The notes under the pieces: generated by a model
Told to the model about the DNA's origin: nothing
The model's database searches: none
Seen by the model: only the letters and a program-made list of their open reading frames with translations
In this document: piece after piece, positions 1-36,712 of the stretch
Layout of the letters: each line of letters begins with the position of its first letter
Numbering within the stretch: position 1 is the stretch's first letter
Virus record (IMG/VR): IMGVR_UViG_3300020045_001971
Location: 1-36,712 of that record
Length of the DNA stretch: 36,712 nt
Strand: one strand, 5' to 3'
From: a virus
Lineage: Duplodnaviria > Caudoviricetes
Program-made: the position numbers and the translations under genes

Positions 1-121
1 CATCGTTAGAACAGGCATACGAAATGGCTGTATGGATGCGTGCAGACACTAGGCAAACCCTGTTGGAACAGCAACGCGCAGAGGCTCAGAAGGTAGCACA
101 GGCTCACAATCATGCACAGCG
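1..121. repeat. Terminal direct repeat (copy 1), probable circular-assembly overlap
   Basis: 1-121 is identical to 36592-36712 and lies inside one continuous reading frame. Confidence 0.95.
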
Positions 122-233
122 AGCGAGAACCGCCGCAGTCAGTGTGAAAGGAAGTAGTCCGGCTTCGACTGGGGTTCAGCCCGGAACTAAAGGCTCACTG
201 CGAGACATTCTTGCCTCGCAATTTGAAAACTAA
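1..233 (+). CDS. Capsid scaffolding protein, C-terminal part (continues from 35826 across the junction)
   Basis: In frame with the ORF starting at 35826; directly upstream of the major capsid gene; ends SLRDILASQFEN. Confidence 0.8.
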   Translation, partial: SLEQAYEMAVWMRADTRQTLLEQQRAEAQKVAQAHNHAQRARTAAVSVKGSSPASTGVQPGTKGSLRDILASQFEN

Positions 234-245
234 CAGAGGTACACA

Positions 246-1238
246 ATGGCTACTTTTGCAAACTTGAGCGACATCGTCGCCACCACCATTCAGTCTCGAT
301 CTGCCGCTCTGGCAGACAACGTGACCAACAACAATGCCCTGCTGTCGAAGCTGCGCGAGCGCGGCAACGTCAAGCCATTCAGTGGCGGTAACGTCATTCT
401 GCAAGAGCTGATGTATAACGACACCAGCACCGAGAACGCTGGTTCGTACTCCGGCTACGACATCATCGACATCACCCCGAACAGCCCAATTTCTGCGGCC
501 CAGTTTGACATTAAGCAGTACGCTGCCGCCGTGTCGATCAACGGCCTTGAAATGCTGCAAAACTCGGGCAAAGAGCAGATCATCGACCTGCTGGAAGGCC
601 GTATCCAAGTGGCTGAGGCCCAACTGGAAAACGACATCTCCGCTGGCATCTACTCTGACGGCACCGGCAACGGCGGCAAAGACATTACCGGCCTCGCGCT
701 GGCTGTCGCTGCTTCTCCGGGTTCGGGCACCTACGGTGGTATCAACCGCACGAACTTCTCGTTCTGGCGCAACATTGCATTTGATGCAACTACCGACGGC
801 GGCGCTGCTGCTTCGGCTGCAAACATGCAGAGCTACATGAACCGCGTTGCCGTTCAACTGGTGCGTGGTTCGGACCGCCCTGACATGATCGTGGCTGGCA
901 ACAACTACTACCGTTTCTACCTGGAAAGCCTGCAAGCAATCCAGCGTATCACCTCGGAGTCGTCCGCTGGTTCGGGCTTTACCTCGCTGAAGTACTTTGG
1001 CGCTGGTTTCAACTGCGATGTGTTCCTTGACGGCGGTATTGGTGGTCAACTGAACACCAACCGCATGTATTTCCTGAACACGAAGTACATCTTCTTCCGT
1101 CCGCACCGTGAGCGCAACTTTGTTGCCATTGGTGGCGACCGTCAATCGGTCAACCAGGATGCCATGGTTCGTCTGATCGGCTGGGCTGGTAACCTGACCA
1201 GCTCGGGCGCTCGGTACCAAGGTGTGTTGACGGATTGA
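246..1238 (+). CDS. Major capsid protein, podovirus type
   Basis: 330 aa; N-terminus LSDIVATTIQSRS..LADNVTNNNALL resembles the Brucella-phage-like podoviral capsid family; follows scaffold; GAGG RBS. Confidence 0.9.
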   Translation: MATFANLSDIVATTIQSRSAALADNVTNNNALLSKLRERGNVKPFSGGNVILQELMYNDTSTENAGSYSGYDIIDITPNSPISAAQFDIKQYAAAVSINGLEMLQNSGKEQIIDLLEGRIQVAEAQLENDISAGIYSDGTGNGGKDITGLALAVAASPGSGTYGGINRTNFSFWRNIAFDATTDGGAAASAANMQSYMNRVAVQLVRGSDRPDMIVAGNNYYRFYLESLQAIQRITSESSAGSGFTSLKYFGAGFNCDVFLDGGIGGQLNTNRMYFLNTKYIFFRPHRERNFVAIGGDRQSVNQDAMVRLIGWAGNLTSSGARYQGVLTD

Positions 1239-1243
1239 TAGAA

Positions 1244-1268
1244 ATGATATGGGCTTCGGCCCATTCAT
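1244..1268 (+). promoter_or_regulatory. cUUCGg hairpin without U-tract (mRNA stabiliser or weak terminator)
   Basis: ATGA(T)ATGGGC-TTCG-GCCCAT-TCAT just after the capsid stop. Confidence 0.6.
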
Positions 1269-1297
1269 GCACATCTCACATTGAAAGGAATTGAATC

Positions 1298-1600
1298 ATG
1301 GCTACTCCGTTTACCGTTACCCCCACGCTGGGCGTGGACCTGAACAGCAAAGTTCTTGCCGCTGATGTTGGCCCTTCGTCTGGTGCTGAAGACGCGCCCC
1401 AACTGGGCACGCAAGTCTTCGCATCGGATGGCAAGCGTTATGTCTACGCCCAAGCAAACGCCGTCATTACTGCTTCGACCGCTGTGTGTGACATCAACAC
1501 GACCACGTTCCTCGTGGCTGCGTCTGGTGGTGGCTACACCTCGCCTGCCGTTGCTCTCGCTTCTGGCGACCGGGCATGGTTTAGCAAGGCTTCCGTCTAA
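1298..1600 (+). CDS. Putative capsid decoration protein
   Basis: 100 aa, A/T/G/S-rich beta-type composition, after capsid gene, AAGGA RBS. Confidence 0.65.
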   Translation: MATPFTVTPTLGVDLNSKVLAADVGPSSGAEDAPQLGTQVFASDGKRYVYAQANAVITASTAVCDINTTTFLVAASGGGYTSPAVALASGDRAWFSKASV

Positions 1601-1610
1601 GGTGGCCTGA

Positions 1611-1979
1611 ATGTCCCTGCTTCAAGAACTGACCGGCGCAGGTTCGCCGGCACTACTTGCACAAGGCATTCTGGGTTCCGTTGCCAATACGCTGACCGCG
1701 ACTGGCACCACGGAAGCCGATGCACTGCAACTTGGCGCGGCTATTAACCGCGTGACCACCACGGCTGCTAGCACTGGCGTTAAGTTGCCTGTGCCCAAGC
1801 CGGGTGAGCAAGTCATGGTAATTAACAGTGGTGCTAACGCGCTGCTGGTTTACCCTGGCACTGGTGTTCAGATCAACGCACTGACCGCAACAACCGGCAC
1901 TCTGTCGATTGCTGCGGGTGGTCGTGCTCTGTTTGTGGGCGTGGGCAATACCTTCTGGTTTGCTGTCGTGTCCGCATAA
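1611..1979 (+). CDS. Putative second decoration / virion protein
   Basis: 122 aa; GVKLP..PGEQVMVINSGANALLVYP motif typical of phage structural beta domains; same transcription unit as capsid. Confidence 0.6.
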   Translation: MSLLQELTGAGSPALLAQGILGSVANTLTATGTTEADALQLGAAINRVTTTAASTGVKLPVPKPGEQVMVINSGANALLVYPGTGVQINALTATTGTLSIAAGGRALFVGVGNTFWFAVVSA

Positions 1980-1983
1980 TGGC

Positions 1984-2006
1984 GGGGGACTTCGGTCCCC
2001 CTTTTT
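1984..2006 (+). terminator. Rho-independent terminator
   Basis: GGGGGAC-TTCG-GTCCCCC followed by TTTTT. Confidence 0.9.
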
Positions 2007-2030
2007 CTCTTGGTGTTTTAAGGTAGTCAA

Positions 2031-2582
2031 ATGAGCAATCCTCAGACTGGCAGTTTTGTTGAGTTCTTCATGGAGTCGGTTGAGTTCAAGGCTGAAAGCG
2101 AAAAAGCAGGCCGACCGATTTACAAGGAAATCCCCTTCATTCGCATCCAACACCCTGGCGACCGCCTGAACGTGCTGGAAGTCAAGGCAGACGAACACTA
2201 CAAGCGCAAATATGCCCGTCAGTGGCAAGCGTTCGAGGCTGGTCTGGTTGGCGAAGTGATCGGAACTCCTTTGGAGCAATGGCCGCAAATCACCAAGTCG
2301 CAATGCAAAGAGGCAGCTTACTTCGGCGTCAAGACCGTGGAAAACCTGTCTGAAGTGAACGACGCCGCTTGTCAGCGTATGGGCATGGGCTGGATTGAAC
2401 TGCGCAAGAAAGCGCGGGACTATCTCGCCGCTGCTGCTGGGCAGGCTCCGATTAGCGCATTGCAAGCCGAAAACGAGCGTTTGCGCCTAGAATTCGAAGC
2501 ACTGAAAGCAAGTCTGCAAAACCCGGAAGTGCGCCGGGGTCGGCCTAAAAAAGAGGCTGAGGCAGACGCCGAAACCGCATAA
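2031..2582 (+). CDS. Hypothetical phage protein (head-tail region)
   Basis: 183 aa, AAGG RBS, C-terminal coiled coil and RRGRPKK motif. Confidence 0.7.
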   Translation: MSNPQTGSFVEFFMESVEFKAESEKAGRPIYKEIPFIRIQHPGDRLNVLEVKADEHYKRKYARQWQAFEAGLVGEVIGTPLEQWPQITKSQCKEAAYFGVKTVENLSEVNDAACQRMGMGWIELRKKARDYLAAAAGQAPISALQAENERLRLEFEALKASLQNPEVRRGRPKKEAEADAETA

Positions 2583-2593
2583 TCGAGAATCAA

Positions 2594-3490
2594 ATGAACC
2601 TTATCACGCTGGTCCAACAAATATGTGATGAGCTACTGATTGACCGACCTACATCGGTTGTTGGTTCCTCTGACCAGCAGACAAGGCAGATTCTCGCGCT
2701 GCTCAACCGCCTAGGTACTGATCTAACCCGTCAGTACGATTGGCAGCAGTTGAACAATGAGTACATTGTCACGACTGTGGCAATTAACACCACGGGGACT
2801 CTGACGCAAGGGTCTGCCGTGGTGACTGGTATTCCCGACACGACCGGGATTACCACTCAATTCTCGGCGTTTGGCGATGGAATCACGCCATTCGCTCAGG
2901 TGGTCAGCGTTGACAGCGCCACTCAGGTAACGTTGCAAATGCCTGCCGAAAGCTCGGGGACTGTTGACATTCAGTTCTCCCAAGTCGAATACGACTTGCC
3001 GAGCGACTGGAAGAAGCAAATTCCTCAGACTGAATGGGACCGTTCGAATCGGTGGCCGTTGCTTGGCCCGCGCTCCCCTCAAGACTGGCAGAGTTTCAAG
3101 TCTGGCATTGTCTACGCTGGGCCGCGTGAACGGTTCCGCATTCTGCAAAACACCCTTGCTTTGACGCCTCCACCGCCTAATGGGCTGGTGTTGTCGTTTG
3201 AGTACATCAGCAATGGTTGGGTGCAGGATGTGAACGGTGTGCGCAAGTCGTCCTATACGGCAGACACCGACACGGCGGTTTACGAGGACTCGCTACTTAT
3301 CACTGGCCTAAAAGCTCTGTGGAAGGCTGCAAAGGGGCTTGACGGCACGTTTGACCTGTCTGAGTTCCGCGCCATCCTTGAAGCGAACAAGTCTCAAAAT
3401 CGAAGCGCCCCGGTGCTGACGCTTTCCCCAATGTATGGGACGGTTTTGATCTCTGATCGCCAGATCCCCGATGGTAGCTGGCCCAGCTAA
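2594..3490 (+). CDS. Head-to-tail adaptor / tail tubular protein A-like
   Basis: 298 aa; MNLITLVQQICDEL start, EYDLPSDW motif; position before nozzle. Confidence 0.7.
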   Translation: MNLITLVQQICDELLIDRPTSVVGSSDQQTRQILALLNRLGTDLTRQYDWQQLNNEYIVTTVAINTTGTLTQGSAVVTGIPDTTGITTQFSAFGDGITPFAQVVSVDSATQVTLQMPAESSGTVDIQFSQVEYDLPSDWKKQIPQTEWDRSNRWPLLGPRSPQDWQSFKSGIVYAGPRERFRILQNTLALTPPPPNGLVLSFEYISNGWVQDVNGVRKSSYTADTDTAVYEDSLLITGLKALWKAAKGLDGTFDLSEFRAILEANKSQNRSAPVLTLSPMYGTVLISDRQIPDGSWPS

Positions 3491-3493
3491 ATT

Positions 3494-5005
3494 ATGGTAC
3501 GACCAACCGCTAAAGCATCGTCTATCCCAGCCCCTGTTGGCGGCCTAAATAACAGGGACGGTGTTGCCGACATGCCCGCAACCGATGCGGTTGTTATGGA
3601 CAACTGGTGGCCCTATCCCTCGTATGTAGGGATTCGGCAGGGTAGCGAGACGCATGTAACGGGGATGCCTGCTAGGGTTGAAACCTTGGTGGAATACTTA
3701 CCGGTTACGGGTGTTTCTGAGTTGTTCGCCGCTTCTGGTACGGGAATCTACGATGTGACGACTGCCGGTGCGGTAGGTGCTGCGGTTGTCTCTGGCCTGA
3801 CGAATGCCCGCTTCCAACACGCAGGCATCACGACTCCTGGAGGCTCGTTCCTCTACATGGTGAACGGGGCAGATACACCAAAGCTCTATAACGGCACGAC
3901 TTGGACCTCGATTACGGGCGTGTCCACTCCCGCGATTACGGGCGTGACGACCACAAGCCTCGTGCATGTCGTCCTGTTCAAAAACCGGTTGTATTTCACC
4001 GAGGTTAACTCGATGAATCTCTGGTATCTGCCGGTAAACAGTGTCGGGGGTGCTGCGTCCTTACTTGATCTTGGTTCGGTGTTCCGGCAGGGTGGCTCAA
4101 TCATGGCCGCTTACACATGGAGTATCGACGCGGGCGACGGTCAAGACGACCATCTGGTGATTGTTTCCACCAATGGCGAGGTGGCTGTCTACGGCGGCAC
4201 GGATCCATCTACTGCTGCAACTTGGGCGCTAATTGGGGTGTTCGCCGTGGGCCGTCCGTTGGGGCGTCGATGTGCTACCAAATACGGTGGCGACCTTGCG
4301 CTGCTTACTGTTGAGGGTGTTTTCCCCCTGACCCGCGCTCTGCTGTCTTCGTCTGTTGATCGCCGCGTTGCTCTGACTGACAAGGTGCAAAACAGCATCT
4401 CGGAGGCTTCGGACCTCTATCGGAACAACTTTGGCTGGCAAGTGGAATTGTTCCCTGATGCCAACATGCTGATTGTCAACGTTCCAGAGGGGAACGGAAA
4501 CAATTTCCAGTATGCCCAAAACATCATCACGGGTGCTTGGGCTAAGTTTGTCGGATGGGACGCCACTGTCTGGCTGAATTCGTTCAACGGACTGTATTTC
4601 GGTGACGGGACAACCATCAAACAGGCTTGGACGGGTAACGCCGACGACGATACGCCGATATTTGGTGATCTTTTGCCAGCATTCAGCGACTTCAAAGCCC
4701 CGGTACGGAACAAGTTCTTTACGATGGTTCGCCCGTATTTCATCGTAAACGGGACGGATGATCCTCTGATCTCGTTCATCATGAACGTAGATTACGAGCC
4801 GGAGGAACCACCTACTCCGATGATCTGGGGGCAAATGGTCTGGGGTAGCATGATCTGGCCTGGAAATGGAACACGCATTACAGGCTGGCGCACTGTCGGT
4901 AAAATTGGAACCTCTGGGTCTTTGCGCATTCAGTGCTACAACTCTGGTAGCGACGTAAGACTATCCAATATTGACTACCTGATGCAGGTTGGGGGCGTTC
5001 TTTGA
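3494..5005 (+). CDS. Tail nozzle / tubular protein B (P22 gp10-like position)
   Basis: 503 aa; PAPVGGLN start, beta-propeller-like repeats (FKNRLYF); synteny. Confidence 0.75.
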   Translation: MVRPTAKASSIPAPVGGLNNRDGVADMPATDAVVMDNWWPYPSYVGIRQGSETHVTGMPARVETLVEYLPVTGVSELFAASGTGIYDVTTAGAVGAAVVSGLTNARFQHAGITTPGGSFLYMVNGADTPKLYNGTTWTSITGVSTPAITGVTTTSLVHVVLFKNRLYFTEVNSMNLWYLPVNSVGGAASLLDLGSVFRQGGSIMAAYTWSIDAGDGQDDHLVIVSTNGEVAVYGGTDPSTAATWALIGVFAVGRPLGRRCATKYGGDLALLTVEGVFPLTRALLSSSVDRRVALTDKVQNSISEASDLYRNNFGWQVELFPDANMLIVNVPEGNGNNFQYAQNIITGAWAKFVGWDATVWLNSFNGLYFGDGTTIKQAWTGNADDDTPIFGDLLPAFSDFKAPVRNKFFTMVRPYFIVNGTDDPLISFIMNVDYEPEEPPTPMIWGQMVWGSMIWPGNGTRITGWRTVGKIGTSGSLRIQCYNSGSDVRLSNIDYLMQVGGVL

Positions 5006-5469
5006 TCTATTGCTTTGCGATTGAGAAGTTCAAGGACTCTTACAAAGAGTTGGAGCCACTCTATCGCAAGCATTACAAGGAAATGCAGACCCGCCTACAA
5101 GAAACAGGCGTTGTCATTGGGGACTACAACCCGCGCCTGTCTACTTACGAGCAGGCTTGCAAAGATGGGTGGTTGTTGAATTTTGTGGCTAGGCTGGATG
5201 GGCAGGTTGTTGGGTATTCCAACATCTATGTCACCCAGGACATGCACAATTCTGAATTGATCGCTCAAGAGGATACGATTTACATTCTTCCTGAGCATCG
5301 AAACGGAACAGGTAAAGCGTTGATTCGTTTCGTACATGATGAGTTGAAATCTCGTGGCGTTAAGCGATTGAACATCACCACGGCAACGGATTTGCGGGTT
5401 TCCAAGCTCTTAGGTAGAATGGGCTACGCGCAAACCGCACATGCCATGACTTTAGTTTTTGGAGATTGA
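5002..5469 (+). CDS. GNAT-family acetyltransferase-like protein
   Basis: Motif A IYILPEHRNGTGKALI and LLGRMGY; TTG start overlapping the upstream stop. Confidence 0.8.
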   Translation: MIYCFAIEKFKDSYKELEPLYRKHYKEMQTRLQETGVVIGDYNPRLSTYEQACKDGWLLNFVARLDGQVVGYSNIYVTQDMHNSELIAQEDTIYILPEHRNGTGKALIRFVHDELKSRGVKRLNITTATDLRVSKLLGRMGYAQTAHAMTLVFGD

Positions 5470-5470
5470 T

Positions 5471-6544
5471 ATGTGCGCGCCCTCACCCCCTCCCGCTCCC
5501 GATTACACGGCAGCAGCCAAAGAAACGGCTGCGGGCAACCTTGAAGCTGCGCGTGCGGCTACTCAAGCCAACCGCATCAATCAATACACTCCTTACGGGT
5601 CGCTGACGTACACCCAGAAGCCGGTCGAGACAATCGACTATGCGGGTTACAACAAGGCTCTGGACGACTACAACAAGTCTCTGGCTGCTTACAACGCAGG
5701 TACCCCGGCGCAACCTGTCGGCAGTGTTCAAAGCCCGTTCCTGAGTCCTGAAGAACGCGATGTAAGCGCTGTTCCGGCATCTGGACCGCGTGGTGCTTTT
5801 AGTGGCGTGGCTCCTACGCTGGACCAGTTCAAGACTGTGAACCCAGATGCAGGGTGGGAACAGACGATGAATCTGACGCCGCAGGCACAGGCGGCATTGG
5901 ACCAACAACTCGCATTGAACCAGAAGTACGGCGAGACTGCCAACGCTGGTTTTGATAGCGTGCGCCAACTGTTCGAAAATCCGGGGCTGGATACATCGAT
6001 GCTACCGGCTCGGGCTATTGATGTGGGCAAGACGGCACAAGAAGCCATCATGTCGCGTTTGCAGCCTCAACTGGCCCAGCAAGAAGAGGCTCTACGCGCT
6101 CGTTTGGCAAACCAAGGCATTACCCTTGGGTCGGATGCTTACGGGCGGGAAAACACGATCCAAGGCCAGCGGGCCAACGACTTGATGCTTCAGGCTGCTT
6201 TGCAAGGCATCAACCTTGACCAGCAAAACCGGGCATCGGCTTTGCAGGAGCAAGCCTACTTGCAAGATCGTCCGTTGAACCTGATTAACGCCCTGCGCAC
6301 GGGGAATCAAGTTCAAAACCCACAATTCCAACAGTTTGCGACCCAAGCAACGACTCAGGGGCCGGACATGCTGGGCGCTACAAACGCACAGTACCAAGCG
6401 GACTTGTCTGCGGCTAACGCGGCTGCGGCTCAATCTGGCGGCTTGATGAGTGGCCTAATGGGCGTCGGCATGGCTGCGGCTGGTCTGCCGATGGCTGGGG
6501 GCGGCAGTCTTGGCGGCAACCTTATCGGGGGGCTGTTCCGATGA
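5471..6544 (+). CDS. DNA ejection (internal virion) protein 1
   Basis: ATG at 5471 after GGAG; MCAPSPPPAPDY..NQYTPYGSLTY start; Q/A-rich; Gly-rich hydrophobic C-terminus. Confidence 0.7.
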   Translation: MCAPSPPPAPDYTAAAKETAAGNLEAARAATQANRINQYTPYGSLTYTQKPVETIDYAGYNKALDDYNKSLAAYNAGTPAQPVGSVQSPFLSPEERDVSAVPASGPRGAFSGVAPTLDQFKTVNPDAGWEQTMNLTPQAQAALDQQLALNQKYGETANAGFDSVRQLFENPGLDTSMLPARAIDVGKTAQEAIMSRLQPQLAQQEEALRARLANQGITLGSDAYGRENTIQGQRANDLMLQAALQGINLDQQNRASALQEQAYLQDRPLNLINALRTGNQVQNPQFQQFATQATTQGPDMLGATNAQYQADLSAANAAAAQSGGLMSGLMGVGMAAAGLPMAGGGSLGGNLIGGLFR

Positions 6545-7737
6545 ACGATTTTGACCTGCAACAACAACTGCTGAATCAGCGTCGGCAGCAGTACGCCGAA
6601 CAGCAGAACATCCGAATCCCGCAAGGCCAAATGGTCAGCGGCCACTATGTCGCTCCCAATGTGCTGCAATACCTCGCGGAAGGGCTGCGGTCTGTAGGTG
6701 GTATGCGTGGGCAGGCACTTGCCGAGCAAGAACTTAAAGACATTGGTGCCAAGCGCCAAACGGCAGTGACTGAGGCTCTGCGCAACTTCAACACCATGGC
6801 TCAGGGTACGCCCGAAAACGTCCCTGGAGACGGCGTAGGCCCGACCATGCCCGCACAACCGGCAAACATGCGTGGTGCTTATGCTGCACTCATGGAAGCG
6901 CCGGATCAGCAACTTCGCCAAGCTGGCTTGCAAGGTATGACTCAATTGCCTGAGATGGAGGCCCGCGCCGCTGATCGCACGGAGAATCGTGAGTTCCGCA
7001 AGGCTGAAGCAGATGCCGCCCGAACTGCGCGAGTCCAACAGCTTGAATTAGCTCACGAGCAACGCATGGAAATTATGAAGGCTCAGAATGCCAGCCGCGC
7101 AGAAATGGCTCAAGCGCAGCGCGAGTTCCAGCAACAAATGCAGAATGAGCGTCTACAGTCTCAGCGTGAAATGCGTTCGCTGACTGGTGCGGTCGCATCG
7201 GCTGTCGGCGGCGCTAAGGCTCCGGCTGGGTATCGTTTTACCCCTGATGGCAACCTAGAGGCAATTCCTGGCGGTCCCGCTGCGGACAAGGGCGGTCAAA
7301 AGCCTTTGACTGAAGGGCAGGCCAAAGGATCGTTGTATCTGGGCCAGATGCGTAGTGCAAGCGAGGAACTTGGTAAGTTGCCGGGTGTTAGCCCTGTCGA
7401 AACAGCGGCGGCTGGAAGTACCTTCACCAACTGGGCAACACCAGCAAAAGCCCAGCAAGTCGCACAACTTCAGAACCAATGGGCAGAGGCTTATCTGCGT
7501 GCCAAGACGGGCGCGGCAGCGACTCAGGGCGAAGTTGACCTTAACCGCCGCACGTTCTTCCCTGTGGTGGGGGATAGTAAAGCGGTCATTGAACAGAAGG
7601 CCAAAATGCGTAGTCAAGCCGAACGCGACATGGCCCCCTTGGCTGGTCCCGGCGCGGCGACTGCTGGTGGCGTGTCTGGTTCGTGGGGCGCTCCGCAGGC
7701 TCCCGCAATGCCTCAAGGCTTTAAGGTGGTTCGATGA
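6541..7737 (+). CDS. DNA ejection protein 2
   Basis: 398 aa, Q/A/G-rich helical; APAGYRFTPDGNLEAIPGGPA motif; synteny. Confidence 0.65.
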   Translation: MNDFDLQQQLLNQRRQQYAEQQNIRIPQGQMVSGHYVAPNVLQYLAEGLRSVGGMRGQALAEQELKDIGAKRQTAVTEALRNFNTMAQGTPENVPGDGVGPTMPAQPANMRGAYAALMEAPDQQLRQAGLQGMTQLPEMEARAADRTENREFRKAEADAARTARVQQLELAHEQRMEIMKAQNASRAEMAQAQREFQQQMQNERLQSQREMRSLTGAVASAVGGAKAPAGYRFTPDGNLEAIPGGPAADKGGQKPLTEGQAKGSLYLGQMRSASEELGKLPGVSPVETAAAGSTFTNWATPAKAQQVAQLQNQWAEAYLRAKTGAAATQGEVDLNRRTFFPVVGDSKAVIEQKAKMRSQAERDMAPLAGPGAATAGGVSGSWGAPQAPAMPQGFKVVR

Positions 7738-9338
7738 AAGTCTACCAAGTCCAAGCACCTGACGGCTCAATCATCAAGATTGAAGGCCCAGAAGGGGCTA
7801 CGGATGACCAACTGATTCAAGCGGCTAGTGCGGCATATACCCAAAAGCCTGCGCCTGCTCAGGAAGACCGTAGCCAACTGGCCGCGCTTGGTGGCGCGAT
7901 TGGTCAAGGCGTCGGCAACGTGGCATTGGGCGCCCAAAATTTGGCGGGCATGGGCCTAGAAAAAATAGGGCTTGAGCAGGCTGGGAAGTGGCTGCAAAAA
8001 GATGCTGCGGCAGGTAAGGCGAAGCTCCAAGGCGAGATTGACCCGTATCAAGCACAGTACCCTATCACCGTAGGAACTGGCCGAATCGCCGGCGAAATTA
8101 TTCCTACACTCCCCATTGGTGGCGCTCTTGGCAAGGCCGCAAGCCTCTTGCCTGGAACGTCGGGTCTTGTGACGGCATTGCGCACTAGCGGCATGGCTGG
8201 CCCCAACATGGCAACGCGCATGGCTGGCGGTGCTGCTGTCGGTGGCGCGTCTGCTGCGCTTGTCAATCCTGAAGATGCCGGAACGGGTGCCGCAATTGGC
8301 GCGGCCATCCCTGTTGCTGGAAAAGTGGTTTCGGCAGCAGGCCAAGGGTTAAAGCGTGTTTTGGGGGCATCGACTGGCGTAGGCGATGAGGCTATTTCTC
8401 AAGCCATCCAAGCCGGTAAACAAGGCGGTGAACGTGGTAATGCGTTTGTGACGGCTTTGCGTGGTGAAGGCAGCATGGATGATGTGCTTGCCGCAGCCAA
8501 GGCAAACTTGTCTGACATGGCGCAGCAAAAGCAGGCTGCTTACCGTGCAGGCATGGCAAACATCAAGGCAGACAAAACGGTCTTGTCGTTTGACGGAATC
8601 AACAAAGCGGTAAAAGACGCGGTGGGCATGGTGTCTTACAAAGACATGACCAAAAACCCGCAAGCATCGGCGGCGGTTAACGAAGTTGCCAGCACGGTCG
8701 ATGAATGGATGCGGCTCAATCCTGCGGAATACCATACGCCGGAAGGCTTGGATGCTCTTAAGCAGCGTATCGGCGCCATCATGGAGTCGATCCCACAAGA
8801 GCAACGGACCTCACAAAAGGCCGTTGGGGATATTTACAATTCGGTCAAGGCTGAAATTTCCCGCCAAGCGCCTGAGTACTCCAAGGTCATGAAGGAATAC
8901 GAGGAAGCCACGGACCTCATCCGAGAGATTGAAAAATCCTTGGTCGGCGGTCGTAAAACGGCAACTGAGACTTCGATGCGCAAGCTGCAATCGTTGATGC
9001 GCAACAACGTCAACACTTCATATGGCTATCGTGACAGTCTCGCTCGACAAATGACGGAAGCCGGTGGGCGTGATGTTTTGCCATCCCTGGCCGGTCAAGC
9101 CATGAGCGAGTGGACTCCGCGAGGCATTCAGCGGGCCACTTCTGCGGCTACTGGTGGTGGGTTGGCGTTGACGGGCAATATCCCCGCTGCTTTGGGGATT
9201 GCGGCTGCAAGCTCTCCGCGTCTTGTGGGAGAAGGTGCTTACTTGCTGGGTCGAGGTGCTGGAGCTGTAGACCCGCGACTGATTGAAGCACTCCGACGCG
9301 GTGTTACTCCGAGCGCCGCTGTTCTAGGTGCTCAATAA
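7734..9338 (+). CDS. DNA ejection protein 3
   Basis: 534 aa; YQVQAPDG..IEGPEGATDDQ start; Gly/Ala-rich hydrophobic stretches; synteny. Confidence 0.65.
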   Translation: MKVYQVQAPDGSIIKIEGPEGATDDQLIQAASAAYTQKPAPAQEDRSQLAALGGAIGQGVGNVALGAQNLAGMGLEKIGLEQAGKWLQKDAAAGKAKLQGEIDPYQAQYPITVGTGRIAGEIIPTLPIGGALGKAASLLPGTSGLVTALRTSGMAGPNMATRMAGGAAVGGASAALVNPEDAGTGAAIGAAIPVAGKVVSAAGQGLKRVLGASTGVGDEAISQAIQAGKQGGERGNAFVTALRGEGSMDDVLAAAKANLSDMAQQKQAAYRAGMANIKADKTVLSFDGINKAVKDAVGMVSYKDMTKNPQASAAVNEVASTVDEWMRLNPAEYHTPEGLDALKQRIGAIMESIPQEQRTSQKAVGDIYNSVKAEISRQAPEYSKVMKEYEEATDLIREIEKSLVGGRKTATETSMRKLQSLMRNNVNTSYGYRDSLARQMTEAGGRDVLPSLAGQAMSEWTPRGIQRATSAATGGGLALTGNIPAALGIAAASSPRLVGEGAYLLGRGAGAVDPRLIEALRRGVTPSAAVLGAQ

Positions 9339-9399
9339 TCCCACAGATGCAAGAATACAAGCACCAGCCCGCAACTACAGCTTGGATAAACTCAAACAT
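9304..9399 (-). CDS. 31-aa antisense hydrophobic micro-protein
   Basis: AAGGAG 6 nt before ATG; MFEFIQAVVAGWCLYSCICGIIEHLEQRRSE. Confidence 0.55.
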   Translation of the reverse strand: MFEFIQAVVAGWCLYSCICGIIEHLEQRRSE

Positions 9400-9438
9400 G
9401 ACACGCTCCTTAGTTGACGCTGTAAAGGATAACTGAAA

Positions 9439-10317
9439 ATGCCTAGATCCGGTGGAACATACTCGCTGCCAACAAACAGTTGGAACCCAGCAATAGCTGG
9501 CACGCTTGCAACGACTGCCGATTATCAGGCGCTTGTTGACGACATTGCTGCCGCCCTGACTCAATCGGTCAGCAAAGACGGCCAAACGGTCATGACTGGT
9601 TCGCTCAACATGGGCGGCTTCAATCTGACCAACGTTGCGTCTGCTGCGATCACTGCTATCACTGGCTCGCCAACGATTGCATCGCCTACCTTGACTGGCA
9701 CGCCACTTGCCCCGACTGCTGCGCCTGGAACTAACACGACTCAAGTCGCCACAACGGCTTATGTTCGCACTGAACTGGGCTCCTACGCCACCATCAACAG
9801 TCCGACTTTTACGGGCACTGTAACGATACCAAGTGGGGCTAGCATTGCTGGATATGCGCCACTTCTTAGCCCTGCTTTGACTGGTACGCCTACGGCTCCG
9901 ACTGCGACTGTAGGAACAAACACGACTCAGATTGCCACGACTGCATTTGTCAATGCTACGTCTTTTGCTTCGTCACTGCCTGGACAAACTGGAAACGCAC
10001 GCAAGTTCGTTACTACTGACGGCACAAATGCCACATGGTCGCACATTTTTGGAACTCCTAGCCTGATTAACACCAACACCAATGCAGTTGCTGGAACGGC
10101 TTATGTGCTTACGGCGTCGCTAACTTTGACATTGCCAACGCCCCCAACTTCCGGTGATATTGTTACGGCTATTAACCGCAGTGGAACAATAACACCTGTT
10201 ATTGGACGTAATGGTCAAAATATTATGGGGCTGGCAGAAGACTTAACGCTTGATTCTTCTAATGCGCCAATCACCTTGATTTTTGCAGACGCTACACGCG
10301 GCTGGGTACTGATTTGA
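9439..10317 (+). CDS. Tail fibre protein (proximal)
   Basis: MPRSGGTYSLP..DIAAALTQS anchor; SPxLTGTPxAPTA..TNTTQxATTAxV fibre repeats; C-terminal TLTLP..GWVL domain. Confidence 0.85.
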   Translation: MPRSGGTYSLPTNSWNPAIAGTLATTADYQALVDDIAAALTQSVSKDGQTVMTGSLNMGGFNLTNVASAAITAITGSPTIASPTLTGTPLAPTAAPGTNTTQVATTAYVRTELGSYATINSPTFTGTVTIPSGASIAGYAPLLSPALTGTPTAPTATVGTNTTQIATTAFVNATSFASSLPGQTGNARKFVTTDGTNATWSHIFGTPSLINTNTNAVAGTAYVLTASLTLTLPTPPTSGDIVTAINRSGTITPVIGRNGQNIMGLAEDLTLDSSNAPITLIFADATRGWVLI

Positions 10318-10327
10318 AAGGTAGCAC

Positions 10328-11119
10328 ATGAGCAATTTGTCTCAATTTTTTAGCGGCAGCAGCGGCGTTTATCAACAGGTTGCATTGACTTCATCTGGGT
10401 CGTTTACTTGTCCGGTTGCAGGTCAATACCTTGTTACGGCAATCGGTGGCGGCGCGGGTGGATTGAACACAGGCCGTGGAGGTGGTGCAGGCGGCATTTC
10501 CCAAACTCTTATAACGCTACCAGCAAGTACCGTAATTAGTTTTACTGTGGGAGCTGGTGGCGCCGCAAACGGTGGCGCGGGTACGGCAACTACAGTGACG
10601 GCAACAGGTTTGAGCTTGACAGCAAACGGCGGCACCACAACGGCTGGAGGTACCGCATCTGGTGGTAACGTGATGAACGTTACTGGTGGCGCTTCAGCAA
10701 ACTCTACCGGCAGCGGCGGCGGTGCGGTTGGCGTTTATGGCGTTGCTTATGCCAGCACAAGCACTGGCGGCGCAGGTGTTGGAGGCACTGGGAATTCATC
10801 CAATGGCGGCGGTGCTTTTGGTCCAGCATCTGCATCGGCTGGTGGCGCAGGTTTGGGCCTTTCAAGTACAGCCCCAACATTTTCTATTCCGTTTGGCGCA
10901 GGACGTTTGCTAGCTCCTTTGGGCCGTGGTGGCAACAACTCAATTGCCGGAGAGGCTGGCGGCGGAGGCGGTGCCGCTGGCGGGGCAGGTGGCTTGTTTG
11001 CTGGCGGTGGTACTACTGGAGCAGGTGGGCTTTTTGGTGGAGGCGGTGGCGGCGCATCTGGTGGCACTGGTGGCGTCGGTGGTGGTGGCGGCGTCATCAT
11101 TGAATTCTTTTTGAAGTGA
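10328..11119 (+). CDS. Glycine-rich tail fibre tip / receptor-binding protein
   Basis: 263 aa; SGSFTCP, VTAIGGGAGG, TVGAGG and GGGGVIIE motifs of phage polyglycine domains. Confidence 0.75.
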   Translation: MSNLSQFFSGSSGVYQQVALTSSGSFTCPVAGQYLVTAIGGGAGGLNTGRGGGAGGISQTLITLPASTVISFTVGAGGAANGGAGTATTVTATGLSLTANGGTTTAGGTASGGNVMNVTGGASANSTGSGGGAVGVYGVAYASTSTGGAGVGGTGNSSNGGGAFGPASASAGGAGLGLSSTAPTFSIPFGAGRLLAPLGRGGNNSIAGEAGGGGGAAGGAGGLFAGGGTTGAGGLFGGGGGGASGGTGGVGGGGGVIIEFFLK

Positions 11120-11126
11120 GGCCAGC

Positions 11127-11498
11127 ATGGTTTATGAAATTCTTGATGCGCAAGGCAATGTCATTGCTGCAATTGTTGCTGATCTTGCATACATGCAAGC
11201 CAACTATCCAGAAGGTAACTACAGGGAGCGCCAAGATTCTTCTGCGACACCAGAACGTCGTTATATTTTTGTTGGGTCTTTTTTTGATCGTTTTGGTCAG
11301 CATAAGTGGCCGATCCTTGCTGATGCAAATCCAATGGTTCAAGCATTGGTAAAGGATTGTCAAGTTCGCCGGTATATTGACCTAGATAATCCTGAGTTGC
11401 CTTATGGTTTGCAAATGCTGGTTGATTCCGGCCATGCAATCGATCCTAATGCTGTCATCAACGCACCCATTACGGAGTCTGAGCGGTGGGTTGGATAA
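11127..11498 (+). CDS. Tail-fibre-associated hypothetical protein (possible chaperone)
   Basis: 123 aa, GAGG RBS, immediately after the Gly-rich gene. Confidence 0.55.
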   Translation: MVYEILDAQGNVIAAIVADLAYMQANYPEGNYRERQDSSATPERRYIFVGSFFDRFGQHKWPILADANPMVQALVKDCQVRRYIDLDNPELPYGLQMLVDSGHAIDPNAVINAPITESERWVG

Positions 11499-11737
11499 TT
11501 CAAGTCCTCATTGCCATAGATCAGTTGGCTAACGCCCTGATTCCTGGCGGTTGGGCTGATGAAACCTTGTCTAGCCGCGCCCATCGGATGCGTGAAAAAA
11601 AGCAACCTGTGTGGGGTTGGACTGCAAACGCGATTGACAAGCTGTTTTTTTGGCAAGAAGCCCACTGCAAACAGTCGTATCTTGATGAGGTGGGGCGTCG
11701 TCAATCTCCTCCCGAACAACGTGGTTGGAATTTGTGA
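11486..11737 (+). CDS. Conserved phage hypothetical protein
   Basis: LIAIDQLANA..GGWADETLSSRA..HC motif, often seen between tail and lysis genes; GTG start after GGAG. Confidence 0.7.
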   Translation: MGWIIQVLIAIDQLANALIPGGWADETLSSRAHRMREKKQPVWGWTANAIDKLFFWQEAHCKQSYLDEVGRRQSPPEQRGWNL

Positions 11738-11776
11738 ATCCGGCGATAATAGAAACAGCAGATTAAGGGGTAAATC

Positions 11777-12316
11777 ATGGCAACGACAGTACCGAACTTC
11801 ACCAAGCCTATCGGCCAAGAAAGTGCCGACCAACGTCTGGCGCGTATGCAAGCCGAACAGGCGCAGCGTCAAGTTGACCGCATGAACGCCCGTGCGGGGA
11901 CTGCGTTGCAAGGTACGTACATTGCTCCGCAATCCTCGCAGCAGTTTGTGCAAGCCCGTGCAGCAGGCCAGACTCCGGCCTCCCCAGGCTATGCTGTGGG
12001 CCAGATCAATCAACCGCTGATTAACGCCATTTCTGACGGTGGGCAGTTTGCTACTGCTGTTCGCCCGGTGGATCAGTATTTTCCGATGAATGGCGCAAAG
12101 CCTCCGGCATACAACCCACCTCCCCCGCCTGCTATGCCTGCCCCCGCACCGGCTCCGCTTGGCTCTGGCATGGCTGGTGTTGTCGCTAACCCTGCTACCC
12201 CGTCTACTCCGGCTATCGTTGATGCGCTGCGCCAAAAACCACAGCGTTTTGCAGGCTTTGGCATGGGTACACCTGCTGCCAATCCGCAGAAAAAGCCCAC
12301 CGGTTCTTTGTTCTGA
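11777..12316 (+). CDS. Low-complexity P/A/Q/G-rich hypothetical protein
   Basis: 179 aa, AAGGGG RBS, phage-like codon usage. Confidence 0.65.
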   Translation: MATTVPNFTKPIGQESADQRLARMQAEQAQRQVDRMNARAGTALQGTYIAPQSSQQFVQARAAGQTPASPGYAVGQINQPLINAISDGGQFATAVRPVDQYFPMNGAKPPAYNPPPPPAMPAPAPAPLGSGMAGVVANPATPSTPAIVDALRQKPQRFAGFGMGTPAANPQKKPTGSLF

Positions 12317-12329
12317 TTGCCCTATAACA

Positions 12330-12641
12330 ATGACGATTGAAACCGATCAACTACAACGCGCCGCATCATCTCCGTTTGCCGTTGGGCTGATTGGTAGTTT
12401 GATCGCGCTTAGAGCTACCCCAGGTATTACTTGGGTTGAACGTATCACAAACGTGGTTAGTGGTACTTTGATGGCTGGGATGCTCAGTCCTGCTATCGCT
12501 GAGTATTTCGGCTTACACAGCGCCAACATGCAAGGCGCTACTGCATTTGTCGTGGGTCTGTTTGGCCTCAACATTACAGCCACCGTATTCCAATGGATAC
12601 GGGATATGAAGTTAGGCGACCTTCTGCCCTGGCGCAAATAA
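12330..12641 (+). CDS. Putative holin
   Basis: 103 aa from ATG 12330; three hydrophobic segments, basic C-terminus; start of lysis cassette. Confidence 0.7.
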   Translation: MTIETDQLQRAASSPFAVGLIGSLIALRATPGITWVERITNVVSGTLMAGMLSPAIAEYFGLHSANMQGATAFVVGLFGLNITATVFQWIRDMKLGDLLPWRK

Positions 12642-12970
12642 TGGGCACCATCATGGACAATTGGCACATCATGAACGGCGTGATTTCCTTGATGGGGGTG
12701 TTTGCCCTGTCGTGGGTCGTCCTACACCCAAAAATCCATGAGGGGGTCGTCATCAAGCTAGGTCTTGTAATGATGATCTTCAGTTTGGCGGCAACTGCAA
12801 TACTCACGTTGACTGAAACAGAGAATTGGACAGCTCTATGGCGTGCTGGCTTTGCCTTGCGCCTTGGTCTGTTCCTCGCTGGGTGTGGTGTTATTTGGCG
12901 GGCATACGGCATCTACTGGATGATTAAGATACCCAAGCGCCGTTCAACTGATTGGGCCAAGTTCAAATGA
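12641..12970 (+). CDS. Second lysis membrane protein (holin or antiholin)
   Basis: 109 aa, TAATG coupling, three hydrophobic segments, KRR tail. Confidence 0.6.
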   Translation: MGTIMDNWHIMNGVISLMGVFALSWVVLHPKIHEGVVIKLGLVMMIFSLAATAILTLTETENWTALWRAGFALRLGLFLAGCGVIWRAYGIYWMIKIPKRRSTDWAKFK

Positions 12971-13449
12971 CCATGCTGAAAACCATCAGCGATACAGCGA
13001 TTGAACCAGCTTTGGACCTACTGCCGTCTAGGATGGACTCGGCAGAGGCAAGGGTCATGTTGTTGGCGATTGGTTTGCAAGAATCTCGGTTTCTGCACCG
13101 TAAGCAGATCAAAGGTCCGGCTCGGGGCTTCTGGCAGTTTGAGCGTGGCGGTGGTGTTGTAGGAGTACTCAACCACGCGTCTACCGCTCATCACGCAAAC
13201 CTGATCTGCCAAGCCCGAGGCGTCGAGCCCATGTCTACCGACGTTTACATGGCGCTTGAACGGGACGATGTTTTGGCGGCGTCGTTTGCGCGTCTTTTGC
13301 TGTGGACGGACCCTTACCCTATCCCGACTGAAAAAGACGCGGCATGGGACTTGTATGAGCGTACATGGCGCCCTGGACGCCCGCATAGGTCTAGTTGGGA
13401 TGCGTTTTTTGAACAAGCACAAGAGTTCGTGATTGGGGGTGATCTATGA
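12967..13449 (+). CDS. Endolysin, lysozyme / lytic transglycosylase-like fold
   Basis: AIGLQES catalytic-Glu motif and ARGFWQFE; ATGA overlap with upstream gene. Confidence 0.8.
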   Translation: MTMLKTISDTAIEPALDLLPSRMDSAEARVMLLAIGLQESRFLHRKQIKGPARGFWQFERGGGVVGVLNHASTAHHANLICQARGVEPMSTDVYMALERDDVLAASFARLLLWTDPYPIPTEKDAAWDLYERTWRPGRPHRSSWDAFFEQAQEFVIGGDL

Positions 13450-14462
13450 ATGGGCTTCTTGGATTCCTCCAATCGGCCAGCAACACAGCAGCCAACACCG
13501 TATCCGGCCCGGTTGACCTGATTGCGGCTGGCCTGCGCAAAGTTGGCGTGCCGGTCCCAGAAGACCCGGTTGCGGGTGCTAACTGGATGAAGCATCACGG
13601 CTTGCTACGTGATGTGCCTGACGGTCCGGCCAAGGTGCTTGGCGAGACTGCGGGCATGTTGACCCCTGCCCTTGCTATGCAATACGCACCTCAGATTGCA
13701 TCGGTAGCCAACAAGGCTATCTCTAATGCAATGGCTCCTACCACTGCAAACAAGGAATTAGGCGCTATTGTGTGGCACGGTTCGCCTCACAAGTTTGACC
13801 GATTTGATTCCAGCAAGATCGGAACGGGTGAAGGTGCGCAGGCTTATGGGCATGGGTTGTATTTGGCTGAATCGCCGGATGTGGCAAAAAGCTATATACC
13901 TAAAACAGCAGATGGTGCGGCTCCAACTCCTGATGGGCTGCGTCAATCTATTCAAACAATGCGAACAAGATTGGCTGATGCTGAAAAAAATGGTGGCTAC
14001 TCTCCAGCCGTTATGGATAGGCTGCGCAAGACCATCGCTGATCTTGAGTCTTCAGACTTGAGCGCCCGCGCTCCGTCTCTCTACAAAGTAGACCTTCCTG
14101 ACGAAGCCATTGCCAAAATGCTGGATTGGGATAAGCCAATGTCAAAGCAAAATGCAGCAGTCAAAAAGGCTTGGCAGGAAAGCAAGAAAATGCTTCCGCC
14201 GAATGCGCTTGATGATCTTGGCGGCGATTTGTCTTTAATGTACGGTCCTAATGTCCGACCTCAAGATTTTCTAAACACATGGGAATCATTGGGGCAACGT
14301 GCTGGTGGTGAGGCTGCTTTGCAAAAAGCAGGCATCCCCGGAATACGTTATCTAGACGCTAACAGTCGTGGCGCAGGATCAGGCACAAGCAACTTTGTCG
14401 TGTTCCCTGGCAATGAAAGTATCTTGAGCATCCTTGAGCGCAACAGTCAAGCGCTGAAATAA
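13446..14462 (+). CDS. ART-PolyVal-like ADP-ribosyltransferase domain protein
   Basis: VWHGSPHKFDRFDSSKIGTGEGAQAYGHGLYLAE..AKSY, LYKVDLP, GIPGIRYLD, NFVVF. Confidence 0.7.
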   Translation: MNGLLGFLQSASNTAANTVSGPVDLIAAGLRKVGVPVPEDPVAGANWMKHHGLLRDVPDGPAKVLGETAGMLTPALAMQYAPQIASVANKAISNAMAPTTANKELGAIVWHGSPHKFDRFDSSKIGTGEGAQAYGHGLYLAESPDVAKSYIPKTADGAAPTPDGLRQSIQTMRTRLADAEKNGGYSPAVMDRLRKTIADLESSDLSARAPSLYKVDLPDEAIAKMLDWDKPMSKQNAAVKKAWQESKKMLPPNALDDLGGDLSLMYGPNVRPQDFLNTWESLGQRAGGEAALQKAGIPGIRYLDANSRGAGSGTSNFVVFPGNESILSILERNSQALK

Positions 14463-14815
14463 TGCTATATCACTACGCAGCAATCGCTCTAGTCGCTGTA
14501 GGCGTTGGGTTTGCTGGTGGCTGGACCGCTCAAAATTGGCGCTATGGGGCGATTGAAGCTAAAAGGCTATCAGCCATAGCAGAGGCTGAGAAAAAGCGCG
14601 ACAAGGCCAGCTACGGGGCTTCCGTGACGTTTGAGAAAGGTAGGACTCAAGTTGAAACCAGATATCAAACCATCACAGAGACAATCGAAAAGATTGTGGA
14701 CCGCCCCATTTATCGCAATGTGTGTCTTGACCCTGACGGCGTGCAAGCCATCCGCAACGCTGCCGCTGAAACCGCCACCCCCGAACCTAGCCGAACCGTG
14801 CCCACCCCTGACTGA
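14462..14815 (+). CDS. Inner-membrane spanin (Rz-like)
   Basis: N-terminal TM helix, GWTAQNWR, periplasmic coiled coil, C-terminal Cys. Confidence 0.8.
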   Translation: MLYHYAAIALVAVGVGFAGGWTAQNWRYGAIEAKRLSAIAEAEKKRDKASYGASVTFEKGRTQVETRYQTITETIEKIVDRPIYRNVCLDPDGVQAIRNAAAETATPEPSRTVPTPD

Positions 14816-14927
14816 AATCAAGGATGGGCAGGCTGGTACAGTGCTTAGATGGTCTGTCGCAACTGCAAAGGCTTACCGGCTTTGCCAACTGAAACACCGT
14901 GGTTTAGTTGACGCTTGGCCGCAATAG
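14694..14927 (+). CDS. Outer-membrane spanin (Rz1-like lipoprotein); start uncertain (14631, 14694 or 14718)
   Basis: Lipobox LTAC, PPPPNLAEPCP, YRLCQLKH; overlaps the 3' end of the i-spanin in another frame. Confidence 0.8.
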   Translation: MWTAPFIAMCVLTLTACKPSATLPLKPPPPNLAEPCPPLTEIKDGQAGTVLRWSVATAKAYRLCQLKHRGLVDAWPQ

Positions 14928-15045
14928 TCTCTAAAGTCGTGAATCGGTGAAGGTTGGCGCATTCGTAGCGCCTGCTTTTTGACCCGTCCTGGCGCGTTCT
15001 TGTTTCTAGAACGCTTGTCCATGCTCCGCATTCAGGACAGTTCAA
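14845..15045 (-). CDS. Stand-alone NrdR-N-like / Ogr-like zinc ribbon protein
   Basis: CPECG..TSVLETR..RRYECANLHRFTTLE; TTG start with AAGGAG upstream. Confidence 0.7.
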   Translation of the reverse strand: MNCPECGAWTSVLETRTRQDGSKSRRYECANLHRFTTLETIAAKRQLNHGVSVGKAGKPLQLRQTI

Positions 15046-15644
15046 TCTCTGGCTCCTTCCTTGTTCATTGCTGCGCTTGGTGCGGGTGGTAGTGGCTTCC
15101 AGTGGGTGGCACCTTTTACATAGCTGTCAACTGGGCCGTTCCAGTCGTAATCTGACTGATAGACGATTCCACTGTCGCCCGGCTCATATGTTGCACGCCC
15201 CCAAAAACAACCAGGGTACCGCTCGCCGTTGGCCCAAACATCAAACTGAGTGACGCCGTGATCCTTCGGCGCTGTCTCAATCGGCCTCCACTCCGCATCC
15301 TTACGCAGCGCCTGTACCTCTGCCTCAAGCTCTGCCACCCGCTTCATAATCGGTACAGGTTCACCATGCTTTTCAATAAAGCGGGCCAGTGATTCATTCC
15401 CTATTGCTTCTCGCATCTGTCGGCCTAATGCTGCATCTGCCTCAAGCTCTGCAATGCGGGACTGCTGGCGCTGGGTGGCGGCTTGCATAGTGGTTATGCA
15501 GTTGGCGGCTTGCCATGCCCCCCATTTTTGCTGGGTGGCCATGAGCTTGTACCCGTCCCCCAATCGCTCGATGCATTGCGGGTATGCGCCGTTGTCGCTG
15601 GCCCACGCCTCAAACGCCTCACGATCTGTGTCTGTCATGTTCAA
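15042..15644 (-). CDS. Mosaic hypothetical protein with DUF551-like C-terminus
   Basis: REAFEAW start; WRPIETAPKD and THWKPLPPAP. Confidence 0.75.
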   Translation of the reverse strand: MNMTDTDREAFEAWASDNGAYPQCIERLGDGYKLMATQQKWGAWQAANCITTMQAATQRQQSRIAELEADAALGRQMREAIGNESLARFIEKHGEPVPIMKRVAELEAEVQALRKDAEWRPIETAPKDHGVTQFDVWANGERYPGCFWGRATYEPGDSGIVYQSDYDWNGPVDSYVKGATHWKPLPPAPSAAMNKEGARD

Positions 15645-15907
15645 TTTCCTTCAATGACGCTGCTGTCATGTATAGGTTTTGGCTGATTTTGTGCATGAGC
15701 GCGTATGGCGGTGGCGCATTCAAAAAGGCAGTCTGCCTCTGCTGCGTGGTCCGCAAACAAGCCTTTGTCGTATGCAATCTCCGCAGCCCTCTCTATGCCT
15801 GCTTTAAATGCAATGGTGTAAAAGCGGGAAAGCTCCTGCTGATGGTTGAAGGCGGCGCGGTCAATGAACCCGGCGTCCTTGGCTGCTTTGATGATGTGGT
15901 CATCCAT
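15641..15907 (-). CDS. Hypothetical protein
   Basis: 88 aa from MDDHII, AGGAG RBS, CATAIR motif. Confidence 0.7.
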   Translation of the reverse strand: MDDHIIKAAKDAGFIDRAAFNHQQELSRFYTIAFKAGIERAAEIAYDKGLFADHAAEADCLFECATAIRAHAQNQPKPIHDSSVIEGN

Positions 15908-16154
15908 TGGTGGACTCCTTGAGTGAGCGGATGGCGGTGGCAATCTCTTCTTTTGCCGTTGGCCCAATCCAATATGGAAACGCCTTGACAGTACTTATCG
16001 CATCCTCCAGCCCCTGCCGGTAGATGGCTTGGGCGAAGTCTTGCAGCGGCTGCGGACTAAAGCCCATCGCAGTTTCGCTGGGGAAGTGCCGGTTGACGTA
16101 AGGTGTGCCGCCCGCCTCTTTGGCAAGCTGGATCACTTTGTCTTTGTCGATCAT
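15900..16154 (-). CDS. Hypothetical protein
   Basis: 84 aa, GGAG RBS, coupled overlap. Confidence 0.7.
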   Translation of the reverse strand: MIDKDKVIQLAKEAGGTPYVNRHFPSETAMGFSPQPLQDFAQAIYRQGLEDAISTVKAFPYWIGPTAKEEIATAIRSLKESTNG

Positions 16155-16423
16155 GTCTTGCTCCCTATCCCATGAAAAGCCTCGGCAGCGCGGATGCCGT
16201 CAAAGAAATCCCACATATCGCCTGCCCCGAACTCTGCAAGCACATCAACTCGCTGCGCGTGAGTCATCGGCACCCGCTTTGCCCGGTCTGCTGCGATCAC
16301 AGCGCGGGCGAAGGCCAAGGCGTCACCCTGAGTAAGCCATACCATCGGCACTGGATTTTTGCCTTTGAATGTCACAGTTGGCAGCAATTCCTTTAGTTGC
16401 TCGTCGCTCAGTTCTTGGCTCAT
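16151..16423 (-). CDS. Hypothetical protein
   Basis: 90 aa from MSQELSDEQL; FARAV and AEAFHGI motifs; ATGA coupling. Confidence 0.7.
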   Translation of the reverse strand: MSQELSDEQLKELLPTVTFKGKNPVPMVWLTQGDALAFARAVIAADRAKRVPMTHAQRVDVLAEFGAGDMWDFFDGIRAAEAFHGIGSKT

Positions 16424-16758
16424 GTCTTGCTCCATTTGGCGATCAGCGCGGCTTCGATAGCGCGGGCGAACATGCGTGACCCGATCAGCATTTGATTCAT
16501 GCCACGCTGCACCTCTTCAATCTCCGCATCACTCAGCCTCGGCACCTCCACCGATGTGACGGGCGCTGGCTGGGTGCGGCGGTTCCATTCGGTGATTGCG
16601 TCACCGTGCCACTCGTTGTCGTGGGGCCAGTTGCGCCTGACCTCGCCGCATGAAGCGCCACAGGCAGAACACGACGCGATGCCCCAACGGAAGGTGCTGC
16701 CATCTTGGAAGTCGAGGCCAACGTGCCCGCAGAATGGGCAGGGTAGCGGTTCACTCAT
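16420..16758 (-). CDS. Lar-family restriction alleviation-like protein
   Basis: LPCPFCG..CSACGAS..AITEWNRR; AAGGAG RBS. Confidence 0.75.
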   Translation of the reverse strand: MSEPLPCPFCGHVGLDFQDGSTFRWGIASCSACGASCGEVRRNWPHDNEWHGDAITEWNRRTQPAPVTSVEVPRLSDAEIEEVQRGMNQMLIGSRMFARAIEAALIAKWSKT

Positions 16759-17639
16759 TTGCTCTGCTCCTTCGGTTGCGGGGCTGCTGCGATGTACGGA
16801 TTGACAGGTTCCTTTGGCGGGTTGCCGTAGTCGTTGTCCTCCCAGAACTGCTGAGCGCTGCTGCGCCATGAATCACCGGCCCTGAAACCTTCTTGCCACG
16901 CTTTGGCTGCATCCTGCGGCACCGCCTCGGCCTGCTCGGTCAGCAGTTTTTTCAGCCCAAGGAACAAGTGAGGGAACACAAGCTGCGGTGCTGTCCGGCA
17001 GTTTTCAGCGATCTCGATTGCGATTGGTTGCGCCACCTCCGTTATTCGCTCGGTCGTCCAGACTGGCACCGCCTCGGCCTGCTTGTGTGCGGCTTCTGCT
17101 GCCCGCACAGCCCTCTGAACCGCCGGGGCGTCGTTTACTCCCTGGCAGTGCTTCAGGTTGTCTTCCATATTGGAAAGCGCCTCCTTTGGGTCGCTGATGC
17201 CGTCCACAATGTTGCGCAGCCATTGCAGTCCGTTTGTCGCCATGTCAGCCCATTCATTTGCTGAGTGGCGCAGAGCATTCCAATCAGGCACCGCCTCGGC
17301 CTGCGCCTGCTCAACCCACGATGCATCGCAGAAAGGGCAGGTGCGCCCAATGTCGGGTGGCCTTGCGTCGGTCGGCTGCGCCTGCTGTGCTGGTGGGGCG
17401 GCTCGGGCCATGAAATCGTCAATGGACTCTTTTGACAAATAGACACCCTTATCTGCGAGGAATCGTGTCAGCGTTTCGCGCAAGCCCACCGGCTCCCGCA
17501 TCGCCTGCTCCAGCGCGTCGAGGGCGTCGAGGGCTTCGGGCGTCCAGATAGTGATCTGCTCAACGAAGTCGGATTGCTCAGAGCAAAGCCCTTGCAGGCT
17601 CTCAAGCGCCTCGCGGATGGTCTTCAGGTGGTCAGTCAT
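16755..17639 (-). CDS. Modular (Ead/Ea22-like) hypothetical protein
   Basis: 294 aa; three QAEAVP linkers; AAPQPKE end. Confidence 0.7.
   Translation of the reverse strand: MTDHLKTIREALESLQGLCSEQSDFVEQITIWTPEALDALDALEQAMREPVGLRETLTRFLADKGVYLSKESIDDFMARAAPPAQQAQPTDARPPDIGRTCPFCDASWVEQAQAEAVPDWNALRHSANEWADMATNGLQWLRNIVDGISDPKEALSNMEDNLKHCQGVNDAPAVQRAVRAAEAAHKQAEAVPVWTTERITEVAQPIAIEIAENCRTAPQLVFPHLFLGLKKLLTEQAEAVPQDAAKAWQEGFRAGDSWRSSAQQFWEDNDYGNPPKEPVNPYIAAAPQPKEQSK
16918..17304. repeat. Three identical 18-bp repeats GGCACCGCCTCGGCCTGC
   Basis: Copies at 16918-16935, 17065-17082, 17287-17304. Confidence 0.9.
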
Positions 17640-17752
17640 GGGTTGCCTCTCAACAAATTTTTGATGTGTCTTGCGGTATCACAAAGCATGGCGAGGACGA
17701 TGGTGTTGACGGCCAGCAGGGCGATGATCGCCAAAAGCAGATAGTCAGTCAT
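17636..17752 (-). CDS. 38-aa single-TM micro-protein
   Basis: MTDYLLLAIIALLAVNTIVLAMLCDTARHIKNLLRGNP; fills the gap and overlaps both neighbours. Confidence 0.65.
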   Translation of the reverse strand: MTDYLLLAIIALLAVNTIVLAMLCDTARHIKNLLRGNP

Positions 17753-18074
17753 GGGTGTTCATCAGTGCGGTGCTGGCCTTGTCAAACGTGGCTTGAGGCA
17801 GTGGCACCCCGTACACGGTGCAAAGCTCCTCAACATGGCGCTGCATTGCCTCCAGCGCCTCCCGCAGCATCTTGCGGTCAGACTCCAGCGCGGTGATGCG
17901 CTGCTCTTGCTCCTGCCAAGCCCAAAGGCCATGCAGCGACACCATGCCGCGCTCGTCCAGCGCCTCGGGCTGATAAAACGCCTTGCACCATGCGGCGTAT
18001 TCATCGTTTGTCTTGCGTATGAAGTCAGTCGTGTATTTGCGCGGTTCAGGCATCGGCGGCGGTGTGGTGGTCAT
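17745..18074 (-). CDS. Hypothetical protein
   Basis: 109 aa from MTTTPPP; ATGA coupling. Confidence 0.7.
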   Translation of the reverse strand: MTTTPPPMPEPRKYTTDFIRKTNDEYAAWCKAFYQPEALDERGMVSLHGLWAWQEQEQRITALESDRKMLREALEAMQRHVEELCTVYGVPLPQATFDKASTALMNTHD

Positions 18075-18265
18075 TGCTTTTTCTTCATGGCAGGATTGAT
18101 GCCGCCAATACCAGTTGGTTTGGTCCACGGCCCATCAGAGGCAAGCGTGTTTTCGCCTGTTCGCTTGAGCAGACGCCATGCGCCGCATTGGTAGCACCAT
18201 TCGACATAGCCTCCACAGATCAACCAGCTTGTGCGCTCATGGCGATGGCGAGGTGTGGTGGTCAT
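18071..18265 (-). CDS. Small hypothetical protein (HxH, CxxC)
   Basis: 64 aa, AAGGAG RBS, WCYQCG. Confidence 0.65.
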   Translation of the reverse strand: MTTTPRHRHERTSWLICGGYVEWCYQCGAWRLLKRTGENTLASDGPWTKPTGIGGINPAMKKKQ

Positions 18266-18549
18266 TGCAACTCCTTGCGGATGGATTCAATGGTCGCCTC
18301 GCGTTTGCCCTTCACCCAATCAACGTCAACAGGCTCAAGTGATCGAGATGTTTCCAGCGCCTCCAAAGCCTGCCGCAACAGCGCATCTTTGCGCTCAATG
18401 TCGGCGTGCTGGGTGCGAAGTAGGGCGGCTATTTCTTTGTAGCTTTCTTGCTTTAAACGCCACGGTTCTTTTTCAGCAATGCTTGCCAGAAAAAAAGCAT
18501 TGGAGTTGAGTTCGTTGGCCCGCAGCGCCTCGGGTTGTTTCTCGTTCAT
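18262..18549 (-). CDS. Hypothetical protein
   Basis: 95 aa; QPEALR and LLRQALEALE motifs; GGAG RBS. Confidence 0.7.
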   Translation of the reverse strand: MNEKQPEALRANELNSNAFFLASIAEKEPWRLKQESYKEIAALLRTQHADIERKDALLRQALEALETSRSLEPVDVDWVKGKREATIESIRKELQ

Positions 18550-18812
18550 GCTGCGCTCCCGGTGGCCTTAGCGATGGCGTCTCGGGCTTCTTCAACGCGT
18601 GTCATGCTCAAGCCACGATCAACAATTTCCTGAAGCAACCTGAGCAACTCAGGCGCGGCAGCGATCAATTGAGCGTCTTTTTGTCGGAATGCCTTTGCAA
18701 TCAGCCCACGCTTTGGCGCATGAATTGGGTACTCTGCTTTTGCAAAGTGGCTGGCATAGATGGTGTAGCGTTCAGCTTTCCAATTTCCAGGTGTGTGTTT
18801 TGCTTGCGTCAT
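18546..18812 (-). CDS. Conserved phage protein (HTPGxW / LIAAAPELL family)
   Basis: KHTPGNW..DAQLIAAAPELL..AIAKATG. Confidence 0.8.
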   Translation of the reverse strand: MTQAKHTPGNWKAERYTIYASHFAKAEYPIHAPKRGLIAKAFRQKDAQLIAAAPELLRLLQEIVDRGLSMTRVEEARDAIAKATGSAA

Positions 18813-18886
18813 GCTGACCTCGGAAAAATAGGGCAGTGCGCCACAAAGTGACCCTCTCTACCGCAGTAGGTGCAAATTGGCTTCAT
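18809..18886 (-). CDS. 25-aa CCHC zinc-knuckle micro-protein
   Basis: MKPICTYCGREGHFVAHCPIFPRSA fits CX2CX4HX4C; AGGAG RBS; ATGA overlap with next gene. Confidence 0.75.
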   Translation of the reverse strand: MKPICTYCGREGHFVAHCPIFPRSA

Positions 18887-18911
18887 TCCAATCTCCTGTT
18901 GTTGAGCCTTT

Positions 18912-18957
18912 ATTCTGTACCTGTTCTTGGGTGTGGTGTATTGGGGGAAACCCTTAG
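18912..18957 (-). promoter_or_regulatory. Promoter with conserved upstream box (copy 1)
   Basis: CTAAGGGTTTCCCCCAATAC; CAGAAT begins 40 nt after the box start. Confidence 0.6.
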
Positions 18958-19292
18958 ACACTCTACTTTTCTTTCCAGGCATAGGATGACCCCGAGTGCT
19001 CCCGACTGGCCTTTAGGGTCCCGTCTTGTGAGCATCTCTTAGCCATCTTCTTCTACTTGAAACTACCTTAAAAGAAAAAAGGTCGTTTCCAAAAAAGACT
19101 GCTACTCGCTGAACGCCGTATTCTGTCTATCAGGCACCCATTTCGTGGGCCAGTCGCTGCGTCGGTCTGCATCTGCCTGTTTTTGTGGTCGCTACGGAAC
19201 GCCACGCCGTCGGGGTCATCACTGAAACGGCATCGGTACATGAGTGCGGCCCCGACATTGGCCCATTAGCTAACCCGCTCTGAGGGGTAACA

Positions 19293-19422
19293 AGATTGGT
19301 TAGTAGGTGTGGCCGGTGCTGGTCTCCGGCTTGGTGTCTCTCGTTCTGTTTCAGCGGGCCTAGTGGCACCCAGCGCCGCAATGTGCGCATCAGCCTGCGC
19401 ATTCACACCTACTAACCAATCT
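19293..19422. repeat. Perfect 19-bp inverted repeat enclosing smaller hairpins
   Basis: AGATTGGTTAGTAGGTGTG (19293-19311) and CACACCTACTAACCAATCT (19404-19422). Confidence 0.9.
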
Positions 19423-19433
19423 CATAGCTGCAA

Positions 19434-19597
19434 TAAAAAAACCCTGCTCAGGAGGCTTTGGGCTTTGGTATTGCCGCCTTTAAGTGTGCGCTCGGGGAAA
19501 CGAAACCCAACACACTTATCGACTCTTTCCAAAACCTGCCTGAGCAGGGTCTTCTTCATCGTTTCGCAGCCACAACCGGGTTACCAAGCCGATTGAT
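19434..19597 (-). ncRNA. Structured leader / antisense RNA (c4- or P4 CI-like architecture)
   Basis: 12-bp closing stem 19441-19452 with 19539-19550, then a U-tract; inner 8-bp stem; 5' hairpin; two internal complementary site pairs; G-U pairs favour the minus strand. Confidence 0.65.
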
Positions 19598-19603
19598 GTG
19601 CAT

Positions 19604-19632
19604 ATTCTAGGCGAAAAAAAAGCCCCGGTCAA
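19604..19632 (-). promoter_or_regulatory. Sigma70 promoter
   Basis: TTGACC (19632-19627), 17 nt, TAGAAT (19609-19604). Confidence 0.8.
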
Positions 19633-19639
19633 GGGGCTT
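19613..19639 (-). terminator. Rho-independent terminator with the -35 hexamer in its loop
   Basis: AGCCCC-TTGACC-GGGGCT followed by a T-run, just after the stop at 19645. Confidence 0.8.
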
Positions 19640-19644
19640 GTGTG

Positions 19645-20007
19645 CTAGTGGCTGCGCCTGATCTGCGCCAGCTTTTCGCGTATGTGTGCTGGCATCGGTG
19701 CGCCCTGGTGAGCCTCGATCTGAAGCAATACGGGGTCTTTGTCCGTCGCCTTGACCTCCTTGACTGGCTCAAACTCGGCGCCATCCCATCGCATCTGGTT
19801 GAGGTAGGTTGCGGGCATGGGGATGTATTCCCCATTGTTTTTCTTCCAGTCTGGTGTGGTCGCCATGTACTTGACGTGGGCAATGATGGTTTCAGCCTGC
19901 GTCCAGCAGAGCATTTTTACCCACTTCTGACGGCAAACAGCCTTGCCAGTCTTGCGGATGCTTTTAGGCCAAGCTGTCCAGAAGTCTTCGAAGCCGTGTT
20001 CTTTCAT
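19645..20007 (-). CDS. Stand-alone replication-initiator C-terminal-like domain
   Basis: FEDFWTAWPK..K..YIPMPATYLNQMRW, normally the C-terminus of phage initiators; only 120 aa, no wHTH. Confidence 0.7.
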   Translation of the reverse strand: MKEHGFEDFWTAWPKSIRKTGKAVCRQKWVKMLCWTQAETIIAHVKYMATTPDWKKNNGEYIPMPATYLNQMRWDGAEFEPVKEVKATDKDPVLLQIEAHQGAPMPAHIREKLAQIRRSH

Positions 20008-20069
20008 TTGGCGTCCTTCGGTTGCGGGGCTGCTTTAGAAAAAAATTCAAGCGCGAACATGTTGGTCAT
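20004..20069 (-). CDS. 21-aa coupling peptide or gene remnant
   Basis: MTNMFALEFFSKAAPQPKDAK; ATGA overlaps on both sides. Confidence 0.45.
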   Translation of the reverse strand: MTNMFALEFFSKAAPQPKDAK

Positions 20070-20878
20070 TTCAAAAATTCCCTTACGTCGTAAGCCGCCT
20101 TGCGGTAATTGCTCCAGACTTGCGGCGACTGATACGTCCATGTCTTTCCGGGGTTGATGGCCTCAAAGATGGTCTGCGCCAATCCTTCAAACACCGCCTC
20201 AACGTCAGGCTGTCTTGGTCGGGGGTGATCTTTGACATGCTCAAAGAACTGGTCGAAGCGCGTCAGCACGTTTTCACGTACTTCACCAAGGCTTTTGGCC
20301 CGGTGGAACAGCACGGCTGCACTCATGGTGTGGCGCAGGGCTTCGATTTCTTCCAGGGTGAGGGTGACGCCAGCGTCTTTTGTTGACGGACCGAATACCG
20401 GAAACAGCCTCACGCCGTCCACCTTGCTGTATGGGAACATTGCGTCGTAAGGGTAGCTTTCCGGCAACGTGTCCTCGTTGACCCAGCCAAGGATGGTGTG
20501 GTGTGGGTGCAGGTACACAGCGTCACCCAGCTTTGCCGCATCGCCTCTCAGCACCGCGTTTTCTAATTCCAACTCCTTCGTGTACTTACCCTTGGCGCGG
20601 ATGATGTCGGTCAGCTTGTCGTTGGTGCGACCTGGATGCCAACCAGCGTCTTTTATTGCGTAGTGAATGTCATACATGGCTGCGGTTGCTCTGTCCGCCC
20701 TCTTACGCTCGAACTCGTAGTCCACAGCGGCAATGGTGGCGGCCTCTCTCAGTCGCAGATTTTCAGCCTCCAGCGCGTCGATGGCGGTGAGGGCTTCGTC
20801 ACGGCTTGTCCGCCCTCCCCACTCGCCTTCATGCACGGCTTCAATAAATTCTCGGATGGTGTTGATTTGCTCTTTCAT
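20066..20878 (-). CDS. Modular hypothetical protein
   Basis: 270 aa; N-terminus resembles that of 16755-17639. Confidence 0.75.
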   Translation of the reverse strand: MKEQINTIREFIEAVHEGEWGGRTSRDEALTAIDALEAENLRLREAATIAAVDYEFERKRADRATAAMYDIHYAIKDAGWHPGRTNDKLTDIIRAKGKYTKELELENAVLRGDAAKLGDAVYLHPHHTILGWVNEDTLPESYPYDAMFPYSKVDGVRLFPVFGPSTKDAGVTLTLEEIEALRHTMSAAVLFHRAKSLGEVRENVLTRFDQFFEHVKDHPRPRQPDVEAVFEGLAQTIFEAINPGKTWTYQSPQVWSNYRKAAYDVREFLK

Positions 20879-21264
20879 GCTGTCACCTTGTGGAAAACGC
20901 CCTTGTCATCCAGCCAGCCTTTGCGCGGCTTGATTTCCTCGTATGCCAAGCCCAGGCACTCGACAAAATCAACATCAGCAGTTGCAGATCCTACGATGGT
21001 TGTAACCGTCACATCACCGATAGCATCCTTGTAAGCCTTCACGGCGTAGTGCATCATGACTCGGACGGCATCATGGTCGGCTAGTTCGCTGTCATTGGCT
21101 ATCAGCTCTTTCAACACCTTGATGCGTGTTGCGGCCTCCAATAGCTCCCCGGCTTCCTCAAGCGTTTTGTGGGCCTGAGCCATAGGGCTACTGTTCTGGA
21201 TGATCTGACGCTCTCGCGCCCACATCTCAGTCTCGTTTTGAAGCATGGAAAAAGTGTAGTGCAT
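20875..21264 (-). CDS. MazG-like nucleoside triphosphate pyrophosphohydrolase
   Basis: WARER..KTLEEAGEL..DAIGD..ECLGLAYEEIKPRKG..GVFHK. Confidence 0.85.
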   Translation of the reverse strand: MHYTFSMLQNETEMWARERQIIQNSSPMAQAHKTLEEAGELLEAATRIKVLKELIANDSELADHDAVRVMMHYAVKAYKDAIGDVTVTTIVGSATADVDFVECLGLAYEEIKPRKGWLDDKGVFHKVTA

Positions 21265-21320
21265 GGTGTCCTCTGGTGGTTAAAACGCTGCCACTATGCC
21301 ACCAACACTCTAAGACTGCA

Positions 21321-21366
21321 CTAAGGGTTTTCACCTATACCAACACCCTATTTTGTCCGTTACAGT
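21321..21366 (+). promoter_or_regulatory. Promoter with conserved upstream box (copy 2)
   Basis: CTAAGGGTTTTCACCTATAC; TACAGT at 21361. Confidence 0.6.
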
Positions 21367-21397
21367 GAACCCATCAACAACGCAAACGGAGCTACAC

Positions 21398-21646
21398 ATG
21401 AGCCACGACAACCTGAGCAGCCGCGAAGCAGATGCCCGCGATGCCTACTATGAAGCCCTGGCAGCAGACCGCGAAGAAGGCAAGCAAGCCGATTTGACCA
21501 ACATTCGCAACGCAATCCGCAAGTTTCACACGATGCACACTTTAAAAGCTGCCGACGGCATGGAATTGCTTTGCACGATCATGGCAAACAGCGCATTCAG
21601 CGAAGACAGCAAAGACGAATTGGCTTGCATTGAACTCAAGGACTAA
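21398..21646 (+). CDS. Hypothetical protein
   Basis: 82 aa from ATG 21398, GGAG RBS. Confidence 0.7.
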   Translation: MSHDNLSSREADARDAYYEALAADREEGKQADLTNIRNAIRKFHTMHTLKAADGMELLCTIMANSAFSEDSKDELACIELKD

Positions 21647-21648
21647 TC

Positions 21649-21840
21649 ATGGAAACGACACGCAAATACCCCCGCACGCTCAATCAAGCATTCCCGCGTA
21701 CCGCAGAGTACGGCAATGCAATTGAGTGCGTATATGCCGAACCCACATCGCACAAAGTGGCTCGGTTTGTGTTTGTCGCAATTCTGGCCGCTGGGTGTGT
21801 GGCTGGATTGCTGGAATACTTTGGAGTGCTGACGCAATGA
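21649..21840 (+). CDS. Small membrane protein (TRxxPRTLxxAF family)
   Basis: 63 aa, C-terminal TM, AAGGA RBS. Confidence 0.7.
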   Translation: METTRKYPRTLNQAFPRTAEYGNAIECVYAEPTSHKVARFVFVAILAAGCVAGLLEYFGVLTQ

Positions 21841-21950
21841 CCAATTGGCAATACTTCAAATGGTCTTACGCATGGGAGCGTAAGCACAATGGCCGCATTC
21901 AGTCACTCATGATTGCAGTGCGTGAGACTTTTAAACAACTTCCGTTTTGA
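21837..21950 (+). CDS. 37-aa hypothetical protein
   Basis: MTNWQYFKWSY..QLPF; GGAG RBS, ATGA overlap. Confidence 0.55.
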   Translation: MTNWQYFKWSYAWERKHNGRIQSLMIAVRETFKQLPF

Positions 21951-21952
21951 AC

Positions 21953-22579
21953 ATGAAAAACATTGCAGCCGCATTTGTTAAAGCGCAAAAGAGTTTTGCC
22001 CCTGCGCTCAAGACCAACACCAATCCGCATTTCAAAAGCCGTTACGTCGGCCTGGATGGGTGTATCGAAGCCGTCATTGACGCTTTGAACACTCAAGGCA
22101 TTGCACTTCTTCAGCCAACCCATGAGTGCGAGTCTGGCGTAATGGTGGAGACTCTATTTGTTCACGAGTCAGGCGAAACCCTGAGCGGTGGCAAGCTGCA
22201 TGTTCCGGCGTCCAAGAACGACCCGCAGGGCTACGGTTCCGCGCTGACCTACGCCCGACGCTACAGCCTAATGGCAGCTTGTGGCATTGCCCCAGAGGAT
22301 GACGATGGAAACGCAGCCAGCCGTGGCAAGCAAGCCCCCAAGATGCAGCATCGGCCCGTTGATGGCGCACAAGTGCCAGAAGATGAAAAGCCGTTCTTGC
22401 AAGACTTGGCAAACGACCTCATCAACGTCATCAAAGAGCAGCGTAAACTGACCGATGGCATGGCAATGCTGCACGCGGCCAACCTAGAAACAGAACAGCG
22501 TGTTTATTTGTGGTCGCTGCTTCCAAGTGACGTTAGAAAGGCAATTAAAGATGCTCCAAAAAATACAGCAGAGGCTTAA
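21953..22579 (+). CDS. erf: ERF-family ssDNA annealing protein
   Basis: NPHFKSRY..HESGE..QGYGSALTYARRYSL..GIAPEDDDGN. Confidence 0.93.
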   Translation: MKNIAAAFVKAQKSFAPALKTNTNPHFKSRYVGLDGCIEAVIDALNTQGIALLQPTHECESGVMVETLFVHESGETLSGGKLHVPASKNDPQGYGSALTYARRYSLMAACGIAPEDDDGNAASRGKQAPKMQHRPVDGAQVPEDEKPFLQDLANDLINVIKEQRKLTDGMAMLHAANLETEQRVYLWSLLPSDVRKAIKDAPKNTAEA

Positions 22580-23054
22580 ATCTCTTTTGTCTTATTGCCC
22601 AGAAACAGGCAATTTTTACTGGGCAGATAAGCCATCGAAGTTTAACCATATAAAGGTTGGTGAAGTAGCTGGGACAATAAGCAAGCATCACGGATACGTT
22701 GTGATTGCTTGTGACAAAAAACTGTATAGAGCACATCGTTTGGCATGGTATTTTTACCATGGAGAATGGCTAAATAAACCATTGGAAATAGATCACATAA
22801 ATGGCATTAGGTCGGACAACAGAATTGGAAATTTAAGAGTTGCTAATAGACAGCAAAACATGCAAAACGAACGCAAAGCTAGAGTAAACAACAAATCTGG
22901 CTTTCTAGGTGTGCATGAGATAAACGGCGTTTATAGAGCAAGAATTTGCGTAGATGGAAAAGAAGTATTCTTAGGTCAATTTAAAACGCCAGAAGAAGCA
23001 TCAAGCAAATATTTAGAAGCAAAACGTAAATATCACAATTTTTCCACAATTTAA
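22551..23054 (+). CDS. HNH-AP2 homing endonuclease
   Basis: YCPETG, AHRLAW, IDHINGIRSDNRIGNLR, KSGFLGV..YRARI..LGQF; AT-rich. Confidence 0.9.
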   Translation: MLQKIQQRLKSLLSYCPETGNFYWADKPSKFNHIKVGEVAGTISKHHGYVVIACDKKLYRAHRLAWYFYHGEWLNKPLEIDHINGIRSDNRIGNLRVANRQQNMQNERKARVNNKSGFLGVHEINGVYRARICVDGKEVFLGQFKTPEEASSKYLEAKRKYHNFSTI

Positions 23055-23067
23055 CTGAAAGGCAATC

Positions 23068-23391
23068 ATGGCATATCAACCAAAAGACGGCAGCGGTGCG
23101 CTGTTCAAGAACGACAAGGGCGACAACGCCAATCGCCCGGACTATCGTGGTGACATTTGCATCAACGGTGAACTGTACGAACTGGCGGCATGGATCAAGC
23201 CTCTGCCGAGCGATTCCAGTAAACGCTACATGAGCCTGAGCGCCAAGCCAAAGCAGGCACAGCAGCAGGCTCCGCAACGTCCGAAAGTGTCCATTCGCAG
23301 CCAAACGCCTAGCAGTGGGTTCGAGAGCATGGACGATGACGTTCCCTTCATTGATCCAATGAAGCGCCGTGCGTTTGCACTTGCCATTTGA
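23068..23391 (+). CDS. Single-stranded DNA-binding protein (DUF736-like)
   Basis: GALFKN..RPDYRG..AAW..YMSL and acidic DDDVPF; near ERF. Confidence 0.7.
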   Translation: MAYQPKDGSGALFKNDKGDNANRPDYRGDICINGELYELAAWIKPLPSDSSKRYMSLSAKPKQAQQQAPQRPKVSIRSQTPSSGFESMDDDVPFIDPMKRRAFALAI

Positions 23392-23399
23392 GGTAAACC

Positions 23400-23603
23400 A
23401 TGGACTACTCCACCCCCGGCCCTAAGTTCATCCCTCGCGGCACTTATGACGGTGCAGAGCTTCGCCGCAATCCTGGCCTGCCAGATGAGCGATTTGAAGC
23501 CTTTGCACTTCCCAGCCTTCGCAACGGTGAGCGAGTGCCATACCACGGCATCCGGCCTCAACTGACCAGCGAACTCAAAGACAAAACCAACAACGGACGG
23601 TAA
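23400..23603 (+). CDS. Hypothetical protein
   Basis: 67 aa; TYDGAELR..AFALPS; GAGG RBS. Confidence 0.7.
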   Translation: MDYSTPGPKFIPRGTYDGAELRRNPGLPDERFEAFALPSLRNGERVPYHGIRPQLTSELKDKTNNGR

Positions 23604-23605
23604 AC

Positions 23606-23962
23606 ATGACGACACAACTTCGCGGCGCATGGCCTGGACAACCCGATCAGGTCAAAAAAGAACGCAAGAAGCCAGCCCCAGACAAACCGGCAAACCTCGC
23701 CGTAGTCAAGCGTACTCGAACGCCCTACATGCAGCCTCGCGTGGATCGCTTCAAATCCAAGTACGACGATTTGTTCGAAGGCGCACAAGAGGGCGACTGC
23801 TGGGAAACAACTTTCGAGGATTGCGCAAAGATTTCCAAAGCCCTTGACACTTGGTGTAAGCGAAAAGGAATGGATGCGCTTGTTCGTCAGAACGCACGCT
23901 GCCCCGATGGTGTGGCGCGTGTCTGGCTCTACAAAGTCAACAAAATTAAACGGGTGGCATGA
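23606..23962 (+). CDS. Hypothetical protein
   Basis: 118 aa, basic; tight operon packing. Confidence 0.65.
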   Translation: MTTQLRGAWPGQPDQVKKERKKPAPDKPANLAVVKRTRTPYMQPRVDRFKSKYDDLFEGAQEGDCWETTFEDCAKISKALDTWCKRKGMDALVRQNARCPDGVARVWLYKVNKIKRVA

Positions 23963-24270
23963 TGAAACTGGCCCGCAACTCTGACCCTATCACCAGTCAC
24001 CTCGCTGCTGCGCGTGTCCATGAGTTTGCGGGCACGCACTACGAGAAAATCATTGCCTATCTGACCAATGAGCGATCAGCACGAGGCGCCGAACAGATCG
24101 GGGATGCTCTCGGAATCGAGCCATACGCCATCAGAAAGCGCCTGAGCGAGATGGAGCGATGGCTAGAGGTAGAGGCTGTCGGACTGCGTAAAACGCGCTC
24201 TGGACGCATGGAACGCACTTGGAAGTTGACGCATGACGACTTCCCTATTCCTGGCAATGGTGGCTGGTGA
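23959..24270 (+). CDS. Putative winged-HTH DNA-binding protein
   Basis: ARNSDPITSHLAA start; AEQIGDALG..IRKRLSEM helix-turn-helix; SGR..W wing. Confidence 0.7.
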   Translation: MMKLARNSDPITSHLAAARVHEFAGTHYEKIIAYLTNERSARGAEQIGDALGIEPYAIRKRLSEMERWLEVEAVGLRKTRSGRMERTWKLTHDDFPIPGNGGW

Positions 24271-24404
24271 TGAGGACTGACGAAGAAGCAGAAGCCGCCC
24301 GTATCCTTGGCATGGTGCGTGAGGGGTACGCAGTGCCTCAAAGCGTGGTCAAGTGGGCGTTGTTTATCACTGGAGATTTGCCATGGCATTGTGTGGACTG
24401 GTAA
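24270..24404 (+). CDS. 44-aa hypothetical protein (ALxxTGDL motif)
   Basis: MRTDEEAEAARILGMVREG..WALFITGDL; TGATG coupling. Confidence 0.6.
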   Translation: MRTDEEAEAARILGMVREGYAVPQSVVKWALFITGDLPWHCVDW

Positions 24405-24445
24405 GGGTTTCCACCAATACCAATCAGCCAAACCACAGAGACAAT
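24401..24445 (+). promoter_or_regulatory. Promoter with conserved upstream box (copy 3)
   Basis: GTAAGGGTTTCCACCAATAC; GACAAT at 24440. Confidence 0.55.
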
Positions 24446-24451
24446 CAAGCC

Positions 24452-24664
24452 ATGACTAATGCAGAACATCGAGAGAAAAACTTAGCCGCTCATTTGATTG
24501 AGCAGGCTTATTTCAGCGTAAACACCTGGGTAGATCGTGGTTACATTGTCGAAGAAGACCGGGACGCCGCTATCTTGGCCTCGCTGTTGAAGGCTGTGCA
24601 GATTGAGGCAGAACAACACGGTCTGACGATTGATAGGCTATTGCGTGAGATTGGGCAAAACTGA
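24452..24664 (+). CDS. Hypothetical protein (possibly leaderless mRNA)
   Basis: 70 aa from ATG 24452, 6 nt after the putative -10. Confidence 0.6.
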   Translation: MTNAEHREKNLAAHLIEQAYFSVNTWVDRGYIVEEDRDAAILASLLKAVQIEAEQHGLTIDRLLREIGQN

Positions 24665-24665
24665 T

Positions 24666-25175
24666 ATGAAGCAGGTCGACCCCAACAAGGCAGTTGAATT
24701 TCGTGATCAACTTATGTCCCGTTTTTATATTGAGGATGGAAAACTTTTGCGAAAAGTAATTGACGGGAAAGGGTTAAAAGTTGGTACAGAAGCTGGAACT
24801 GTCAACAAAGCAGGATACAGGCAAGTAAAAATAGATCGAAAGCTGTATTACACGCATCGATTGATATTTCTTATGCACTACGGCTTCATGCCAGTAACTG
24901 TTGATCACATCGATGGCAATAAGCAAAACAACAAGCCAGAAAATTTGCGTGCGGCAAGTTATAGACAAAACAATTGCAATACAAAAGTAAGAAAAAATAA
25001 TACTTCTGGCGTCAAAGGTGTTTATTGGTCGTCTACTTTTAATTCTTGGCATGTTCGTGTTTTCAAAAACGGCAAAGCAGTAGTTTCCAAGTATTTCAAA
25101 TCATTCAATGAAGCAAAAGACTTTAGAAATACTGAGGCGGCCAAAGAGTACGGAGAGTTTTCATGCGAACAATAG
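24666..25175 (+). CDS. HNH-AP2 homing endonuclease
   Basis: THRLIF, VDHIDGNKQNNKPENLR, NNTSGVKGVYW; AT-rich. Confidence 0.9.
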   Translation: MKQVDPNKAVEFRDQLMSRFYIEDGKLLRKVIDGKGLKVGTEAGTVNKAGYRQVKIDRKLYYTHRLIFLMHYGFMPVTVDHIDGNKQNNKPENLRAASYRQNNCNTKVRKNNTSGVKGVYWSSTFNSWHVRVFKNGKAVVSKYFKSFNEAKDFRNTEAAKEYGEFSCEQ

Positions 25176-25492
25176 ACCCAAATAAAGCAGTCGATTTCAT
25201 CATCGAAAACGCTGCCAAGTTTGCAGGCGCAAAGGCTAACCGCGTATATCTTGAGGAATACCGCAAAAGCAAAAAAGCTCTGTTGATGGCAGAAAGCACC
25301 GCAGAAGCGGCAAACGCTCGGGAGCAATACGCTTATGCTCATCCTGAGTATGTTGCCCTGCTGGGTGGGCTTCGTGAGGCGGTAGAAATAGAGGAAAAAT
25401 TGCGATGGGATTTGATTGCGGCACAAGCCAGGGTCGAAGTTTGGCGCAGTCAAGAAGCAACCAATCGAGCGCAGGACAAGGCGGCACAATGA
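25163..25492 (+). CDS. Conserved helical phage protein (possibly UvsY-like recombination mediator)
   Basis: 109 aa; REQYAYAHPEY..EVWRSQEATNR; function tentative. Confidence 0.65.
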   Translation: MRTIDPNKAVDFIIENAAKFAGAKANRVYLEEYRKSKKALLMAESTAEAANAREQYAYAHPEYVALLGGLREAVEIEEKLRWDLIAAQARVEVWRSQEATNRAQDKAAQ

Positions 25493-26040
25493 AGCGTTGC
25501 AAAGTCTGTGACATTGTTTTCACGCCAGCCCGTCTGCTCCAATCTGTTTGCAGCCCACGATGTGCAAGCAAAAAAGTCAAGGCAGACAAAGCAGCAGAAA
25601 AGCAGCGTGACAAAGAGCGCAAAGAAAAACTCAAAACATTACCGGAACTAAAGCGTGAAGCGCAAACAGTATTTAACCGTTATGTTCGTGAACGTGACAC
25701 TGGCCTACCTTGTATATCTTGTGGCAAGCCTGATGCTGGTGGCGATGGCTTCCATGCTGGTCGTGATGCCGGTCACTTTCGCTCTGTCGGCTCTGCGCCT
25801 AATCTGAGATATGACGAAGACAACGTACACGCACAATGCGTTCACTGCAACCAGTACCTTGCAGGCAACGTTATTGCCTACCGATTGGGACTTATTGAGC
25901 GTATTGGCCTTGAAGCTGTGGAAAGACTGGAACAGGATAACAAGCCTCACAAGTGGACACGCGAAGAGTTAAAGCAGATTAAAGACACCTACACAGCGAA
26001 ACTCAAACAGCTACAACATGAGAAAAAGAACAGTTCGTAA
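25489..26040 (+). CDS. ninG: NinG/Rap recombination endonuclease
   Basis: CKVC..VCSPRCA; CISCG..DAGHFRSVG..LRYDEDNVHAQCVHCN..GN. Confidence 0.93.
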   Translation: MKRCKVCDIVFTPARLLQSVCSPRCASKKVKADKAAEKQRDKERKEKLKTLPELKREAQTVFNRYVRERDTGLPCISCGKPDAGGDGFHAGRDAGHFRSVGSAPNLRYDEDNVHAQCVHCNQYLAGNVIAYRLGLIERIGLEAVERLEQDNKPHKWTREELKQIKDTYTAKLKQLQHEKKNSS

Positions 26041-26506
26041 GGTCTGGCAAAAGGTCAACCCGCTGGAATTTGCAATGGCAGGGGCGTCGATCATGACTCG
26101 GGAAGACTGCGACAAGCTCCTGGCCCGTGAATTGTCTAGCCTGGATGCTCTGATTCATGGGGCTGGCGGTCTGAGTGAGTGGAACGACCTCGTTAACGTC
26201 AACAACCTTGCCGAGGCACTAGCACTAGACGGCGTGGGACGCGATGAGGTTATGCCTACCGTGAAAGAGGTGGAGACTCACTTGATTGAAGCTGCGGAGC
26301 GTTTCCAGCGTACCGGCAAGATGCGCCTTACAGGGCCAGCTATCCAGGCGATGCGGTCGATTATTGAATGGCACGACCTACAACGGTCAAGCATTGCACG
26401 CAGTCAGTATGAGCGGACAATCCGCAAGGTAACGGCGCAAATCAAGTCGGGGCATTGCTCCAAAAACCTCTGGACCGAACTGGGCGAACCAAGGAAAGCA
26501 GCATGA
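26018..26506 (+). CDS. Conserved hypothetical phage protein
   Basis: 162 aa, MRKRTVRK start, HDLQ motif. Confidence 0.75.
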   Translation: MRKRTVRKVWQKVNPLEFAMAGASIMTREDCDKLLARELSSLDALIHGAGGLSEWNDLVNVNNLAEALALDGVGRDEVMPTVKEVETHLIEAAERFQRTGKMRLTGPAIQAMRSIIEWHDLQRSSIARSQYERTIRKVTAQIKSGHCSKNLWTELGEPRKAA

Positions 26507-26751
26507 AAATAAGTGAATGGTTCAAGCTAAAGAAATCGTTTCCAGAAAAACCGCAGCCATGCCCGCATTGCGGGGTAAATTCAGTGCGTGGATGGGTTGA
26601 GAAAACAGGATGGGATGAAAGTTTTTTTATTGAGCATGGTGATCCGTTATGTTTTTTTGGAGACAAGAAAATGGAAGCCTTTCCATTGACTCAGCGAGAA
26701 ATTGATTGTTTTTACTATTGGACTGAACAAGATAAGATGGGCGCAAAATGA
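26503..26751 (+). CDS. AT-rich hypothetical protein with CPHCG
   Basis: 82 aa from ATG 26503, ATGA overlaps both sides. Confidence 0.6.
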   Translation: MKISEWFKLKKSFPEKPQPCPHCGVNSVRGWVEKTGWDESFFIEHGDPLCFFGDKKMEAFPLTQREIDCFYYWTEQDKMGAK

Positions 26752-26957
26752 AAGCACAAGGCACCGAGGGTAGATTGCAAGAAATGATCTACCTTAGACA
26801 GCAGGCCGGGATCAAAAAGTACGGCACCACGCTATCAGGAAATCCGCTTTCACACCGCCAATGGCTGGTACACGCCTTGGAGGAAAGCCTAGACCTGAGC
26901 GCATACTTGCTCAGGACGATTGAAGAACTCGACAAGCTGGCCGACGATGGTAAGTGA
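26748..26957 (+). CDS. Conserved small phage protein (GxxKYGTTL..EExLD, possibly MazG-fold)
   Basis: GIKKYGTTL..WLVHALEESLDLSAYL. Confidence 0.7.
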   Translation: MKAQGTEGRLQEMIYLRQQAGIKKYGTTLSGNPLSHRQWLVHALEESLDLSAYLLRTIEELDKLADDGK

Positions 26958-27198
26958 CTGCGAAGCCTGCCAACGCGTCCAGAGCGGCCTTACAGGGCTT
27001 TTCTACTCCGACTGTACCGAGTGCAAGGCCAGGATGCTTGCGCAGTCCCTGCCGTTCTGGAGCGCATCAAAGCAGGGGAAAATGACGCCAGAGTACAGGA
27101 AGGCATTAGAGACAGCATTTGGGGATGGGTGGAAGGCTGGGCATGAGCTGGTGAAGGCTGTAAGGGTTTCCACTAATAGCCAACAGGCCGACGTTTAG
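26947..27198 (+). CDS. Small Zn-finger protein
   Basis: CEAC and CTEC pairs; 83 aa. Confidence 0.6.
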   Translation: MVSDCEACQRVQSGLTGLFYSDCTECKARMLAQSLPFWSASKQGKMTPEYRKALETAFGDGWKAGHELVKAVRVSTNSQQADV

Positions 27199-27205
27199 CG
27201 AAAAT
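27160..27205 (+). promoter_or_regulatory. Promoter with conserved upstream box (copy 4)
   Basis: GTAAGGGTTTCCACTAATAG; GAAAAT at 27200. Confidence 0.55.
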
Positions 27206-27234
27206 TAGCCAACAGCAATAAATCGGAGCAAAAC

Positions 27235-27339
27235 ATGTGGCCCTTCCCCCCAATCACAGGCCCAGTACCTTGGACTAAAAAGCAAATCCAAGAGTACGAA
27301 CGCCAGCAAAGAGAACAACATGGACAAGCGCCATTTTGA
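27235..27339 (+). CDS. 34-aa micro-protein (MWPFP..APF)
   Basis: GGAG RBS; MWPFPPITGPVPWTKKQIQEYERQQREQHGQAPF. Confidence 0.7.
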   Translation: MWPFPPITGPVPWTKKQIQEYERQQREQHGQAPF

Positions 27340-27351
27340 TAAAATAGAACA

Positions 27352-27440
27352 AGCCGCATAGCCGTCCTCCAGTACGGCGTTGTCAGAGTGCCCCGCTCTG
27401 TAGTGCGGTAAGGGGTGACAGGCCGGAACTAGACGGCCAC
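27352..27440 (+). ncRNA. Candidate small structured RNA with pseudoknot
   Basis: Extended -10 TGATAAAAT at 27337-27345; four stems; loop GCCCC complementary to GGGGT. Confidence 0.5.
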
Positions 27441-27441
27441 T

Positions 27442-27470
27442 TTCCACAAAAGCAACTCCCATGCCATAAT
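27442..27470 (+). promoter_or_regulatory. Candidate late promoter upstream of terS
   Basis: TTCCAC, 17 nt, CATAAT with TGn extension. Confidence 0.45.
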
Positions 27471-27503
27471 TGCCATGTATCAGCTAACCTGATGGGTAAT
27501 TGC

Positions 27504-27836
27504 ATGGGTGACGATAAAAAAACGATTCGAAAACGTCCTTTGGCTGGAGCTGCCGCAATGGGGGCAGGCCCAGGAAGGCCCAAGGGAGTGCCTAATAAGG
27601 CCACCACGACGTTTCGTGAGACAGTGACTAAGCTACTAGAGGGCAACGCTGAAAACGTCGCCTTGTGGCTGGATCAAGTCGCAACCGGATCGCACGGTAA
27701 AGATCCTGCACCAGAGAAAGCCCTTGACCTGTTGGCAAAGCTGGCCGAGTACGCCGCGCCTAAGTTGAGCCGCACTGAGGTAACAGGCCAAGACGGCGGC
27801 CCGGTAAAGACTGTCATTCAGTGGCAGTCCGAGTAA
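27504..27836 (+). CDS. terS: Terminase small subunit (start 27492 or 27504)
   Basis: GPGRPKGVPNK, PKLSRTEVTGQDGGPV; directly upstream of terL. Confidence 0.8.
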   Translation: MGDDKKTIRKRPLAGAAAMGAGPGRPKGVPNKATTTFRETVTKLLEGNAENVALWLDQVATGSHGKDPAPEKALDLLAKLAEYAAPKLSRTEVTGQDGGPVKTVIQWQSE

Positions 27837-29164
27837 TTACCATCCCCTATAGCCCTAGACGGGCATTCAAGGCGTTTCACAACAGACGCCAGCGTTGGGC
27901 TTGTCTGGTTGCTCACCGACGCGCAGGGAAGACAGTCGCCTGTATCAATGACCTCATCAAGCGGGCATTGACTGAGGGCAAGGAAAACGGGCGATATGCT
28001 TACATCGCCCCATACTACTCCCAAGCCAAGTCCATCGCCTGGGATTACCTGCTGCGCTTTTCCGCCGAGGTTCGCACGAATGCCAATGCCTCGGAGTTGT
28101 GGGTAGAGCTACTGAATGGGGCGCGTATCCGTCTGTTTGGCGCGGACAACCCAGATGCGCTGCGGGGCTTGTACTTGGACGGCGTGATTCTTGATGAGTA
28201 CGCCGACATGAAGCCTCGCATCTGGGGTGAGATCATTCGTCCTCTGCTGGCAGACCGTGAGGGATGGGCCGTCTTCATTGGGACGCCAAAGGGGCATAAC
28301 AGCTTCTACGATATCTGGCGCACGGCAAACCACAGCGAATCATGGTTTGCGACCAGCATCAAGGCCAGCACATCGGGACTTTTGCCTCTGTCGGAGTTAG
28401 AAGACGCCAAGCGTGGTATGACGCCTGACCAGTACGAACAGGAGTTTGAATGCTCGTTTGAGGCGGCTATTCTGGGTGCGTATTACGGCCAGGAGATGCG
28501 AACAGCAGAGGAAAGCGGCAGGGTTTGCTCTGTGCCCTACGACCCAGCCATGCCTGTTTACACGGCCTGGGACTTGGGTTTCCACGACGACACGGCCATC
28601 TGGTTCTATCAAGTCACGCACGGTGAGATCCATTGCATTGACTTCTACAGCGCGTCGGGCTTGTCCATCCCTGACTACGCAGAGGCTGTAATCGAGCGGG
28701 GCTATAAGTACGCCAAGCACTGGTTGCCGCACGACGCCAGAGCAAAGACGCTTGCCTCTGGTGGCCGGTCAATCATTGAACAGTTGGCATCTCATGTGGG
28801 CGGGATAGCCAAATTGGCAATTGTGCCTAGTCTGTCGGTGCAAGACGGCATCCAAGCTGCCCGCGTAATGCTTCCCCATGTCTGGTTTGACCGTGACAAG
28901 TGCGGCGAAGCGGTGGAATTGCTCAAGCAATATCAGCGGGAATGGGACGACGATAAGAAGGCATTCCGCGAGAAACCAAGGCATGATTTCACCAGCCACT
29001 GCGCCGATGCGTTTCGAATGCTGGCGTTAAGTTGGCGAGAAACAGTGCCAAAAGAGCCGGAAAAACCAAAAGTTTTCCCTGTTTCGGGACAAAACGGTAG
29101 AATAGTTACAGTGCCCATATCAGACTTGTGGGCAGAAACGACCAAGCGGCATGAGAGGTTCTAA
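27821..29164 (+). CDS. terL: Terminase large subunit
   Basis: Walker A HRRAGKT, Walker B GVILDEY, FIGTPKG, nuclease WDLG..DDTAIW, SHCADAFR. Confidence 0.96.
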   Translation: MAVRVITIPYSPRRAFKAFHNRRQRWACLVAHRRAGKTVACINDLIKRALTEGKENGRYAYIAPYYSQAKSIAWDYLLRFSAEVRTNANASELWVELLNGARIRLFGADNPDALRGLYLDGVILDEYADMKPRIWGEIIRPLLADREGWAVFIGTPKGHNSFYDIWRTANHSESWFATSIKASTSGLLPLSELEDAKRGMTPDQYEQEFECSFEAAILGAYYGQEMRTAEESGRVCSVPYDPAMPVYTAWDLGFHDDTAIWFYQVTHGEIHCIDFYSASGLSIPDYAEAVIERGYKYAKHWLPHDARAKTLASGGRSIIEQLASHVGGIAKLAIVPSLSVQDGIQAARVMLPHVWFDRDKCGEAVELLKQYQREWDDDKKAFREKPRHDFTSHCADAFRMLALSWRETVPKEPEKPKVFPVSGQNGRIVTVPISDLWAETTKRHERF

Positions 29165-30192
29165 TGGCACTGTTCCCTGTTTCTAGCAACGTTGTCCAGA
29201 TACAGACAGCCACTCCAACATCGTCGGATCAATTCTCTAACGGTGTTCGTCTCAAATCTGACGCGAGTGCTGTCTTTGTTGCTACGAGCGGCGGGGGTCA
29301 GATAAGCAATGGGATGCTGCTTGATGCCAATGGAGCCGTGATCTGTGTGGACGCGACCTCTGGCCTTCCTGCTGGCGTGCAGTATGTGAACGGCTTGCCT
29401 ATTAACTCTGATGGAGCTTTGTGCGTTTCGTCCAATGCTGTTGATGAATGGATAAACGGGCTTCCGTTTGATGCAAATGGCGCGCTCGCAACAAGCGGAC
29501 TCGGCGCAACTGATCCTAACTACGCAAGTGTTTCTTTGCTGCTGCATTTTGACGGCACAAACGGCAGCACGACATTTACGGATAACAGCCCATCTCCCAA
29601 GACGCCGACTGCTGCTGGCAATGCTCAAATAAGCACATCGCAATCTAAATTTGGTGGCGCATCGTGCATCTTTGATCGTTCTGGAGATGCTGTAGTTATT
29701 GCCGATCAAACCAGTATGCGCTTGGGGTCTGGAGATTGGACAATTGAATGCTTTATTCGCCCAACTGTGATTGACGGGACAGAGCAAACAATTGCCATGA
29801 AAGGCAATAATATTGACACGGCTGCAAACTATGAATTCAGATGGATTACGCGTTCTACTGGCACACTTTTACAAGTAAGTAATGGAACCTCTGTTACCTC
29901 GCTGCTTGGGGCAACAAGTGTGCCTGTAGCAAATACGTGGACGCACGTGGCTGCTGTGCGCACTGGCAATGTGCTTAAGCTATTTATCAATGGCACTCAA
30001 TCGGGAAGTGACACAGCGTTTACGGGTTCAGTTAATGAGAACACTGGAAGTTTCTATATAGGCGCAAGAAACACTGTCGGCACACTATCTGAGGTATTTA
30101 GTGGGCATATTGATGAATTTCGATTCACAAAAGGTGTTGCTCGATATACAGCAAACTTTACCGTTCCGACTGAAGCATTCCCAAATAGCTAA
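29164..30192 (+). CDS. LamG / concanavalin A-like domain virion protein
   Basis: VSLLLHFDG, DWTIECF, WTHVAAVR, GHIDEFRFTKGVARY; N-terminal NGLP..GAL repeats. Confidence 0.85.
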   Translation: MALFPVSSNVVQIQTATPTSSDQFSNGVRLKSDASAVFVATSGGGQISNGMLLDANGAVICVDATSGLPAGVQYVNGLPINSDGALCVSSNAVDEWINGLPFDANGALATSGLGATDPNYASVSLLLHFDGTNGSTTFTDNSPSPKTPTAAGNAQISTSQSKFGGASCIFDRSGDAVVIADQTSMRLGSGDWTIECFIRPTVIDGTEQTIAMKGNNIDTAANYEFRWITRSTGTLLQVSNGTSVTSLLGATSVPVANTWTHVAAVRTGNVLKLFINGTQSGSDTAFTGSVNENTGSFYIGARNTVGTLSEVFSGHIDEFRFTKGVARYTANFTVPTEAFPNS

Positions 30193-30209
30193 CCAGATAA
30201 AAGTACGCC

Positions 30210-32429
30210 ATGAAAGTAGAAAGCATTAACCCGGTTGACGGTGCCCGTAAGTGGCTGGCTGAACTGAAGTTTGCTAAGCGCGAGGATGAGAAGTGGATTA
30301 AGCGGTCCAAAAAGATCATCAAGCGCTATCGGGATGAGCGGACAGGTTACAGCGACAACGCCAAGCGGTTTAACATCCTGTGGGCCAACGTTCAGACGTT
30401 GATGCCTGCAATCTACGGCAAGACCCCTCGCGCAGAGGTTGAGCGCCGTTACAAAGATCAAGACCCTATCGGTCGGACAGCCAGCATCATTCTGCAACGC
30501 TGCCTGCAATACGAAATCGACCATTACGGCGACTACGATGCCTCGATGAAGCAGGCGGTGACTGACCGTCTGTTGCCTGGGCGTGGTGTTGTCTGGGTGC
30601 GGTTTGAGACAAAAGAGCAGGCTATTCCTGATTCGATTGAAGATCAGCAGGAGATGGAAGCTGAGGCGCAAGGTCTGCCAGAGCCGGAAGACTACGAATA
30701 CGAATGCACCCCGGTGGATTACGTGTTTTTCGAAGACTTCCGCTGTTCGCCTGCCCGCTGCTGGGATGAGGTCACTTGGGTGGCCCGCCGGGTTTACATG
30801 TCCCGCAAGGACGGTATTGAGCGGTTCGGGGAAGACTTTAAAGACGTTCCCCTCACCCATGAGCCTATCGGCCTGGACGAACTCAAGAACCAAGCCGGTG
30901 AAATTTCCGACATTGAAGATCTGAAAAAGGCTCAGATTTGGGAGATTTGGGACAAGACCAGCAAGACGGTCTATTGGGTGGCTGAGGGCTACTCCAAGAC
31001 GCTGGACATCAAGGAAGACCCGCTGGGTCTGGACCAGTTCTGGCCCTGCCCGCGTCCTCTGTTTGCTACGCAGACGACCGATACCCTGGTTCCAGTGCCT
31101 GACTTCGCCCTGTATCAAGATCAGGCCGACGAAATCGACATGCTGACCCAGCGTATCGCCATGCTGACCGAGGCGGTCAAGGTGGTGGGTGTGTACGACG
31201 CCAGCCAGCCAGCGGTACAGCGGATGCTTGCCGAGGGCGTGAACAACACCCTGATTGCGGTTGATACCTGGGCAGCGTTTGCGGAAAAGGGTGGTTTGAA
31301 GGGTACTGTTGACTTCATGCCTATCGAGGCGGTGTTGCAAGCCCTTGCGCAGTGCTACGCCAGCCGGGAGCAGGCTAAACAGGTGGTCTACGAGATCACG
31401 GGCCTGTCAGACATCATCCGTGGTGCGTCCGTCGCCTCGGAGACTGCGACTGCCCAGCAGATCAAGAGCCAGTATGCCTCCCTTCGCTTGAAGAAGCTGC
31501 AAACCGAGATGGCGCAGTTTGCTTCTGAGGCTCTGCGGATCAAAGCCCAGATCATGGCTGACTTCTACTCACCTCAGACGCTGGTGGAGATGTCGGGCAT
31601 CATGGGCACGCAAGACGCTCAATACGCAGAGCAGGCCATCCAGCTACTTAAGAGCGAACCGGCCCGTAACTTCCGTGTTGAGGTTGCGACCGATTCGCTG
31701 GTTGAGATGGATGAGCAGGCCGAAAAAGCCTCGCGCACTGAGTTTCTGGGGGCTATTGGTCAGTTTATGGAACGTGCCCTGCCTGTTGCTCAGCAAGTGC
31801 CCGAGATGGCTCCGCTGATGGGCGAAATGATCTTGTTTGCAGTGCGTGCATTCAAGGGCGGCCGGGCGATGGAAGCGGCGTTTGATGACGCTGTGGCGAA
31901 GATGAACGCTCCCAAGCCCCCGCAAGAGCAGCAGCCAGACCCAGCGATGATGCAACTGCAAGCTCAGCAGCAAGCTGAACAGGCCAAGATGCAGGCCATG
32001 CAACAGTCTGAGCAAATGAAAGCCCAGATCGAGCAAGCCAAGATGCAAGGCAATCAGCAGTTGGAAGCGGCAAAACTCCAATCTCAACAGCAGATTGAAG
32101 CGGCACGCATGGAGCATGAGCGGCAAATGGAAGCCATGCGCCAAGAGGCAGAAACCGACCGGCAGATGAAAAAGGCTGAGTTGGAAGCCTCGGTGAAAAT
32201 TCTGGTTGCCCAGATCGGCGCACAGCAAGCTATCGCACCAGCTACTGAACAAGCGGCCAATCAGGAAGTGCAGCAGATTGACCCGCTCTCGCCTATGGTT
32301 CAAATGCACGCTGACATGATGCAGTCCATGCAAGGGGTTATGGAAGCCCTGAAAGCTCCGAAACGCCGCATGATTGAGCGCGGGCCGGATGGTCGGGCGT
32401 TGGGCATGATTGAAGTGAGCGAGGGCTAA
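30210..32429 (+). CDS. Portal protein (P22-like length, Q-rich coiled-coil C-terminus)
   Basis: 739 aa; FNILWANV, GRGVVWV, ETATAQQIK; synteny after terL. Confidence 0.9.
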   Translation: MKVESINPVDGARKWLAELKFAKREDEKWIKRSKKIIKRYRDERTGYSDNAKRFNILWANVQTLMPAIYGKTPRAEVERRYKDQDPIGRTASIILQRCLQYEIDHYGDYDASMKQAVTDRLLPGRGVVWVRFETKEQAIPDSIEDQQEMEAEAQGLPEPEDYEYECTPVDYVFFEDFRCSPARCWDEVTWVARRVYMSRKDGIERFGEDFKDVPLTHEPIGLDELKNQAGEISDIEDLKKAQIWEIWDKTSKTVYWVAEGYSKTLDIKEDPLGLDQFWPCPRPLFATQTTDTLVPVPDFALYQDQADEIDMLTQRIAMLTEAVKVVGVYDASQPAVQRMLAEGVNNTLIAVDTWAAFAEKGGLKGTVDFMPIEAVLQALAQCYASREQAKQVVYEITGLSDIIRGASVASETATAQQIKSQYASLRLKKLQTEMAQFASEALRIKAQIMADFYSPQTLVEMSGIMGTQDAQYAEQAIQLLKSEPARNFRVEVATDSLVEMDEQAEKASRTEFLGAIGQFMERALPVAQQVPEMAPLMGEMILFAVRAFKGGRAMEAAFDDAVAKMNAPKPPQEQQPDPAMMQLQAQQQAEQAKMQAMQQSEQMKAQIEQAKMQGNQQLEAAKLQSQQQIEAARMEHERQMEAMRQEAETDRQMKKAELEASVKILVAQIGAQQAIAPATEQAANQEVQQIDPLSPMVQMHADMMQSMQGVMEALKAPKRRMIERGPDGRALGMIEVSEG

Positions 32430-32603
32430 ATGGCTGAATTACAAGGTCAAGTTGGCGAGATTCGCATGACGCTTGAGATCAAGCGCAAAGAAACGGGCAA
32501 AGTCGAAACCGTTGAATTGGTGGGCTTTGTGGATGAAGACAAACTGAAGGAATTGCAAGATGGCGGTCACTCATTCGACAGCAGCACGCAACGCGGCGAC
32601 TGA
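32430..32603 (+). CDS. 57-aa hypothetical protein
   Basis: MAELQGQVGEIRMTLEIKRKETGKVETVELVG; GAGG RBS; not in the ORF track. Confidence 0.65.
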   Translation: MAELQGQVGEIRMTLEIKRKETGKVETVELVGFVDEDKLKELQDGGHSFDSSTQRGD

Positions 32604-32949
32604 CGCGGTTACGGCACTCATTGGCGCATCTGGTCGCCTGCGGTTCCGCTTGACGGGCACGGTCAGCGCACCCGGCACATCGGTGGCAAACCTTGGCTTG
32701 AGTGCCACGGCATTTGGTGCATCCAGTGGCGGCACGGCTACTGCAAACGCAATCACCAGCGACACCAACGCAGCGGGTAACGCCTCGCCTGTTGCGACTG
32801 CCACGCTTGAGACTTCGGGCGGCACGGTGGTGATCCACTGCGCGGTGGCGGCATCGGCAAGCGACATCAACATGACCAACGGCTTGACTGTGGCGGCGGG
32901 CGATACCGTGTCTTGCTCCAGCCTGACATACACGGCGCTGTCAGCATGA
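32560..32949 (+). CDS. Putative virion structural protein (head fibre/spike base)
   Basis: 129 aa, A/T/S/G-rich, AAGGA RBS. Confidence 0.65.
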   Translation: MAVTHSTAARNAATDAVTALIGASGRLRFRLTGTVSAPGTSVANLGLSATAFGASSGGTATANAITSDTNAAGNASPVATATLETSGGTVVIHCAVAASASDINMTNGLTVAAGDTVSCSSLTYTALSA

Positions 32950-33581
32950 GTCTTGCCAACGACTCAATTCTGGTCACTCCAGGCAGTGGCGCTACGGTTG
33001 CGACGGAGCTTGTCAGCGGCAAAGAGCATCAGGTCGTGATGATTGCCGACAAGTCTGGCAACCTTCTCAACAGCAAAGACACCTACATCGTCTACACCGG
33101 CAACACGGCCCACGTTGCAGCCGCCCGCACCACACTGTTCGACATCTTCAATGCCTCAGGCTCGGGCAAGATCATGCGTGTTACCGGGGTCTACATCATC
33201 CCGGCGCTGGTGGCTGTGACGGGTGTTGGTCAGACGTATGAGGTGATTCGCACATCTGCCGTGGGGACGGGTGGCACAGCAAGAACACCAAGTGGTTTTG
33301 ACTCTGCGAACCCCGCCGTTCCTGCTCAGGTCACAGCCCGAACCAAGCCCACGGGCGGCGCAACCACATCGGCCACCCTGCAACTCATCAACGGCTCATC
33401 CGAGGAAACCAGCCCCTATGCGGCACTGGCCTCGACCCTGAACCATGTTCCGATGGGAGGCACTCTTTCTCCTGGAGAGGTCGGCTGGGTCGTCCGTGAG
33501 GGTGAGGGGCTGAAAATTGACCAGACCACGAGTAGCGCGGTCGGTAACGTAAACATTCAAATCGTCTTCACGCTGGAGTAA
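32946..33581 (+). CDS. Putative virion structural protein
   Basis: 211 aa from ATG 32946; VTPGSGATVAT; beta-rich. Confidence 0.65.
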   Translation: MSLANDSILVTPGSGATVATELVSGKEHQVVMIADKSGNLLNSKDTYIVYTGNTAHVAAARTTLFDIFNASGSGKIMRVTGVYIIPALVAVTGVGQTYEVIRTSAVGTGGTARTPSGFDSANPAVPAQVTARTKPTGGATTSATLQLINGSSEETSPYAALASTLNHVPMGGTLSPGEVGWVVREGEGLKIDQTTSSAVGNVNIQIVFTLE

Positions 33582-33584
33582 TCC

Positions 33585-34451
33585 GTGTCGATCCTGCTGC
33601 TTTTCCAAAACAGCGGGGGCGGCGGTCCTGTCACGCACGACACATCTGGTGTTCTGACCGGCCCTGGCTCCGCTATTGTTGGCGCGGCCACTAACTTCAC
33701 GGTTCACAGCACAAGCGGCGCGCTGACAGGACAAATCGGCAGTGTTGTCGGCTCTGCTGCCCGTGCTGGTGGCGCTGTTACGCACGCTACTACCGGAACC
33801 CTTACGGGCCAAGGATCTAGCATTGTCGGCGCTGCAAGCAACTTTACGCCTCATGCGACATCTGGCACGCTGACCGGCCAAGGCTCGACCGTTGCAGGTG
33901 CTGCCGCACGCACTCGCGTCCATCCTTCGTCTGGTGTGCTGGCTGGGCCTGGATCGTCGGTGGTGGGTGCTGCGTCCAACTTCACCCCGCACAGCACATC
34001 CGGGGCGTTGGTCGGCTCTGGCTCTGTTATTGACGGTGCCGCGTCTAGGTCAAGTGGCGCGGTAAGCCACGACACCTCTGGTGTTTTGGTTGGCGATGGC
34101 TCGGCTATCTCTGGGCAGGCTGAAATTGGCTCTGAACCACCGATAACGGGGGGTCACTACGGCGCATGGTGGGCAAAGAAGTATCGGGAAATGTGGGAGT
34201 GCGGCACGAAAAAGCCGAATCTCACAGAGGTTATTGCGTCGGTCAAGGAATCTCCGGTTGCAGCAATTGAGTCCGTTCCTGAGTTGCTGGAAAAGGTAGA
34301 GGAAAAGTTTCCTGACATTGACTATTCGCAGGCGTACAATAACGCACGGCTTATGGACTACGTCGCGCAGCAATTGATGTTGCACTTGGAATCCATCCAG
34401 CATGAGCGCGAACTAGAGGACGAGGACGAGTCAATCCTCCTCTTGATGTAA
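33585..34451 (+). CDS. Repeat-containing putative head fibre protein
   Basis: Seven 23-26-aa repeats HxTSGxLxGxGSxxxGxA; acidic EDEDESILLLM end; GTG start after GGAG. Confidence 0.7.
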   Translation: MSILLLFQNSGGGGPVTHDTSGVLTGPGSAIVGAATNFTVHSTSGALTGQIGSVVGSAARAGGAVTHATTGTLTGQGSSIVGAASNFTPHATSGTLTGQGSTVAGAAARTRVHPSSGVLAGPGSSVVGAASNFTPHSTSGALVGSGSVIDGAASRSSGAVSHDTSGVLVGDGSAISGQAEIGSEPPITGGHYGAWWAKKYREMWECGTKKPNLTEVIASVKESPVAAIESVPELLEKVEEKFPDIDYSQAYNNARLMDYVAQQLMLHLESIQHERELEDEDESILLLM

Positions 34452-35026
34452 TGCCCTACTCTCAACTAATGAACGTCACCTCTGATCTTGGATCGGGGTT
34501 TGACCGTGTGCGGGTTGACCCTGGGCAGACTGGATTTTTTGAGGGGCGCGAGTTCCGCAGCTACTTTGAGTTTTCGACGGAAGCGTCTACCGCATTGGCT
34601 GTGGGCGCTACGCGAGACTTTAAGTTTGTGTCGCCGGTTGACTTTATCTTGCAAAGCCAAGTGCTTGAACTAGACACGGGCGGCGTGAGAATCCAAGCGT
34701 TTATTGGAGCTACCGATGGCGGTGGTTGGTCAACCGTTCCTGTTATTGCCAAGAATCGATCACCAGCCCGTCGAGAGTTTCCAACAGGTTATTACGTTGG
34801 GCAAGCGACTTTCTTGACGGGTGGCACTTTCTCTGGCGGTACGCAAGTTGACGTATTGCGTGGCAGAACTGCGTCACAATCGGTGGCTGCGGTAAACGTA
34901 GATGCTTCCCAAGATGCAACACGTTATTTGCCCGCCGGGACGTATTTCCTTAGAATGCAGCCGCTTGTCGGAGTTAACGACACCTCGCAAGGCATTTACT
35001 CTATTTCATGGGAAGAGCGACTCTAA
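34451..35026 (+). CDS. Hypothetical (probable virion) protein
   Basis: 191 aa; RVRVDPGQTGFFEGREFR, LPAGTYF, WEER. Confidence 0.7.
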   Translation: MPYSQLMNVTSDLGSGFDRVRVDPGQTGFFEGREFRSYFEFSTEASTALAVGATRDFKFVSPVDFILQSQVLELDTGGVRIQAFIGATDGGGWSTVPVIAKNRSPARREFPTGYYVGQATFLTGGTFSGGTQVDVLRGRTASQSVAAVNVDASQDATRYLPAGTYFLRMQPLVGVNDTSQGIYSISWEERL

Positions 35027-35325
35027 TGGCCCGTCAACGCTTTATCCAAGACCCAAAGACCCATAAGCTGATTCCCGCTGAGGAATGGTACGACTCGCAA
35101 GAGCCTGCCGCGCCTTACGTCATTCCCGACATTCAGCCTTATCAATCCATGCAAACGGGCGAGATGATTACGTCCCGCTCTCAGCATCGTGCGCATCTCC
35201 GACAGCATGGGTTGATCGAAATTGGGAATGAGGTGAAAGCGGCAATGACGCAACACCGCCCCAAAGACGACCGGGAAGGCCGACGCCGTGCCATCGCTGA
35301 GGTTTTGTCGGCTAAGGGGTACTGA
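35026..35325 (+). CDS. Conserved phage protein upstream of scaffold
   Basis: 99 aa; PDIQPYQSMQTGEMITSRSQHRAHLRQHGLIEIGNE. Confidence 0.75.
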   Translation: MARQRFIQDPKTHKLIPAEEWYDSQEPAAPYVIPDIQPYQSMQTGEMITSRSQHRAHLRQHGLIEIGNEVKAAMTQHRPKDDREGRRRAIAEVLSAKGY

Positions 35326-35804
35326 TGAATCTTGATCTGTCTATTTTTCTCCAGGTGCTTGATTACAATCAGGAGACTGGTCGTTTTACATGGAAGATAG
35401 CGCCAAGGCCTTGTATCAAGGCAGGAGATCAAGCTGGAACCGTAAACAGCAAAGGCTATAGGCTGATTAAGTTTCAGGGCAAGCACATATTGGCGCACCG
35501 GCTTGCATGGTATTTTGTTCATGGCCGGTTGCCAGTAGATCAGTTAGATCATATTGATTGCAATAGAGACAACAACAGCATAAAAAATCTTAGAGAATGC
35601 AATAATGCGCAGAACGCTCAGAGATCGTCTGTTGGGAAAACAAACAAGACAGGCCATCGCGGTGTTTATCTTGTGTATAAAAGCAAAAGTTACCAAGCGC
35701 GTATTTCTTACAACAACAAGCGCAAAAATCTAGGGTGTTATCAAAGTTTTGATGAGGCCGTAGAAGTGTATGAACTCGCTAGGCAGCTTGTTCATTTTCA
35801 GTAA
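35325..35804 (+). CDS. HNH-AP2 homing endonuclease
   Basis: YNQETGRFTW, AHRLAW, LDHIDCNRDNNSIKNLR, TGHRGVY..YQARI; AT-rich. Confidence 0.9.
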   Translation: MNLDLSIFLQVLDYNQETGRFTWKIAPRPCIKAGDQAGTVNSKGYRLIKFQGKHILAHRLAWYFVHGRLPVDQLDHIDCNRDNNSIKNLRECNNAQNAQRSSVGKTNKTGHRGVYLVYKSKSYQARISYNNKRKNLGCYQSFDEAVEVYELARQLVHFQ

Positions 35805-35825
35805 CCTAGATGAGAAAACCTCACT

Positions 35826-36712
35826 ATGCCGAGTCTCCGCGAAGCCCTTGAAGGCGCATTTGAAGAAGATACACAGACTGAGGTAGTCGATACCCCATCT
35901 GTAGAGCCTGTAGAGGCTCCAGAGCCGTCTAGCGGCCCCGCCCGTGATGCTTCGGGCAAGTTCGCGCCCAAGTCTGAGGAAGTGCAGCCTACAGAGGCTC
36001 CCCAGCCTGAAGAAGCCCCGCCGCCTCGCCGCGCCCCCTCAAGCTGGAAGCCTGCTGCACAAGAAGCCTTCTTGAAGGCAGATCGAGGCGAACCGCTGAC
36101 CAGCGAGGAAATCAAACTACTCACGGCAGAAGCTGAACGCCGTGAATCTGACTTCCACAAGGGTGTGTCCGAGTTCAAGTCGCATTCGGAGCGGGCCAAG
36201 GCATACGACAACGCCATTGCCCCATTCCAGCAGCATCTCCAACGCTTGGGAGTTGATGCGCCGACCGCAATTCAGGCCCTGATGCGTGCTGATGTGACAT
36301 TGCGCACATCCGACCCGGCAACCAAGGCTCAGTATTTCCAGCAACTGGCGCGGGAATATGGGATTGATCTGGGCCAAGTGCAAAACATGCCTGCACCTGA
36401 CCCGCAAGCACAATATTTGATGCAGCAGATGCATGAGTTGCGCCAACAGCAACAAATGTGGCAAAATCAAATTGCCCAGCAGGAGCAAATGAGAGCGCAA
36501 CAAGAGTTGCAATCGTTTTCTTCTAATGGCAAACCGCACTTTGATGCCGTGCGGAACGATATGGCAGACTTGCTGGAAACCGGCAAAGCCACATCGTTAG
36601 AACAGGCATACGAAATGGCTGTATGGATGCGTGCAGACACTAGGCAAACCCTGTTGGAACAGCAACGCGCAGAGGCTCAGAAGGTAGCACAGGCTCACAA
36701 TCATGCACAGCG
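35826..36712 (+). CDS. Capsid scaffolding protein, N-terminal part (332 aa once joined to 122-233)
   Basis: MPSLREALEGAF..RDASGKFA..APSSWK, Q-rich coiled coil; open to the window end. Confidence 0.8.
   Translation, partial: MPSLREALEGAFEEDTQTEVVDTPSVEPVEAPEPSSGPARDASGKFAPKSEEVQPTEAPQPEEAPPPRRAPSSWKPAAQEAFLKADRGEPLTSEEIKLLTAEAERRESDFHKGVSEFKSHSERAKAYDNAIAPFQQHLQRLGVDAPTAIQALMRADVTLRTSDPATKAQYFQQLAREYGIDLGQVQNMPAPDPQAQYLMQQMHELRQQQQMWQNQIAQQEQMRAQQELQSFSSNGKPHFDAVRNDMADLLETGKATSLEQAYEMAVWMRADTRQTLLEQQRAEAQKVAQAHNHAQ
36592..36712. repeat. Terminal direct repeat (copy 2)
   Basis: Identical to 1-121. Confidence 0.95.

Follow-up and report, generated by a model that had tools for sequence, protein, structure and literature searches.

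The stretch of DNA that we analysed (the window, 36,712 nt) carries a 121-bp terminal repeat and is therefore a complete, circularly permuted phage genome. Pfam and PHROG scans of its ORFs (59 with Pfam, 30 with PHROGs) identified ERF, SSB, NinG, HNH and terminase genes and no polymerase, primase, helicase, integrase or full initiator, and none of the 59 ORFs encodes an initiator N-terminal domain. The 36-kb genome holds three HNH homing-endonuclease genes (22500-23054, 24630-25175 and 35325-35804, plus strand), and between its lysis genes lies a gene (13446-14462, plus strand) whose 338-aa product weakly matches ADP-ribosyltransferases (ART-PolyVal).

On the minus strand, the gene of a 120-aa protein is followed by a gap without a credible gene, as an earlier note on this DNA had observed; the size given there (~680 bp) was too small, the gap measuring ~760 bp (19644-18887) and ending at a 25-codon zinc-knuckle ORF that had been overlooked. 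This small ORF lies outside the segment that is swapped between relatives (see below) and is kept in a full-initiator relative, and is thus probably no part of the system described here. A protein-coding reading of a 90-codon ORF within the gap (19130-19402) was rejected, its frame being broken in several of 18 homologues. The region 18960-19600 folds with a z of -5.6 relative to shuffled sequences, and a sequence check found all motifs of the earlier note at the positions it had given. Comparison with homologues resolved the minus-strand region into four parts, namely a terminator with a promoter, a leader, a passenger hairpin and a core (Table 1). In bacterial genome records, four of the six occurrences of the leader pattern were in betaproteobacterial bins, which are possibly misbinned phage contigs, so that a betaproteobacterial host group is a likely guess only.

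Table 1. Features of the locus in window coordinates; paired segments are given as 5' and 3' sides on the minus strand.
Feature	Position	Strand	Remarks
Stand-alone initiator C-terminal domain, 120 aa	19645..20007	-	helical bundle (1-79) and flexible tail
Intrinsic terminator of upstream operon	19612..19639	-	overlaps -35 box
Sigma-70 promoter	19604..19632	-	consensus score 10/12, 17-nt spacer; predicted start near 19597
Leader, type 1	19434..19597	-	5' hairpin; long stem 19556-19529/19462-19435 ending in U run
Mobile multi-stem hairpin closed by 19-bp repeat	19293..19422	-	loop-loop complementarity; passenger
Conserved core, type 4, three pseudoknots	18980..19289	-	310 nt; predicted primer/origin RNA
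Hairpin H1	19206..19231	-	19231-19227 with 19210-19206; two-sided changes in 4/5 pairs
Pseudoknot 1	19220-19211 (H1 loop) with 18994-18985	-	two-sided changes in 5/10 pairs
Hairpin H2, invariant	19205-19185	-	comparative structure
Pseudoknot 2	H2 loop 19197-19193 with 19120-19116	-	comparative structure
Helix H3	19179-19175/19135-19131	-	comparative structure
Hairpin H4	19150-19136	-	comparative structure
Pseudoknot 3	19165-19161 with 19006-19002	-	comparative structure
Helix H6	19104-19096 with 19048-19040	-	encloses variable AT-rich loop; two-sided changes in 5/8 pairs
Core 3' end	18980..18994	-	G-run closing pseudoknot 1, then CCTATG (18985-18980); predicted RNA-to-DNA switch region
25-codon CCHC zinc-knuckle ORF	18809..18886	-	just 3' of element; also in full-initiator relative L026
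Swapped segment	18959..19948		flanks 97% and 93% identical, window versus G048 (L026)

A promoter and a predicted attenuator

The promoter proposed earlier was upheld by its consensus score, with a terminator hairpin overlapping it. A sigma-70 promoter lies directly before 77 of 173 non-redundant leaders, against about 2.5-3 expected, and before 109 of them when extended -10 elements are counted. Antisense sigma-70 promoters, sought by consensus scan only, were not enriched (3/173 leaders, 8.6 expected), and the same scan found none in the window's own element. The type 1 leader of the window exposes a loop (19587-19582) complementary to 19470-19465 and is predicted to be an attenuator. The counterpart of this pairing in type-3 leaders covaries: all six pairs there that reached E<=0.05 under a tree-aware null were canonical, three of them within the loop-loop pairing. 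For no leader type did Rfam return a match, be it to the C4 phage antisense RNA or to another family.

The 19-bp inverted repeat closes a passenger hairpin

The perfect 19-bp inverted repeat on which the earlier note had drawn is present, and the window has no other perfect repeat of at least 14 bp within 200 nt (0.6 on average after shuffling), but the role assigned to it did not hold. It closes a separate mobile hairpin that is found in unrelated places (ahead of tRNA genes in the Alcaligenes phage CASP1, in phiPLPE, and upstream of cro) as well as in two full-initiator loci; the hairpin is therefore a passenger that does not belong to the conserved system. In run X1, a close relative has kept the outer stem of this hairpin around a different interior. 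Hairpins of this kind constitute an uncatalogued 110-140-nt RNA with covarying loop-loop complementarity (window 19293-19422, minus strand; L114 5984-6118; L115 46825-46688; L063 2410-2540), which often resides inside tRNA/small-RNA arrays of betaproteobacterial phages, two of them cultured, and has no match in Rfam. The cultured phages, CASP1 and phiPLPE, also contain long non-coding stretches dense in further hairpins (L114 5340-6220 and L115 45994-47453).

A conserved core with three pseudoknots

The core was described by a 50-pair structure in 21 aligned sequences, in which 99.0% of 1043 cells are paired and 20 of the 50 pairs change on both sides, a level of covariation reached in none of 500 shuffles; slid controls were 31-40% paired. 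As the structure was read off the same alignments, and some of the changes in pseudoknot 1 amount to a one-pair indel, we added a tree-aware null, under which seven of the eight pairs at E<=0.05 were canonical, in four helices (four of five in type-1 cores). The conserved RNA fold that had been suspected thus came through both tests of covariation across homologous loci, and we conclude that the structured element is real, while its function is inferred. Among wobbles in the core, G-U outnumbers A-C by 42 to 6, with one G-U invariant, which suggests that the fold belongs to the promoter's strand, and many unpaired bases are invariant.

The individual stems listed in the earlier note fared unequally. 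CAGGCA/TGCCTG was retained, its CAGGC/GCCTG part pairing in 19/19 homologues at five positions; TGGGCCA/TGGCCCA was dropped, since it pairs in only 9-16 of 19 homologues at six of its seven positions, as was GTCGGGG/CCCCGAC, which has no compensatory support in the 19 homologues and competes with the covarying helices. The AT-rich tract has the composition ascribed to it (70-71% AT) but not the conservation, being a variable helix loop that is missing in about half of the homologues, and hence does not qualify as a conserved unwinding element. Conservation of the core stops at CTATG, where an ATG stands in 47 of 52 cases; in 25 of the 52 cores ending so, it is the start codon of an ORF of at least 50 codons. 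No terminator was found at the core 3' end.

Searched against Rfam, the window gave no match at E<=1 apart from a 20-mer outside this region that matched by chance, and core types 1-8 gave none. A first motif scan returned seven matches (2 true, 5 chance) and a second, of viral contigs, returned 60, of which 24 were true; metagenomes yielded 23 core matches. Two known RNA classes were considered and rejected: a group I intron, as its P3-like stem and P7-like GACTG are not conserved, Rfam gives no match and no gene is split, and a retron msr-msd, as the 59 ORFs include no reverse transcriptase and the 19-bp repeat closes a separate hairpin.

A stand-alone initiator domain with a loader-like tail

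The 120-aa protein is, as had been proposed, the C-terminal domain of an initiator only, matching PHROG profiles at positions 176-258 of 288 and 179-257 of 383. Modelling (pLDDT 77) gave a bundle of helices to which a loose tail is attached. The protein has no sequence match in the PDB, Foldseek against the PDB returned nothing at E<=0.001, and the lambda O and DnaT domains were not among the matches listed in a VIA-align fold search; a weak fold likeness was seen to the G39P loader domain of SPP1 (Z 4.6, rmsd 2.6 over 61 residues). The tail of the protein is also seen in 18 of 80 full initiators. Conserved 110-210-aa loader-like ORFs or primases follow none of these 18 but most of the tail-less full initiators (both read by eye), and one of four loader-like ORFs tested matches a PHROG helicase-loader family. 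When the domain was modelled in a complex with the C-terminal part of a Burkholderiaceae DnaB in two copies, the prediction scored 0.02. Taken together, the C-terminal likeness, the weak resemblance to G39P and the distribution of the tail suggest helicase recruitment, and the protein is predicted to be a helicase-recruiting factor.

The cassette occupies the slot of a full initiator

In the close relative G048 (L026), the swapped segment of Table 1 is replaced by a hairpin resembling int-alpA, together with a full initiator of the DUF1376 type. Relatives of the 120-aa protein were gathered from 26 loci and the best 80 of 382, and 105 of these 106 were stand-alone, in a search that favours the stand-alone form. 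A core adjoins 101 of the 105 stand-alone loci (46 of 47 clusters), compared with 99 when the first models were used, the rise following the addition of seeds, one of which came from a previously missed locus. Within the fetched flanks all 101 cores lie on the gene's strand, 96 upstream and 5 downstream of it. Two of the misses are contig ends and a third is G060, a complete genome in which 4.2 kb separate the element from the domain gene; it lies on the opposite strand and has only one tiny ORF behind it.

No core was detected in 80 full-initiator loci (the best 80 of 403; 49 clusters), 57 of which have at least two genes in common with the stand-alone set, nor in 17 whole full-initiator records, 8 of them at least 90% complete. 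The profile models, which were seeded from stand-alone and terminase loci, missed unmodelled cores behind 29 of 115 leaders, and this weakens the count of 0/80, although leaders are also absent there. Co-occurrence with the stand-alone domain, which the earlier note had anticipated, was thus borne out (101/105 against 0/80). Its expectation that replicases would be lacking agrees with the window ORFs and with related genomes, as DnaB_C, DUF1376 and HTH_36 were matched in 0/20 element-bearing records, both positive controls having matched DnaB_C and DUF1376 and neither HTH_36. Every one of ten records fetched whole contains a single core.

Nor are there iterons, the commonest 9-mer occurring twice, versus 3-4 times inside two full initiator genes. 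A lambdoid O/iteron origin was rejected accordingly, since only the C-terminal part matches, 105/106 relatives stand alone and no 9-mer is present more than twice. Perfect DnaA boxes number 11 in 118 non-redundant core zones (10 loci), or 0.222/kb against 0.013/kb in the flanks (17-fold), and 0.3 were obtained in shuffles; the window's own element has none. One core type ends in 2-3 tandem DnaA-box-like nonamers (L451, L486, L506, L509, L516, L527, L531, L539 and L553), and no stand-alone domain was found in the phages that carry it. Two genomes bear the element with no initiator, domain, helicase or primase found, namely G070 (99% complete; 35 of 42 listed ORFs and one more scanned, seven small structural-arm ORFs being left out) and G069 (89%; 13 ORFs scanned).

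The hairpin that accompanies the full initiator resembles the int-alpA motif (RF02996; 35.3 bits, cut-off 35.8). It is a different, 70-nt element that is absent from the window and travels with the initiator gene, standing directly before 29/80 full initiators and 10/105 stand-alone genes (for example L226 4909-4984, L026 4095-4160 and L111 3414-3487), and is possibly an autoregulatory site.

Leaders and cores are freely combined in a mobile cassette

Around the relatives of the 120-aa protein we found several leader types and at least 8 core types, freely combined. A leader-first scan of 120 loci, 88 of which continue into a modelled core, added further core types, and at least 10 interchangeable types are now seen behind the same leaders. 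Among 51 leader-first loci with wide flanks, the stand-alone domain is present at only 15, a terminase at 13 and an initiator N-terminus at one; the other 22 have none of the three. Within a 55-kb lineage, the cassette stands by the terminase gene at 28 of 80 loci (best 80 of 562; 1.5-kb flanks), and of seven long records of this lineage three have it and four do not.

In this 55-kb lineage, cassette and full initiator coexist in G016, G018, G019, G027, G030 and G082; G016, G027 and G030 also have their own helicase, and G016 and G030 a primase as well. The cassette is further accompanied by an O-like initiator in G076, by an initiator and a DnaB-like gene in G077, and by apparent primase/helicase genes in G073 and G075 (the last three genomes read by eye). 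The claimed pairing of the structured element with a truncated initiator therefore describes the stand-alone loci well but is not constant. The cassette is therefore mobile and at times dispensable, as expected of a second or selfish origin and, equally, of a non-replicative RNA. The genes 3' of it vary freely. A fresh promoter follows the core in G076 and G083, which is not general (7/87, 3.7 expected).

In IMG/VR we counted 382 stretches with the stand-alone domain and about 290 with type-3 leaders. Protein clusters of 58-210 aa number 1099, part of them perhaps fragments. Plasmids gave no match to three element-type queries; among GenBank phages, matches were limited to the passenger hairpin, fragments of promoters and a single uncultured podovirus that has the same layout; and a search of bacterial genomes for the domain found none. 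In L050 (about 3380-3470) most of the core is deleted between two short matching words, by a natural deletion or an assembly collapse. Podophages of the portal-scaffold-capsid arrangement (L575, L586, L444 and L469) carry the cassette between the scaffold and capsid genes; behind it come a second promoter and a further untranslated stretch that is conserved.

Discussion

We consider it probable that this promoter-driven cassette, with its triply pseudoknotted core in the slot of the initiator, acts as an RNA-primed origin that is ColE1-like in logic: a predicted RNA fold and a promoter standing where a relative has its initiator suggest that replication likely starts from an RNA primer, without a DNA-binding protein. 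The accounts of RNA II in PMC5043065 and PMC6312765 served as our model for the primer steps of ColE1. A non-coding transcript of about 550-620 nt with its own promoter, predicted for the cassette, and the lack of an origin-binding initiator are common to both systems, and the dedicated promoter that ColE1-type origins place about 550 nt before the switch point is found here as well (19632-19604 to the core end at 18980, the inferred switch point). The ColE1 record NC_001371 and the cassette also share a G-run followed by CCTATG near the 3' end, the hexamer preceding an A-run in ColE1, a likeness that we take as a lead only. ColE1 has a DnaA box 85 nt after CCTATGG, and the cassette family has one in 10 of 118 sister elements. 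No element model matched ColE1 560-1320 at E<=1, and unlike ColE1 the cassette has no RNA I-type antisense promoter (by consensus scan), has three covarying pseudoknots and a terminator-like leader, and is a phage element that in most cases accompanies a headless initiator domain. It is thus ColE1-like in logic and no member of the ColE1 type.

Other known systems touch on the cassette. Lambdoid O with a P- or G39P-type loader occupies the same genomic slot and shares the C-terminal domain family and the loader-like tail; its origin relies on a DNA-binding N-terminal domain and iterons, where the cassette loci have a structured cassette instead. Rfam's Betaproteobacteria-1 (RF02932) is the first 120 nt of a sister core type of roughly 230 nt that stands behind a type-3 leader (83-94 bits in L455, L500, L505 and L517, cut-off 49.4; no match in the window at E<=1). 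Rfam lists it as an sRNA only, and the leader, the 3' half and the link to replication lie outside its model. The ARRPOF, PAGEV and GEBRO motifs (PMC5737381) are structured motifs of 223-349 nt in plasmid regions needed or predicted for replication, and the ARRPOF region replicates without rep; they differ from the cassette in belonging to plasmids of other phyla or classes, and gave no Rfam match to cassette loci. In a literature search that took in few subscription papers we found no description of the element, and prior description of its parts is possible.

The core could instead be a mobile RNA acting in trans, or a ribozyme (self-processing, a decoy or anti-defence), its link to the headless initiator being lineage history. 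A compact multi-pseudoknot fold rich in invariant unpaired bases would suit such an RNA, as would the number of core types that are interchangeable behind the same leaders and the fact that phages with replicases of their own may or may not carry one near terminase, capsid or cro genes. We nonetheless regard it as unlikely, because it leaves unexplained the sharp split between stand-alone and full-initiator loci within one gene pool, the exact swap and the enrichment of DnaA boxes, and because the core has neither a ribozyme match in Rfam nor a 3' terminator.

Leader and core might also be a cis-regulatory RNA for the genes behind them, an attenuator or an antiterminator resembling put of phage HK022. 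The leader is indeed promoter-proximal and terminator-like, nearly all adjoining cores (96/101) precede the domain gene, most often behind cro, pseudoknot 1 closes immediately 5' of the ATG where there is one (47/52), and other lineages place the cassette before virion genes. Regulation of this kind is hard to reconcile with downstream genes that vary freely, with the single tiny ORF behind the element of G060 and with the fresh promoters of G076 and G083, uncommon as these are, and it would leave the initiator-less genomes without an origin; we judge it quite unlikely.

An origin whose fold acts in transcription-exposed single-stranded DNA, with host primase priming after PriA or DnaA loading, appears improbable to us. 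Covariation would look the same for RNA and for single-stranded DNA of the same strand, some cores contain DnaA boxes, and Weinberg et al. raise this possibility for plasmid motifs (PMC5737381); the excess of G-U over A-C wobbles, an invariant G-U among them, and the conserved promoter immediately 5' of the fold argue for RNA. An RNA or site for DNA packaging (pac-linked or a prohead RNA) is very improbable, for although the cassette neighbours the terminase at 28/80 loci of one lineage (best 80 of 562) and precedes small-terminase-like genes in L404, L405 and L408, it is absent at 52/80 loci with near-identical terminases, is about 8 kb away from the window's own terminase gene, and has been swapped for an initiator and no packaging gene.

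Under the RNA-primed origin that we favour, host RNA polymerase would start near 19597, and the terminator-like stem of the leader would let only part of the transcripts pass, the fraction that reads through being set by the loop-loop pairing, which would amount to copy control without an antisense RNA. The read-through RNA would fold co-transcriptionally. Once transcription arrives at the G-run (18994-18985), the C-rich loop already formed (19220-19211) may capture this G-run in the nascent RNA, or the identical sequence of the displaced DNA strand, and so hold an R-loop open. RNase H or release of the polymerase would then leave a 3' end near CCTATG (18985-18980; about 18985-18975) for DNA polymerase I. 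The stand-alone domain may bring host DnaB to the opened strand in trans, via its C-terminal tail; some sister cores, in which DnaA boxes are present, may use host DnaA, and some phages seem to manage without the stand-alone domain.

A bolder proposal, which we hold possible and advance tentatively, is that a widespread class of phages has swapped the DNA-binding half of its initiator for RNA. Interchangeable pseudoknotted RNAs behind swappable kissing-loop attenuators would open the origin and supply the primer, which they might also self-process. Loading of the host helicase would fall to the headless domain or DnaA, recruited directly by the RNA, and the whole would be a ribonucleoprotein initiator that passes from one phage genome to another as a complete mobile origin.

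Many uncultured phages have no recognisable replication start, and the cassette offers one for a large group of them. If true, RNA-primed origins would extend beyond ColE1-type plasmids to a family without shared sequence, and the Betaproteobacteria-1 fragment of Rfam would gain a function. The unit, about 1 kb long, can be tested on a plasmid and is possibly a new betaproteobacterial replicon. Even if the origin reading fails, these phages carry a large, mostly uncatalogued family of multi-pseudoknot RNAs, in which leaders and cores are mixed and matched.

Follow-up and report, generated by a model that had tools for sequence, protein, structure and literature searches.

A putative self-repressing antisense attenuator of phages, with a structured RNA as its output

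A locus on the minus strand of a phage genome, placed 3' of the 120-aa RepC gene, combines a predicted promoter, a leader with two short sites (X and Y), a stem-loop carrying the complements of both (Y' and X') and, behind it, a structured non-coding RNA, called cargo in the following. The question raised by this arrangement is what such a switch would respond to, and what it would control. The sequence-only reading had proposed a two-site antisense switch of the kind known from P1 c4 and P4 CI, which would gate a non-coding locus and might serve copy control or immunity. The explanation favoured here, at a probability of roughly 60%, is a self-repressing antisense attenuator that sets the output of a structured RNA phage by phage, probably limiting DNA replication.

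The window, i.e. the whole stretch of 36,712 nucleotides analysed (IMGVR_UViG_3300020045_001971), is a phage record of 36.7 kb that is complete and carries direct terminal repeats; portal, terminase and major head genes were recognized in it by profile matches of the ORFs. No CI-like repressor was found among the window ORFs scanned (34 + 15), and the small ORFs across the locus gave no PHROG or Pfam match. The claim that no protein gene lies downstream holds for about 550 nt, after which a 25-aa zinc-knuckle ORF begins at 18886; this ORF has its own ribosome site, is common to the relative L026, and its product could be an RNA-binding partner. Tyrosine integrases were not detected in the carrier genomes; the one record matched out of 42 (L249) was rejected as a chance pattern match, the element itself being absent from it. 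A search of 185,579 GTDB genomes returned a single match, a 3.2-kb contig, and cargo occurrences in Acidovorax phage AP1 and in Burkholderia suggest Betaproteobacteria as hosts. Elsewhere in the window, a 338-aa ORF between lysis-type genes (13446-14462, plus strand) shows weak partial matches to large virion proteins (PHROG 873, 31411), and three HNH-type endonuclease ORFs lie on the plus strand (22500-23054, 24630-25175 and 35325-35804), two of them confirmed by PHROG 99 and the third by sequence likeness.

The features of the locus are collected in Table 1. Every motif of the sequence-only reading was found on the minus strand, exactly where it had been placed. The predicted promoter matches 10 of 12 consensus positions and is the sole promoter-like site detected between 18500 and 20200 by a consensus scan, where 0.7 are expected. 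In the relatives, a -10-like word is present upstream in 79 of 92 and a -35-like word in 84 of 92, as raw counts with no null computed. The location of the -35 hexamer within the loop of the upstream terminator is true of the window; it was scored in only one of 92 relatives, itself doubtful, and the overlap is incidental. For the long stem-loop ending in a U-tract, with Y' and X' in nested order, the region 19560-19430 has a folding z-score of -7.8, and none of 200 shuffles folded as well. Four sequencing runs were compared, all of them contigs and probably all DNA. One contig spans 19411-20007 and, among the differences listed, is changed at 19520 and 19566 with the sites unbroken; as its two joints rest on 20 letters, no weight is placed on these differences.

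Table 1. Coordinates of the features at and around the switch locus, with the basis of each assignment.
Feature	Position	Strand	Basis or remark
RepC, stand-alone ("headless") C-terminal domain of a lambda-O-like initiator, 120 aa	20007-19645	-	PHROG matches
Upstream operon's intrinsic terminator, whose loop holds the -35 hexamer	19639-19614	-	Fold; overlap window-specific
Predicted sigma-70-type promoter, TTGACC-17-TAGAAT	19632-19604	-	-35 at 19632-19627, -10 at 19609-19604
Leader hairpin presenting site X (19590-19582)	19595-19573	-	Fold; X core invariant or compensated in relatives
Site Y, variable address	19565-19559	-	Covariation with Y'
Outer stem P1, 5' strand	19554-19531	-	Predicted to self-fold before the 3' strand is made
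Arm P2, Y' (19503-19497) in apical loop	19523-19478	-	Fold and covariation
Short hairpin P3 (GGC...GCC), X' (19470-19461) in and beside the loop	19475-19461	-	Consensus fold
P1 3' strand and U-tract, predicted intrinsic terminator	19459-19435	-	Fold, family model
Post-terminator segment complementary to P3 strand	19436-19427	-	Predicted role: masking of X' and locking of the read-through fold
Element B, separate inserted RNA cassette	19423-19292	-	20-bp perfect outer stem, conserved core
Cargo, conserved structured non-coding RNA	19290-18978	-	Shared 5' module, inner stem, terminal CTATG
CCHC zinc-knuckle ORF, 25 aa, first gene behind the locus	18886-18809	-	zf-CCHC E 8e-4, just under cut-off

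Relatives were collected by a pattern of the 3' side of the element, in which X' was fixed; at least 120 viral loci were found, 94 of them distinct, and 91 could be parsed. Among the matches listed, Y and Y' were complementary over at least 6 bp in 81 of the 91 cognate pairs, compared with 360 of 8190 non-cognate ones, and the parsed loci use at least 45 distinct Y address words. Because X' had been fixed by the first pattern, the scan was repeated with X' left free, and 82 of 103 distinct loci were kept among the matches listed, under a member filter that still fixes part of X'. In these 82 members the fourth position of X faces its X' partner as U-A in 76 cases and as C-G in five, with no mismatch; a sixth C-G row was read by eye. 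On a tree built with the sites masked, the C-G rows correspond to three changes, two of which are forced by well-supported branches; X/X' shows compensatory change in two to three lineages. The sequence-only reading had named compensatory change in both pairs as a check, and the site pairs do covary across the relatives; as judged from the alignments, the X:X' and Y:Y' pairings are almost certainly real.

When 52 relatives are aligned, their consensus fold forms a three-way junction; of its 30 pairs, 20 have substitutions at both positions, and the three pairs of P3 are invariant in all 52. Site Y lies in the loop of a 3-bp hairpin in the relatives, and the columns of this hairpin (38-40/49-51) covary as well. 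A model built without the window finds the window once, at 19597-19432, with 44 bits and an E-value of about 2e-7; on sequence grounds, it belongs, as a divergent member, to a family of phage RNAs that is not catalogued. A literature search, which covered parts of PMC5737381 and of the supplements of PMC10690425, found no description of the attenuator family, and five motifs were not found in the six of nine supplements of PMC10690425 that were covered. Two other attenuator folds placed before the same cargos show covariation of their own (23 of 24 cognate versus 64 of 552 non-cognate pairs, and 10 of 10 versus 6 of 90).

The variability of the address was evaluated in 30 pairs of relatives with identical P2 flanks, whose loops of 6 nt show a mean of 1.8 differences, 19 of the 30 pairs being different; loop variation despite identical flanks suggests diversifying selection on the address. 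These data bear on a reading in which X:X' and Y:Y' serve only as tertiary contacts within the molecule, be it a stable small RNA or a timing device, nothing acts in trans, and the variability is drift. All the covariation does lie within one locus, and alone it is insufficient to show trans action, but variability is far higher in the paired 6-mers than in the flanking sequence, which is the opposite of a usual structural stem, and the leader hairpin resembles the c4 target hairpin; a purely intramolecular role is rated as very improbable.

Two further downstream matches, at 19335-19327 (complementary to X) and 19090-19083 (complementary to Y'), had been reported. Both are present; neither is conserved, and neither is supported as a functional target. 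The first was rejected since its ACC is fixed by a covarying pairing of element B and its AAGCCG by the consensus of that element, and ACCAAGCC is kept in none of 21 element B homologues. The second sits in a window-specific, self-folding insertion of the cargo RNA. Nor is there a recurrent second target in the family: copies of the own Y were found in 1, 4 and 6 of 54 loci within 200, 400 and 600 nt downstream, against a background of 4, 8 and 12%, and no second downstream copy of the own Y' was seen in the relatives.

Element B itself is outside the switch. An internal pairing of 3-6 bp in its core covaries in 18 of 18 homologues, which occur near tRNA genes in Alcaligenes phage CASP1 and also in Iodobacter phage PhiPLPE; the element has no Rfam match and is possibly a processed tRNA-like RNA. 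The cargo of relatives usually starts about 20 nt past the U-tract. Other long-stem inserts, some with T-loop-like sequence, were observed inside the cargo in L058, L061 and L111, and long-stem inserts between terminator and cargo in L324, L331, L341 and L343. Inserts within or just before the cargo mark the locus as a hot spot for RNA cassettes.

How the sites would act was analyzed by stepwise minimum-energy folding of the window transcript. Y:Y' forms when the transcript has reached 19497, X:X' at 19461-19450, with the 5' strand of P1 folded on itself at this stage, and the terminator appears from 19440; the cis pairs and P1 are mutually exclusive in these folds. In minimum-energy folds of 92 relatives, cis Y:Y' is found in 68 and cis X:X' in only 32, both counts coming from a program blind to loop-loop pairs. 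The duplex between the post-terminator segment and the P3 strand outscored dinucleotide shuffles in 68 of 76 relatives and the duplex of a control segment in 59 of the 76, and it is class-specific in only five of eight classes; such folding predictions suggest a distinct read-through fold, in which X' would be masked.

Since Y has no covarying partner other than Y', pairing in cis must be the action of the leader. The direction of the switch and the role of its payload, as we infer them, can be described in four steps. Sequence and covariation show pairing of Y with Y' and of X with X', with Y as a hypervariable address. In the folding predictions, first Y:Y' and next X:X' pair in cis while the 3' strand of P1 has yet to be made, and cis pairing, together with the self-folded 5' strand of P1, would let some polymerases read through, after which the post-terminator segment would pair with the P3 strand. 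By analogy with P4 CI and P1 c4, the terminated RNA, perhaps leader-less, would accumulate and, acting in trans, bind X and Y on newly made transcripts; cis pairing would be blocked, P1 would close and transcription would stop. Silencing would be confined to phages that share the address, which would amount to incompatibility or superinfection immunity without a protein repressor. Finally, gene context suggests that the gated cargo RNA may replace the origin-binding half of an initiator, the cargo being most simply an R-loop or pre-primer used by the headless initiator domain or by a phage primase-helicase. Read-through in cis with repression in trans, which rests on modelling and analogy, is considered likely. 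For a replication-related payload the odds appear about even, and a payload that is specifically a primer or R-loop is possible, though rather doubtful.

The opposite direction has a precedent. IsrK of Salmonella Gifsy-1 is made from one promoter as a short terminated and a read-through isoform, of which the short one acts on its own long transcript and can activate, not repress (PMC4825925, in the part available). By an IsrK-like positive feedback, cis pairing would favour termination and trans binding would free read-through. This precedent for activation and the finding of cis X:X' in a minority of the relatives' folds are contrary to the explanation favoured here, and a weak positive trend between the length of the Y-to-P1 linker and that of P1 (rho 0.20, p 0.052) would fit cis pairing on a closed P1. 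The exclusion of P1 by the cis pairs in the stepwise folds of the window speaks against such feedback, and diversification of the address would better fit escape from repression by relatives; altogether, positive feedback seems improbable. IsrK also differs in that it activates translation of downstream ORFs, whereas no ORF lies close behind the terminator here.

Most relatives carry, behind the terminator, a non-coding structured RNA of 250-400 nt, belonging to one of many families. The cargo of the window has an inner long-range stem (19220-19210/18995-18985), followed by the terminal CTATG at 18984-18980; among 14 sequences of this type, both partners are changed in 12 of the 47 predicted pairs, and no Rfam match was found for it. 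In L057, L073 and L075 the cargo behind the same attenuator family is the Rfam motif Betaproteobacteria-1 (RF02932, 101 bits), a family different from that of the window's own cargo, and in MW202545 this motif is found behind a single-site attenuator. Betaproteobacteria-1 RNAs were also observed at L453:3979-4095 and L451:3930-4053, respectively an orphan on a Burkholderia chromid, where no attenuator or phage gene is evident, and Acidovorax phage AP1, where a cargo-type RNA lies directly 3' of the primase gene, without an attenuator. The presence of the same cargos behind two other covarying attenuator folds argues that both switch and cargo are modules which can be exchanged. In L076, L107 and L114 a protein ORF appears to be under the direct control of the attenuator; in the last two, a short conserved ORF directly 3' of the terminator is apparently gated instead of a cargo.

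The cargo is single-copy in 18 of 18 carrier genomes and often precedes, as read by eye, a fresh promoter-like or A/T-rich stretch. In the supergroup to which the window's cargo belongs, 17 of 25 cargos have the terminal CTATG, compared with 4 and 2 of 25 controls; the word is present at the ColE1 origin too. A role of CTATG as a start codon was rejected: by eye, it is in frame with the next gene in the window and in L055 and out of frame in L002, L004 and L082. G-rich 15-mers, with at least 10 G, occur in 24 of 53 cargos, 11 of them from one family, and in 3 and 10 of 53 controls. Repetition of the cargo 3' end inside the cargo was too weak to be retained (mean 6.6 vs 6.0 nt). CTATG and the G-rich tracts are leads and no evidence of ColE1 homology. 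Seven cargo-family nhmmer profiles searched against NC_001371 gave a best E-value of 1.6, weight-matrix tests were not significant, and PLSDB held no meaningful match to the cargo; two Variovorax matches were discarded as lying inside coding DNA (one inspected).

The gene context suggests a link of the cargo with replication. RepC matches only positions 176-258 of 288 in PHROG 9474 and 179-257 of 383 in PHROG 270, and RepC-like ORFs of 117-165 aa are present in 16 relatives. Its structural model has a pLDDT of 78, with best VIA Z-scores of 4.8 and 4.6 (SPP1 G39P); neither a PDB sequence match nor a Foldseek match at E 0.001 was obtained. Initiator loci were compared after filtering: 71 of 80 full-length loci were entered and 42 kept after flank and near-copy filters, as were 15 of 24 RepC loci. 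Counting known cargo types only, a cargo lies less than 1 kb from 14 of the 15 distinct headless loci, which were found by protein alone, and at none of the 42 distinct full-length YdaU-type loci (flanks up to 3 kb); the association is not fully independent, because the cargo patterns were partly seeded from L002, L021 and L023. Known cargo was likewise missing from anywhere in 10 genomes picked by a full initiator, and one cargo type also from 16 records picked in the same way. MW202484 shows the same arrangement, RepC then cargo; overall, the cargo may be either upstream or downstream of RepC. In L026, the flanks of the window enclose an int-alpA-like RNA and a full initiator instead.

Some related arrangements were observed around initiator genes. 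An int-alpA-like RNA precedes many full-length YdaU-type initiator genes (L372-L449; L018:2685-2758), suggesting that it regulates initiator translation. As read by eye, a CI-like leader directly precedes the full initiator gene in L442 and L445, and a two-site terminator leader of a fourth kind, with a variable address of its own, does so in L394, L415, L424 and L429, at a distance of 165 nt. A second stand-alone O-like C-terminal family (PHROG 678) lies near cargo RNAs at L337:4471-4845 and at four similar loci. GC-skew extremes track transcription blocks, with no consistent marking of the cargo.

The context is less uniform when loci are picked by attenuator or cargo pattern: the RepC profile was matched in only 9 of 40 such records, 29 of 108 loci adjoin replication genes, and 34 of 108 adjoin terminase genes. 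With the same attenuator, the cargo could be merely a long structured 5' leader, or else a non-coding RNA acting on its own, and what the switch controls would be early or downstream gene expression, for immunity or timing, rather than replication initiation. This reading is in line with the many loci placed before terminase or small early genes, with the three loci where an ORF appears to be gated, with the four genomes holding both a cargo and a full-length initiator (G022, G023, G031 and G007), and with the orphan chromid copy. It is at odds with a cargo found on either side of RepC, kept in single copy, absent from the 42 full-initiator loci and often followed by its own promoter-like or A/T-rich stretch, and it is considered unlikely, though less so than the other two alternatives.

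Among known RNA systems, P1 and P7 c4 are the closest in layout: antisense RNA and targets are contained in one transcript, and a three-stem junction exposes two recognition loops. The antirepressor operon controlled by c4 is icd-ant, and the second, downstream c4 targets are named a2/b2. The sequence-only reading had suggested a comparison with the Rfam c4 models, and this failed: no match was obtained at the gathering score, nor at E up to 10 in 18800-19800. C4 (RF01695) and c4-a1b1 (RF03163) gave no match in searches of the phage's own genome or, with E up to 1 allowed, in 20 relative loci, and the c4-2 motif none in all-family Rfam scans of the window. The element is of c4/CI-like kind and is not a c4 family member; of the proposed two-site antisense switch, the covarying pairs stand, whereas c4 membership, the downstream targets and the promoter within a terminator as a family trait do not. 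In contrast to c4, the outer stem ends here in a U-tract terminator, the sites follow the nested order X-Y...Y'-X', with the variable address in P2 and the near-constant site in P3, Y has no downstream copy, and the payload is a non-coding RNA instead of an antirepressor operon. In c4, too, one of the two recognition loops is variable and sets specificity, and the RNA is processed by RNase P (PMC5320573, in the part available). The second hairpin of c4-a1b1 resembles the X leader hairpin of the window, and a relative attenuator type shares a loop word with the P4 row of the c4-a1b1 alignment (both from the portion of PMC2864571 covered).

The CI RNA of satellite phage P4 (seqA/seqB/seqC) is a leader-derived small RNA, which pairs with an upstream site and causes premature termination ahead of the replication functions (PMC4825925, same part). 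Unlike P4 CI, the locus has no seqC-like second full target, only the short segment past the terminator that can pair with X'; the antisense fold doubles as the predicted intrinsic terminator, and the carriers are without a tyrosine integrase. Both c4 and P4 CI are matured by RNase P to a stable RNA of 77-79 nt, whereas the element described here ends in the U-tract.

The antisense RNAs of ColE1 and of pT181/pIP501 are counter-transcripts; no plus-strand promoter-like site was found here between 18500 and 20200 by the consensus scan. The ColE1 RNA I/RNA II pair and the pT181/pIP501 systems nevertheless offer a parallel, since antisense RNA controls an RNA step that limits replication and incompatibility is seen (PMC5415839 and PMC3167613, each in part), and plasmid motifs of like length have been proposed to act in replication (PMC5737381, in the part covered).

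The broadest interpretation, held tentatively and at somewhat short of even odds, is that non-integrating phages, as a widespread group, have replaced the DNA-binding half of their initiator by a portable all-RNA replication cassette, in which address-coded attenuators of several interchangeable folds meter swappable primer or origin RNAs; the latter would comprise several unrelated folds, Betaproteobacteria-1 being one. If so, these phages would possess RNA-only copy control, with dozens of incompatibility groups. The locus itself places a probable RNA logic of the c4/CI type in phages other than integrating prophages and couples it to a predicted terminator of its own; the natural code of at least 45 addresses is a ready library of potentially orthogonal transcription attenuators. 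Should the payload start replication, an orphan Rfam motif and several uncatalogued RNAs would gain a testable function, the many environmental phages with only the C-terminal half of an O-like initiator would be explained, and plasmid-like copy control or carrier states would be indicated for phages without an integrase.
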